IMG/VR virus record: IMGVR_UViG_3300042477_000769
Reading direction: 5' to 3' (one strand)
DNA from: a virus
Taxonomy: Duplodnaviria > Caudoviricetes
DNA length: 64,000 nucleotides
Shown here: positions 1 to 64,000 of the stretch, in pieces
Layout of the letters: each line of letters begins with the position of its first letter
Numbering within the stretch: position 1 is the first letter of the stretch
Program-made: the position numbers and the translations under genes
Notes under the pieces: generated by a model
Told to the model about the DNA's origin: nothing
Databases searched by the model: none
What the model saw: only the letters and a program-made list of their open reading frames with translations

Positions 1-26
1 AAATACGAGATGTTTTCTTTCAGAAG

Positions 27-680
27 GTGCGGTTTAAGAAACATTCTGCACCTTCTATGGAGGATTTAGACCAGTTACAAACTGAAATTATTCAAGATAA
101 AAATCCCGCCTTAGCTTATTTCTTTTCCACTGAATTTAGCTATAAACCGCATTTAATGCAACAAATTGTGTTAGAAGCCAAAAACCCCAAATATTGTTTT
201 TTATTTGCTCAAAATATTAAAAATTGCGATATAAAAGCTCTGCAAAAAATAGTTGTCGAATCTAATAATACTAAATATATTTGTAAATTTGCGTGTTTTG
301 TACTAGAAGCAGAGATAAAGCCATTAGAGCAAATTATTTTGACCTCGAAAAATGTTAGATATGCTCATATGCTACTGAAACATGTAAAAGGCACCAATAT
401 TTTAGACATTAAAAATATTATTTTGACTTCTGAAAAACCTAGATATTTATTTGAATTAGCTAAACACACTAAAGATCCAAAAGATCTGGCTCAAATTGAA
501 GATTTGATTATCAAAGCCAATTCTTTTACCTATATGAGGTTAATGGCGGAAAAAATTAAAGGAGCCAATATAGATAAATTAGAACAGGCCATTTTAGATA
601 CCCACAATATTCCAGAGATTAAAAAATTTGCTAGATATGTAAAACGGTCTAAAATGAAAAATTTTCTGATAGTTTTATGA
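27..680 (+). CDS. Alpha-helical tandem-repeat protein (~28-aa repeats x6)
   Basis: Repeated units such as IKPLEQIILTSKNVRYAHMLLKHVKGTN / IDKLEQAILDTHNIPEIKKFARYVK; the stop TGA (678-680) is partly supplied by the IS left end. Confidence 0.6.
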   Translation: MRFKKHSAPSMEDLDQLQTEIIQDKNPALAYFFSTEFSYKPHLMQQIVLEAKNPKYCFLFAQNIKNCDIKALQKIVVESNNTKYICKFACFVLEAEIKPLEQIILTSKNVRYAHMLLKHVKGTNILDIKNIILTSEKPRYLFELAKHTKDPKDLAQIEDLIIKANSFTYMRLMAEKIKGANIDKLEQAILDTHNIPEIKKFARYVKRSKMKNFLIVL

Positions 681-2015
681 TCTCCTCGCCAGAATACCCA
701 TAGCCTTGTGCTATGGGATGAATGGCGCACCTCCCTGTAACTTTCGATAAGTTTAATAGATAGTAAATTTTTACATCTTTTACTTTTTTGTGTAAAAATA
801 TGCATACTATGAAATATAGTTATGCAGAAAGTGCTTAAAGGTTATAAATATCGTATCTACCCCACTGAGGAACAAAAGAAATTTTTGTCTCAACAGTTTG
901 GATCTGTAAGATGGATCTATAATCATTTTCTTGCAAAACGTAAAGATGATTACCTTAACAATAAAAAAACATTAAACTATCATGATGATGCAAAAGCTCT
1001 TACTGAATTAAAATCTCAAGATGGTTATGAATGGTTATATAATATTAATTCTCAAACGCTTCAATCGGCTTTAAGAAATTTAGATTCCGCATATTTAAGA
1101 TTCTTTAAAAAGCAAGCTAGATTTCCTAACTTTCATAAAAAATCTAATCGGCAGTCTATTAAAATTCCACAGCATTTTAAAGTTGTTAGCAATTATTTGC
1201 ATATTCCAAAACTTAAAACTACTATAAAAATTAAACTTCATCAAAAACTACCAGAAAATAAAGAGTGTCTTTTTATTTCTAGAAATCCTTCTGGTGAATA
1301 TTATGCTGTTTTTCTTTGCGAAGTAGAAGTACAAGAACTACCAAAAAATAATATTTCTATAGGAATAGACTTAGGTCTAAAAGATTTAGTAATTACCTCT
1401 GAAGGAGCAGTTTTTCAAAATCATAAATTCTATAGAGCTTCAGAAAAGCAGCTAAAGTTTCAACAAATAAAATTATCTCGTAAGAAAAAAGGTTCTAAAA
1501 ATAGAAATAAACAACGAATCAAAATAGCTAAATTATATCAAAAAGTTTCTAATAAAAGATCAGATGAGTTACATAAGATAACTCATCAGCTAGTTAGCGA
1601 AAACCAAGTTATCATAGCCGAGAGTTTATCAGTTAAAAATATGATTAAAAATCATAAATTAGCAAAAAACATTCAAGATGCGTCTTGGGGAGAATTGATA
1701 AGACAGATAGAATATAAATCTAAATGGTACGGTAGAACTTTTCATCAGATAGATAAATTTTTTCCAAGTAGTAAAACTTGTAATTCTTGTCAATTTGTGA
1801 TTGATGTGTTACCTCTAAATATTAGAGAGTGGGATTGCCCAAAATGCAATCGGCATCATGACAGAGATTTAAATGCTGCTTTGAATATCAAAGATAAAGG
1901 TTTAAAAGACTTGGGGTTATGGAACGTAACCCCGCATCAAAAACTTAGTGAGGCGTCAGCAATAGCTGAGTCTATGACCTAAGAAGCCACTACCTTTATG
2001 GTAGTGGTAGTTCAC
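679..2015 (+). mobile_element. IS200/IS605-family (TnpB-only, IS1341-type) element
   Basis: TTAT target (675-678) then left end GATCT..., LE hairpin CCCATAGC-cttgt-GCTATGGG (697-717), tnpB, RE hairpin CCACTACC-tttat-GGTAGTGG, terminal TCAC (2012-2015); no tnpA. Confidence 0.85.
822..1982 (+). CDS. tnpB: TnpB RNA-guided endonuclease
   Basis: N-terminal GYKYRIYPT HTH, RuvC motifs IGIDLGLK / IIAESLSVKNM / HDRDLNAA, Zn finger CNSC...CPKC. Confidence 0.95.
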   Translation: MQKVLKGYKYRIYPTEEQKKFLSQQFGSVRWIYNHFLAKRKDDYLNNKKTLNYHDDAKALTELKSQDGYEWLYNINSQTLQSALRNLDSAYLRFFKKQARFPNFHKKSNRQSIKIPQHFKVVSNYLHIPKLKTTIKIKLHQKLPENKECLFISRNPSGEYYAVFLCEVEVQELPKNNISIGIDLGLKDLVITSEGAVFQNHKFYRASEKQLKFQQIKLSRKKKGSKNRNKQRIKIAKLYQKVSNKRSDELHKITHQLVSENQVIIAESLSVKNMIKNHKLAKNIQDASWGELIRQIEYKSKWYGRTFHQIDKFFPSSKTCNSCQFVIDVLPLNIREWDCPKCNRHHDRDLNAALNIKDKGLKDLGLWNVTPHQKLSEASAIAESMT

Positions 2016-2067
2016 AAAAATACTGTTAATATGGCATATATGTTATGCTATAACCAAAGTAGGCCGT

Positions 2068-2694
2068 ATGAAATTTGGTGGTGAGTTAGTATCTTTAGGT
2101 TTAACTATTTGTGCTATTTTCTTTCTCTTCGTCTTAACCGAACAGCCACCACACACATTCCAAGCAGATACTCCTACCTACCCTCAACAAGTAAATTCTC
2201 ATTTCTATATTGACCGCAATTTCTCATTAGAAGAGAAACATATTATTTTAGAATCAATCCAAGATTGGAAACGGGCGACTAAAGAAATTGTTAATTACCA
2301 GCCTATTATCTTGCCAAACAATAACCCTATTAATTTTAATGACGCTCTATTCATTATAAAAATATCTCCAGATAATCCTGAAGTCTTACGTTCAGCTGAT
2401 GAAAGCGATTTATTAGCCTTTTATACTAACAAGAATGGTATTCCCACTATTAATATTGTGGATGGTCGAATACCAGCCACCGTCTTTAAAAGTGTTATCA
2501 TGCATGAAATTGGTCATGCGTTAGGATTAGACCATCAATCTTCAGAACAAGACATGTACACGCTCATGTATCCATACGCGTTCATATCTTTTGATGATAT
2601 TATGATAGTTACCAGTTCTGATGTTATCACGAAAACTGATTTAACGCAATTTTGCCTTCTTTATTTGTGCGACGTTAACAATTTGTTGCCTTAA
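2068..2694 (+). CDS. Matrixin-like (metzincin) zinc metalloprotease with N-terminal TM/signal segment
   Basis: HEIGHALGLDH zinc motif, Met-turn LMYP, hydrophobic N-terminus. Confidence 0.8.
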   Translation: MKFGGELVSLGLTICAIFFLFVLTEQPPHTFQADTPTYPQQVNSHFYIDRNFSLEEKHIILESIQDWKRATKEIVNYQPIILPNNNPINFNDALFIIKISPDNPEVLRSADESDLLAFYTNKNGIPTINIVDGRIPATVFKSVIMHEIGHALGLDHQSSEQDMYTLMYPYAFISFDDIMIVTSSDVITKTDLTQFCLLYLCDVNNLLP

Positions 2695-2799
2695 CAATCA
2701 GTTTCTAGTCGATATAGAAGTAGTTGCTAATATCTTAGCATTAACTTTAGATACCAAATCTAATTGGTCCAGTAGTGGAGACTAAAGAGTGTGTATTAA

Positions 2800-3144
2800 A
2801 TGATTTATACTGATAATCAGCTGGTTCATTTAGCTCAAAATAATCCTAAAGAATTAGTTAGATTATTAAATAATCCTCATACCACGACCAAAATGTTAGT
2901 GGTAGGAATAGAAATTTTAAGTTTAGAAGTATTAGACGAATCATTAGTTTTACCCATATTGCGTTTGTTTACTAAACATATCAACGCCTCCGTTCGCGAA
3001 TCTGCTTGCATAGGTATTGCTACTTTTTATGAGCGTAAAACTCTGCCCACTGATTTAGTGGATCGGTTAAAAATTATGTCTACTACTGATCCTTCTCCTA
3101 GTATTAAAGAAATTACTAAAGAAATATTAAACAATTTAGCTTGA
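2800..3144 (+). CDS. HEAT-repeat-like protein
   Basis: HINASVRESACIGI and DPSPSIKEITKEIL HEAT-like segments. Confidence 0.5.
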   Translation: MIYTDNQLVHLAQNNPKELVRLLNNPHTTTKMLVVGIEILSLEVLDESLVLPILRLFTKHINASVRESACIGIATFYERKTLPTDLVDRLKIMSTTDPSPSIKEITKEILNNLA

Positions 3145-3150
3145 AAAATT

Positions 3151-3675
3151 ATGAAAGACCAACAACAAGATTTATTTAACAGTATTTTTGATCCTACTGT
3201 CGATGCTATTTGTATTACTACCAATGGTCAATACACCGAAGATGGTGTAGCTGCCATGTTTGGGGGTTGTGCTGGTGTATGTGCTCGAAAATGGCCTGCA
3301 ACAGCCAAAAGATTAGGCAAGTTATTACGCACGGTGCACCAAAACATTCCTTTTATTATTGGAGCTCTTAATAAAGAAGGAGAATATATTACTCCTACCA
3401 ATTATTCTTTACATAATAAAGCGTTTAAGTGTCTAATTATTAGTTTTCCGACTCTCAATTTTTTAGGAGAGCTAGCAGACTTGGAATTAATTCAAACCTC
3501 AGCTGCGCAATTAAAAGAAATTGCGGATCGTTGGCAACTAAAAAATATATTAATACCACGCCCCGGATGTGGTATAGGTGGATTAGACTATTATCAACAA
3601 GTACAGCCAGTACTTTCTCAATATTTAGATGATAGATTTACAATTGTTTGCCAACCCAACGATCAATTACTATGA
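3151..3675 (+). CDS. Macro-domain (ADP-ribose binding/hydrolase) protein
   Basis: DAICITTNG, AMFGGCAG, ISFPT, IPRPGCGIGGL motifs typical of phage macro domains. Confidence 0.75.
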   Translation: MKDQQQDLFNSIFDPTVDAICITTNGQYTEDGVAAMFGGCAGVCARKWPATAKRLGKLLRTVHQNIPFIIGALNKEGEYITPTNYSLHNKAFKCLIISFPTLNFLGELADLELIQTSAAQLKEIADRWQLKNILIPRPGCGIGGLDYYQQVQPVLSQYLDDRFTIVCQPNDQLL

Positions 3676-4151
3676 TAATCAATGAATCCATTAAAAAAAC
3701 ACAACATAATTTAGCTAAATTACAGGCAGTAGCGGCTATTTTTCCTAATGCCAGTATCGGTAGTACTGGTCTTTTTAGCGATGCTCAAGTTAATAAGAAT
3801 TATACGAATTTTAAATTCGAGAGTTACTATAATTCTTTATATGTCTTGCCATATTATGAAGTCCCCTATACTTTTGACGGTATCGAATATACTATAAATG
3901 TATATAGCCGTCCCCGTAGAAATCGATTAGCTAAATCAAATATTATTTTTAATAAAAACGGCGTTCTCACCCGAGAACGAGAAATATCTTTTTGTAAGTT
4001 TAGTGTTAATTTGAAAAATAATAATTTTAAATTAGACTTATTAGAATCTTGCAAGTTAGAGGTCATGAAGTTTATTAGATCTTATCCTAATGCCAAGATA
4101 GATATGAAGCATCTAGATCCTAGATTACAGAAACTCTTAATCCTCCTATAA
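3672..4151 (+). CDS. Hypothetical protein (ORF track start 3648; likely ATG 3672 overlapping the upstream stop)
   Basis: Long ORF in operon context, no recognised motif. Confidence 0.55.
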   Translation: MIINESIKKTQHNLAKLQAVAAIFPNASIGSTGLFSDAQVNKNYTNFKFESYYNSLYVLPYYEVPYTFDGIEYTINVYSRPRRNRLAKSNIIFNKNGVLTREREISFCKFSVNLKNNNFKLDLLESCKLEVMKFIRSYPNAKIDMKHLDPRLQKLLILL

Positions 4152-4160
4152 GGAAAAAAA

Positions 4161-4322
4161 ATGAAAATTCTACGATGTAAACTATGTCGAGGAGAAGTTG
4201 ATATTATCTCCGGAGAACTAGCTATTAACAAAAAAATTAAATGCCGAAACTGTGAATATTCCAACGAACCAGATCCCATTAAACAAACAGAAGTTATTGT
4301 TATTCGTAAGAAATCTCAGTGA
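4161..4322 (+). CDS. Small zinc-ribbon protein, 53 aa (not in ORF track)
   Basis: AGGA SD then MKILRCKLCRGEVDIISGELAINKKIKCRNCEYS..., two CxxC motifs, TGA 4320-4322. Confidence 0.65.
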   Translation: MKILRCKLCRGEVDIISGELAINKKIKCRNCEYSNEPDPIKQTEVIVIRKKSQ

Positions 4323-4326
4323 AATT

Positions 4327-4530
4327 ATGTCAAATATTGAAAATTTCAATCCATTTGAATTAATATATTCTGACACAGAAAAGATGTGGCTAGTTTTGTT
4401 AGCAGATCCTGTCAATCCAGATAATTGTGTGGTGGTTTATCGAAGTTCAAAAGTCGAAGACTGTAATCCAGTATGGGATGCACTTAATAATTTAATGCAA
4501 AAACAAGTTAATCACTTAATAAGTGATTAA
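4327..4530 (+). CDS. Hypothetical protein (likely start ATG 4327 within ORF 4252..4530)
   Basis: ATG 4 nt after the upstream stop; in frame with the listed ORF. Confidence 0.5.
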   Translation: MSNIENFNPFELIYSDTEKMWLVLLADPVNPDNCVVVYRSSKVEDCNPVWDALNNLMQKQVNHLISD

Positions 4531-5317
4531 CCAAGTTTTTCTTTCTTTCTAAGAAAATACTACAATCTTTGTACAAATAACGCGCTATCTTTTTTACATT
4601 TTGATTGCCACCATATTTCAACACATAGATGGGCCGTTCAGTTTTGTTAGAAACAAATATCTTGTTTTTAGATAATCCTAACTGATTAACCAAAATAGTT
4701 TGAATCTGTGTGACAAAATCAAGATTGCCAATAATCTTGAAATGTACAAATTTGTGACCCTTACGATCTTGATCTTGAACCCAGGAACCATCACCATCAA
4801 AAAAGCCCAAGATAAAAGAATTGACAAATTTGTCATCTATCTCAGGAATACTTTCCAAGAAAGTTTTCTTGTTAATTATTCCATATTTGTTTAGAATCGG
4901 GATAATCTGGGTTACTGACATTTGCAGCTGACTATATTCGATTGGAAACTGCTTCTGGCCAATCTTGCAAATTCTGTGATATGTATTAATGGGATGATTG
5001 GCCCCCATAAATGTTCTAAATTTTTCGATATGTTCTTTATCTGAACTTTTCAAGGCTAGAGATAATGTTCTATTAGTGTGCAAACAGCCATCTGCCATTA
5101 AGAACCCTAGCCAATAAGCCTTGTCAGGAGAATCTATCTGATCAAAAACATTAACATTATAACTATATTTAGCATATTTCCTTTTAGGAAGATGAGATAA
5201 ATGTCGTTGAATAGAAGAACAAGAAATATTAGTTAATTGACTAATATTTTTAATGGTTAAGCCGCTCTGATAAAGAGAAATTAACTTTGATAAAAATTGT
5301 TGATTAATTTGAGTCAC
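4508..5317 (-). CDS. Free-standing LAGLIDADG homing endonuclease with N-terminal HTH
   Basis: KAYWLGFLMADGCL and FILGFFDGDGSW motifs; N-terminal GLTIKNISQLTNISCSSIQRHL. Confidence 0.9.
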   Translation of the reverse strand: MTQINQQFLSKLISLYQSGLTIKNISQLTNISCSSIQRHLSHLPKRKYAKYSYNVNVFDQIDSPDKAYWLGFLMADGCLHTNRTLSLALKSSDKEHIEKFRTFMGANHPINTYHRICKIGQKQFPIEYSQLQMSVTQIIPILNKYGIINKKTFLESIPEIDDKFVNSFILGFFDGDGSWVQDQDRKGHKFVHFKIIGNLDFVTQIQTILVNQLGLSKNKIFVSNKTERPIYVLKYGGNQNVKKIARYLYKDCSIFLERKKNLVNHLLSD

Positions 5318-5347
5318 AACTTCAATATATCCGTATATATAAAGGAC

Positions 5348-6124
5348 ATGTACTACTTATCTAGCTGTTCAATTGTTAAAAATGAATACCCTTATATTTT
5401 AGAGTTTTACCACATCCATAAGTTTTTAGGGGTAGAATTTTTCTTGTTTTTTGACCGTTCGGTCGAAGGGCCGCCTTTAACTGAATTATTTAAAGGTCAT
5501 GCTGACGTAGAAGTCATTCATTATCCTGAACCTAATCGGCATGCTCATGCGTGGAGAGATGGGGTGAAGTATTTTCAGGGGAAATCGAAGTGGGTGCAGT
5601 TTGTGGACATAGATCAAGTGGTGGTCCCTGTGCGCTCCCCTGATCTCAAAACCATGCTTCAAGATTACGAGCAAAACCCTGCTCTTGGATTAAACTGGCA
5701 CAGTTTTGGGGGCAATGGTTTAGAGCAAGAACCTGCTGGCCTCTCTACTTATGAAGCATATACTAAACGAGCGGATGGTCAAGCACCCATTAATAACCAT
5801 ATACAATCTATTGTACAAGTAGAACATGCAGAAGTTATTAATTGGAGTGATCCTCATCATCCGCCATTAAAATATGGCAAATGTCAATTTAATGAAAGAA
5901 AAGAAGCCTTTCGAGGACCATTTAATATACCTTCTTCCCAAGAAGTAGGATTTATTGCTCATTACTATACTCGTAGTAAAGAATATTGGGATAAAAAATG
6001 TGCAAAGTTGCGAGCGGATACTGGCACAGTAGGTTCACTGCCGGCAGAATATGATCATCATCAATCCTATATGAATGTCTTTGAAGATCAAACGGTAGCC
6101 AATATTTGGCGTCAAATCAAATAA
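5348..6124 (+). CDS. Glycosyltransferase, GT2/GT92-like (ORF track start 5297)
   Basis: SSCSIVKNEYPYILEF...FLFFD, DxD-type FVDIDQ, IAHYYTRS; AAGGA SD before ATG 5348. Confidence 0.75.
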   Translation: MYYLSSCSIVKNEYPYILEFYHIHKFLGVEFFLFFDRSVEGPPLTELFKGHADVEVIHYPEPNRHAHAWRDGVKYFQGKSKWVQFVDIDQVVVPVRSPDLKTMLQDYEQNPALGLNWHSFGGNGLEQEPAGLSTYEAYTKRADGQAPINNHIQSIVQVEHAEVINWSDPHHPPLKYGKCQFNERKEAFRGPFNIPSSQEVGFIAHYYTRSKEYWDKKCAKLRADTGTVGSLPAEYDHHQSYMNVFEDQTVANIWRQIK

Positions 6125-6158
6125 TCAATTATCATATCGATAACATCATATAATATAC

Positions 6159-6857
6159 ATGGATCCTAATAATAAATATTCTCAAATGCAACAAGATCAA
6201 TATGATAATCAGGCTAATGTCTGGACTACTGATTATCGAGACCCGGTGGTTGGCTCTTTTGATAGCCATAATAATTGGCCAGATTATGATAACTACTTAT
6301 TCAAGGGGTTTGATACAAGTAATAAGATTGCTTTAGATTTTGGTTGTGGGCCAGGAAGAAATATTGTTAAATTTTCTTCTCTTTTTAAGAGAATAGATGG
6401 GGCAGATATTTCAGATATTAATTTAAAAAATGCTAAAATATGGTGTCAACACAATAATGTGGCTGTTCCATTACTATTTAAAAACAATGGGGTGGATTTA
6501 AGTAATATTTGTCATGAACTATATGATATCGTTTTTAGTACTATCTGTTTGCAGCATATTTGTGTTCATGAAATAAGATTCAATTTAATGAAAGAGTTTT
6601 ATCGAGTCTTGAAGCCTGGAGGATCTGTGTGTTTACAAATGGGTTTTGGTCCAGGTCATCCTATGACAGTAGGATATTATGAAAATTATTATGATGCTCC
6701 AGGTACTAATAGTGCTTGTGATACTCGGGTAGACTCGACAGATGAATTAAAAAATGATTTAGAATCAATTGGTTTTCATAGTTTTAATTTTGATCTTCGC
6801 CCAACTGGGCCTGGAGATAGTCATGATAATTGGATCTTTTTCCGAGCCACTAAATGA
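6159..6857 (+). CDS. Class I SAM-dependent methyltransferase
   Basis: ALDFGCGPGR motif I, GADIS, RVLKPGG. Confidence 0.9.
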   Translation: MDPNNKYSQMQQDQYDNQANVWTTDYRDPVVGSFDSHNNWPDYDNYLFKGFDTSNKIALDFGCGPGRNIVKFSSLFKRIDGADISDINLKNAKIWCQHNNVAVPLLFKNNGVDLSNICHELYDIVFSTICLQHICVHEIRFNLMKEFYRVLKPGGSVCLQMGFGPGHPMTVGYYENYYDAPGTNSACDTRVDSTDELKNDLESIGFHSFNFDLRPTGPGDSHDNWIFFRATK

Positions 6858-7288
6858 TTAAAATATCTCATCGGGGCAACATTACTGGGCCCAATCCAGA
6901 GTTAGAGAACCATCCAAATTATTTATTACAAGCCATTAATCATGGATTTCAGGTAGAAGTAGATGTCTGGTTTGTTAATAATCAATTTGTGTTAGGTCAT
7001 GATGAGCCGCAATATGAAGTTACCCCGCAATTTATTATGAATTCTCATTTTTGGCAGCATGCTAAAAATATAGAAGCTTTATTACAGATGTTATTGTTAG
7101 ACCGCAATTTAATAAATTGCTTTTATCATCAGACAGATGATGTCACTTTAACTTCCCAGGGGTGGATTTGGACTTATCCGGGCAAGTATATTACTGGGCA
7201 ATCTATTGCCGTGATGCCAGAAACAGTTAGTAATTGGGATATCTCTCACGCTGCTGGAGTTTGCACTGATTATCCATATTTATTCTAA
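6854..7288 (+). CDS. Glycerophosphodiester phosphodiesterase/PLC-like protein
   Basis: ISHRGN, EN, VEVDVW, LGHD motifs. Confidence 0.75.
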   Translation: MIKISHRGNITGPNPELENHPNYLLQAINHGFQVEVDVWFVNNQFVLGHDEPQYEVTPQFIMNSHFWQHAKNIEALLQMLLLDRNLINCFYHQTDDVTLTSQGWIWTYPGKYITGQSIAVMPETVSNWDISHAAGVCTDYPYLF

Positions 7289-7343
7289 ATGTTAGCCATA
7301 GATATCTATGACTAGGGCCATATTTATCTTAAAGTGAGATTTT

Positions 7344-8714
7344 ATGGCTATTAAGATCATAATTGCAGATATGGATGGGGTGCTAATCGATTTAAGAGAG
7401 CTTCACTTTGAAGCGCTGAATCAAGCTTTAGCCACGGTAGATGAAAAATACAGGATCTCTATAGACGAGCATGTCAAAATATTTGATGGTTTATCCACCA
7501 AAAAGAAATTAAAGATGTTATCTGACATGAAAGGGTTTCCTGCAGATAAATATGAAGAAATCAATGAACTAAAACAAAAATTTACTATTGAATTATTAGA
7601 AAATTTTAGTAACATTAATGGAGAAATAGTTAATACTATTACTAAATTAACCCAAGAGGGTTATAAATTTTATGTAGCTTCTAATGCGGTAAGAAGAACC
7701 ATCGAATTAGTACTGGAAAAATTAGGGATTACGCATTTAGTAGACAAATTATATTCTAATCAAGATGTTATTAATCCTAAACCTAATCCGGAAATTTATT
7801 TAAAATGTATTTCTGAGGCTGGTGTGTCACCAGATGAAGCATTAATTATTGAAGATTCTAAACATGGACGTCAAGCCGCTGTTAAATCGGGAGCCCATGT
7901 TTGTGGAGTAGATAATAGTTTTGATTTTACCTATGAACGTATCAAAATGATGTTAGAAACTGCTCAGCCTAAACCAGTGAAATGGGCTGGTAAGTCAGAT
8001 GTTACGGTGTTAATACCGATGGCAGGAGCTGGCTCTAGATTTGCCAAATGTGGATATCAACTACCTAAGCCATTAATTGATGTTAATGGGAAGCCAATGA
8101 TTCAAAGGGTAGTAGAAAACCTAAATATAGATGCTCAGTATATTTTTGTGGTACAACAAGAGCATTATCAAAAATATAATTTATCTACCTATTTATCTTT
8201 AATTGCTCCTGGTTGTACAATTATCCAAACTAATGGGCTGACTGAAGGCGCAGCCTGTACTACTTTATTGGCTAAAGAATTTATTAATAATTCCAGGCAC
8301 TTATTAATTGCTAATTCTGATCAATTAGTAGAATGGGATAGTTGTGATTTTATGTATAATATGTTGTCGGATGACGCAGATGGTGGGATTCTGACATTTT
8401 ATGCAGAAGACACTAAATGGTCGTATGTTAAATTAAATGAACAAGGTTATGCGTGTGAAGTGGCGGAGAAAAAAGTTATTAGTCACGAAGCTAGCTGTGG
8501 TATCTATTATTGGAAAAAAGGTTCGGAATATGTTAGATTAGCCGAAGAAATGATTGCTAATAACATTAGAGTTAATAATGAGTTTTATGTGTGTCCAGTA
8601 TATAATCAATTATTTGCTATTAATGGTAAAGTTAAAGTATACCGAGCTAATAATATGCATGGTTTAGGTACACCTGAAGATTATCAGCATTACTTAAACA
8701 AGTGTGGGCAATAA
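7344..8714 (+). CDS. Fusion: HAD-family phosphatase + sugar-phosphate nucleotidyltransferase
   Basis: IIADMDGVL, KPNPEIY, IIEDS (HAD); LIPMAGAGSRF...PKPLI, ANSDQ, VAEKK, GLGTPED (NTase). Confidence 0.9.
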   Translation: MAIKIIIADMDGVLIDLRELHFEALNQALATVDEKYRISIDEHVKIFDGLSTKKKLKMLSDMKGFPADKYEEINELKQKFTIELLENFSNINGEIVNTITKLTQEGYKFYVASNAVRRTIELVLEKLGITHLVDKLYSNQDVINPKPNPEIYLKCISEAGVSPDEALIIEDSKHGRQAAVKSGAHVCGVDNSFDFTYERIKMMLETAQPKPVKWAGKSDVTVLIPMAGAGSRFAKCGYQLPKPLIDVNGKPMIQRVVENLNIDAQYIFVVQQEHYQKYNLSTYLSLIAPGCTIIQTNGLTEGAACTTLLAKEFINNSRHLLIANSDQLVEWDSCDFMYNMLSDDADGGILTFYAEDTKWSYVKLNEQGYACEVAEKKVISHEASCGIYYWKKGSEYVRLAEEMIANNIRVNNEFYVCPVYNQLFAINGKVKVYRANNMHGLGTPEDYQHYLNKCGQ

Positions 8715-8717
8715 ATT

Positions 8718-16951: not shown

Positions 16952-17857
16952 ATGGGTAAATTATTAGATAATAATTATGTAGATCAAAAGTTATTATCTA
17001 GATCAATTAAAAGAATTGATAATTATGTTAATATGCTGACTCCAATTAGGTTCACCTGCCTAACTTGTGATTATGTGTGGAAAAGTGCGCCTAATAACAT
17101 TATTAACAATAAATCTAATTGCCCTCAATGCTCCAATCGAATAACCGCCTCCAATGAAGAGATAGACCAAGCTTTACTGGGCCGGACATTCAAAAGAATA
17201 AGCAATTACCTTAACAACCATACGAAAATTAAATTTCAGTGTTTATTAGATAATTTTATTTGGGAAACCACTAGCAAATCTATTCTGTTACTTCACAGTG
17301 GTTGTCCCAAATGTGCTAAAGTTAATAAGTTAACTAACGAGGATGTAGACCTTAAATTAAAAAATAAAAATATTCTTCGCTTACAAGATGTTATCAATTC
17401 GGCTACTAAAATATCCGTCCAATGCCTGACCTGTAGTTTTATATGGAATAGTTCTCCACATAATCTATTAACTAAAAATAGAGGTTGCCCCAAATGTAAC
17501 TTGCCGGGATCTAATGAAAAATCAATACTTACTATGTTGGATAGTTATTGTGTTTCTTATATGTCACAATATAATATAAGACATATAGATTCGGGAGCGC
17601 CAAATTATCGAATAGATATTTTTATTCCGGGCAAAAATTTAGCCATTGAGTATCATGGGCGGCAGCATTATCAACCCACTGGATTTGGCTCTAATAATCC
17701 TCAGTTATGTTTTACTAAACAAGTTCAGCGAGATTCATATTTACGCCAATTCTGTCAAAAAAATAATATTTCTCTTCTAGAAATAGATGGTAGAAAATAT
17801 TATGGTGTCAAATTAAAATCATACGTGATTAATCAAATCATTCCATTATTAAATTAA
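16952..17857 (+). CDS. Homing-endonuclease-like protein: zinc-ribbon repeats + Vsr/DUF559-like nuclease
   Basis: Repeats of C..C...W...P.N.......CP.C; RIDIFIP..NLAIEYHGRQHY, RD, LLEI. Confidence 0.8.
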   Translation: MGKLLDNNYVDQKLLSRSIKRIDNYVNMLTPIRFTCLTCDYVWKSAPNNIINNKSNCPQCSNRITASNEEIDQALLGRTFKRISNYLNNHTKIKFQCLLDNFIWETTSKSILLLHSGCPKCAKVNKLTNEDVDLKLKNKNILRLQDVINSATKISVQCLTCSFIWNSSPHNLLTKNRGCPKCNLPGSNEKSILTMLDSYCVSYMSQYNIRHIDSGAPNYRIDIFIPGKNLAIEYHGRQHYQPTGFGSNNPQLCFTKQVQRDSYLRQFCQKNNISLLEIDGRKYYGVKLKSYVINQIIPLLN

Positions 17858-17868
17858 AAGGAAATAAT

Positions 17869-18063
17869 ATGTCAAATAAAAATGTTACTATTGCTTTAAA
17901 TGCGAGAAAAGATCGAGATGGGCAGGCGTTTTATGTAGGTAAGATCAAGGCACCGGTTCTGATCGACTGTACTCAAGGCGCGGTTTTTCTTATCTTCGTC
18001 TCTGATAAAGGTCAAGAAGAAATGCAAATTGCGTTAATGGATAATAAAGAGTTGGAGGATTGA
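17869..18063 (+). CDS. Small hypothetical protein
   Basis: AAGGA SD; 64 aa. Confidence 0.55.
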   Translation: MSNKNVTIALNARKDRDGQAFYVGKIKAPVLIDCTQGAVFLIFVSDKGQEEMQIALMDNKELED

Positions 18064-18064
18064 G

Positions 18065-18385
18065 ATGGCTCTTCATTTTGAAGATGTATGGGAAGAGGGC
18101 GAAAAATTACATACTGCTGATAATTCCTCGACTGAAGCGATTTTGGAAGAACTGTTATTGAAAATAAATTTGTATAAGGTTATTTCTTCAAAATCTGAAA
18201 TTCCATTAGAAGAATCTAAAAAGATAAAATCTCGCACTATGGGCGAGATCTTATTAACAATGGCGCATCTATCTTTAAAAGAAGATATTAATGTCTTTCA
18301 AGCACTGAAAACAGCCAATCAATACCGGGCAGCGGAGAATCTTTCTAAGATACCTAAAGAACTAAAACTGCCCGGTCGAAAATAA
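18065..18385 (+). CDS. MazG-like all-alpha protein (degenerate)
   Basis: EELL...MGEILL..AHLS...DINVFQAL pattern resembles MazG helices. Confidence 0.4.
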   Translation: MALHFEDVWEEGEKLHTADNSSTEAILEELLLKINLYKVISSKSEIPLEESKKIKSRTMGEILLTMAHLSLKEDINVFQALKTANQYRAAENLSKIPKELKLPGRK

Positions 18386-18721
18386 TCAGCCTAATACTTC
18401 GAAAGTATAAGCTTGTTGCACTTTATTTTCATCTGTTAGCTTTTGTAAAGTAGCTTGAATAATGTTAGCTGCGGCTTGAGATTGTTGACCTTCTTTAAAT
18501 CTAATGTACATCGTACCTCCACGAGCAAAACATTGTGCTAATGTTTTTTGTACATTAAGGGGTAAAGCATCATACAACACTTTGCCTGCATTTTTTTGAG
18601 TAGGCACTGGCTTTAAACTATTAGGTGGGGGTAATTGTTGAGCCAATTTATTAATTATTTTTTGTTGGTTATCAGCAATAGTAACTAACTTCTCAATCAT
18701 TTTCTTGGTATCCATTATCAT
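18386..18721 (-). CDS. Hypothetical protein (paralogous N-terminus with 18747..19148)
   Basis: TAAGGAGA SD; IEKLVTIADNQQKIINKLAQ. Confidence 0.6.
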   Translation of the reverse strand: MIMDTKKMIEKLVTIADNQQKIINKLAQQLPPPNSLKPVPTQKNAGKVLYDALPLNVQKTLAQCFARGGTMYIRFKEGQQSQAAANIIQATLQKLTDENKVQQAYTFEVLG

Positions 18722-18746
18722 TCTCCTTATTAGTAATAACTAAATA

Positions 18747-19148
18747 TTAATATTTTTTACCTGCTGTTTTGGGAGCCGGATCTTTAAAAATCATTCCAAC
18801 TCGACCATCCAGCTCTGGTTTCTGAGCAGCAATTTGTTTTTCAAAATTAGTTTTAAATAGCATTCTAGCATTTTCTGGAATAACTCCAGTCACAATATAA
18901 GTGCTACTGATGACAATGTTGCTATTATCTGGGCTCGTTCCACCCGGAATATATTCTATTGACTCTGGAGTCATACCTGGCACGCCAGAATTAACTGCTG
19001 CTGTCATCCAAGTTTTGGATAAATATTTTTTATTACCTTCAATATCCTCTTTATCTTCTGATAATTGAGCTAATTTTGTCAGCAACATTTGTTGTTTTTC
19101 TGCCAATTTAAATAACTTGGTCAAGATTAATTTATCTTTAGCACTCAT
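18747..19148 (-). CDS. Hypothetical protein
   Basis: TAAGGA SD; LTKLFKLAEKQQMLLTKLAQ. Confidence 0.6.
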   Translation of the reverse strand: MSAKDKLILTKLFKLAEKQQMLLTKLAQLSEDKEDIEGNKKYLSKTWMTAAVNSGVPGMTPESIEYIPGGTSPDNSNIVISSTYIVTGVIPENARMLFKTNFEKQIAAQKPELDGRVGMIFKDPAPKTAGKKY

Positions 19149-19162
19149 AATAGTCCTTATGG

Positions 19163-19609
19163 TTATTTTCCATTCAATGCTTGTTTTAATAAGTAAACCG
19201 ACTCTTCTCTTTTAGAGGCAATAGCCATGATCATATCATCTAGCCCGAGAGTCATCTTGCCTTCTTTTTTTAAACATTCATAGGCTGACGCAGAGAAAGT
19301 TATAAAATCTTTCTCGACCTCCATAGACATTTCCTTAGGAGAGCCTTCTAAATTACTATACTTTGATAGTATTTTATTAACTAATTCCGTTTGGAAATCG
19401 TAATTCATGATTTCTTCGCCTAAAACTCCAATAAATTTTTCGGCGGCCAAATCTAAATCTTCAGAAGCTGATTCATATAATCTTTTAAATAGTAAATGGT
19501 CTCCATAAAAATTGGAACCTTTGGTAGTCCAATGATTATGCTGATGAATTAACGCCATACATTTTAAAGTGGCGACATATAGCGCGGCAATTTTATTACA
19601 TTTATCCAT
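19163..19609 (-). CDS. Ferritin/Dps-like four-helix protein
   Basis: HQHNHWTTKGSNFYGDHLLFKRLYE...DLAAE. Confidence 0.75.
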   Translation of the reverse strand: MDKCNKIAALYVATLKCMALIHQHNHWTTKGSNFYGDHLLFKRLYESASEDLDLAAEKFIGVLGEEIMNYDFQTELVNKILSKYSNLEGSPKEMSMEVEKDFITFSASAYECLKKEGKMTLGLDDMIMAIASKREESVYLLKQALNGK

Positions 19610-19733
19610 AAATCCCTATTTTTCTTAATGCCATTTAATATAATTTTATTAGTATGTCAGCTTATCTATCCTATTATGTCAGATAGGTGCCGCTGTTTAT
19701 CTTATAAAAACAAACCCTGGATTAAAAACAAAT

Positions 19734-20168
19734 TTGGGAACTGACTCTCGACAAATGAACGGGGGATATTATAGGGGGACTTATGTTATATTTGATCTTA
19801 GGAGAAGCCCATCGGAGTATAATGTGAAAAAACCTAAAGTAGTAAGTTTCTTTCAATTTAAAGATCTTACTTATCAACAAGTAGTAACTGAAATTAATAA
19901 AGAGTTACCTATTAATCTTAAACATAATGAAGAGTTAGTGGATAGGATCCATAAAAAATATCCCATATTAACTAAAACAGAAATCAGCATTATTGTCAAA
20001 GCTGTGTTTCAATCTTTACGCGATTTATTGTTATTAGGAAAGGTATTAAATTTTAATACCTTATTTTTTGATACTAAATTGTATTTTTTTACCCATCTTA
20101 GGGACGGCAATATATTACCTGCACTGAAAGTACAGATGTCGACTCCCCCACCATTGAGGAAAATATGA
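19734..20168 (+). CDS. HU/IHF-like DNA-binding protein (true start probably downstream)
   Basis: ELVDRIHKK...LTKTEISIIVKAVFQSLRDLLLLGKVLNF. Confidence 0.55.
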   Translation: MGTDSRQMNGGYYRGTYVIFDLRRSPSEYNVKKPKVVSFFQFKDLTYQQVVTEINKELPINLKHNEELVDRIHKKYPILTKTEISIIVKAVFQSLRDLLLLGKVLNFNTLFFDTKLYFFTHLRDGNILPALKVQMSTPPPLRKI

Positions 20169-20482
20169 GTGCTAAATTAGAAGAATTTGATGTAGAAATT
20201 GATGAAAGTTTAAATATTAATCTTAATGATATTAAGGATAAAATTCCTACCTTCACCTCCGCTAAATTATGTGAAATCATTGTCTGTGATAGATATTTTG
20301 GGTCTTATCCAGAATTAGCGGTATTAAGTATGCAAGAATTATCTACTCGCCGTATTAATGGCGATACTTTTGATTTTGAAGCCTATATAGATAATTCGTT
20401 TAAAGAATTACCCAAATTAGATTTTTCTTTACCTGACATTGGTAATGTTATGAGGCAATTTGCCGGAAAATTCAAACCATGA
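20165..20482 (+). CDS. Hypothetical protein
   Basis: Overlapping operon gene. Confidence 0.55.
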   Translation: MSAKLEEFDVEIDESLNINLNDIKDKIPTFTSAKLCEIIVCDRYFGSYPELAVLSMQELSTRRINGDTFDFEAYIDNSFKELPKLDFSLPDIGNVMRQFAGKFKP

Positions 20483-21003
20483 ACCTGGAATTAAGAGAAC
20501 AAATTGTTAAACATATATTAGCTAATTTAGCTATTATTCCTTCTACTTATGTTGCTTTGGATAAAAGTAAATCCTTGAAAGGTCAAGAATTTCTGTTACC
20601 TGAAAAGATCAATTTTCAAGATGAACATGGCCATGTATTATCTAATAAATTGTGGGGATGTCAATTTGCTGCGGAACAGCAAGAATTAAAAATATTATTG
20701 GTAGATTGCTCTACTTCTACAGATATCCCAGAGTATGCGGTCCTAGTATCATTAAAAAACCAGCCCATGTATGGAGTTTATTTAGTTGATAACTCCGAGG
20801 TAGAGTCGGAGGCTTTAATTGCCGTATCTTTAAATGGTAAAGATTGGTTAGAAGCTAATACTTATATTCAATCTACTTTTTTATCTGCAATGGAAAATAT
20901 TAAATCTATGGGGTTAGCTTGGTCAAAATGTCAAGAGTACCAAGACAATTTATCTCATTTATTACAGTTTATTAAATTTCATTCTTATGTCTACGGTGAA
21001 TAA
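20479..21003 (+). CDS. Hypothetical protein
   Basis: Overlapping operon gene. Confidence 0.55.
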   Translation: MNLELREQIVKHILANLAIIPSTYVALDKSKSLKGQEFLLPEKINFQDEHGHVLSNKLWGCQFAAEQQELKILLVDCSTSTDIPEYAVLVSLKNQPMYGVYLVDNSEVESEALIAVSLNGKDWLEANTYIQSTFLSAMENIKSMGLAWSKCQEYQDNLSHLLQFIKFHSYVYGE

Positions 21004-21452
21004 TGCGAGGGAAAAAGAAAGATACCCAATTCATTACACAATTTATAACGCAGTGCGTTAGCCAAGGATATTCTCAACAAGAGGAGATGCTAACTATAGC
21101 AAAACATAAAATTGAAGAAATAGATTCTATAATTAAAGAAGCGGAAATAAAAAAAATAGAAAGATCCAAATTATTGGATGTAATTGAGTCTTTAATGTCA
21201 GAACAGGTTAAGTGTGAAGACGATCAAATATTACCACTATATAATATTCAGTATCCTGAAATTAGTCGACAAGTCTGTCATTTAATTAAAACTAAACCTA
21301 TTAGCATTTCTGACATCCAAAATGTTTCTAAAGAGAATATGTTATTTTGTCTTAAACAACTAGTAGAGAATAAAGTTATTTATAAATCAGGAAATTTTTT
21401 ATTACGAGGGGACAACTTTGATAAGTATTTAACTCGGGTTCTTAAAGAGTAA
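21003..21452 (+). CDS. Hypothetical protein, coiled coil + possible winged helix
   Basis: C-terminal FCLKQLVENKVIYKSGNFLLRG. Confidence 0.5.
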   Translation: MRGKKKDTQFITQFITQCVSQGYSQQEEMLTIAKHKIEEIDSIIKEAEIKKIERSKLLDVIESLMSEQVKCEDDQILPLYNIQYPEISRQVCHLIKTKPISISDIQNVSKENMLFCLKQLVENKVIYKSGNFLLRGDNFDKYLTRVLKE

Positions 21453-21455
21453 ATT

Positions 21456-21782
21456 ATGTTTAGCGAATCAATAAGTAAAAAGAAACTATGGCAGTATGTT
21501 AACATTAAGATTAACAGAACTATTCATCATTACCATGTATTTAGCGTTATCTCTCTTTTATTTGAAGAGATTTTATCTGAATTAAAAGATAAGGGTGAAA
21601 TTAAAATTCATAATTTTGGTGTACTTTCCTTAAAACACTTGAAGCCTCGTCATTATTTTGATATTACTCGACAACAAGTCATGAGATCTAATGGATATCG
21701 AATTTTAAGATTTACGCTGGCGCCTCGGCTAAAGAAAAAAATTATTTCGTACCTTGACACCTCTACTAAGGAAATTACATGA
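21456..21782 (+). CDS. HU/IHF-like DNA-binding protein
   Basis: LFEEILSELKDKGEIKIHNFGVLSLKHLKPRHYFDI...LRFTLAPRLK. Confidence 0.75.
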   Translation: MFSESISKKKLWQYVNIKINRTIHHYHVFSVISLLFEEILSELKDKGEIKIHNFGVLSLKHLKPRHYFDITRQQVMRSNGYRILRFTLAPRLKKKIISYLDTSTKEIT

Positions 21783-22153
21783 GAAAAGGCCATCGACCCA
21801 CGGTTTACGTGTGCATACATTATTCTCAAAAAATCCACTCCGTAGTGGAAGCTGGTACCCCAGCCGACGCTTCGGATAATTTTATAAAAGAATTTACGGT
21901 GAAGCCCGACGAAATTTTGGGGCCGTTCTTTAAGAAGAAACCGCCGCTAGTTGAGTCGACTGCTAATTTGATATTTACCAATCAAACTAAAAATGCAGTA
22001 TATAACGATTGGTTAGTCACTGCTTTCTTATTGAAAGAACCTGCAGAGACAGCATTTTTAGTCTTCTTAAAAAGACTTGATGGTAAAAAAGTTCCACTGC
22101 CTACGGGCACTATTACTGTTCCTATTCACGATTTGAGGTTTATTGAATGTTAA
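21779..22153 (+). CDS. Hypothetical protein
   Basis: Overlapping operon gene. Confidence 0.55.
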   Translation: MRKGHRPTVYVCIHYSQKIHSVVEAGTPADASDNFIKEFTVKPDEILGPFFKKKPPLVESTANLIFTNQTKNAVYNDWLVTAFLLKEPAETAFLVFLKRLDGKKVPLPTGTITVPIHDLRFIEC

Positions 22154-22500
22154 CTAAATTATTTACAGAACAAATTAAAAAGAAACTTCTCTCTGACCAA
22201 GAAGAGATCTTACAGAGAGTTTCCCATCGAGCAGATGTTGATACCGATGGCGATGAAGGTGATGAAATACAAGGTAATATGATTATTGAAATGCAAAATC
22301 AATTAAATTCTCGAGATCGAGACAAATTATCCAAAATTACTGAAGCCTTATCTCGAATTGATACTCAAGAATATGGAATCTGTGAAGATTGTGGAGAAGA
22401 AATTTCAGAAAAAAGATTAAATATCAACCCACATTTCATTACATGTATTCTTTGTGCAGAAACTAGAGAGATCGAACAAAAACAGAAACGGAGAGTGTGA
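22147..22500 (+). CDS. dksA: DksA/TraR-family C4 zinc finger regulator
   Basis: Coiled-coil tip GDEGD, EALSRI...YGICEDCGEEISEKRL...CILCAE. Confidence 0.88.
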   Translation: MLTKLFTEQIKKKLLSDQEEILQRVSHRADVDTDGDEGDEIQGNMIIEMQNQLNSRDRDKLSKITEALSRIDTQEYGICEDCGEEISEKRLNINPHFITCILCAETREIEQKQKRRV

Positions 22501-23086
22501 ATTGAATACTATTGTATTAGAAGCTACTGAGCATGGCGATATGCCAATTGATGTGTATCAAAAACTTTCTAATGATAGAATTCTCTTTATCTCTGATGAG
22601 ATTCATGATTCATTAGCGGCAGATATTGCAGCTACTCTTTTGCTAAAGGATGCTGAAGATTCAGATAAGAAAATTACTTTATTTATCAATTCACATGGCG
22701 GAGATATTCGTAATGTTTTGATGATTTGTGATATGATGAATATGATTTCCGCGCCTATTGAGACTGTCTGTGTTGGATCGGCGATGGATGAAGCGGCTAT
22801 TATTTTATCTTCTGGAACTCCTGGCATGAGATTCGCCACAAAAAATGCAGTTATTTCTGCTGGTCAATTAGTTAATACTTGGATGGTCAGATCTAATTTA
22901 ACAGATGCCAAAAAGAATTTGGAGCTTATTACTACTGATAATAAAAGAATGATGGAAATTCTAGCCAAAACTTCTAATAAAACTCTTAAACAGGTTATGT
23001 CTCATTTTGAGAGGCGAGTGTTTATGAATTCGCATCAAGCGATGAAATTTGGTTTAATTGACAAGGTAGTAGCTCTCAAAAAATGA
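22454..23086 (+). CDS. Catalytically inactive ClpP paralog (ClpR-like); likely TTG start 22502
   Basis: DVYQKL..DRILF, LFINSHGG fold motifs; nucleophile loop CVGSAMDEA (Ser to Asp); ISAGQ replaces MIHQP. Confidence 0.8.
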   Translation: MQKLERSNKNRNGECELNTIVLEATEHGDMPIDVYQKLSNDRILFISDEIHDSLAADIAATLLLKDAEDSDKKITLFINSHGGDIRNVLMICDMMNMISAPIETVCVGSAMDEAAIILSSGTPGMRFATKNAVISAGQLVNTWMVRSNLTDAKKNLELITTDNKRMMEILAKTSNKTLKQVMSHFERRVFMNSHQAMKFGLIDKVVALKK

Positions 23087-23676
23087 GGAAAAATATGAAA
23101 AACCATTCTGAACATTTAGCTATGCCCCATTTTTCAAGGTATTCTGACACTTATATTAAATTATCTAAACATAGAGTGATCTTTGTGGCTGAAGATTTTA
23201 CCGCTAAAATGGGAGCCGATTTGTCGGCGGTGTTATTATATTTAGACCATGAAGATCATGCCGCTCCTATTGAAATTTATATTCATTCTCAAGGGGGTGA
23301 AATTTCTGGATTATTTAATATTTATGATGTTATTCAGATGATTTCCGCTCCAGTTAAAACTATCTGTGTTGGTAAATGTTATTCTGCTGGAGCAATGTTA
23401 TTGGCCGCCGGAACCAAAGGGCAACGTTTTGCCATGAAAAATTCTAGCATTATGATTCATGGAATTCAAATGGGATTTCCTATTCCAGGAGAAGATACGA
23501 CCAATTCTAAGAATTTATTTAAATATTTAGAAGAGCATAATGATAGTTTTATTAAAATATTAGCTAATCATACTGGACATTCTTTCGAAAAAGTCAAACA
23601 AGATTGTTTGCAAGATTTATGGATGACGCCAAAACAAGCCTTAGAGTATGGGATTATTGATGGAATAATCCAGTAA
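23083..23676 (+). CDS. clpP: ATP-dependent Clp protease proteolytic subunit
   Basis: YIHSQGG, GKCYSAG (Ser), IMIHG (His), QDLWMTPKQALEYGIID (Asp). Confidence 0.9.
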   Translation: MRKNMKNHSEHLAMPHFSRYSDTYIKLSKHRVIFVAEDFTAKMGADLSAVLLYLDHEDHAAPIEIYIHSQGGEISGLFNIYDVIQMISAPVKTICVGKCYSAGAMLLAAGTKGQRFAMKNSSIMIHGIQMGFPIPGEDTTNSKNLFKYLEEHNDSFIKILANHTGHSFEKVKQDCLQDLWMTPKQALEYGIIDGIIQ

Positions 23677-23703
23677 TATGGATTTTTTAGATAGTTCAAT
23701 AAA

Positions 23704-24921
23704 TTATAGAATAATATTCCATAACTTATTTTTATAAGGTTTTAATCTTATTGGCTGAACTAATACAGCCTCTATCCCATTGCTAAAAGCGTCTGGGATT
23801 TCCTTTCTTAATATATTATAAGAGCCATTTACATCAGCATTTATTGTTATTCCAGATTTAGATCTAAATAAACCTCTTGTTAATCTTCTTCCCATATATT
23901 TTTTATGCTTTTTAATAGACTCTAAATCTAGAAAACTACATTTACTAGTATAGCTTTCTTCTCTCTCTACAATATCTATTCCCTCTAAAGCACATTTATA
24001 TTTTAACATCTCAAAAAATTTCCGATGTGGAATATTGACAAAATTTTGATTATTTTTATCACCCATATTAGTCTCTTGTTTCCAGGATTTATTGTGTCCG
24101 ATAACTAATTTAGACACTCCATGAGAAACTAAATGATTAACTAAATATCGGCTAGCTTTATGCATATAATCAGATATTTTATCATTTCGCTTAGAAGTAA
24201 GTTTTTTAATTTGTTTTGAAGTTTTTTGCTCTCCTGTTAATTTAGATTGTAATTCAGATCGTTTTTTATTATAAAACTGATTTATAGATTTTAATGGCCC
24301 TCCTGGAATTATAATAGGAGACCCTTTTGTAAAGGTAACTGTTGCCAAATTAGCGACTCCAGGATCTAAAGCAGCAATAACAGTACCTTTAGATTTAGTT
24401 TTTTCGGTTTTATTATAGACTATTTCAACGGTATGGTACATATCACCTGGAGTGATTCTCACTTGACAAATATCTTTATGTAGAATTTTTGTTGGTAATG
24501 GTAATTCTGCAATCCCAGAAGGTGACATTTTTTTCTTAGATATGGCTTGAGAAGTAAAAATTAATAAATTTCTACCTTTAGTTTTATGCTTAAAACCTGG
24601 TAATTTTGGAGTAGAAGTAAATTTACTAGGGTTCTTCTTAAAAGATTTAAGGGCTTTAAAAAAGTTTTTAAAAGCATTATCAACTTGAATTAATACATGT
24701 TGAGCGACTTTAGCTGGTAAAGCTCGATAATCTATTTGTTTTTCTAAAGCGAACTGCTTATCTAAGGCATGATATCCTAGGTAAGTTCTAGTCATTTCAA
24801 AATGTTTTCTAAATGCATAGACAGCAGAATTATAAAGATTCTTTGATAAAAACAACTTATAATCAATAAGTTTTCCTTTGAAGGATTTTTTATTTATTCT
24901 ATGTCTTTCTACTAACTGCAT
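23704..24921 (-). CDS. tnpB: TnpB-family RNA-guided endonuclease (IS ends not identified)
   Basis: SKNLYNSA, ALDPGVANL, EESYTSKCS, NADVNGSYNI. Confidence 0.9.
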   Translation of the reverse strand: MQLVERHRINKKSFKGKLIDYKLFLSKNLYNSAVYAFRKHFEMTRTYLGYHALDKQFALEKQIDYRALPAKVAQHVLIQVDNAFKNFFKALKSFKKNPSKFTSTPKLPGFKHKTKGRNLLIFTSQAISKKKMSPSGIAELPLPTKILHKDICQVRITPGDMYHTVEIVYNKTEKTKSKGTVIAALDPGVANLATVTFTKGSPIIIPGGPLKSINQFYNKKRSELQSKLTGEQKTSKQIKKLTSKRNDKISDYMHKASRYLVNHLVSHGVSKLVIGHNKSWKQETNMGDKNNQNFVNIPHRKFFEMLKYKCALEGIDIVEREESYTSKCSFLDLESIKKHKKYMGRRLTRGLFRSKSGITINADVNGSYNILRKEIPDAFSNGIEAVLVQPIRLKPYKNKLWNIIL

Positions 24922-25031
24922 AAGTATATATACTGATATTACCTGTTTACAGAAACATTTTTCTATATTTGTCTTCTTTTATGCATAATACATATATTTA
25001 TTTACAATACTAATCATTTCACATAAGTAAT

Positions 25032-26297
25032 ATGATTAAATTATCTAGAAAAAAGTCATCTGATCCATTGCAAGAGCATTTACGGGAGACTAAATCTTTA
25101 TGGAATAAAGATGTTTCTAGTTTTATTACTAATCTAATCAATGTAAAAAAAACCATGAATGGGTCTCCTTCTAAATTTCATCCAGAAAAAGGGACTATTA
25201 AAGAACCGATTTTAGGAGATCCGCAGACATTATTGAATGGTTTAGCTAATGATTTTAGTGAAATTATTCAACATGGCAATAAAATAATTAGTGAACAATT
25301 AGAATATTCTAAAAATAGAAAAAAACCGACTGTTAAATCTCCTAGTAATTTGAGTGATGCCGTTCAAAAAGTACTTACTAGTAGCATTGAATACCAGTTA
25401 CTGGCAGAGGGATCCAATCCACTGACACGTTTTTGGACTCGGTTAAAGAATCCAATGATTGGATTTAGTGAACAGGCTGATTTACGTCGAACTCAAATTT
25501 CTATGTTAAATTCTTGCGCTGATTCTTTTTATGATTTAGATAAATTTCAAGTATTAGTAGTTAAATCTTCTAAAGAATCTATTACTGAGGCGCATAAAAA
25601 ATTAGAATCAGCGGCTCATAATTGGAATTTAGTGTATAGAATTTTTAATAAATTTAAATCAACCTCTTCTACCAATAGAGAAAATATAGTTAATACTCAA
25701 CCATCAGTTAATACTGAACTAATTAATTCTCCAGAAGATAATTCATTAAAAAATGATCTGATTAATCCAGAAATAAACATCAAGCAAATGGTGTTGGATT
25801 ATAAAAATAACATCAAATTTTTACCCGAAATTTTCATTTCTAATGAATTAGATGTTGCGGTAGATAAATTTATTTCTAGTCGAGGAAAGAAAGTTGATCT
25901 TGATTTAGATAAATTATATTATCAAGCGATTGCTCAAGTAAATGAACAGTTAAAAACGGATTTTCATTCTTTCCAAGAAATTGGAGATTTCTTTAAAAAA
26001 TCTTCTTCTATGGAAGAAAATATGATTGAAAAGAAAGCTCAAGACTTTCTAAAAAAGTGGTTAGGCAAAACTAAGCATCAATTAAATTTTTTAAATCCAG
26101 GGACCTCTAACTTTAGATTAAATTGCTTTAAAGAAGCGGAAAATATTAAATCTGATCTAAATAAGATAATGAATATTTTAGAAGATTCTATTAATGTCGA
26201 AGAGTTAGAACCTCTAATGAAATCTGTGAATTCTAATTTTGCTAGTCTAAAAGGACTCATGAGTTCCTTATATTTATCCTCTAGGCCCAACAAATGA
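25032..26297 (+). CDS. Hypothetical helical protein
   Basis: 421-aa ORF, no recognised motif. Confidence 0.6.
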   Translation: MIKLSRKKSSDPLQEHLRETKSLWNKDVSSFITNLINVKKTMNGSPSKFHPEKGTIKEPILGDPQTLLNGLANDFSEIIQHGNKIISEQLEYSKNRKKPTVKSPSNLSDAVQKVLTSSIEYQLLAEGSNPLTRFWTRLKNPMIGFSEQADLRRTQISMLNSCADSFYDLDKFQVLVVKSSKESITEAHKKLESAAHNWNLVYRIFNKFKSTSSTNRENIVNTQPSVNTELINSPEDNSLKNDLINPEINIKQMVLDYKNNIKFLPEIFISNELDVAVDKFISSRGKKVDLDLDKLYYQAIAQVNEQLKTDFHSFQEIGDFFKKSSSMEENMIEKKAQDFLKKWLGKTKHQLNFLNPGTSNFRLNCFKEAENIKSDLNKIMNILEDSINVEELEPLMKSVNSNFASLKGLMSSLYLSSRPNK

Positions 26298-26647
26298 AAG
26301 AAGGATTCATCTATATTGAAGAATATATATTTCCAACCTTGTTAGCTGTTTCTGCGGAAGAACAAGCTCAAGGATTGATGTATCAAAAGTGGCCTCCACC
26401 AGTAATGACTTTTATCTATAAACATGCTAGTAATAACAAATTTTGGATGAAAAATACTCCTAGTCCGTTAGATATTTTATTCTGTTATCAAGGTAGAATA
26501 AAACAAATTCATCATGGAGAGCCGTTCTCTACTGCTATTATTGGCGATAATAGTTTAAGTGATTTAGTAATTGAATTACCTCACGGAACAGTTGATAAGT
26601 ATGGGTTTAAAGTGGGCCATAAAGTTGGATTAATTTTTCCGAATTGA
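26294..26647 (+). CDS. DUF192-family protein
   Basis: QAQGLMYQ, FWMKNTPSPLDILF, VIELPHG. Confidence 0.85.
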   Translation: MKEGFIYIEEYIFPTLLAVSAEEQAQGLMYQKWPPPVMTFIYKHASNNKFWMKNTPSPLDILFCYQGRIKQIHHGEPFSTAIIGDNSLSDLVIELPHGTVDKYGFKVGHKVGLIFPN

Positions 26648-26691
26648 TTATTTAAAAATTAATTTTTAAATTCAACCGCGTTTTTTAAACG

Positions 26692-27744
26692 ATGGCATCC
26701 CTTGCCAACGTATTTATACTGTTTATCTTATACAGACGCCACATGGAAATAGTTAATAATTTCAATACATTACTTAGGGCATTTAAAATTGATGCTAATT
26801 GCATTAATTACAAACAAATAGATAATTATTTTTATTATGATATTAAACTAAATCACAAAACTAAAGTAAAAGATCTCCAGAAATATGGAGACGAACTATC
26901 GTTAGCCTTAAAAACTCCATGTAAACCAAGTTTGAAGGTACTTCATCATGACGGAATTGTTCGTTTAGAGTTTGCCTCTCCTAGGTCTACTAAATTAAAT
27001 CTCTTCGATCTATTCTCTAATAGATCCTTACCTAAAGGACAAGTTAATTGTTTGCTTGGTCAATCAGTAGATGGTAAAAAAATATGGATGGATTTGGCGC
27101 AGAACCCGCATTTGATAGTAGCAGGTACTACTGGCTCTGGCAAAAGTACTTTAATTCATACCATTATTGCAAATTTATTTAATTATAATGATGTAGATGT
27201 GATCTTAGTTGATCCAAAAGGAATTGAATTCATAGCTTATGAAAAAGCTTTTCCTAATATTGAAATTATTTATACTTATCAACAAGCTTTAAGTATGTTA
27301 TCGGCGGTTTATGAGACCATGGAATTTCGATACTCTAGAATGCGAGCCGGAGTATCCTTAGATAATTTCAAAAATCTCATTATTATTATTGATGAATTTG
27401 CTGATCTCATCATGCAAGATGAAGGAAATGAATTATATTCAGTGTTATTAAAACTTTCTCAAAAATGTCGAGCTGCCCGTATCAATATCATTTTAGCAAC
27501 TCAACGCCCCTCCGTCAAGATTATTGACGGAAATATCAAAGCCAATTTTCCGGCTCGTATTTGCTGTCGAGTAGCCAGCCACGTAGATTCCAAAGTGGTA
27601 TTTGATTCTGTTGGTGCGGAAAATTTATTAGGTAATGGAGATGCAATGTTAAGAGATAACTTTAGAAGTATGGAGCGATTTCAAGTCGCCTATACTAATC
27701 CGGCTGAAATTATTTCGTATTTTGGAAATAATCATGGATTTTAA
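26692..27744 (+). CDS. FtsK/SpoIIIE-like ATPase (no membrane anchor)
   Basis: PHLIVAGTTGSGKS, IIIDEFADL, LATQRPS, IKANFPARI, GAENLLGNGD. Confidence 0.9.
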   Translation: MASLANVFILFILYRRHMEIVNNFNTLLRAFKIDANCINYKQIDNYFYYDIKLNHKTKVKDLQKYGDELSLALKTPCKPSLKVLHHDGIVRLEFASPRSTKLNLFDLFSNRSLPKGQVNCLLGQSVDGKKIWMDLAQNPHLIVAGTTGSGKSTLIHTIIANLFNYNDVDVILVDPKGIEFIAYEKAFPNIEIIYTYQQALSMLSAVYETMEFRYSRMRAGVSLDNFKNLIIIIDEFADLIMQDEGNELYSVLLKLSQKCRAARINIILATQRPSVKIIDGNIKANFPARICCRVASHVDSKVVFDSVGAENLLGNGDAMLRDNFRSMERFQVAYTNPAEIISYFGNNHGF

Positions 27745-28960
27745 TTCTTTAATTGATCAATTCCTTCAAAAACATTCTCAAGGAATTAATTCTTTAATTA
27801 GTAAATATTTTGACGGAACCACTCAATCCTTAGAAAAAGTTTTAAGACAGGAGCTGCATTTAACTTGTCAAGATTATTTTAGCAAATCTGATTCTAAAAT
27901 AGAAAATTTATTTCCTTTGTTATTTTACACCACCAATAGTATTTGTAAGAAAATATCTTCCTCTCAAACTGCCAATAAAAGTAATTTAATTTGTCCTGGT
28001 TGTTTGTTTTTAGGAACAACACATGTTGTTACAGAACATAACCTGTTATGTTCCTGTTCACAATGTGCTCAAAAAGTATCACAAACATTCGACCCTAAAA
28101 TGAAACACTTTTTTCAAGTGTTTGCTAAACATCATAAAATAGGATTTAGATGCCATGAGTGTCAGCGTTTTATTCCACAGTCTCATATTAATGGGACAAA
28201 TATCTCTTGCCCTTATTTGGATTGTTCTTTTGTTGGCGCCAGTGATTCCCTCCATCGGATGCATCATCCAAAAACAAAAAACAAAATAGATTTTTCCATC
28301 ATAGATGGAATTCTTCCAGAAAAAATAGAAGAAAAATCAATTCGTCATCTTAAAGATATAATTGAATCCCAGAAAAATAACTCCCCGTATAAGAGTTACG
28401 GATCTACTCTACACCATAAATATTTATGTTACCAGGCATATGCGAATATTCTGGATAAATACCCAGAACAATTAACTAATTATTTATTAAATAATAGTCG
28501 TACGGGTGGATTCCAATCTAAATTATTTCAAGAATATATTCGTTTACTAGAGCAATCTCTACCTTTTTCTATCAAAAAAGAAAATAAGTACCATGTAATT
28601 TCTTCTTTATTAGATCCTAATTTGAATTTATTTGATGGTATTAGTGAATTTACAGCGACTGTTAACCAAAAATTAGAAATTAAAAATAATACTCAGGAAT
28701 TCTATATTGGTGGTAGAAAGGGATCAATTGCAGAACCTTTTTATATGGGCAAGATTCTATCTATTATAGATAAAAATACTTCCCAGTGTTATATGGAAAA
28801 TATAATAGAGTATTCTTTTTCAACTATCAAGTTAAAAAATATTAAGCCAGAAACCGTTGTAATAGTTTCTCATTTAAGAATACCTCCGCATTATCAAATG
28901 AATGGCATGGTATATATTAACAGGATTAGAAAAAGTATTATTGACGAGGCAAAAAAATGA
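27722..28960 (+). CDS. Hypothetical protein with multiple CxxC motifs
   Basis: CPGC, CSQC, CHEC, CPYLDC. Confidence 0.6.
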   Translation: MEIIMDFNSLIDQFLQKHSQGINSLISKYFDGTTQSLEKVLRQELHLTCQDYFSKSDSKIENLFPLLFYTTNSICKKISSSQTANKSNLICPGCLFLGTTHVVTEHNLLCSCSQCAQKVSQTFDPKMKHFFQVFAKHHKIGFRCHECQRFIPQSHINGTNISCPYLDCSFVGASDSLHRMHHPKTKNKIDFSIIDGILPEKIEEKSIRHLKDIIESQKNNSPYKSYGSTLHHKYLCYQAYANILDKYPEQLTNYLLNNSRTGGFQSKLFQEYIRLLEQSLPFSIKKENKYHVISSLLDPNLNLFDGISEFTATVNQKLEIKNNTQEFYIGGRKGSIAEPFYMGKILSIIDKNTSQCYMENIIEYSFSTIKLKNIKPETVVIVSHLRIPPHYQMNGMVYINRIRKSIIDEAKK

Positions 28961-29391
28961 AAAAGCGTAAAGGAATTATTAAAGTTAATTTATCTTCTCC
29001 GATTTTAGCACGAACTCGGTGCCCTTATTGTAAAGGATTGCCTAATTCCTATTTCTGCATCTCTAATAAATTAATAGATTTTTCTCCTAGAAACATAATT
29101 GATACTTTTGAATTCTTTAAAGATGATATCATTGCCTCTTATCAAACTTCTCACTATTACTATTTTAGCCCTAAAAATTTCACTAGTGTAACTGATTTTT
29201 CTCATCAACCATTCTATAAAAACTATAGAATAGGTAGTCATAGCCTGCATAAAGATGCAGATCTAATTAATAACAATATTACTGAATATTTATCTTGTAA
29301 CTGTCAGCAATCTAGATGGGGTTTTAAATTTAAAACGATGTCTGGCAGGCCAGACATTTATATGAGAAAATCTAAAAAATCATTTCCGTAA
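28957..29391 (+). CDS. Hypothetical zinc-binding protein
   Basis: CPYC and CNC. Confidence 0.5.
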   Translation: MKKRKGIIKVNLSSPILARTRCPYCKGLPNSYFCISNKLIDFSPRNIIDTFEFFKDDIIASYQTSHYYYFSPKNFTSVTDFSHQPFYKNYRIGSHSLHKDADLINNNITEYLSCNCQQSRWGFKFKTMSGRPDIYMRKSKKSFP

Positions 29392-29826
29392 ATTATTTAG
29401 TGTAATAACAGATAATTTATTTTTTACTTCGGCTTCGATAGACTCAAAATTATCCGATAATTCTTCAAATAATTTCCATTGTTTGTTAATTAGCCTATAA
29501 CAAGAATAATAAGACAGTCGAGCGACCGTGTTATAGTAATCTTTACTAGCATATTTTAAATGCTCTGGCGCTAACGTATTGGAAAAAAAGATCCAATCTC
29601 CCAAGTTTTGATAAGTATTAAAATCGTGGCGATGTCTAGCTTGAGAAAATAAAAGCGTTACACTTTCTTTAGATAAATCTAAAGAGGCACTTTTATATTT
29701 ACCATATATGCTAACAATATATGACCGAGTGTCGTATTGACAGTTTATATCTTTTAATAGTTCGTTAAAAAAATCTGTAATATTGTCGTGACAATACATA
29801 CAAATATGTGTTAATATTGCAAACAA
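29380..29826 (-). CDS. Hypothetical protein
   Basis: 148-aa ORF filling the gap between convergent/divergent genes. Confidence 0.55.
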   Translation of the reverse strand: MFAILTHICMYCHDNITDFFNELLKDINCQYDTRSYIVSIYGKYKSASLDLSKESVTLLFSQARHRHDFNTYQNLGDWIFFSNTLAPEHLKYASKDYYNTVARLSYYSCYRLINKQWKLFEELSDNFESIEAEVKNKLSVITLNNLRK

Positions 29827-29869
29827 GTCACATAAAATAACAATTCTAACTCCAGAATGGTAGCATCAT

Positions 29870-31672
29870 ATGAGTAGTTCAAAAACATTAGTAATTGTAG
29901 AATCTCCTTCCAAGGCTGATAAAATACAGTCTTATTTAGGTAAAGATTATATTGTACTGGCTAGTAAAGGGCATATTACAGATTTAGCCAAGGGTGGAAA
30001 ACATGGTTTAGGAGTAGATGTAGATAATAATTTTAAGCCTCATTATGTGTTAATGGAAGATAAACTATCTATTTTAGATAATCTTTTGCAAGCTGCTAAA
30101 AAAGTAGATAAAATTTTAGTCGCTAGCGACCCTGATCGAGAAGGCGAAGCGATTGCTTGGCATCTAGCTCAACGATTAGATGGGACAGATAAACCTATTA
30201 AACGAATGGTTTTTAATGAAATTAAAAAAGATAAATTACTCAAATCTGTTAAAGATGTGAGAGATATTGATTTAAATCTCTTTCATTCTCAAGAAGCTAG
30301 GAGAATATTAGACCGTTTAGTTGGGTTTATGGCTTCTCCATTTTTAATGAATTTCTTTGGCCCCAAACTCTCCGCAGGAAGAGTGCAGTCAGTAGTGACT
30401 CGTATGGTAATTGATAGAGAAAGAGAGATTGAATCTTTTACTCCAGAAGATTTTTGGACTATTCAAACTACGTTAACTACTAAAAATAAAGAAAGTTTCA
30501 CTGCAAAATATACTCAAAAAATAACTGATGCTGCCACTGCAGATCAGGTGAAAAAAGAATTGTTATCTTCTGACTATATAATTTCAGAAGTTCTTAGCAA
30601 AGAAGAGAAAGTATATCCTCAGCCACCGTTAGTAACTTCTACTTTACAACGAATTATGTCTAAAAATCATGGTTTTGGAGCAGAAAAAACCATGAAAGCA
30701 GCGCAAGCGTTATATGAATCAGGTTATTGCACCTATATTAGAACCGACTCTGTCAGAGTCGGAGATGAGGCTTTACAAGAAGTTAGGCAATGGTTAGCCG
30801 ATAATACTTATGAAGTTCCTAAAAAACCTTATACCTATAAGAATAAAGATGCCGCTCAGGACGCTCATGAATGTATTCGACCTTCAGATTTAACCTTATT
30901 GCCAGGGCAGAATTATGCTATTCTAGATCCTGATGAAAAATTAGTGTATGAAACTATTTGGAAATATTTTGTAGCAAGTCAAATGATGCCGGCCGTGTAT
31001 GATACGCTGTCTGTCACGGCTCATCCTATTAATAATAGTAATTTTAAAGTTAAAGCCAGCGGTAAAGCTTTGAAAATAAAAGGATATATGGAGATTTTAG
31101 GAGTACAAGATGCTAATAGTATTGATATTCCTAACTTAGCAGTTAACGATCTCGTTTCCTTAGTTGGAAAAAATCCGGTGAAAGTAGATAAAAAGCAAAC
31201 TCAACCGCCCCCACGATTTTCAGAAGATAAGCTAATTAAGGAATTAGTTAATAAAAATATTGGTCGGCCCGCTACTTATGCGGACTTATTAAGTAAAATT
31301 ACGGCAAGAAATTATGTAGAAAAAAAGGGGAATGTTTACCACGCTACCGAATTAGGTAAGAAAATAACCGATGAATTAATTAGGTATTTTTCTTTCATGG
31401 ATTATGATTATACTGCCAAGATGGAATCTCAATTAGATGAGGTGGAGTCGGGTAAAATTAATCATTTAGATATGTTAAAACAATTCTTCCCCGCTTTCAA
31501 ACAAGAATTAAATAACGCTTATGTCAACCATGGCAGTACATTGTGCGACAAGTGCGGAAGTCCTATGGCGGTTAGAAACACTAAAACGGGGGAAAAGTTT
31601 TTAGGATGTTCTAGTTATCCTAAATGTAAAAATACGTTAGAGTTAACACATAACAAGAAAGAACGAGTATAA
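29870..31672 (+). CDS. topA: DNA topoisomerase IA
   Basis: LVIVESPSKA, ASDPDREGEAI, SAGRVQS, catalytic TYIRTD, AQDAHECIRP, C-terminal Zn ribbon. Confidence 0.97.
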   Translation: MSSSKTLVIVESPSKADKIQSYLGKDYIVLASKGHITDLAKGGKHGLGVDVDNNFKPHYVLMEDKLSILDNLLQAAKKVDKILVASDPDREGEAIAWHLAQRLDGTDKPIKRMVFNEIKKDKLLKSVKDVRDIDLNLFHSQEARRILDRLVGFMASPFLMNFFGPKLSAGRVQSVVTRMVIDREREIESFTPEDFWTIQTTLTTKNKESFTAKYTQKITDAATADQVKKELLSSDYIISEVLSKEEKVYPQPPLVTSTLQRIMSKNHGFGAEKTMKAAQALYESGYCTYIRTDSVRVGDEALQEVRQWLADNTYEVPKKPYTYKNKDAAQDAHECIRPSDLTLLPGQNYAILDPDEKLVYETIWKYFVASQMMPAVYDTLSVTAHPINNSNFKVKASGKALKIKGYMEILGVQDANSIDIPNLAVNDLVSLVGKNPVKVDKKQTQPPPRFSEDKLIKELVNKNIGRPATYADLLSKITARNYVEKKGNVYHATELGKKITDELIRYFSFMDYDYTAKMESQLDEVESGKINHLDMLKQFFPAFKQELNNAYVNHGSTLCDKCGSPMAVRNTKTGEKFLGCSSYPKCKNTLELTHNKKERV

Positions 31673-31678
31673 AACAAT

Positions 31679-32998
31679 ATGAAAGAAGACGTGAATAATT
31701 CTAGTTATCTAACTCCCGATATACTAGAAAGCCAGGAGCATTTATCGACAGAAATTCTGGCTAAAATGCATCCTTCGGGAAAATGGTCTAATCCAACTTT
31801 ACCTAGACCTCCATCAAATTTTGTTGATTTGATGAATTGGGCCGTCGAATCCTTTGGACCAGCATTAAAAGACCATGCCGTTTTGAATAAATTTATTCAA
31901 AATAGAATTATTATTGATGGGCAGTTCTTGCATTTTTGTCAAGAACATAATGTCACCGTAGAATGTCTATATAAAGATTCTATTATTTCTTGGCAAACAG
32001 ATTTAAATTTTGAAAAATTCTTTATTCAAGGGGTGTTTTTAATTAAATGCAAAGGTTTTGAATTTATTCATGCTGCCTTATTTCATAAGGGAAATCAAAA
32101 TGAAGACGAAGTAAGTTTCTTTGTTCTGGTTTCTGATAATAATTATGAAAATTATCTTTCTTTTAGAAATTCTTTTGAAGAGTGGATTGTTCAAAGAGAT
32201 AGAAGTAATTTGCATATCAAGGTCATTGATGGGAATGATATTCCATATACTAAAGATTCTTCTTGGGAAGAATTATATTTACCCAATGAATTAAAAACAG
32301 AAATAAAAGAATTAGTAGAAAACTTCTTATCTTCACAAGAGTTTTATCAAAAATCTAAAATTCCATGGAAACGCGGAATTCTGTTGTTTGGGCAACCAGG
32401 TAATGGAAAAACTTCTATTATTAGAACCATCATGTCAGAATATAATTTTAAGCCGATTACTTTTATGCCCGGAGCCTCAGCCGAGGCGATGAGAGAGGCT
32501 TTCTCTTATGCGGAAGAGCAAAGCCCTTCCCTTTTATATATTGAAGATTTAGATTCATTAATTGAATCTGGTTTAGATATTTCTACTTTTCTTAACTTAT
32601 TAGATGGAATTTCAGCTAAAAATGGACTATTAGTGATTGCGACGGCTAATAATATTAATAAATTACAATCCAATATTACTAGTCGACCCTCAAGATTTGA
32701 TAGAAAATTTGAGATTCCATTGCCAAATGAAAAAATGGCTTATATATATCTTAAAAGATGGTTTGGTAACCTCATCACTCCTAAAAAGTGTGAGGATTTA
32801 GCTAATCAGGCAGTTAAATATGAATTATCTTATGCTTACTTAAAAGACTTATATGTATCTTCCATGTTCGAAGCTTTATCTCACAATCGAAAAAAACCTA
32901 GTGCTAAAGATATTGATAATACTTTAGTACGGTTAGTAAAAGATAAAAATATGATGAATAATGGAACTACAATTAGTACGGATAAATATTTTAAATGA
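31679..32998 (+). CDS. AAA+ ATPase
   Basis: GILLFGQPGNGKTS, LYIEDLD, ATAN, RPSRFD. Confidence 0.9.
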   Translation: MKEDVNNSSYLTPDILESQEHLSTEILAKMHPSGKWSNPTLPRPPSNFVDLMNWAVESFGPALKDHAVLNKFIQNRIIIDGQFLHFCQEHNVTVECLYKDSIISWQTDLNFEKFFIQGVFLIKCKGFEFIHAALFHKGNQNEDEVSFFVLVSDNNYENYLSFRNSFEEWIVQRDRSNLHIKVIDGNDIPYTKDSSWEELYLPNELKTEIKELVENFLSSQEFYQKSKIPWKRGILLFGQPGNGKTSIIRTIMSEYNFKPITFMPGASAEAMREAFSYAEEQSPSLLYIEDLDSLIESGLDISTFLNLLDGISAKNGLLVIATANNINKLQSNITSRPSRFDRKFEIPLPNEKMAYIYLKRWFGNLITPKKCEDLANQAVKYELSYAYLKDLYVSSMFEALSHNRKKPSAKDIDNTLVRLVKDKNMMNNGTTISTDKYFK

Positions 32999-33021
32999 AG
33001 GTTAAAACGGGTTATTGATAT

Positions 33022-33384
33022 ATGAAAGATAATAATAAAAATAACAGGAGAAATTCCTCGAAAAAGGCATCGAAAGGGGGTGAATCTAGCCAGATCTTAG
33101 TCAACGATCAATTCGCACACATTGAAGCTGTGCAAGCTCAACCTTTAGAGGTTAAAGTTTATAATAATAACTTTGATAAAGCGCTTAAAGCTTTCCGAGC
33201 CTTAGTTCAAAAAGAAAGAGTACTCTCCGATTTTAAAGAAAAACAAACTTACGAAAAGCCCTCTGATAGACGTCGGAGAAAACGTAATGAAGCCAAAAGA
33301 AAGAAACATGAGTCAACTTTCAAAAATACTACTAAAAGTAGTAAATATCGGCCTCAAAAAAACTCTGACTCTAATCAAAGTTAG
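33022..33384 (+). CDS. rpsU: Ribosomal protein bS21 homolog with N- and C-terminal extensions
   Basis: VKVYNNNFDKALKAFRALVQKERVLSDFKEKQTYEKPSDRRRRKR. Confidence 0.85.
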   Translation: MKDNNKNNRRNSSKKASKGGESSQILVNDQFAHIEAVQAQPLEVKVYNNNFDKALKAFRALVQKERVLSDFKEKQTYEKPSDRRRRKRNEAKRKKHESTFKNTTKSSKYRPQKNSDSNQS

Positions 33385-33389
33385 GTAAT

Positions 33390-34028
33390 ATGTCAAACAT
33401 TGGAAAAATTAAGGTTTATAAAAATAAAGCTAGAGAAGTTCCTGAAAAGTTTATAGCTTATGTTCCTCAATATCAAGCATTAGGTATTGAGCCTCATGAA
33501 TATAAATCCCCCAATATGGGGACAGAAACATATCTAACGGTTAAAAAAACAACATCAGAACAAAAACCCCCTGTCATGGTAAGACAACCCTATGCAGAAG
33601 CAGTGCCTTCTCCAGTAGGGAGAGGTCGCGGTCCGTTGCCTAACATTGGAAACAATGTGGAGCAATCCTGGTCAGGAGTGGATGAAGAATTAATAGATGA
33701 TGTTTCTTTAGACCCTAATCATCCAATGATAGACAATAATGAATACGTTTCTAATAAGGCGTTAGGACTGCCGCCTTCATTAGAATCTCCTGCTAAGCCA
33801 GCTGAACATAATTCTCCATTAATGGAAACTCTTCAAGATTTAGAAGAAGATAATTATATTTTATTTTTGAAAAATTCACCTTTATGCTCAGGACCATTAG
33901 AGTATGTGCAAGAACAAACTACTGCTTTAGTGTTTGGAGAACATGAATCTTTCAAAAATACTCTTTTTTCATTAGATGATATTTTAGTATTCAAACGAAT
34001 AAAATTAAAAGTCGGAGTATTTCTCTAA
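33390..34028 (+). CDS. Hypothetical protein
   Basis: Pro-rich ORF in operon. Confidence 0.6.
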   Translation: MSNIGKIKVYKNKAREVPEKFIAYVPQYQALGIEPHEYKSPNMGTETYLTVKKTTSEQKPPVMVRQPYAEAVPSPVGRGRGPLPNIGNNVEQSWSGVDEELIDDVSLDPNHPMIDNNEYVSNKALGLPPSLESPAKPAEHNSPLMETLQDLEEDNYILFLKNSPLCSGPLEYVQEQTTALVFGEHESFKNTLFSLDDILVFKRIKLKVGVFL

Positions 34029-34041
34029 TATCCGATCAGAG

Positions 34042-34833
34042 GTGAATGTGGAACAACGCAAAGCGTCAGAAGTTCTTCTAGAATTAGAAGCTAAAGTGAA
34101 TGCTATTCTAGATATTATTAGAACTCAAGATTTAAATAATAAGATTATTTCTAATAAATTGAACTCTACTATTCAATTATTAGAGAAATTAAATTCTGCA
34201 CCACCTGCACCTCCTAAAATTGAAGCAATTAATACTTTACCCACATCCACACACACACCTGCGCCTACGTCTTTTTCTGAGCGTGAAATACCTATTTCGG
34301 CCGAAAATAAAATCTCGGTAGAAGAGGCGCCTAAAGGTTTTAGAAGAAATTCTCGACCAGAAACTTTTGCTGGTGATGATTCTTTCTTACCAGAAAATAA
34401 TAAATATCCAGTACAAGTGCCCAAAATGTCCAACCAGCCTCCTCCAGGGAGGGCCGTAGAAGAAGTATCTGTTCCTAAAAAAACAGTTAAAAACTCTAAA
34501 AATTTATCAGAAAATACTACAGAATCAGTAGTATTAAATTCAGAAAATTTAAATGCAGTTCCAGTCTCTCAACGAGTAGTTAATGCTCATGGGAAATCAT
34601 TATTTTTAGCAGATGTGGAAGTTATTGACTTAAAAAGCATGCAATCAGTTTCTAAGACTAGAACTAATGGTACAGGAAAATGGTCAGCCTCTTTGCCTGT
34701 AGGGAATTATAGAGTTTTTATTAGAAAATTAGATTCTGCTACTAAAGAAAAATTGGAAGTAAAACAAGATATTGTAGTAGATGGTCAACAATCTCCATTA
34801 GAATTATCAGTAATTATTATTAAATCTCAGTAA
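34042..34833 (+). CDS. Hypothetical protein: coiled coil, disordered linker, C-terminal beta-sandwich
   Basis: KTRTNGTGKWSASLPVGNYRVFI resembles carboxypeptidase-regulatory/Cna-like folds. Confidence 0.55.
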   Translation: MNVEQRKASEVLLELEAKVNAILDIIRTQDLNNKIISNKLNSTIQLLEKLNSAPPAPPKIEAINTLPTSTHTPAPTSFSEREIPISAENKISVEEAPKGFRRNSRPETFAGDDSFLPENNKYPVQVPKMSNQPPPGRAVEEVSVPKKTVKNSKNLSENTTESVVLNSENLNAVPVSQRVVNAHGKSLFLADVEVIDLKSMQSVSKTRTNGTGKWSASLPVGNYRVFIRKLDSATKEKLEVKQDIVVDGQQSPLELSVIIIKSQ

Positions 34834-34905
34834 ACTGCTACTGCCTTTATGGCAGTGACTTTTTTAGGCCATAGATAAGGCTATGGGTATTCTGGCGAAG
34901 AAGTT
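34830..34905 (-). mobile_element. 76-bp miniature non-autonomous IS200/IS605 derivative (LE fused to RE)
   Basis: 22/22 identity of 34877-34898 (rc) to IS left end 686-707; adjoining RE-like CCTAAAAAAGTCACTGCC-ATAAA-GGCAGTAGCAGTTTAC; TTAT target at 34906-34909 (rc). Confidence 0.75.
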
Positions 34906-34914
34906 ATAAACTAT

Positions 34915-35181
34915 ATGGAATCTTTAATTGAATCCTTAATTAATCTTTCGGAAGAAGAACAACAAAACTTTCCATTTAAAGTGGGTGATCATTGTATAAT
35001 TAATGACTGTAAGCTATTTCACCCAGGCTTAGTAAATCAGAAGGCTATTGTAGTAAAAATTGGAAAATTACCATTTGATTTTATTAAAGTTGCTAGAATA
35101 ATAGCGGAACAACATACAGTTCCAGGCTATACTAGTTGTTTTGAGTGGGATATTGTTCCAGAGTTATTAACTCATATTTAG
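34915..35181 (+). CDS. Small hypothetical protein (SH3/KOW-like)
   Basis: FKVGDHCII...AIVVKIG. Confidence 0.45.
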   Translation: MESLIESLINLSEEEQQNFPFKVGDHCIINDCKLFHPGLVNQKAIVVKIGKLPFDFIKVARIIAEQHTVPGYTSCFEWDIVPELLTHI

Positions 35182-35192
35182 TAAAGGCTATT

Positions 35193-35840
35193 ATGCAAAA
35201 ATTTAAAGTTATTGTAGCTGATCCGCCATGGTCTTTTAAAGATACATTAAAAATGTCTGATGTTAAAAGAAGCGCGGAAGCTAATTATCAGATCATGTCA
35301 TTACATAATATAAAAACTTTACCGATTCATGAGTTAATAGATTCGGAAGGAGCTATTTTAGCGTTATGGGTACCCTCTTCCTTGTTAAAGGAAGGATTAG
35401 AAACTATGGAAGCTTGGGGGTTTCAACAAAAGCAAACTTATATTTGGGTAAAAACAAAAAAGCATCCTTTTAAAGATTTTTTAAAATCAAAAGATAAATT
35501 AACAGATTTAATGAAGGTGCCGTTATCCATTATTAATGGATTATTAGCTTTTGGTATGGGTCGCTTATTTAGGCAAACTCATGAAATTTGCTTAGTTGGC
35601 ACTAGTAACAATAAAATATACCAACAATTACAGAATAAATCTCAACGCTCTGTTAGTTTAGCTCCTAATTTAAAACATTCAGCTAAGCCGGAAGCTTTGC
35701 AAGATTCATTAGAGATGATGTTTCCTAATGCTAATAAATTAGAATTATTCGCTCGACGTCAACGCCCTAATTGGACATGTCTTGGTAATGAAGTATGTCA
35801 AGGAGAAGATATTCGAGATTCCTTAATTAAATTAAAATAA
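35193..35840 (+). CDS. MT-A70-family N6-adenine methyltransferase (ORF track start 35145)
   Basis: VIVADPPWSF, LALWVP, AWGF..KQTYIWVK, HSAKPE, LELFARR. Confidence 0.9.
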   Translation: MQKFKVIVADPPWSFKDTLKMSDVKRSAEANYQIMSLHNIKTLPIHELIDSEGAILALWVPSSLLKEGLETMEAWGFQQKQTYIWVKTKKHPFKDFLKSKDKLTDLMKVPLSIINGLLAFGMGRLFRQTHEICLVGTSNNKIYQQLQNKSQRSVSLAPNLKHSAKPEALQDSLEMMFPNANKLELFARRQRPNWTCLGNEVCQGEDIRDSLIKLK

Positions 35841-35852
35841 TTGGCTTGACCT

Positions 35853-37119
35853 GTCAATTACCACCAGCACAAGGCTGGTGGCTTGTAAGTAGCATCGCTG
35901 CTCCTACCATAGGCTGATTGACTTCAGCCCCATGGGACAGCTGATAGCTATCCCATGCTCGTCTGCTAATATTTCTACTAGCATTTAAGTCTGCATTTAG
36001 TTTAAAACTACATCCTTGACAACAAAAACTAACCTGAGTCTTCCTGTTTTTCTTATCAACATAACCGCATTTACTGCACTGTTGACTCGTATAAGCAGGA
36101 TTAACATGTACTACTTGTATGCCTTTAGCTTGACCTTTATAAATCAGAAATTGTTCTAATTGATAATAATTCCAACTATTCAAGGCTGATCTCTGAGGTT
36201 TTCTAACTTTTTGCCGTCTAATACCATTTAATTTTTCTAGTACTAGAGTGTCACCTGGATTTAAACTACTGATAATCTGTTTACTAATTTGATGGTTAAT
36301 GTCTGCTTTAAACCGTTTTTCTTTACCTGAAAGGTATTTAAGATGCCTTTTAGCAGATTGACTTCCACTTTGTTGTAATTTTCTTCTTAATGTTTTGTAC
36401 TTGTGACATATTGACTTAAGTTTACTTCCACAATAAAACTTATTATCTGAGGTAACCGCTAACTTTTTGATACCGCGATCAACTCCTAAAAATTTACCAT
36501 TAACCTTTATCTCTTCTTTCTCTTTCTCAAAAGAAACATGTAGGTAAACTTGGCCTTTTCTAATCAGAAGATCGGAGCTGGTGTATTTCCAATCAGTAAA
36601 GTAATGCTGATAATATCTAGGAATATCTAGCTTAATTTTCTTTCTACCAGAAAGCGTTAAAATAGATACTATTCCTTTGCGAATAGAATAGTTATTACAA
36701 TCTAGTCGAATCGCAGTTAATTTAGACTGCGGACATTTGCTATACTTATTTTTACTCTTAATACTTTTAAGAGCTTCTGCGGCTTTAGTTCTAGCAGAAA
36801 TAGCTAATTGAGACGGTAAGTTAAAGTTAGTTCGACACTCTTGGTAGGTTAATTTATGCAGTTTAATAGAGTTGGTTATTTTTTTTTGATACCCTACTTG
36901 ACACACCAGGTTAAAAGCAGCGGTATAAGCTTGCAGTGAAGGTAGAATTTCTTCTACCTTGACATCAAGTTTTAATTTGACCGTTCTATTTAACCTCATA
37001 TATAGTGATATATCTATTAATATAGAAAGTTTTATGTAAACGAAAATTTATTTAGATAACAGAAAGGGGATGCAATTCCTCCCACAGCACAAGGCTGAGG
37101 GTGTCCTTGCCTAAAGATC
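35853..37119 (-). mobile_element. IS200/IS605-family TnpB-only element
   Basis: Minus strand: TCAT target, LE GATCT..., hairpin CCCTCAGC-cttgt-GCTGTGGG; RE hairpin CCACCAGC-cttgt-GCTGGTGG, terminal TGAC. Confidence 0.85.
35854..36999 (-). CDS. tnpB: TnpB RNA-guided endonuclease
   Basis: LGVDRGIKKL, VLEKL, VNPAYTSQQCSKCG, CQGC, NADLNASRNI. Confidence 0.95.
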   Translation of the reverse strand: MRLNRTVKLKLDVKVEEILPSLQAYTAAFNLVCQVGYQKKITNSIKLHKLTYQECRTNFNLPSQLAISARTKAAEALKSIKSKNKYSKCPQSKLTAIRLDCNNYSIRKGIVSILTLSGRKKIKLDIPRYYQHYFTDWKYTSSDLLIRKGQVYLHVSFEKEKEEIKVNGKFLGVDRGIKKLAVTSDNKFYCGSKLKSICHKYKTLRRKLQQSGSQSAKRHLKYLSGKEKRFKADINHQISKQIISSLNPGDTLVLEKLNGIRRQKVRKPQRSALNSWNYYQLEQFLIYKGQAKGIQVVHVNPAYTSQQCSKCGYVDKKNRKTQVSFCCQGCSFKLNADLNASRNISRRAWDSYQLSHGAEVNQPMVGAAMLLTSHQPCAGGN

Positions 37120-37632
37120 ATGAGTAAAAAAACGTTACTATTAAATGCTTCGTATGAAGTATTATGTTTTATTCCAGAAAGAAAAGTTTGTAAACTTATC
37201 ATTAAAGATAAAGTGGAAGTTATTTCTGACTGGGATGATTATATCATTTGGGGTAAAGGAAAAGTTAGACACCCATCTATTTTACGATTAAAAACACATA
37301 TTAGAAGAAACTTTTTTAATTCTAATTTTAGTCGTAAAGCTCTGATTAAAAGAGATAAAAGTACTTGCCAATATTGTAGTAAAAAATTACCTGCGTCTCA
37401 AATAACTATTGACCATGTCCTTCCTCGGGCGCAAGGTGGTATTACTTCATTTACTAATTGTGTAGTATGTTGTCATACATGCAACAATAAAAAGGCTGAT
37501 AAAACTCCAGAACAAGCTAATATGGTGCTTTTAAAAAAGCCAACTCACCCTTCTTTTGCGACACATAATTATGTGTCAGACCCTCAAGAATATTGGCACC
37601 ATGATTGGGATGATTTCTTAGGATATAGCTGA
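37120..37632 (+). CDS. HNH endonuclease
   Basis: LLLNASYE, CQYC, TIDHVLPRAQGG...NCVVCCHTCNNKK. Confidence 0.92.
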   Translation: MSKKTLLLNASYEVLCFIPERKVCKLIIKDKVEVISDWDDYIIWGKGKVRHPSILRLKTHIRRNFFNSNFSRKALIKRDKSTCQYCSKKLPASQITIDHVLPRAQGGITSFTNCVVCCHTCNNKKADKTPEQANMVLLKKPTHPSFATHNYVSDPQEYWHHDWDDFLGYS

Positions 37633-37691
37633 AAAATTTAGATCATGCAATAATCCTATATACCTATACACCTAGATATATAGGATAAACT

Positions 37692-37937
37692 ATGATTAAA
37701 GAAAACTGTAATTGCATTGTGTGTGCTAAAGAGTTTGATCCAAACTTATTACATAGTGTCGCATTATCTGCGATTAACGCTACTAATTTTAAAGTTTGCC
37801 AAGCCTGCTTGGATAGTTCTGATCCTGCTGAAGATTATCAACAGGTTAGAGAAATTGTCTTTTCATATTTAAAATATGCGACTGCTAAAAATTTGTTTAG
37901 TGATGTCCATTCTATTCTGGAATCTAGAAAAAAATAA
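37692..37937 (+). CDS. Small zinc-finger protein
   Basis: CIVC...CQAC. Confidence 0.55.
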   Translation: MIKENCNCIVCAKEFDPNLLHSVALSAINATNFKVCQACLDSSDPAEDYQQVREIVFSYLKYATAKNLFSDVHSILESRKK

Positions 37938-38096
37938 TTAGAAAATATCGATAATAATAACAGACGTGTTTTCTTTATTTTCTTTGGGAGGTGGAGGGAC
38001 TAAGGGCTGTTCCATTTCAATATATAATGGAAGAGGTTCAAAGTTATCTTTCTTTTTCTTTTCTTTTTTATGAATAAATGGATAAAAAGGGCTCAT
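37938..38096 (-). CDS. Small hypothetical protein, 52 aa (not in ORF track)
   Basis: MSPFYPFIHKKEKKKKDNFEPLPLYIEMEQPLVPPPPKENKENTSVIIIDIF fills the intergenic gap exactly. Confidence 0.45.
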   Translation of the reverse strand: MSPFYPFIHKKEKKKKDNFEPLPLYIEMEQPLVPPPPKENKENTSVIIIDIF

Positions 38097-38143
38097 TATG
38101 CCACCTCTAATAATATGCCGGAATAAGCATAAAGGAAAAAAAT

Positions 38144-38347
38144 ATGTTATGTTCTAGCTGTGCTAAATTAGCTTATATCCCGACTCAAAAAAAATGTATT
38201 CGTTGTCAAGGCGCTGTCGCCATTAGTATAGCTATTTTATGTGATTTTTGCTCAAATACTGAAAAAAAATGTGCAGTATGCATTAAAAAAATAATAACCG
38301 AAGCTGAAAGACAAGCTAAACGTGGCTGTAATTGTGGTGGAAAGTAG
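38144..38347 (+). CDS. Small Cys-rich protein
   Basis: AAGGA SD; four CxxC motifs. Confidence 0.6.
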   Translation: MLCSSCAKLAYIPTQKKCIRCQGAVAISIAILCDFCSNTEKKCAVCIKKIITEAERQAKRGCNCGGK

Positions 38348-38362
38348 TTATATAGGAAAGTA

Positions 38363-38797
38363 ATGATTATTACCAATAATGAAGATGCTTTGCGCGTTAC
38401 TTGCGAAGAAGTAAAATTAGAAGAAGTTAATGAATTAATTTCTACTTTGGAAAATGAACTAAGCTATGCCAATAACTTAGGAAAAGGCGGAATTGGATTG
38501 GCGGCCCCTCAAATTGGAATAGCTAAAAAAATTGCTATTATTAGATTGCCCAATATGTCGTTAAATTTAATTAACTGTCATATTGATCAAGGTTATGATT
38601 TGTCCCTCTTTAAAGAAGAGGGCTGTTTGTCTTTTCCAGGACGAGTAGAAAATACGATGAGATTTCAAGAGGTTCATATTTCAAATAATTTAACCTATCC
38701 ATATAAATTTATCGCTCAAGGATTAATTTCTGTCGTATGTCAACATGAGTTAGATCATCTAGGATCTACTTTATTTATGGATCGTAAAGCCAAATAA
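38363..38797 (+). CDS. def: Peptide deformylase
   Basis: GIGLAAPQIG, EGCLSFPG, QHELDHL. Confidence 0.95.
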   Translation: MIITNNEDALRVTCEEVKLEEVNELISTLENELSYANNLGKGGIGLAAPQIGIAKKIAIIRLPNMSLNLINCHIDQGYDLSLFKEEGCLSFPGRVENTMRFQEVHISNNLTYPYKFIAQGLISVVCQHELDHLGSTLFMDRKAK

Positions 38798-38819
38798 ATT
38801 ATTAGCAGTTAGGATAATT

Positions 38820-39065
38820 ATGGATAAAAAAAATATGGTAGAATTAACTAATGACATGTTAATTGCTGATCTACTGATGAGAGTTAAGTGCATAGAAAAT
38901 CTCCTAATAGCTAAAGGAGTCTTTTCTAAAGAAGAATTACTCGCAGAAATGGAAGTAGTTGCTAAACAGATTGCTAAATCTGTATTAGAAAAAGCTGGCG
39001 TTTCTAATGAAAATGTAGAAAATTTATTACAAGTTTTTTCTCAAAATAAACCTACTGGAAATTAG
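38820..39065 (+). CDS. Hypothetical protein
   Basis: AGGA SD; operon context. Confidence 0.55.
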   Translation: MDKKNMVELTNDMLIADLLMRVKCIENLLIAKGVFSKEELLAEMEVVAKQIAKSVLEKAGVSNENVENLLQVFSQNKPTGN

Positions 39066-39066
39066 T

Positions 39067-39384
39067 ATGTTTTTTCTTCTTGAAGAAAATGACTTTAAAA
39101 TCCAAAATGGAAGACAAGCCTTGTATTTTTATTCTACTTGGATGCCGTTTCATAAGAAAATGAATTCCATGATTTCAAAAATAGAACAAAAATATAAAGA
39201 TATTTCCTTTTGCGCTATAGATGTAGATCTGTTTAAGTCTCTGACTAAAAGATTTAGCGTAACCTCTATTCCAACTGTGATAATTCTTGTCAATGGTATC
39301 GAGAAAAAAAGGATTACCGGAATAGTAATGACAAGTGCTTTTAAAAGTATGTTTGCTGATATATGTAATACTAATATGGAGTAA
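39067..39384 (+). CDS. Thioredoxin-fold protein lacking the CxxC active site
   Basis: LYFYSTWMPFH, AIDVD, FSVTSIPTVIILVNG.E..RITG. Confidence 0.75.
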   Translation: MFFLLEENDFKIQNGRQALYFYSTWMPFHKKMNSMISKIEQKYKDISFCAIDVDLFKSLTKRFSVTSIPTVIILVNGIEKKRITGIVMTSAFKSMFADICNTNME

Positions 39385-39386
39385 TT

Positions 39387-39713
39387 ATGAATAAAAAGAA
39401 AATTGTTAGAGAACCAACCTTAGCCGAATTAGCCGCTCAACAACAACAAGAGAATGATGCTGATATGGCTTCTAAAATGGAAAATACTGTAGCTGGAGAA
39501 ATTTGGAATGAAATTAAAGATTTAAAAATTGAAATGTTCTCATTACCCAATCAATTTGTGCATATGCACTGTCATCCAGTAATGATTGAGCCCTCTAAAT
39601 TGTATTTAACTGTTAATTCTTCTGCCGTGCTGCCCTCATTAGAGGTGGCAGTGGGCAGTAAATTTACTGCCGATTTAGAAGGTAAATTTGTGACGGTAGC
39701 TCGAAATAAATGA
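39387..39713 (+). CDS. Hypothetical protein
   Basis: Operon context. Confidence 0.55.
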   Translation: MNKKKIVREPTLAELAAQQQQENDADMASKMENTVAGEIWNEIKDLKIEMFSLPNQFVHMHCHPVMIEPSKLYLTVNSSAVLPSLEVAVGSKFTADLEGKFVTVARNK

Positions 39714-39719
39714 GGCCTT

Positions 39720-40157
39720 ATGTCATTTGACGATCATGATGAACAGCCATCACTCCAATCACAAAAGATTGGACTTAAAAAAGTTAGCACTCAACAGTCT
39801 ATTTTTGACTCTATTCCTAAAAAACCGAGTCAAGAAGAGTTTACACAAGGAGTGCAAAGAGTGCAGGAAAAAGCATCGGCATCTAAACGCCGAGCAGCGG
39901 ATTTAGCAGTCAAATTTTATAATATGATGTCAGATAAGACTTTACCGCAAAATAAGAATCAATTCCAAAAAGATTTGGAAATTGAATTATTGAAAGATAT
40001 GGTGAACTTTGCTTCGGACATTAATACTGATCCGAATGAAAAAGAAGGCATGGGATCTATCAGTTTAATTGCATTAATGTTGAAAAACGCCATCTCTCAA
40101 AGAGATAGAATAAATAACTTGGAATTTCTAATTTCTAAATTAGAAAAAAACAAATAA
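39720..40157 (+). CDS. Hypothetical protein
   Basis: GAGG SD; operon context. Confidence 0.55.
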   Translation: MSFDDHDEQPSLQSQKIGLKKVSTQQSIFDSIPKKPSQEEFTQGVQRVQEKASASKRRAADLAVKFYNMMSDKTLPQNKNQFQKDLEIELLKDMVNFASDINTDPNEKEGMGSISLIALMLKNAISQRDRINNLEFLISKLEKNK

Positions 40158-40195
40158 TTATTTAAGATAAGGGCGGACTTGACATTATTTGACTA

Positions 40196-40393
40196 ATGGA
40201 TAAATTACCCATGATTACTAAAGAATACCTATTATCTCTAATTTCTGAAGAAAAAGAAAAATTTAGTAAATATTCTCAATCATGCACAAATTATCAAATA
40301 ATCATCGATCCACTGGCTACAGCCAGACATCAGGGCAAATTGGAAATACTTCAGCTTTTACTTCTCAAGGAGAAAGTTTTATCCAAAACTTAA
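40196..40393 (+). CDS. Small hypothetical protein
   Basis: 65-aa ORF overlapping the next gene; TTGACA at 40179-40184 upstream. Confidence 0.4.
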   Translation: MDKLPMITKEYLLSLISEEKEKFSKYSQSCTNYQIIIDPLATARHQGKLEILQLLLLKEKVLSKT

Positions 40394-40914
40394 TCATTCA
40401 AGCTAACTCTATTCCTCTAAATAATTTATTTAATTTCTATAAAATATCCATTAATCCAGTTACTAAAATGACGGTATGTCCTTTTAAATCCCATAAGGGA
40501 GGAAGAGAACAGACGCCGTCATTTAAATATTATGCCCATTCTAATTCCTTTAATTGTTTTGGGTGTAAAATTGGTGGAGGAGGCTGCCAATTAGTAATGA
40601 ATTTAGAAAATTGTTCTAAAATTCAGGCAGCAGAAAAAATTATGGCTAGGTGGGGAGAGGACTGCACTAATGATGGTGATGTTTTTAACGCCTATTCCTA
40701 TCAAAATCAAGAAGAAAGATTTAAATTATTATTGAAATTTTCTCAAATTATGAGAGACTTCTATTCGGTATATCAAACGCCATGCGCTCTAGCGCATATG
40801 GAACAAGCCTGTCAAAAATTTGATTCTTTATTCTTTAAAAGAAATTTAAGCGATGAAGCAATCACTCGAATAATTGAACAGATGCAGATTCATTTGTCTT
40901 ATTTCAAACCTTAA
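40282..40914 (+). CDS. CHC2 zinc-finger protein (DnaG zinc-binding-domain-like, no TOPRIM)
   Basis: CPFKSH...TPSF...FNCFGC. Confidence 0.8.
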   Translation: MHKLSNNHRSTGYSQTSGQIGNTSAFTSQGESFIQNLIIQANSIPLNNLFNFYKISINPVTKMTVCPFKSHKGGREQTPSFKYYAHSNSFNCFGCKIGGGGCQLVMNLENCSKIQAAEKIMARWGEDCTNDGDVFNAYSYQNQEERFKLLLKFSQIMRDFYSVYQTPCALAHMEQACQKFDSLFFKRNLSDEAITRIIEQMQIHLSYFKP

Positions 40915-40915
40915 A

Positions 40916-40953
40916 GTGAACTACCACTACCATAAAAGTAGTGGCTTCTTAGG
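40916..40953 (-). mobile_element. Orphan copy of the IS right end found at 1978-2015
   Basis: rc = CCTAAGAAGCCACTACTTTTATGGTAGTGGTAGTTCAC, 37/38 identical to 1978-2015. Confidence 0.85.
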
Positions 40954-40962
40954 AAGAGAATT

Positions 40963-42147
40963 ATGTCGGTTATTATCTTGGGAGATACCCATCTGGGTAG
41001 ATCTTTATCTATTGGAAAAGTAGGAATTGGCGCCACCCTTAATAGTAGAGTGGCGGATCAATTAAACCTATTAGATTGGACTTTAGATTTAGCAGTGGAA
41101 AAATGTTCCAGTGATATTATTATTACTGGAGACATTTTTGAAGAACCTCGGCCTAATCCACAATTAATCACTATGTTTATTGCCTGGTTAAAAAAATGCC
41201 AGGCATACCATATTCATGTTCATATTATCATGGGAAATCATGATTTATATCGAAGTGGAAACGTATTTGTGTCATCGCTAGATATCATTAGCGAAATGGA
41301 TTTAGAATATGTTTCAGTATATAAAGAGATTAATACTATTATCATCGGCTCAAATGCTTATACTTTAGTTCCTTTTCGCGATCGTAAATCTTTTATTACT
41401 GATTCTAATACTGATGCTTTAGCTATTTTACAAAATACTATTAGTTATGAATTAGCTTCTATTCCCATTACTTATACTAAAATTCTCATAGGCCATTTAG
41501 CCATCGAGGGCTCCATTCCGATTGGCGATGAAATTGATGACTTAACCAATGAGTTATTTTGTCCAGTAACCATGTTCAACGGTTATGATTATGTTTGGAT
41601 GGGGCATGTTCATAAGCCCCAAGTCATGAAAAAAAGTAATCCATATGTAGCTCATATTGGCAGCATGGATATCTCTAACTTTGGAGAAACTGACCATAAA
41701 AAACATGTAGTCATTATCGAAGATTCAAACTACTCAATCGAGTATTTACCGACTCGACCCTTAAAGAAAATTACTATTTCCGTTCCTAAAGAAACGGAAA
41801 ATACCACTGAGTTCATTTTAGAATCACTAAAAAATGAAGTAGATTTTAGTAAATCTATCGTTAAATTAGAGATTTCATTATTGGATTCTGAATTAAAGTC
41901 GGTCAATAAGTCAGAAATTGAGACATATATTATGTCTCAAGGCGCTTTTAATGTCGCTAACATTTCAGAATCAAAAAAATTGAATCTCATTAAAAGAGAT
42001 ATCAATAATAATATTGATACCAAAATGGATGTTGTTTCTGCTATTAAAACGTACGCGCACACATACGTAGACGCGTCAAAAAAAGATTCTTTTATTCAAT
42101 TAGCCATGGATATTTATAACGAATACCGAGCCGAGGGAAAAGAGTGA
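40963..42147 (+). CDS. sbcD: SbcD/Mre11-like metallophosphoesterase nuclease
   Basis: GDTHLG, TGDIFE, MGNHD, IGHL, MGHVHK, GS. Confidence 0.92.
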   Translation: MSVIILGDTHLGRSLSIGKVGIGATLNSRVADQLNLLDWTLDLAVEKCSSDIIITGDIFEEPRPNPQLITMFIAWLKKCQAYHIHVHIIMGNHDLYRSGNVFVSSLDIISEMDLEYVSVYKEINTIIIGSNAYTLVPFRDRKSFITDSNTDALAILQNTISYELASIPITYTKILIGHLAIEGSIPIGDEIDDLTNELFCPVTMFNGYDYVWMGHVHKPQVMKKSNPYVAHIGSMDISNFGETDHKKHVVIIEDSNYSIEYLPTRPLKKITISVPKETENTTEFILESLKNEVDFSKSIVKLEISLLDSELKSVNKSEIETYIMSQGAFNVANISESKKLNLIKRDINNNIDTKMDVVSAIKTYAHTYVDASKKDSFIQLAMDIYNEYRAEGKE

Positions 42148-44390
42148 AACCACTAAGATTATATATTGAAAATTTCATGTGTCATGATAAGAGCTATATT
42201 GATTTTACTCAATTTAGCTCCGCCCTTATTATCGGAAATAAAGAACAAAATGAACTCCATGCTAATGGAGTGGGGAAAACAACAATCTTTAAAGCTATTG
42301 AGTATGTATTATTTAACCAGTCAGATGTGACTTTAGAGCACATTATTCGTGACGATACTGATTATTGTCATGTTATTATTGATTTTCTTATTAAAGATCA
42401 AGAATTTAGAATTTCTAGAAAAAGAACTAGAAAAGGAAATTCCGATGTTTCGCTCTTAGAAAAAAATGCTACTCCTAGCCTCCATATGGAAGCTTATCAT
42501 TTAGAAGGCGACAAATTACCCAATCCTAATTTAGATAAAGAGACTCTTAAAAAATATTGGAAAGATTTATCTGGTTCTCGTGCCGGAGACACCGAGAAAG
42601 AAGTAGCTAAATTAATAAAAATAAATCCTAAATCTTTTAGAAGTACGATTCATTTTTTACAGAATGATGTGTCTGGATTATCTACCGCAACGCCAGAAAA
42701 AAGAAAAGGTATTCTTAAAGATGCTTTTAATTTATTAATTTATTCGAAATTAGAAAAGATTGCTAAAGAACAAAGCAATCTTCTTTCTAAAGAAATCGAT
42801 AAAAATAATACTTTATTAAGTACTTTAGGAAATCCAGAGCAAGATATCAATACTATTACTGGGCAATTAGCTCAGTCATCTACTTTGTTAGTAGAGAAGC
42901 AATCAAATTTATCTCAAATTGAAGAAGTAATATCTCAATGTAATAATAATATCACTTCTTGGTTATCTGCTTGTTCTAATTTAGAAAATAAATGTGCCGA
43001 TTTGATTGCTCAAGAAAAATTAGCCACTCAAACTAAAAATAAATTAGAGATTTCGGTCAAAGAATATCAATCCAAAAAAAGCAATTCTGCCAAAATAGCC
43101 AAAGAATTATTATCTGAAATTGAAGATTTAAAAGCAACACAATTAAAATTAATTGCTTTAGATTATTCTCAGATAGAAATTTTATCAGCCAAAATTGTTG
43201 AAGCAAATCAACAAATTACTGAACACAATATTAGTATTAAAAATTATCTGGAAAAGATAGAAGATTATCGAATTCCTTTACCAGAAGGAAATATCTGTAA
43301 AAGCTGTCGCAAACCAATGTCGGTAACAGAAAAAGAAGAACATCAACAACATATTAATCAAGAATTATTGTTATGCCAAAAACAAATACAAGAAAGTAAA
43401 GCGATTATTAATAATTTTAATAAACAAATCTCTTCTTATCAACAACAAATTAATAGCTTAACTACAGCTAAAAAACAATTAGAAAATTTAAATGAGAGAA
43501 TATCTTCCAAAAATAAAGAAGTGTCTGATAAGAAAGCTCTTTATGATGAATACAGTGTTTTTCTTAAAAAATTCTCACTAGAATTAGAAGAAAAAAATGA
43601 AGAGTTAAGTAAAATAAATCAAGAACTAGCTAACTCTAGTATGGATGAAGTTAAATCTTTACAAAATAAAATAGAGTTAGAAAAGCAAAAAATTAAAGGA
43701 CTACAGGATCAAATAGGCTCTTTGAATAAAGAGATTACTCATTACAGTAATAGTCGGGCCGTGTTACAGCACACTTTAGAACAAAGAAATAAAGATAAAA
43801 TCTTATATCAAGAATTAACTACTAAGCAAGAAGAATTAAATAAAAAATTTAGTGTATATCCATTAGTAGTTCAAGGTTTTTCTTCTATTGGAATACCTAA
43901 TTTAATTATTCAAAATATTTTAAATGATTTGCAGGCAGAAACTAATAATTTATTGGCGCAATTGAAACCAGGAGGAAAAGAAATTCAACTTTCTTTTTCT
44001 ATTGAGAAAAAAATAGAAAAAACTGGAGATCAAGCTGACACCCTAGATATTAATTATGTTATTAATGGGAAAAATAGATACTATGAACAATTATCAGGCG
44101 CTCAGCAAATTGCCGTCATGTTTAGTCTAAAATTAGGATTATCATTCCTGCTTCAAAAAATGATTGGTGCTGATATTAGAATGCTGCTATTAGATGAAAT
44201 TGATCAGTCTCTAGATAAGGCCAGTGTGGATGAATATGCTAACATTATTAAATTCTTTCAAAAAGATTTTACTATCTTGATCATTACTCATAATGATCGC
44301 TTAAAGGATAAGTTTTCCCATGCTATTTTGGTAGAACAGGATATTAATATGATTTCTACTGCTCGTGTAGTTTCTTCTTGGCAAGGTTGA
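42144..44390 (+). CDS. sbcC: SbcC/Rad50-like SMC ATPase
   Basis: NGVGKTT Walker A, CKSC zinc hook in coiled coil, LSGAQQ signature, LLLDE, ITH. Confidence 0.93.
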   Translation: MKPLRLYIENFMCHDKSYIDFTQFSSALIIGNKEQNELHANGVGKTTIFKAIEYVLFNQSDVTLEHIIRDDTDYCHVIIDFLIKDQEFRISRKRTRKGNSDVSLLEKNATPSLHMEAYHLEGDKLPNPNLDKETLKKYWKDLSGSRAGDTEKEVAKLIKINPKSFRSTIHFLQNDVSGLSTATPEKRKGILKDAFNLLIYSKLEKIAKEQSNLLSKEIDKNNTLLSTLGNPEQDINTITGQLAQSSTLLVEKQSNLSQIEEVISQCNNNITSWLSACSNLENKCADLIAQEKLATQTKNKLEISVKEYQSKKSNSAKIAKELLSEIEDLKATQLKLIALDYSQIEILSAKIVEANQQITEHNISIKNYLEKIEDYRIPLPEGNICKSCRKPMSVTEKEEHQQHINQELLLCQKQIQESKAIINNFNKQISSYQQQINSLTTAKKQLENLNERISSKNKEVSDKKALYDEYSVFLKKFSLELEEKNEELSKINQELANSSMDEVKSLQNKIELEKQKIKGLQDQIGSLNKEITHYSNSRAVLQHTLEQRNKDKILYQELTTKQEELNKKFSVYPLVVQGFSSIGIPNLIIQNILNDLQAETNNLLAQLKPGGKEIQLSFSIEKKIEKTGDQADTLDINYVINGKNRYYEQLSGAQQIAVMFSLKLGLSFLLQKMIGADIRMLLLDEIDQSLDKASVDEYANIIKFFQKDFTILIITHNDRLKDKFSHAILVEQDINMISTARVVSSWQG

Positions 44391-44391
44391 T

Positions 44392-44973
44392 ATGTATAAA
44401 ATTGCTATTTGTGGAAAAGCTAATACTGGTAAAAATACTTTAAGCCAAATGTTTAAAGAATACATGGGTAGTCATCATAAAGTCATGACCATGGCTTTTG
44501 CGGACCCTATTAAACATATTATTAAAACTATGTTTCCACAAGTACCAAGAAAACACTTATTTGGCTCTTCTAAGCATCGCAATCAAATTATTCCAGGAGC
44601 CATTAAAGATGGTAACCCTCTAACTATTAGACAAGCTTTAATTGATATTGGTACTGGCTTAGGTCGTTCTTACCAAGAATCATTATGGATTAATAATTTT
44701 CACCTTCGGCTGAATAAAATAATTAAAAAAAATTACCAGATGGTCATTGTGACCGATGTGAGATTTGTTAATGAGTTTAAATACTTACAAAGCGAAGGTT
44801 TTTATTTAATAAAATTAACACGAGATAATGAAACTAAAATTAATCATATTAGTGAAACCAATCAAGATTTGATTCCTGGAGAAGAATTTAATAATATTAT
44901 TATTAATAATGGTTCTCTAGAAGAATTGTCGCAAAAAGTTAAAGAGATCATGGAGACTATAGTAAATAAATGA
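44392..44973 (+). CDS. Deoxynucleoside monophosphate kinase
   Basis: GKANTGKNT, AFADPIK, RQALIDIGT, IVTDVRFVNE. Confidence 0.88.
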   Translation: MYKIAICGKANTGKNTLSQMFKEYMGSHHKVMTMAFADPIKHIIKTMFPQVPRKHLFGSSKHRNQIIPGAIKDGNPLTIRQALIDIGTGLGRSYQESLWINNFHLRLNKIIKKNYQMVIVTDVRFVNEFKYLQSEGFYLIKLTRDNETKINHISETNQDLIPGEEFNNIIINNGSLEELSQKVKEIMETIVNK

Positions 44974-44997
44974 CCATATTATGGTATATTCTGTAAG

Positions 44998-45327
44998 ATG
45001 AGCTTTGAACCATTTAAAGAAGATTTAGTACCAAAATTTATGGCTAGTGGAGAGCATAAATTTTATAAATCTATTTTGGTGATGGCATTATATAAATTAA
45101 TGGTTATGGAGCAGGGAAGTTATGAGGGCACTCCTCCTCATATTGAGTATATGAATTTTTGTGACAAATTTATTATTTTATATCGTCGAGAAGGAAATGA
45201 AGTTTATTTAAATATTGCTAAGATGTTTCGTAAAGCGGCCCATAAAATATACCGAATCATGTTGAAAAGAAAACTAACTACTCATAACTCTAAATTTTTA
45301 ACCTTGGTTGAATATGGCCGTAATTAG
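44998..45327 (+). CDS. Hypothetical protein
   Basis: ORF in operon context. Confidence 0.55.
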   Translation: MSFEPFKEDLVPKFMASGEHKFYKSILVMALYKLMVMEQGSYEGTPPHIEYMNFCDKFIILYRREGNEVYLNIAKMFRKAAHKIYRIMLKRKLTTHNSKFLTLVEYGRN

Positions 45328-46306
45328 CATTACTCTCGAAGAATCAGTTGAGCAAATAGTTTCTGGAATTCCTAGAACTATTGCTATTACCACTAATATT
45401 GCTTCCTCCATTTTTTATACGTTAGATGGTAGTACTCCCAATTTATATTCTAATATTTATACTAGTCCAATTACTATGCCTACTAGTAACTTAACAGTTA
45501 CACTAAAAGTTTTAGCTACTAATGGCATAGATACTAGCTCTATTATTACTGAAACATATGTAACTAATTTAGTAGAGAATACTAATGCTAGATTGCCTCG
45601 TTCAGGAACTACGGCTAATGCTGGCGAGAATATTCCTAGTTTATATCCTTACGGGAATACCCCTATTCAGCCTAATGCTAATTTTGAAAATCCCGCAGAT
45701 GCCGGTATTACCGTCGATAATCCGGCCTTACCAGCTACTTCTACTGGATTTGATGGTGCTGGTAATCCTAATGCTTTTACTAATGAGCCTTTTAATACTA
45801 CTAATTATAGTATCAAGTATTCAACTACCGATTGGCAAAATAAACCCGGTTATGGCATTGGCACTTTGCCAGGACAAGTAACTATCGATATTAAGCCTCA
45901 ACCCCCAGAAACTACGAATCAAAATAGTAATACTTTTGATCCTAAAGCTTTCGTTGTCTTTCAAGATGCAGCAACTGAAGACCCTAATCTGCCGCCGTCT
46001 ATTAATAGAATGCATTTTTCATCTGAAGATTCTAATATCAATCGAGATGGAAATAATTTCTTTAATAGCGGATTAGATGCACCACCGACTAGTGGCACCT
46101 TTTTAAGGTCTCATTTTAATCCTAGAACTAATTCTATTACTTATTATTATTTAGATACGTGGAGTAATAAATGGATTATTTCCACGGCTCCGTTTAATCC
46201 AAATGGTGGATGGGATGGAAATATGGCCGGGATGGCGTTGTCGAGGCAGAGTGGGGCGGGGTTTGTATTTGAATGGCTCCCCTTCACTCGTCGAGTACTA
46301 TTCTAA
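45308..46306 (+). CDS. Fn3/CHB_HEX_C-like domain protein, T/N/P-rich, possibly virion-associated
   Basis: IFYTLDGSTP...YTSPI. Confidence 0.6.
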   Translation: MNMAVISITLEESVEQIVSGIPRTIAITTNIASSIFYTLDGSTPNLYSNIYTSPITMPTSNLTVTLKVLATNGIDTSSIITETYVTNLVENTNARLPRSGTTANAGENIPSLYPYGNTPIQPNANFENPADAGITVDNPALPATSTGFDGAGNPNAFTNEPFNTTNYSIKYSTTDWQNKPGYGIGTLPGQVTIDIKPQPPETTNQNSNTFDPKAFVVFQDAATEDPNLPPSINRMHFSSEDSNINRDGNNFFNSGLDAPPTSGTFLRSHFNPRTNSITYYYLDTWSNKWIISTAPFNPNGGWDGNMAGMALSRQSGAGFVFEWLPFTRRVLF

Positions 46307-46974
46307 ACCTTATGCTGTGCAAACTCTGTGGACTAGACAAAGAACTAAATTCTAGCAATTTTCAACAGGGCACCAATAAAAGAAATGGCATTAACCATCA
46401 TTATTGGTATCGAACTTGTCGAGCGTGTAATCGAGATAAAATTCGAGATAAAAATAAAAGATTTAAAGAGAAAAATAGAAAAAAATTAGCAGATAAACAA
46501 AAATTATATCGTGCTTCTCGACAAGAACATTATTCTCAAATAGCCAAAATTTGGTATCAAAAAAACAAAGAAGACGTTAAAATCCGCATCAAAAATAATT
46601 TGAAATTAAGACGACAAACAGATCCTCTATTTCGTTTAAAATTTAACATCTCCGCCAATATTCGTGCCTGTATTAAAAAAAATTATCAACCGGTAAAGAA
46701 TTTTCTTCCATATTCTATTGCGGAACTGAAAAAACATTTAGAACAACAATTTGAACCCTGGATGAATTGGAATAATTATGGTACCTATTCTACTTCCTGG
46801 AATGATCAGGATCCCCAAACTTGGACTTGGCAAATAGATCATATTATTCCTCATAGCACATTTAATTACACTTCACTACAAGACCCTCTCTTTCAAGATT
46901 GTTGGGCTTTAAGTAATTTACGGCCATTAAGCTCTAAAGCCAATTTATATAAAAGCAATAAAATTATTAAATAA
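46273..46974 (+). CDS. HNH homing endonuclease (likely start ATG 46312)
   Basis: CKLC, CRAC, WQIDHIIP, CWALSNLRPLSSKANLYK. Confidence 0.85.
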   Translation: MAPLHSSSTILNLMLCKLCGLDKELNSSNFQQGTNKRNGINHHYWYRTCRACNRDKIRDKNKRFKEKNRKKLADKQKLYRASRQEHYSQIAKIWYQKNKEDVKIRIKNNLKLRRQTDPLFRLKFNISANIRACIKKNYQPVKNFLPYSIAELKKHLEQQFEPWMNWNNYGTYSTSWNDQDPQTWTWQIDHIIPHSTFNYTSLQDPLFQDCWALSNLRPLSSKANLYKSNKIIK

Positions 46975-47059
46975 GCTGGCAGTTTAAAAAATATCCCAAA
47001 TTAATTGACATTGTTGTTAGGTTATATAATAATGATAACATACAACAGAAAAAGATATT

Positions 47060-47845
47060 ATGACTGATAATTTCAGAGTTTCCGTATCTAAAACGAAAAC
47101 TTTTTTAGATTGTAAGGCTAAGTTTAAATTCTCTTATGTTGAGAAGCTGCCGAAAAAAGATTGGGATTTCCATATTTTTGGTAAATTCTGTCACATGGTA
47201 CTTGAAGAGTTTCATAAGGTTTATATTGAAGGTTCTGACGCTCCTTATCATGTAACCATGGGGCAATCATATAAGTTAGCCTTGAAAGAATTTCAGGAGA
47301 AAATGACACCTGAAATGAAAAAAGAATGTTGGGCCATTATTGATCAATATTTAAGAAAGATTTCGGCCGAAAAAAATAATGGACATCCCGCGAATGTCAT
47401 TGCGGTAGAAAAAAGATTTGAACTCCAAGTAGGAGAGACCATAGTTCTCAATGGTGCCATTGACAGAATCCAATTGGATAGTGATGGAATTATTCATGTG
47501 GCAGACTATAAAACCAGTAAAAGTACCAAATATTTGAAAGATGATTTCTTTCAATTAATGACTTATGCGTATGTCATCATGTCCGATGACCCAACTATAG
47601 AAAAAGTTAGAGCGTCTTATGTCATGTTGCGTCATGATTTTGAGTATATTACAACTGAATTCCATAAACCAGAAGTCATGGAAGTAGAAAAAAAGTATAT
47701 TGATTATGTCAATCAAATGATGACAGAGAAGGAATTTAAGGCGAATCCGAGTGCATTGTGCAGATTCTGCGATTACGCCTCCTTGTGCCCGGAAGGAAAA
47801 AAAATGCTCGAACCCTCCCTTCGGTATGGCGAAGTGGCATGGTAA
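47060..47845 (+). CDS. PD-(D/E)XK exonuclease, AddB/Cas4-like with Fe-S cysteines
   Basis: FLDCK, GKFCH, GAIDRI, ADYKTS, QLMTY, CRFCDYASLC. Confidence 0.88.
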   Translation: MTDNFRVSVSKTKTFLDCKAKFKFSYVEKLPKKDWDFHIFGKFCHMVLEEFHKVYIEGSDAPYHVTMGQSYKLALKEFQEKMTPEMKKECWAIIDQYLRKISAEKNNGHPANVIAVEKRFELQVGETIVLNGAIDRIQLDSDGIIHVADYKTSKSTKYLKDDFFQLMTYAYVIMSDDPTIEKVRASYVMLRHDFEYITTEFHKPEVMEVEKKYIDYVNQMMTEKEFKANPSALCRFCDYASLCPEGKKMLEPSLRYGEVAW

Positions 47846-48561
47846 CGGAATATAAAAACTGTACCAAATGTAATCTTCAAAAGATATTTCCCGATGATTT
47901 TGCTAGTGGTAAATCTTTCTGTAAACAATGTAGAAATCTTTACTTAAAAAGTAAAAGAACACCTAAATTAAAAAGCAAACAATCTTCAGCAGAAAGACTG
48001 TTAAAAATAAAAGAATGGCAACGCAATAATCCGACCAGAAGACAATTAGCGATCCAAAAATACCACGCTTCTCATCTTACAGAAGAAAAGCGTTATTATC
48101 AAGATAATAAACATAAAATCCTAACTAGGATTAAAAATTGGAAATCTTCTAACAAGGAACATACTAATGCGTGGACTAGACACTATCGTCAACAACCTAT
48201 CATTAAACTAAGACACACAGTTTCTGTGTTAATTAGATTTTACTTAAAAGGAATTAAGTCTGGCTCTGTTATTAATCATCTGCCCTATTCTATCGAAGAA
48301 TTAAAACTTCATTTAGAACAACAATTCGAACCCTGGATGTCGTGGTCCAATTGGGGCGTTTATTGTCCCGAAAAATGGAACGATGATGATCCCTCTACTT
48401 GGACTTGGCAGTTAGACCACATTATCCCACATAGTAGCTTTATGTATACTTCCATGGAAGATTCGGCTTTTCAAGAATGTTGGGCCTTAAGTAATTTAAG
48501 GCCATTATCTGCTAAAAAAAATATTATAGAAGGCGCTAGAAAAATAAGTGTTATAGAATAA
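47758..48561 (+). CDS. HNH homing endonuclease, paralog of 46273 (likely start ATG 47839)
   Basis: CTKC, CKQC, WQLDHIIP, CWALSNLRPLSAKKN. Confidence 0.85.
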   Translation: MQILRLRLLVPGRKKNARTLPSVWRSGMVTEYKNCTKCNLQKIFPDDFASGKSFCKQCRNLYLKSKRTPKLKSKQSSAERLLKIKEWQRNNPTRRQLAIQKYHASHLTEEKRYYQDNKHKILTRIKNWKSSNKEHTNAWTRHYRQQPIIKLRHTVSVLIRFYLKGIKSGSVINHLPYSIEELKLHLEQQFEPWMSWSNWGVYCPEKWNDDDPSTWTWQLDHIIPHSSFMYTSMEDSAFQECWALSNLRPLSAKKNIIEGARKISVIE

Positions 48562-48594
48562 ATGTTACCAGTTAATTTTAACTAAAGAGGAAAT

Positions 48595-49842
48595 ATGCAC
48601 ATTGAAGTAAGAGAAATTGAGCCGTGTAAATTATGCGTTCAGTATACTGCTGAACCGAGTGAAATATCAGATAAAAAAGAAGAGGTGGTTGCTCGCTTTA
48701 AAAAAGCGCCTGTCTCTGGATTTCGGACTGGAAAAGTTCCGACAGATGTTATCAAAATGCATTATCGTACCCAAATCGAAGATGCATTGAAAGTTGCTTT
48801 AGCTGAAGAGGCATATCATAATGCTTTATTCGAAAAAAAACTTCGACCTCATGGAGCACCGAAGCTAAATTCAGCTATTTTAGTAGATGGTAAATTTGTC
48901 TGTGAATTTGAAATGCATACTAAACCAGAATTTCAACTCATGACTTATGATGGTATGCAGATTCCTCGACCACATGAAGCCTTGACGGTGACGGAATTAA
49001 CTGAAAAAATGTTACAGGAATTACGAGTCAAATATGGCGATTCTGTACCCTATGCCGATAATGAATTTGTCCAAGTTGGAGATACTGTGATTGTAGATTA
49101 TGAAGGATCTATTAATGGTGAAGTATTGCCTCATTTGTCAGCCACTGGAGAAATGATTACAGTTGGCCATAGTAATTTGCCGCAATTTGATGACAATGTC
49201 TTAGGGATGTCTATTGGTGAAACTAGAGAATTTGATATTGTAGTACCGCAAAATAGCTTACCTTCTCTCAGTGGCAAAACTGTACATTTAAAAGTAACTC
49301 TTAATATGGGTTCTAAAAATGTACCTCATCCATTAGATGATACCTTGGGTCAAAAATTAGGCAAGAAAGACCTACAAGAATTAAGAATGGCCGTAGGCGC
49401 CACCGCGATGGCCACGGTAGAAAATAAAGTTAAGGAATCTATTAATGAAGCGGTAGCTATTAAATTAGTCGAGATGCATGAAATTAACGTTCCTAATTGG
49501 ATGGCTTTATCAGAAGCTCAATATTTAGTCCATGGTGCTAAATTAGATTGGAATGCTTTGAGAGATGAAGATAAAGATATGTATGTAGCCATGGCGGCTA
49601 AGAATGTTAAGCTATCTCTGATTCTAGATAGAATTAGAGATGATAACCCAGAGGCACAACTAACTGATCAGGAAGTATTTGATATGATTAAGAGAAATCT
49701 AATGCAATCTAATATGCAACAACCATTAGAGCAAGTAGTGCAGCAAATGCAAAAGAGCGGCTATTTACAAGTATTGTTTGCTCGAATTAGAGATGAGCAT
49801 GCGATGGATTTTGTGACTAAAAAAGTTCAACTTATTGATTGA
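48595..49842 (+). CDS. tig: Trigger factor
   Basis: Ribosome-binding GFRTGKVP, FKBP domain VQVGDTVIVDYEGSING...PQFDDNVLGM..GE. Confidence 0.92.
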   Translation: MHIEVREIEPCKLCVQYTAEPSEISDKKEEVVARFKKAPVSGFRTGKVPTDVIKMHYRTQIEDALKVALAEEAYHNALFEKKLRPHGAPKLNSAILVDGKFVCEFEMHTKPEFQLMTYDGMQIPRPHEALTVTELTEKMLQELRVKYGDSVPYADNEFVQVGDTVIVDYEGSINGEVLPHLSATGEMITVGHSNLPQFDDNVLGMSIGETREFDIVVPQNSLPSLSGKTVHLKVTLNMGSKNVPHPLDDTLGQKLGKKDLQELRMAVGATAMATVENKVKESINEAVAIKLVEMHEINVPNWMALSEAQYLVHGAKLDWNALRDEDKDMYVAMAAKNVKLSLILDRIRDDNPEAQLTDQEVFDMIKRNLMQSNMQQPLEQVVQQMQKSGYLQVLFARIRDEHAMDFVTKKVQLID

Positions 49843-50174
49843 GGAGATTAAATATGAGTAAGAAAAAAGATACCCAAGCCCCTAGTTCGTTTCCAGAAAA
49901 ATGGTTTAAAGTAGTTCAGGCAATGCCAGAATTTAAAGATATTGCTGATGCTGCGAGTATAGATGATTTAAAAAAAATTATCGTAGATTGTGAAGGCAAT
50001 ATCTATACTATTGACCAAGATAAAGAAAATAATAGCAAATTAATTGCGGCTCAAGAGTTGGTTAAAGAGTATAAAGCACCTTATACAGATGCTATTAAGG
50101 CTCAAACGGCTAAAATTAAATATGCATTATTCTTATTAGAAGGCAAAGGTGTCGACTTAGATAATAAGGATTGA
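49839..50174 (+). CDS. Hypothetical protein
   Basis: Operon context. Confidence 0.55.
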   Translation: MRRLNMSKKKDTQAPSSFPEKWFKVVQAMPEFKDIADAASIDDLKKIIVDCEGNIYTIDQDKENNSKLIAAQELVKEYKAPYTDAIKAQTAKIKYALFLLEGKGVDLDNKD

Positions 50175-50175
50175 C

Positions 50176-50460
50176 GTGAAAGTAACTAAATTTAATATCC
50201 AATCCTGCTGTGGTAAAACCGCGATTATTTTTAAAACTGATAGGCCATTATCTAAAAATCATTTGGCTTTCTTGGTTTCTCAAGGTTTTAAAGAAACTCC
50301 ACATTTTACTGCCGCAGGAATACTTTATGTGGATAATTCGGACTTTATTTTGAACGGCCCGTTAGGTTCTGATAGACTAACAGTTAAGTGCAAGAGAAAT
50401 GAAGCTGAATGCACCCAAAAGATCAATAATTTGGAGGTGTTACTTCAGCAGGTGGAGTAA
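50176..50460 (+). CDS. Hypothetical protein
   Basis: Operon context; SCCGK. Confidence 0.5.
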   Translation: MKVTKFNIQSCCGKTAIIFKTDRPLSKNHLAFLVSQGFKETPHFTAAGILYVDNSDFILNGPLGSDRLTVKCKRNEAECTQKINNLEVLLQQVE

Positions 50461-50463
50461 ACC

Positions 50464-51126
50464 ATGGCTAGTAGCACTAATTCCATTGTTCATGTTAGAA
50501 AAAAGTTTCATTCCTTGCATGATTTAATATCTACTTCCTACCATGAGGCAGGCCATACTATTTATGGCTTACTTCATGGTATGAATGTTGAATCGGTGCA
50601 AGTCTTTGAAAATAAGAAAACCAAAAGAATTGATGGAATTACCTATTATAATCCTCCTGAATTAGACGAAATTCAGGATGAACAATTAAAATTGGCCCTG
50701 GCTGAAAGCGAGGTTTGCCTGTGTTATGCAGGATTAATATCCGAAAAAAAGCTATTTAAATCTATTTCTGGATTAGATTCTTTCCCTATGTTTCTAAAAA
50801 ATGGCTCCTCGACTGATATCGCTGAAGCCTTATCTATTATAATTAAATTTAATTTAGCCGAACCGGGTCTTAAAAGATACCAATATAAGAAGAAATTAAT
50901 TAAAAAAATTAATCAAGAGTTAACAGAACACTGGGATGCTGTGACGGCAGTGGCTCATTCCTTAAATAATAAAAAAAGAATCAACTTCTTTGAATTAAAA
51001 GAATTGTTAATTAAAAAAACTAACCATCGAGAATTTTGGAAGCAAAAGTTTAAAATTCAGGAAAAATTATATATAAATCGTACCGACCTTGACGAAATAA
51101 AAATAAAATCTATCTTGTTACCTTAA
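50464..51126 (+). CDS. Peptidase M41-like HEXXH protein (no AAA domain)
   Basis: SYHEAGHTI, CYAGLISE, D, AVAHSL. Confidence 0.65.
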   Translation: MASSTNSIVHVRKKFHSLHDLISTSYHEAGHTIYGLLHGMNVESVQVFENKKTKRIDGITYYNPPELDEIQDEQLKLALAESEVCLCYAGLISEKKLFKSISGLDSFPMFLKNGSSTDIAEALSIIIKFNLAEPGLKRYQYKKKLIKKINQELTEHWDAVTAVAHSLNNKKRINFFELKELLIKKTNHREFWKQKFKIQEKLYINRTDLDEIKIKSILLP

Positions 51127-51228
51127 CCGTATTCCCTGGTGCTGCATACGCCGACTATTCTTAGTCGGAATAACTCATTTGTGAGTTGATATGTATAGCC
51201 TCATAATACTTACCTATAAAGATATAAT

Positions 51229-54200
51229 ATGACTGACTTTGTCTCGTTACATAATCAGACGGATTTCTCTATTCTTGATTCTTTAATGTCCCCCAAAGCA
51301 CTCTTTAATCGAGCCAAAGAATTGGGCCAATCTGCAGTCGCAGTCACAGATCACGGCACACTAGCCGGAGCCTGGGATTCCTTAAAAGCTTCCCGAGAGA
51401 CTGGCGTTAAACTTATTATGGGCTGTGAAATCTACTTTGTAGAAGATGCCCAAAATATTACCGATAAATTTAGACATTTAACCCTGTTAGCTAAAAATGC
51501 TAATGGTTATAAGAACTTACTCACTCTCAATAAAAAGGGCTTTGATCAGGGCTCTTTTATTGGCAAGAGAGTATATCCTATTGTCGATTGGAAGTTGTTA
51601 GAACAATGTTATAACGGGCTAATTTGTCTCACTGGTTGTGGCAATGGAATCATTAGCCAATTATTAATGAATAAAAAGTTTGATGAAGTAGAAACTACTG
51701 TCCTGAAACTGAAACAGTTATTTGGAGATAATTTAGGCATTGAAATTCTTCCCAATAATATGAAGCGGGGCTCTAATATTTATAATGATGAAATTGATCA
51801 ACAATTTCTCAATATGAAGCTGATTAATTTGGGCAAAACACACAATATTAAAATTGTGCCCACCTGCAATGCTCATTATGTGAAGAAAGAAGATCATGAT
51901 ATTCATGATGTTTTTCTAGCTATTGGTTCTCATCAACCAAAATATTCTAATTTTAGAATTAAATATAATGTACCAGATTTTTATCTTAAATCTGCCGAAG
52001 AAGTTAAAAACTTCTTTGCTAGAAATCATGGCGAAGAATTAGCAGAAGAATGGTGTAATAATACGGTATATTTCGCCAATTTATGCGAAACTCCAGATTG
52101 GATTGACCCTAAATACTCTAATCCTTCTGGAAAAGAATTACCGATCTTCCCGGTCAAAGATGAGACAGATTATCCTGAATTTGTACACTGGCTGGAACTT
52201 CAACCGCCAGAAGTTAAATTATTAGATATTGATAAACAATATTTGAGATTTAAATGTCAAGCCGCTTTTTCCTCTCGTATTAAGGATTTATCTCCTGATA
52301 ATATGGAAAACTATCAACAGCGCTTGTTAGAAGAGCTAGATGTTATTGAATATCATGGCTTTTCTAGCTACATGTTAATTGTGGCAGATTATATTAATTG
52401 GGCTCGTCGTAATGAGATTGCCGTAGGAGAAGGTCGAGGCTGCCTCACGGGTGATACCCAAGTCTTAACTACTCAAGGATTTAAATTAATCAAAGACCTG
52501 TCTGTGACAGATACTGTGTTTAGTCATACTGGAAATATGAAAACTATTTCTAAATTATTTAAATTTGACGTATCCAATGAAAAATTATTAAAGTTTAAAA
52601 CACAGCAATCGTTTACGGACCTCACCATGACTTCGGATCATAAGGTGCTAATTGCTAAATCTCAAGATTTAGATAAATATTATTTTTACCCACCTAAAAA
52701 AGTTAAAGGTAAAATTAAAAGCTTTAATCCCCACTTGGAATGGGTGCCGGCTCACCAAATAAAAGTAGGAGATTATTTCTTTACTCCTAAATTAAATCGT
52801 TCCATTGACAACTTATCAGATATTGATCTTGCTCAATACAGCGACTCAATCATAGAAAATGATTTTATTGTCAGCAAAATTTACTTTACTAGCCCCCTCT
52901 CTTTACGCGCTTTACATAAAGTATCTCCAATCAGCTTTGAAAGTTTGAGAAAAATCAAAAATAACAAACCTATTGCTGATACACAAATTAATTTACTTCA
53001 ACAATACCTGTCTTCTACTGGGTCGTCTCTTCAAGATTTTGTCAATCATAAAAACTATAAATATAGCCGAATTCAAAGATTTATTAAAATTGATAATGAT
53101 TTCGCTTATTTATTAGGCCGATGGATCGGTGATGGATCCTTTCATGGAAATAAAGGGATTTCTATCTGTTTTAATAGTAAAGATATCGTAGGTCGAGAAA
53201 AAATAAAATCCTATCTCACTAAACTAGGATTTTATGTCTGCCAAGAAAATAGAAAAAATAATAATACCTTATTAACTGTTTCTAATAAGGCTATGTATTC
53301 TTTATTTAAAGAATTATTTCCGAATTATCATAGTTCTCAAACTAAACATATGCCAAATATTTTTCGTTTATTTTCTGATGAACTAATTCGTCATCTGTTA
53401 TTAGGATTATTAGAATCAGATGGTTGTGTTAATAATTATGAAAAAATAAAAACTACTAGCCAAACTTTAGCTCTGCAAGTAAAAGAAGCGTTAAATTATT
53501 TATCACTCCCCTCCTCTATTTATACAGAAGAAAACCCGAAAAGATATCAAGTAGCTACCTCTACTGCTTTTACCATTGCTTTTAATGGAATTAAAACTAA
53601 ACCTAATCCACATATCCACCGAACAAATCAAGGTTTTTATAGTAAAGTAGTTAGTATAGTGGAAACTACTGCTGATTTTGTCTATGATTTTACTGTTCCA
53701 GATGATCATAGCTATCTTACTACCAGTGGAATAGTTCATAATAGTGTAGGAGGCTCTTTAATTGCTTTCTTACTAGGAATTCATCAAGCAGACCCGATTA
53801 AGTATGATCTGATTTTTGCTCGATTTCATAATAAGGAGAAGAGCAGCTTTCCGGATATAGACACCGACTTCGCCCCCTCAGGTCGCGAAAAAGTCCAAGC
53901 CTATGTTCGCCAAAAATATGGAGAGGAACACGTAGCCCACGTCTCTAACGTTAATACTATTACCCCCAAGGTGTATGTTCGCGATATTGCGAGAGCCTGC
54001 GAATTAGGCGGCTCCAGAGAAGAAGCCGTTCGGATTGGTAATGATGTTGCCGATTGCATTCCATCAGATATTCATTCCATTGATGATGCGTTAGCTAAAG
54101 TTCCATTATTTGCTGAATATTGTAAAAAATATCCAGAATTAGAAAAGTATAAAAGCATTTGCGGAAAATATCGAGCTTGGTCTACTCATGCCGGAGGAAT

Positions 54201-55215
54201 TATTATTTCTGCCCGACCACTAACCGGATTAATTCCCCTGAGACGAGATAAAGATGGTGCCCTAGCTATTGAATATGATAAAGATAAAGCAGAAGAAAAC
54301 GGTCTAGTTAAAATGGATACTTTAGGTCTCTCCACTTTAGATATTATTGGAGAAACTTATCGTATTATTAAAGAACGCGGCAAAGAAGTGCCTCCCGATC
54401 AATTAGATTATGATGTTCATGATGCTCCTTCTTATGATTTGATTGCTAATGGCGATACCTTTTGCGTCTTTCAATTAGGGACTAGTGCTGGTACCGTAGA
54501 CTTATGCCGTCGAATTAAACCAGATAGTATCAATGATTTAGCCAATATTAATGCCTTGGCCCGACCCTCCGCTCGTGAGATGAGAAATGATTTCATTAAA
54601 ACTAAAAATGGAGGTAAGCCGGTTGCTTTATTGCATTCTAAATTAGCTCGAGCTTTTAATAGTACTTATGGCTTCGGATTATATGAAGAATGTTTAATGT
54701 ATCTGGCTCAAGATATTGCTGGTTGGAGCTTGCACTCAGCTGATAGATTAAGAAAATTAACTAAAGAAAAAGGTAAGAATCCTAAAAAGGTCCAACAATG
54801 GAAAGCAGAATTTATTGCTGATTCTGTTAAAATGGGCGTTCAAGAATTAATTGCTCAACGTATATGGAGTGAGGTAATTGAGCCTTTCCAGGGATATGGG
54901 TTCAACCGTTCCTTGTCCCTTTTTGAAATGATTGATATATATTCTAATGATGGTAGATTTATAAAGTCTAAACCTATAGGAGAAGTAAAACCAGGAGAAT
55001 ATGTGCGTTCACGAGATGAAGCTACTCAAAAAGAGATTTTTGTCGAAGTAAAGGCGAATCATGATCATGGTATTTTACCTTTAGTAGAGGTAGAATTAGA
55101 AACCGGCGAAACAGTCAAATGTACTATGGATCATAAGTTTAGAATTCAAGAAAATAAAGAGATGGTGCCATTATGGCAAATCTTAAGAGACAATTTATCA
55201 ATAGTGTTAGGTTAA
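51229..55215 (+). CDS. dnaE: DNA polymerase III alpha, N-terminal fragment (PHP + polymerase) with one contiguous intein and a terminal split-intein N half
   Basis: SLHNQTDFS, VTDHG, GRG|S, PDIDTDF, STHAGG, VKMDTLGL, YEE, GYGFNR. Confidence 0.95.
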   Translation: MTDFVSLHNQTDFSILDSLMSPKALFNRAKELGQSAVAVTDHGTLAGAWDSLKASRETGVKLIMGCEIYFVEDAQNITDKFRHLTLLAKNANGYKNLLTLNKKGFDQGSFIGKRVYPIVDWKLLEQCYNGLICLTGCGNGIISQLLMNKKFDEVETTVLKLKQLFGDNLGIEILPNNMKRGSNIYNDEIDQQFLNMKLINLGKTHNIKIVPTCNAHYVKKEDHDIHDVFLAIGSHQPKYSNFRIKYNVPDFYLKSAEEVKNFFARNHGEELAEEWCNNTVYFANLCETPDWIDPKYSNPSGKELPIFPVKDETDYPEFVHWLELQPPEVKLLDIDKQYLRFKCQAAFSSRIKDLSPDNMENYQQRLLEELDVIEYHGFSSYMLIVADYINWARRNEIAVGEGRGCLTGDTQVLTTQGFKLIKDLSVTDTVFSHTGNMKTISKLFKFDVSNEKLLKFKTQQSFTDLTMTSDHKVLIAKSQDLDKYYFYPPKKVKGKIKSFNPHLEWVPAHQIKVGDYFFTPKLNRSIDNLSDIDLAQYSDSIIENDFIVSKIYFTSPLSLRALHKVSPISFESLRKIKNNKPIADTQINLLQQYLSSTGSSLQDFVNHKNYKYSRIQRFIKIDNDFAYLLGRWIGDGSFHGNKGISICFNSKDIVGREKIKSYLTKLGFYVCQENRKNNNTLLTVSNKAMYSLFKELFPNYHSSQTKHMPNIFRLFSDELIRHLLLGLLESDGCVNNYEKIKTTSQTLALQVKEALNYLSLPSSIYTEENPKRYQVATSTAFTIAFNGIKTKPNPHIHRTNQGFYSKVVSIVETTADFVYDFTVPDDHSYLTTSGIVHNSVGGSLIAFLLGIHQADPIKYDLIFARFHNKEKSSFPDIDTDFAPSGREKVQAYVRQKYGEEHVAHVSNVNTITPKVYVRDIARACELGGSREEAVRIGNDVADCIPSDIHSIDDALAKVPLFAEYCKKYPELEKYKSICGKYRAWSTHAGGIIISARPLTGLIPLRRDKDGALAIEYDKDKAEENGLVKMDTLGLSTLDIIGETYRIIKERGKEVPPDQLDYDVHDAPSYDLIANGDTFCVFQLGTSAGTVDLCRRIKPDSINDLANINALARPSAREMRNDFIKTKNGGKPVALLHSKLARAFNSTYGFGLYEECLMYLAQDIAGWSLHSADRLRKLTKEKGKNPKKVQQWKAEFIADSVKMGVQELIAQRIWSEVIEPFQGYGFNRSLSLFEMIDIYSNDGRFIKSKPIGEVKPGEYVRSRDEATQKEIFVEVKANHDHGILPLVEVELETGETVKCTMDHKFRIQENKEMVPLWQILRDNLSIVLG
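52441..53742 (+). mobile_element. Contiguous 434-aa intein with LAGLIDADG endonuclease
   Basis: GRG|CLTGDTQV ... MTSDHKV ... LLGRWIGDGS ... LLGLLESDG ... VYDFTV...SGIVHN|SVGG. Confidence 0.95.
54910..55212 (+). mobile_element. Split intein N-fragment (101 aa, starts with Ser)
   Basis: GFNR|SLSLFEMI...PIGEVKPGEYV...VKCTMDHKF followed by stop. Confidence 0.88.
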
Positions 55216-55216
55216 A

Positions 55217-56431
55217 ATGGGAAATGTCAGCAAACCAATAGATTATTATCTTCAAAAAATTCCAGAACCATTTAGATCAAATGTTTCTTTAATGGAAGAC
55301 TATCAAGGTAATAGAACTAAAATATCTTTTAATTTTTCATGTGGGTGTCAGATACAAGAACAATTTAAGGTTTTTCTTAAGAGGCCGCGATTTGATTTTT
55401 GCACCTCATGTGCTAAGAAAAATAGTCAAACTTATAGTTGTCAGTATTGCTGTCAAGAATTTACTGTGCAACGACATTTGGAAAATTGTCAGCAAAAATG
55501 CCAAAATAAATATGCACAACTCATTTTGGGTACAGATTATGTAATTTGCCAGATTTGTAATTTACATGCAAGAAGTCTAGGGGCACATGTTACTAAGAAG
55601 CACAATATATCTCATAAAGAATATCGTGAAAAATATGGAAGTTTAATTTGCACTGAGGCTTCTAAAAATTATAAAGAAAGCGGTCAATATAATAGAGAGT
55701 GGATTACTCGTGCTCATTTAAATGGCACAGATTTAACCGAATATAGAAAAAAGTTATCTACAGCTGTTAAAGAGGCAATAATGTCAAATCCGGAAGAACG
55801 AAAAAGACGTTCCGAGTTAATGGCTACTATTAATAAAACAGAGAATATGCGGATTAAATCTTCTAAATCGGCCAAAATAACCTCTGCTAAACCAGAAATT
55901 TTAGAAAAAAGAACTAAGCAATTACAAAAATGGAGAGAAGAAAACCCAGAGTTATTTTATAACCAATGTACCGCTCCAATGATTAAATCATTTCAAAGTA
56001 AACCAGAAAGAATATTATTTAATTATTTCTCGCAATTAAAACCTTTTAATTTTAAAAGAAACCAATTTATAAAATCTAAGTATTTTACTAATTTTTCTAA
56101 GAAGAAACAAGTAGATATAATTGATTTGGATAATAGAATTTATATAGAGTTTGATGGTAAAGTTCATTTTAAGCCTATTTTTGGCGATTCTGTTCTCTTA
56201 AAAACTAAATTAAGAGATCAAGAATTAGAAAAAGTTATTACATCTAACAATTGGATTCTAATTAGAATTAGCTACGATCAATTTGTTTATACTACTAAAA
56301 ATATTAATAAAATTAAACATGATGCATCTTATTTCAAACCAGAAAGCCTTCAACAAATAGAAGCAATACTTAAATCAAAGCAACCAGGTGTTTACAAAAT
56401 CGGAGAGGCATATAATAGCTCAAAATCATGA
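55217..56431 (+). CDS. Free-standing homing endonuclease (zinc fingers + helical linker + Vsr/EDxHD-like nuclease) between the split dnaE halves
   Basis: CQYC, CQIC...HVTKKH, SKPE, VDII...IEFDGKVHF, RD, LIRI; stop overlaps ATG 56428. Confidence 0.85.
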   Translation: MGNVSKPIDYYLQKIPEPFRSNVSLMEDYQGNRTKISFNFSCGCQIQEQFKVFLKRPRFDFCTSCAKKNSQTYSCQYCCQEFTVQRHLENCQQKCQNKYAQLILGTDYVICQICNLHARSLGAHVTKKHNISHKEYREKYGSLICTEASKNYKESGQYNREWITRAHLNGTDLTEYRKKLSTAVKEAIMSNPEERKRRSELMATINKTENMRIKSSKSAKITSAKPEILEKRTKQLQKWREENPELFYNQCTAPMIKSFQSKPERILFNYFSQLKPFNFKRNQFIKSKYFTNFSKKKQVDIIDLDNRIYIEFDGKVHFKPIFGDSVLLKTKLRDQELEKVITSNNWILIRISYDQFVYTTKNINKIKHDASYFKPESLQQIEAILKSKQPGVYKIGEAYNSSKS

Positions 56432-56538
56432 CTAATATTAAAACTATTAAATACATTGGCAATCATGCTACGTGTGATTTGGAAGTAGATCATCCGGATC
56501 ATCAATTCTACTTATCGAATGGAATGTTAACCTCAAAC
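56428..56538 (+). mobile_element. Split intein C-fragment (37 aa)
   Basis: MTNIKTIKYIGNHATCDLEVDHPDHQFYLSNGMLTSN|SHA. Confidence 0.88.

Positions 56539-64000: not shown

Follow-up and report, generated by a model that had tools for sequence, protein, structure and literature searches.

A catalytically dead ClpP paralog paired with an active ClpP in a clade of huge phages

Non-catalytic ClpR subunits have been described from cyanobacteria, plastids, and apicoplasts, and the reason for keeping dead subunits is debated. Bacterial ClpP1/ClpP2 hetero-tetradecamers, such as those of M. tuberculosis, Listeria, and Pseudomonas, are formed by two tandem paralogs, both of which keep their catalytic residues, or nearly so. 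One ring alone of these assemblies is thought to face the ATPase. Plastid ClpP/ClpR cores include that of the Chlamydomonas chloroplast (bioRxiv 10.1101/2021.07.26.453741) and the Arabidopsis CLPPR core (PMC6508832). ClpP is also known from jumbo phages, where it has been interpreted as acting against proteins of the host (Iyer et al. 2021, PMC7824862). Phage Atu_ph07 carries a set of Clp genes (PMC6102473), and in phage G, which also has a tmRNA, ClpP adjoins ClpX and both proteins were found in virions (PMC12484599). Our literature search found no published description of phage ClpP paralogs that are catalytically dead.

Here we analyze two adjacent clpP-like genes, P1 and P2, in a 64,000-nt window (the whole stretch of DNA examined) from a huge lake phage. 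Like the bacterial ClpP1/ClpP2 pairs, they are tandem paralogs; unlike them, one of the two, P1, lacks every catalytic residue. In the cyanobacterial ClpR/ClpP3 system, whose core works with ClpC, a triad-less gene likewise lies directly 5′ of its active paralog, and the clpR-clpP3 order was present in all five genomes searched. Cyanobacterial ClpR keeps the His in four of these five genomes (G-H-M/L), whereas phage P1 has lost all three residues; Capilliphycus has two tandem ClpR-like genes, with the His lost in both (G-T-T and G-N-M). The ClpC motor of the cyanobacterial core also has no equivalent here, as the phage records contain no ClpC/ClpA-type gene with a docking loop. Plastid and apicoplast cores resemble the phage pair in their non-catalytic subunits kept by selection, with co-assembly in the phage case presumed. 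Those cores comprise many paralogs of cyanobacterial descent, whereas the phage has just two genes, a dead and a live one, both of viral descent. The jumbo-phage ClpPs are, as here, of the true ClpP type and occur in very large phages, often with other Clp parts or a tmRNA. However, they are single active genes, often accompanied by phage ClpX, ClpA, or ClpS, rather than a dead and live pair.

Anatomy of the locus and its two subunits

The window has a GC content of about 32% and carries nearly all of its genes on one strand. Exact copies of P1 and P2 lie together on one 259-kb contig, and the contigs of relatives reach 450-480 kb. The pair belongs to a run of nine genes (19734-23676) spaced by at most about 8 nt, of which a dksA/traR-type gene, P1, and P2 are the last three (Table 1).

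Table 1. Features of the window that bear on the ClpP pair
Feature	Coordinates	Strand	Evidence or remark
Phage tmRNA	11817..12172	+	Rfam RF00023, 62.9 bits; tag frame 11908-11949
dksA/traR-type C4 zinc-finger gene	22147..22500	+	PF01258 E 5e-10; phrog_54; directly 5′ of P1
P1, dead ClpP-fold subunit, 194 aa, TTG start	22502..23086	+	PF00574 E 5.6e-44; triad replaced by D96, G121, R172
P2, ClpP with intact Ser-His-Asp, 193 aa	23095..23676	+	PF00574 E 6.5e-49; alternative ATG 23083
TnpB (IS605 OrfB) element between P2 and conserved downstream gene	23704..24921	-	PF01385, PF07282
Conserved 421-aa protein	25032..26297	+	homolog 3′ of pair in 29/30 loci
Classic-clade AAA+ protein	31679..32998	+	nearest solved relatives VAT, Cdc48, YjoB

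The boundaries of the two genes differ somewhat from those given in an earlier note on this DNA. That note opened the first gene at GTG 22454, and we find TTG 22502 likelier, with GGAG 7 nt before it and the stop of the dksA-like gene 1 nt before it. The earlier note also described tandem overlapping paralogs. The tandem, coupled arrangement stands, but the overlap, of 4 bases, arises only with the alternative ATG 23083 of P2. The likeliest P2 start is ATG 23095, which is preceded by GAGGA and leaves a spacing of 8 nt; a recorded 193-aa gene call has exactly the P2 sequence. P1 and P2 are tightly coupled whichever P2 start holds, and the dksA-like gene is translationally coupled to P1. Among 20 unique orthologous pairs, P1 starts with TTG in 17, ATG in two, and GTG in one. 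In most of these loci the dksA stop lies 1-4 nt ahead of the P1 start, and P2 likewise begins in most loci at -4 to +9 nt relative to the end of the P1 stop. Promoter and terminator scans gave no signal beyond chance.

The neighbors of the pair include genes for HU, DksA, an FtsK-like ATPase, a topoisomerase, and translation proteins, and bS21, peptide deformylase, and trigger factor are also encoded in the window. By gene content, these surroundings are a replication and proteostasis region and not a head module. The TnpB element has no counterpart at the same position in the related loci examined; it is an insertion and lies outside the ClpP module.

Both P1 and P2 cover the PF00574 CLP_protease family, MEROPS S14, over its full length, in agreement with the earlier note's description of a dead paralog adjoining an active ClpP. 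The P2 match scores 166.7 bits and spans profile positions 5-180 of 182, and P2 matches ClpP chains in the PDB at E 2.5e-35. The two proteins share 33% identity over 188 residues (E 2e-37), and in NCBIfam they score highest with general ClpP models (159 and 161 bits). We located the triad positions of P1 by alignment to H. pylori ClpP (2zl0) and its Ser-to-Ala mutant (2zl3). Asp96 stands in place of Ser (AMDEA), Gly121 in place of His (ISAGQ), and Arg172 in place of Asp (FERRV). The losses of Ser and His already noticed are thus real and extend to the Asp, and by its triad P1 does not qualify as an active peptidase. P2, for which an intact triad had also been claimed, indeed retains Ser, His, and Asp at the aligned positions.

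P1 is nevertheless predicted to adopt a complete ClpP fold. An AlphaFold2 model of P1, built on a 94-sequence alignment, has a pLDDT of 92.7 and contains the N-terminal β-hairpin, the head domain, and a long handle helix. Foldseek superposes it on solved ClpP chains with a TM score of 0.94 and an rmsd of 1.5 Å over 191 columns. ClpP2 of M. tuberculosis, from the ClpP1P2 complex, is one of the top structural hits for the model, and no ClpR chain occurs in the best 60 of the 105 solved relatives of P1.

Sequence alone points to neither subunit as the one that would face an ATPase, and to neither mixed nor pure rings. With E. coli numbering transferred through cyanobacterial ClpP1, the P1 orthologs keep E8, G13, E14, D18, and Y20 of the axial loop. 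The P2 orthologs have a divergent N-terminus with a two-residue gap at 12-13 and without conserved E8, R12, or G13. Only Y20 and nearby residues are kept there, so that P2 lacks a canonical axial loop. The hydrophobic docking pocket is more canonical in P2 (Y62, F/L114) than in P1, which has Thr at 60 and 114. Each protein has a family-specific handle region.

Conservation, strict pairing, and origin of the dead subunit

We examined how widely the loss of the triad is shared. A total of 731 relatives were found at E 1e-10, on contigs of up to 480 kb. None of the best 120 homologs (68-99% identical) has the triad; the Ser position is occupied by D, N, or E, the His position by S, G, N, or C, and the Asp position by R, K, Q, or T. 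An exhaustive search of 50%-identity representatives added about 38 clusters that share 31-65% identity with P1, again none with a triad. The earlier note had allowed for homologs of the first gene that retain the triad, and none does in these 120 homologs and roughly 38 clusters or in the 28 unique viral loci described below. The residue at the nucleophile position is highly variable in the deep P1 family. The N-terminal motif MNT[IL][IV]xE is near-invariant even across clusters only 30-50% identical, the length is kept, and the frame is open. The loss of the triad is old and has been maintained.

The dead gene is strictly paired with a live one. IMG/VR contains 30 P1-type loci (36-72% identical to P1), each with the order dksA-like gene, P1, and live P2-type gene, followed in 29 of them by a homolog of the 421-aa protein. 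Searching from the P2 side, we found the dead gene upstream in 21 of 21 loci whose P2-type gene is at least 45% identical to that of the window, and ClpPs at or below 44% identity to P2 are single and live. Pooling of both searches gave 41 distinct paired loci, with 28 pairs that are unique, and in all 28 the P2-type partner has S-H-D or S-H-E. The recurrence of the dead-then-live order is far beyond chance. Over 20 pairs, the P1 proteins share a mean pairwise identity of 56.7% and the P2 proteins 55.1%; the dead copy is constrained at least as strongly as the live one. Viral-contig searches with three distant representatives of the dead family yielded no informative locus, and the GenBank phage collection searched contains no P1- or P2-family member above 40% identity. 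Two huge phages with ClpP, LR756504 and LR745206, were considered as further carriers of the pair and rejected, as each has a single live ClpP gene only.

To place the two families, we compared them with all ClpP paralogs from five cyanobacterial genomes. In a 136-row tree the dead family forms one clade (SH-aLRT 99) and the P2 family another (99), and ClpR groups with ClpP3 deep within the cellular clade. In a 58-row tree a 97% branch separates the P1 and P2 families, together with other non-canonical ClpPs, from cyanobacterial ClpR, which belongs to the cellular ClpP clade. Forcing the P1 family and ClpR together in the 58-row set costs 57.4 lnL units and is rejected by the AU test (p 0.0019). 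The name ClpR, under which the first gene had been described, thus does not hold for its lineage: P1 and ClpR occupy separate clades. P1 may be regarded as ClpR-like by analogy of function and not by descent, and the dead subunit evolved independently of ClpR, apparently within phages.

The sister grouping of the P1 and P2 families is weak (support 75, then 70). Two more distant contigs (L224 and L227) carry dksA, a single live ClpP, an unknown gene, and DUF192, and their ClpPs branch outside P1 plus P2. The presence of a single live ClpP at the same position points to a tandem duplication inside a phage lineage, the simplest history of the pair. The upstream copy would then have changed fast (stem branch 0.61 versus 0.26) and been conserved afterwards. 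Synteny argues for the duplication more strongly than does the weakly supported sister relation of P1 and P2.

Candidate motors and the proposed role of the pair

We searched the phage genomes for an ATPase that could drive a Clp core. The window encodes no ATPase of the ClpX/ClpA type, as the earlier note had stated, and near-complete relatives likewise lack one. Each of four related records (G001-G004), of which two are 97-100% complete, contains exactly two PF00574 genes and no match to ClpB_D2-small, ClpS, or SmpB; their AAA_2 matches are at noise level only. The source of these weak matches is a conserved 370-aa AAA protein, which we rejected as a partner because its resemblance to CLPB is remote and an aromatic pore loop is missing. 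A further 13 records contain one Hsp100, a 739-aa protein in G012 with ClpB as its best match. It too was rejected as a ClpP partner, since it has no docking tripeptide in the loop where ClpA and ClpC carry theirs. With no docking-competent Clp ATPase found in the phage, a host unfoldase would be the most economical partner.

The tmRNA that had been linked to the pair is present in the window and in 14 of 16 clade records, including five of the six records that are at least 90% complete, and usually lies 8-15 kb from the pair. One record (G017), which is 92% complete, has the pair and no tmRNA, so that the link between the two is not obligatory. The tmRNA is a regional neighbor of the pair and not an operon partner. 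Its tag in the window is ANDNAFAPQALVA; relatives encode the tags ANDNAFAPLALAA, ANDNAFAPMALAA, and ANDNNAFVQMPLAA, which end in ALAA or PLAA, and the translated tags of the clade end in LAA or LVA. In ssrA degradation ClpX recognizes a C-terminal LAA, of which LVA is a strong and much-used variant. These endings of the phage tags make ClpX the first candidate for the motor.

These observations suggest a mixed dead and live Clp core driven by a host unfoldase, a reading to which we give an even chance. P1 and P2 would be the two subunits of a phage-specific proteolytic core, in which P2 would contribute the active sites and P1, with its canonical axial gating hairpin, would play a structural and non-catalytic part. 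The motor would be a Clp ATPase of the host, whose ClpX is assumed to be present. The analysis shows the dead and live anatomy, the strict pairing, the conservation of P1, and an origin separate from ClpR, and we infer co-assembly, stoichiometry, host ATPase, and substrates. The pair would thereby join a phage set for translation and protein quality that comprises the tmRNA, bS21, peptide deformylase, and trigger factor, and the outcome could be an increased or re-specified degradation capacity of the infected cell.

More tentatively, the pair may amount to the huge phages' own version of ClpR. The dead subunit would dock the ClpX or ClpA motor of the host and the phage chamber would replace that of the host, and, with the help of its tmRNA and the ClpX-type LAA or LVA end of the tag, the phage would choose which proteins are destroyed. 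We regard this extension as possible, with somewhat poor prospects. If the mixed-core reading is true, the ClpR/ClpP design would have arisen a second time, independently, in viruses, here as a minimal pair of genes spread over a large, diverse clade. It would also suggest that huge phages supply chambers, tags, and co-chaperones yet borrow the ATP-driven motors of their hosts. A pair of only two genes offers a simple system for testing the role of a dead subunit.

The absence of a docking-competent phage ATPase is also compatible with a role in taking over or poisoning host proteolysis. P1 could mix into host ClpP rings or cap host ClpX or ClpA through its N-terminal loops, lowering host ClpXP and ClpAP activity on phage proteins, with P2 as a replacement of other specificity. 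The strong conservation of P1 and its canonical axial loop fit such a role, as does the published view of jumbo-phage ClpP and ClpS genes as anti-host-protein tools (PMC7824862). However, P1 is just about 30-35% identical to cellular ClpPs, and its family-specific handle makes ready mixing with subunits of the host less likely. A pure poison would also have no need of the active gene to which P1 is always linked. We consider this explanation unlikely.

A second alternative is a virion- or head-associated protease, in which the pair would process phage proteins during assembly or be packaged, a role also proposed for the ClpP and ClpX of phage G. The top PHROG matches of the two proteins are indeed head maturation protease families, and the ClpP and ClpX of phage G were detected by virion proteomics (PMC12484599). 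Pfam searches found no S77 or S78 prohead protease in the relatives, with the S77 positive control likewise giving no match, so that this negative carries little weight. The PHROG scores of 45 and 93 bits, however, are far below those of true ClpP models (150-167 bits). The ClpP-related head maturation model (NCBIfam NF045542, Clp_rel_HeadMat) gives 41 bits for P1 and 56.7 for P2 against a cut-off of 120, and we rejected membership in this family on account of these scores and of the non-head neighbors. The position of the pair among HU, DksA, FtsK-like, topoisomerase, and translation genes and the absence of the proposed Lys-x-Ala processing motif at the termini of P1 and P2 also make a head role quite improbable.

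The core could instead use a non-Clp partner encoded by the phage, either the AAA+ protein at 31679, which had been proposed as a candidate, or the 421-aa neighbor, or it could act as an ATP-independent peptidase. All four relatives checked have the AAA+ protein, at 60-73% identity and 2.4-7.4 kb 3′ of the pair, and the 421-aa gene follows the pair with the regularity given in Table 1. Though conserved nearby, the AAA+ protein lacks the marks of a threading unfoldase and of ClpP docking: a conserved aromatic pore loop and a conserved [ILMV]-G-[FL] loop are both missing, and its Walker B residues are ED and not DE. The 421-aa protein gave no Pfam, PHROG, or Atlas lead and has no NTPase motif or recognizable fold. 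We rate the chances of this alternative as slim.

Finally, that P1 is a functionless, decaying duplicate has next to no chance of being correct: the loss of all three catalytic residues and the variability of the nucleophile position in the deep family might be read in this way, but the reading is already contradicted by the conservation data, in that P1 has an open frame, a kept length, a near-invariant N-terminal motif, conservation equal to that of P2, and a confident and complete model fold.

Start codon of the dead subunit gene and its neighborhood

TTG is the start codon of P1, the gene for the catalytically dead ClpP-fold subunit, in 17 of 20 orthologs (the window and related viral loci L001–L053). 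The AGAGG/GGAG sequence ahead of this start falls within the 3' end of the dksA-like gene in the window and its orthologs, and in most of the orthologs the dksA-like stop codon lies 1–4 nt 5' of the P1 start. How many dead subunits are made per live one may be governed by the conserved weak start codon and coupling of P1.

On the other side of the pair, the junction of P2, the active ClpP gene, with the gene for a 421-aa protein is interrupted by a TnpB element in the window but is unbroken in related loci. In 29 of 30 loci the gene for the 421-aa protein is kept immediately 3' of the two ClpP genes, and the next gene after it is of the DUF192 family; a search for a family match to the window's 421-aa protein found none. 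The modules of two more distant phage contigs, L224 and L227, share the layout of the window's module with one live ClpP each and no dead copy, and probably represent the pre-duplication state.

Locations of the features discussed
Feature	Location	Strand	Remark
P1 start site	window 22490-22504		orthologous sites in L001-L053
TnpB element	window 23704-24921	minus	exactly between P2 and the conserved 421-aa gene
421-aa helical protein	window 25032-26297		directly after the ClpP pair in relatives
AAA+ protein	window 31679-32998; L202-L205		classic clade; conserved
Two-ring Hsp100, 739 aa	L286:1213-3429	minus	record G012, 473-kb relative
dksA/traR, ClpP, uncharacterised genes, DUF192	L224:2430-5844		more distant phage contig
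dksA/traR, ClpP, uncharacterised genes, DUF192	L227:2537-6315		more distant phage contig
Two tandem ClpR-like genes (L200/L201)	G009:C1:6185204-6186462		Capilliphycus salinus; upstream of clpP3
301-aa protein	window 16952-17857
DNA polymerase III alpha	window 51229-55215
RecA-family protein	window 59429-61324

AAA+ and Hsp100 proteins

The AAA+ protein of the window carries an unassigned N-terminal domain of ~200 aa, and its Walker B motif reads I-E-D-L-D in place of D-E. Across this protein and its homologs in four relatives, the aromatic pore loop is absent and DKY[FL]K is conserved near the C-terminus. The Hsp100 of relative G012 has ClpB as its best match and a ClpA-like length; it apparently lacks the long middle domain, and the ClpP-docking tripeptide is absent from it.

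Cyanobacterial ClpR triads

The triad positions of the two Capilliphycus salinus ClpR-like genes read G-T-T and G-N-M, whereas ClpR of the other four cyanobacterial genomes reads G-H-M/L, with His retained.

Other window genes

The DNA polymerase III alpha gene bears intein marks (Hint, Intein_splicing, LAGLIDADG) between its PHP and polymerase domains. An N-terminal treble-clef zinc finger (DUF4379/CapR), shared with the 301-aa protein, is found in the RecA-family protein, together with a DUF559 endonuclease-like segment.

Follow-up and report, generated by a model that had tools for sequence, protein, structure and literature searches.

Immediately behind gene X, the window (the whole 64-kb stretch of phage DNA that was analyzed) carries 76 bp on the minus strand (34830..34905) that look like the two ends of an IS200/IS605 transposon brought together. 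The question raised by this locus is whether the segment derives from a transposon at all and, if so, whether it can still move, serves the phage in some other way, or is simply left over. From direct reading, a 22-mer match, and folding, the segment is a terminal-only LE + RE derivative of an IS200/IS605 element. The fuller account developed below, that of a TnpB-type IS605 relic that decayed by deletion in situ, became fixed, and is probably immobile, is considered probable, with appreciable room for error.

The genomic setting

The window has a GC content of approximately 32% and its genes are tightly packed, nearly all of them on one strand. It encodes a family-B DNA polymerase with an inserted nuclease-like segment, an FtsK-like ATPase, a topoisomerase IA, Mre11/Rad50-like proteins, an MT-A70 methylase, and both HNH and LAGLIDADG endonucleases. 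The longest contig carrying window proteins is 259,050 nt in length, and a comparison with the INPHARED phage collection identified no DNA-level relative of the window.

Gene X (34042..34833, plus strand) encodes a protein of 263 aa that matches CarboxypepD_reg weakly. The RE end of the 76-bp element contributes the gene's stop codon, TAA (34831-34833). A peptide-pattern search of IMG/VR for relatives of gene X identified none. Among its homologs, the C-terminus is variable, with zero to two residues past IIK; as a result, the KSQ end of gene X is uninformative as a test of the element boundary. Downstream of gene X lies an 88-aa ORF (34915..35181, plus strand) that is lineage-specific and missing in relatives at ~60% identity. 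The only far homolog of this ORF, in L061, occurs in another gene context. No Rfam match was obtained at the locus of the 76-bp element.

Anatomy of the 76-bp element

Read on the minus strand, the locus begins with TTAT (34909-34906), the target and left cleavage tetranucleotide, which becomes TTTAT when position 34910 is included. The element itself follows from 34905 to 34830, its left part being AACTTCTTCGCCAG-AATA-CCCATAGCCTTATCTATGG-CCTAAAA and its right part AAAG-TCACTGCC-ATAAA-GGCAGTAG-CAGT-TTAC, after which the sequence continues with TGAG. The LE guide AATA (34888..34891) is read directly and is complementary to TTAT by the IS608 rule; the same guide, at the same 14-nt spacing, is present in the full-length element A of the window and in the related loci L001 and L053-L060. 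The LE inner hairpin, CCATAG-CCTTAT-CTATGG, occupies 34869..34886, and a remnant of tnpB, TCTATGGCCTAA, consisting of its last codons and stop codon, is found at 34864..34875, where it aligns to element A positions 1969-1980. The RE is made up of the guide AAAG (34859..34862; GAAG in element A), a hairpin TCACTGCC-ATAAA-GGCAGTAG (34838..34858) with six Watson-Crick pairs plus C.A and T.G, and the spacer CAGT with right cleavage site TTAC (34830..34837), which by direct reading correspond to TAGT TCAC in element A. Folding computations indicate that both hairpins form as single-stranded DNA with 6-bp stems, compared to 8 bp in the full relatives.

The window contains the 22-mer TCGCCAGAATACCCATAGCCTT at two places and no others, one being 686-707 on the plus strand and the other 34877-34898 on the minus strand, whereas shuffled sequences are expected to contain none. 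The initial annotation had described a TTAT target followed by an LE with this 22-nt identity and a retained hairpin, and that description is borne out by direct reading of the letters and by folding as single-stranded DNA. Its further statement that the LE is fused directly to an RE is correct insofar as both ends are present, but the 3' end of tnpB sits between them. There is no duplication of the flanks, there are no terminal inverted repeats, and 76 bp is too short to code. Anatomy and homology agree with the earlier view of a PATE-like, non-autonomous (non-coding) IS200/IS605 derivative within a phage genome.

The target TTAT reads ATAA on the plus strand and would give the stop codon of gene X in an empty site. 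Deletion of 34830-34905 gives ...AAA TCT CAA TAA ACT ATA TGG and the gene X protein still ends in KSQ*. The letters confirm the earlier observation that removal of the insert restores CAA TAA and leaves the flanking protein unchanged, though this is a built-in consequence. Since the right end TTAC resembles the target TTAT, insertion would regenerate both the last Gln codon and the stop codon of gene X, and KSQ* is kept upon excision. The unchanged protein is an automatic outcome and thus not independent evidence for an insertion.

A family of ends and its guide rule

Besides the LE + RE relic, the 64 kb hold at least three TnpB elements, the third of which lacks family ends, and one solo RE. 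Element A (679..2015, plus strand) is a full TnpB-only element with an LE that follows TTAT, an LE guide of AATA, and an RE of the form GAAG...TAGT TCAC. Element B (35853..37119, minus strand) is likewise TnpB-only and belongs to the same end family; its LE follows TCAT with the guide GACA, and its RE has the guide CAAG and the end TGAC. The solo RE (40916..40953, minus strand) shares 97% identity with the element A RE and is without an LE. Another solo RE was seen in L059. The third TnpB (23704-24921) was set aside, as it has no ends of the family to which the 76-bp element belongs.

The family was sampled through 42 TnpB relatives from IMG/VR, the close relative L001, and eight more LEs from JGI metagenomes. 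The pairing scheme G1:C2, G2:C1, and G4:C4 between guide and cleavage tetranucleotides has been described for IS608 (He et al. 2011, PMC3201880) and was tested in about 30 REs and 24 LEs, none of which breaks it. The rule holds in 30/30 related REs, which present five guide/cleavage pairs (GAAT/TCAA, GAAG/TCAC, GAAA/TCAT, GAAC/TCAG, and CAAG/TGAC), and it is obeyed by the LE pairs AATA/TTAT, GACA/TCAT of element B, and AAAT/TTAA of L052. Both pairs of the 76-bp element fit as well, AATA/TTAT at the LE and AAAG/TTAC at the RE, the latter being the sole case of A:T at G1:C2 among the family REs. Thus, the guide rule is real in this end family, and the proposal that the change from GAAG/TCAC to AAAG/TTAC conforms to an IS608-type rule can be extended from one element to the family as a whole.

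The REs of the family share the layout guide(4)-stem(8)-loop-stem(8)-spacer(4-5)-cleavage(4), to which the RE of the 76-bp element conforms. The A-type LEs, namely those of element A, the 76-bp element, L001, and L053-L060, all start right after (T)TTAT (11/11) at unrelated loci, which fixes the left boundary of the 76-bp element.

Uneven divergence of the two ends

The two ends of the 76-bp element have not diverged to the same extent. Over 34 nt that take in the TTTAT, the LE agrees with the L001 element at all but one (33/34). Compared with its counterpart in element A, the RE has 10 differences in 35 positions, and it is at most 25/35 identical to any RE found. The difference between one change in 34 nt and ten in 35 is significant (Fisher p = 0.006). 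Among the RE differences are a stem pair changed from A-T to G-C, three loop changes, a G to A change at guide position 1, and a C to T change at cleavage position 2. The compensatory nature of the stem change, which had been pointed out before, is seen in the alignment; the reported loop inversion from TTTAT to ATAAA is also exact, as the three changes produce a perfect reverse complement. In a simulation of ten random substitutions, the guide/cleavage double change arose in 3.4% of trials, and jointly with a compensated stem pair in 0.6%.

Taken together, the uneven divergence and the compensated RE changes suggest a parent RE that was distinct and functional as opposed to one that decayed neutrally in place; at the level of sequence, the evidence points to the former. 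A distinct RE is consistent with the modularity of the family, since L057 and L053 have an A-type LE joined to a B-type RE. The parent RE was not found by pattern scans of IMG/VR, a looser RE pattern run against IMG/VR and the GTDB genomes returned unrelated hairpins only, and the LE 21-mer had no occurrence in the GTDB species genomes.

Proposed history of the element

The segment TCTATGGCCTAA matches the tnpB 3' end of element A, TCTATGACCTAA, in alignment with the stop codon included, and 12 nt of the gene are kept. Because of this tnpB remnant, the 76 bp are an internal-deletion derivative of a tnpB-bearing element and not a pair of hairpins that arose de novo. The pentanucleotide CTATG is shared by the LE hairpin, where it lies in the 3' arm, and the 3' end of tnpB. 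The deletion junction lies at or beside this microhomology, and the LE hairpin may be chimeric with a 3' arm that comes from the tnpB 3' end. The exact junction cannot be placed because the parent is unsampled.

The 76 bp would then be the leftover of a TnpB-carrying IS200/IS605 (IS1341-type) element. On the minus strand, a TnpA-mediated, single-strand 'peel and paste' event is envisaged to have placed it 3' of TTAT, with the insertion point coinciding exactly with the gene X stop codon. The core would have been lost later, most likely in situ, by deletion at or near the CTATG microhomology, leaving the first ~44 nt of the LE joined to the terminal ~32-41 nt on the other side, which hold the tnpB stop codon and the RE. 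There is a precedent for such a contraction in Haloquadratum, where repeat-mediated deletion reduces a TnpB element of 1.5 kb to a terminal-only PATE of 52 bp (PMC3119063). The parent was probably not element A but an unsampled member of the family in which an A/L001-type LE was combined with a co-adapted RE (AAAG/TTAC, with G-C in the stem). In-situ deletion is indistinguishable from arrival of the element in its present size, since neither an empty site nor one occupied by a full-length element was found.

Fixation and the search for copies and empty sites

With an identical flanking protein and the 88-aa ORF serving as the query on all recorded contigs, 11 loci from approximately 10 samples were recovered. 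These are letter-identical over 34800-34940 and all are filled. Contigs from four more lake runs (X5-X8, over 33800-37700) also bridge the insert without differences, and no joint that skips 34830-34905 was present in them, although contigs alone were available and rare variants are therefore invisible. Loose ends at the locus in X5-X8 (34877 and 34910) were accounted for by the LEs of full elements only. The exact junction of an empty site would read TCTCAATAAACTAT or, around the same point, TCTCAATAAACTATATGG, and the LE/RE junction sequence of the element itself is CTATGGCCTAAAAAAGTCACTG.

A second copy was found neither in the 64-kb window, which represents part of a genome of ~259 kb, nor in IMG/VR (three pattern scans), nor in five related phage contigs (G001-G005). 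A scan of a JGI subset produced eight full-type LEs and no copy of the 76-bp element; that scan missed JGI contigs known to hold this phage, and the absence of a second copy is weaker than it looks because the JGI collection is evidently without samples holding the phage. In the searched data, the element is a fixed, single-copy relic.

In the relatives at ~60% protein identity, L006 and L008, the methylase gene comes right after gene X, and the 76-bp element, the 88-aa ORF, and element B are all missing. For this reason, the segment is regarded as lineage-specific. An exact empty site was not found in L006 or L008, which miss the 88-aa ORF and element B as well. The initial annotation had called for a search for further copies and for the empty site, neither of which turned up in the collections or the runs, and had taken the nonexistence of an empty allele as an argument against its own reading. 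Formally, no empty allele was found, but the gap in available relatives, which extends from 100% down to ~62% protein identity, keeps this from being decisive.

Lost LE features and the supply of TnpA

In all full relatives, the LE hairpin is followed by ATGAA and, beyond it, by a strand complementary to the 5 nt that precede the guide. The resulting outer LE helix of 5 bp shows covariation in 3/5 pairs among 11 full LEs and is 85% paired, compared to 34-48% in slid controls. The dinucleotide that follows the LE foot varies with guide position 1: an A there goes with AT, and a G, as in element B, with AG. In the 76-bp element, CC stands where AT is expected and the outer strand TGGCG is gone, so the LE is no longer complete. 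The RE loop is also without the T-rich form of the other family REs. In IS608, the equivalents of the lost LE positions are needed for stable and robust transpososome formation (PMC3201880).

As the deletion took the conserved LE 3' flank, the relic is probably no longer a TnpA substrate. This expectation is an analogy with IS608 biochemistry, since the guide/cleavage pairs and hairpins are formally intact and the 52-bp PATEs of Haloquadratum appear mobile (PMC3119063). The two signs by which PATE mobility is recognized, namely several copies or a presence/absence polymorphism, were not seen in the data searched. With no second copy, no empty allele, and the deletion of conserved LE features, the earlier suggestion of an element that is possibly still mobilizable is left unsupported and, by the same analogy, somewhat disfavored. 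If the element were to circularize, the circle junction would read ...GCAGTTTAC joined to AACTTCTTCGCC.

A search by tblastn identified no TnpA in the 64-kb window and, among the best 120 TnpA homolog clusters, none is found on the 259,050-nt contig. Sources of TnpA do exist among relatives of the end family. In L053 and L057, both phage-like contigs from freshwater (lakes), an identical LE 21-mer is followed by a Y1 TnpA (134-139 aa; PF01797, E 3.6e-36) and TnpB. An R2K ATP-grasp protein and an RNA ligase with a PHA02142 OB fold are among the phage-type genes of L053. On the IMG/VR contig of L001 there is, in addition, an IS605 element with both tnpA and tnpB and the right end GAAG...TAGT TCAC, and L001-type LEs or the element itself co-occur with the phage of the window in runs X5, X7, and X8.

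Alternative explanations

A chance resemblance, or an ordinary pair of intergenic hairpins with no link to transposons, could be entertained on the grounds that the feature is short, and on those grounds only. Against it stand the 22-nt exact match where shuffles predict zero, the start of the LE exactly past TTTAT as in 10 other LEs of the family, an RE whose architecture and guide obey the family pattern, the remnant with the tnpB stop codon, and relatives that are without the segment. This explanation is effectively refuted and very little probability can be assigned to it. A more substantial competitor is an active or recent non-autonomous PATE that transposed at its present size into TTAT and could still move, with a Y1 TnpA supplied in trans by a co-infecting phage, by the host, or from elsewhere in the genome. 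The complementarity of target and guide at both ends, the folding of both subterminal hairpins, and the compensated RE changes would all be expected of it; moreover, the identical LE 21-mer occurs in L053/L057 in an autonomous element that has a Y1 TnpA, a tnpA + tnpB IS605 is carried by the IMG/VR contig of L001, L001-type LEs are found in the same runs (X5, X7, and X8) as the phage, and the Haloquadratum PATEs, at 52 bp of terminal sequence, appear mobile (PMC3119063). It is nonetheless unlikely. The 76-bp element is a singleton in all searches and no empty allele was present at the 11 loci or in the four runs; the LE 3' flank (AT and the outer helix), conserved through covariation in all full relatives, is missing; the stems are cut to 6 bp and the RE loop is not T-rich; and neither the window nor the 259,050-nt contig, as judged from the best 120 homolog clusters, has a TnpA.

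The remaining alternative concerns the coding strand. On the plus strand, a stem-loop of seven pairs followed by AC-TTTTTT (34839..34865) begins 5 nt past the stop codon of gene X, and in a consensus scan 34839-34857 together with ACTTTTTTAG was called terminator-like. The relic might then have been retained as an intrinsic terminator or an RNA-stabilizing hairpin between gene X and the 88-aa ORF, in which case the G-to-A change and the extra A would reflect selection for a U-tract and not recognition by TnpA. The position of the call, the true T6 run (one of few in 20 kb), the predicted hairpin energy of -11 kcal/mol as RNA, and the invariance of the sequence over approximately 10 samples are consistent with this role, as is the fact that the guide change from GAAG to AAAG and a single inserted A are exactly what creates the T-run. 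Opposed to it, the fold is no better than that of shuffled sequences (z = -0.9), the scan returns terminator-like sites at about twice the shuffled rate in general, the relatives do without any such element at the junction, and the matching C-to-T change at the cleavage site and the kept LE are left unexplained. From its sequence, a terminator role is more doubtful than continued mobility, and may be treated as a minor rival that is compatible with a transposon origin. The decayed, in-situ-deleted relic is preferred over each of these alternatives.

Comparison with known systems and significance

Terminal-only IS605 derivatives, in the form of PATEs from archaea and bacteria, and covarying guide and cleavage motifs are already known (PMC3119063, PMC10055086, PMC3201880). 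Like the 52-bp PATEs of Haloquadratum walsbyi, which come from the TnpB-type ISHwa23 (Dyall-Smith et al. 2011, PMC3119063), the 76-bp element is a non-coding fusion of both ends, with near-terminal palindromes and neither inverted terminal repeats nor a target duplication. In contrast, the Haloquadratum PATEs are multi-copy with strain-specific insertions in an archaeal chromosome (PMC3119063), whereas the element described here is a fixed singleton in a bacterial megaphage with an LE structure that is partly deleted.

A second likeness is to ISGst of Geobacillus stearothermophilus (Meers et al. 2023, PMC10055086), where TnpB-only elements share their LE and RE with one tnpA-bearing member, the cleavage motifs (TAM/TEM) covary with DNA guides, and protein-free minimal derivatives occur. 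The ISGst PATEs often keep the omega-RNA and reside in a genome with a demonstrably active TnpA (PMC10055086); the 76-bp element retains only ~12 nt of tnpB and no omega-RNA scaffold, and the search of its window for a TnpA was negative.

As in IS608 of Helicobacter pylori (PMC3201880), the cleavage site is complementary to a tetranucleotide guide on the 5' side of the hairpin foot. The correspondence extends to detail, in that the RE pair AAAG/TTAC of the 76-bp element is exactly the LE pair of IS608, and the AT or AG that follows the LE foot in the family when guide position 1 is A or G is also observed at the LE and RE of IS608 (PMC3201880). The spacings differ: in the family there are 14 nt from cleavage site to LE guide and 8 nt from foot to RE end, the IS608 values, counted from the foot, being 19 and 10 nt. 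In addition, the family has an extra outer LE helix, hairpins of unrelated sequence, and, in this window, elements with tnpB only.

A further comparison is with REP and BIME sequences. These, which are associated with RAYT (TnpA-REP), are short extragenic hairpins related to IS200/IS605 ends that sometimes act as terminators or RNA stabilizers. They occur in many copies with a conserved tetranucleotide of the GTAG type, and the RAYT to which they are tied is domesticated and single-copy. The 76-bp element differs in having one copy, a clear LE/RE polarity, and a tnpB remnant.

The relic itself is of little import beyond its worth for annotation and as a marker. What it does indicate is that a lake megaphage lineage has been repeatedly colonized by one IS200/IS605 end family, that the ends of this family are modular and re-target through paired guide and cleavage changes, and that its elements insert neutrally at the stop and start codons of densely packed phage genes. 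A bolder proposal, and a long shot, is that the 76-mer and the solo REs (40916-40953 and in L059) are working parts and not debris. In one form, a TnpA encoded by phages could still be carrying a minimal PATE from one co-infecting lake megaphage to another; in the other, the phage could have come to need a transposon end that was exapted as a terminator or an RNA hairpin. If either were true, megaphages would represent a self-contained arena of IS605 end evolution, with modular shuffling of LE and RE and re-targeting by way of guide/cleavage pairs that covary. Whichever reading is adopted, the guide/cleavage pairs tabulated for the family and the outer LE helix with its covariation may serve as an aid in defining the TAMs of the associated TnpB nucleases and in testing phage-borne TnpA.

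Left ends and their exchange between family members

The left ends (LEs) of this IS605 end family share a 5-bp outer helix that encloses the guide, the tetranucleotide 5' of the hairpin foot which pairs with the cleavage site, together with the hairpin itself, and this helix covaries across subtypes. It is present in the window at 669–733 (plus strand) and 37065–37129 (minus strand), the LEs of the TnpB-only elements A and B, respectively, and at the related loci L001, L012, L015, L016, L023, L026, and L030. Whether AT or AG follows the hairpin foot on its 3' side changes with position 1 of the guide, as it does at the LE and right end (RE) of IS608.

Autonomous relatives encoding both tnpA and tnpB were found on two JGI contigs, Ga0214917_10007157 (L053) and Ga0078894_10073086 (L057). 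Both have an A-type LE joined to the RE of element B, a combination which indicates that ends have been exchanged between members of this end family. The L057 element also directly adjoins a copy, at 89% identity, of the third TnpB element of the window (23690–24893). The gene of this third element (23704–24921, minus strand) encodes OrfB_IS605 and Cas12f1-like TNB domains, and no ends of the A/B family were identified at it.

Solo right ends and a possible shortened form of element B

An RE without an LE (guide GAAG, hairpin, TAGT TCAC) is located at 40916–40953 (minus strand), shares 97% identity with its counterpart in element A, and takes up almost all of the 48-nt gap between a DnaG-zinc-finger gene and an Mre11-like gene. 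A second solo RE of the same composition lies approximately 400 nt downstream of the full element at locus L059, directly upstream of a gene start. Since homology begins approximately at the tnpB stop codon in both cases, the solo REs may have arisen repeatedly by deletion, or else through a one-ended event.

In contigs from two lake metagenome runs, X7 and X8, the ~78 nt on the RE side of element B are linked to the ~57 nt on its LE side (window position 35930 to 37063). This joint skips 1132 nt and reflects either a miniature element derived from B or an element that resembles B but has diverged in its interior.

Other genes of the phage

The phage encodes a full-length tmRNA (11817–12172, plus strand; Rfam RF00023, 62.9 bits, E = 3e-22). 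A ribosomal protein S21 homolog (33022–33384, plus strand; identical contigs carry PF01165 here in their precomputed annotation) is encoded two genes upstream of the 76-bp miniature element (34830–34905, minus strand). Between this transposon relic and an MT-A70 methylase gene is an 88-aa ORF (34915–35181, plus strand). Relatives at ~60% identity lack it, and only one homolog, a distant one, occurs among 5.8 billion proteins; the ORF is therefore a lineage-specific gene, acquired at the same junction as the relic.
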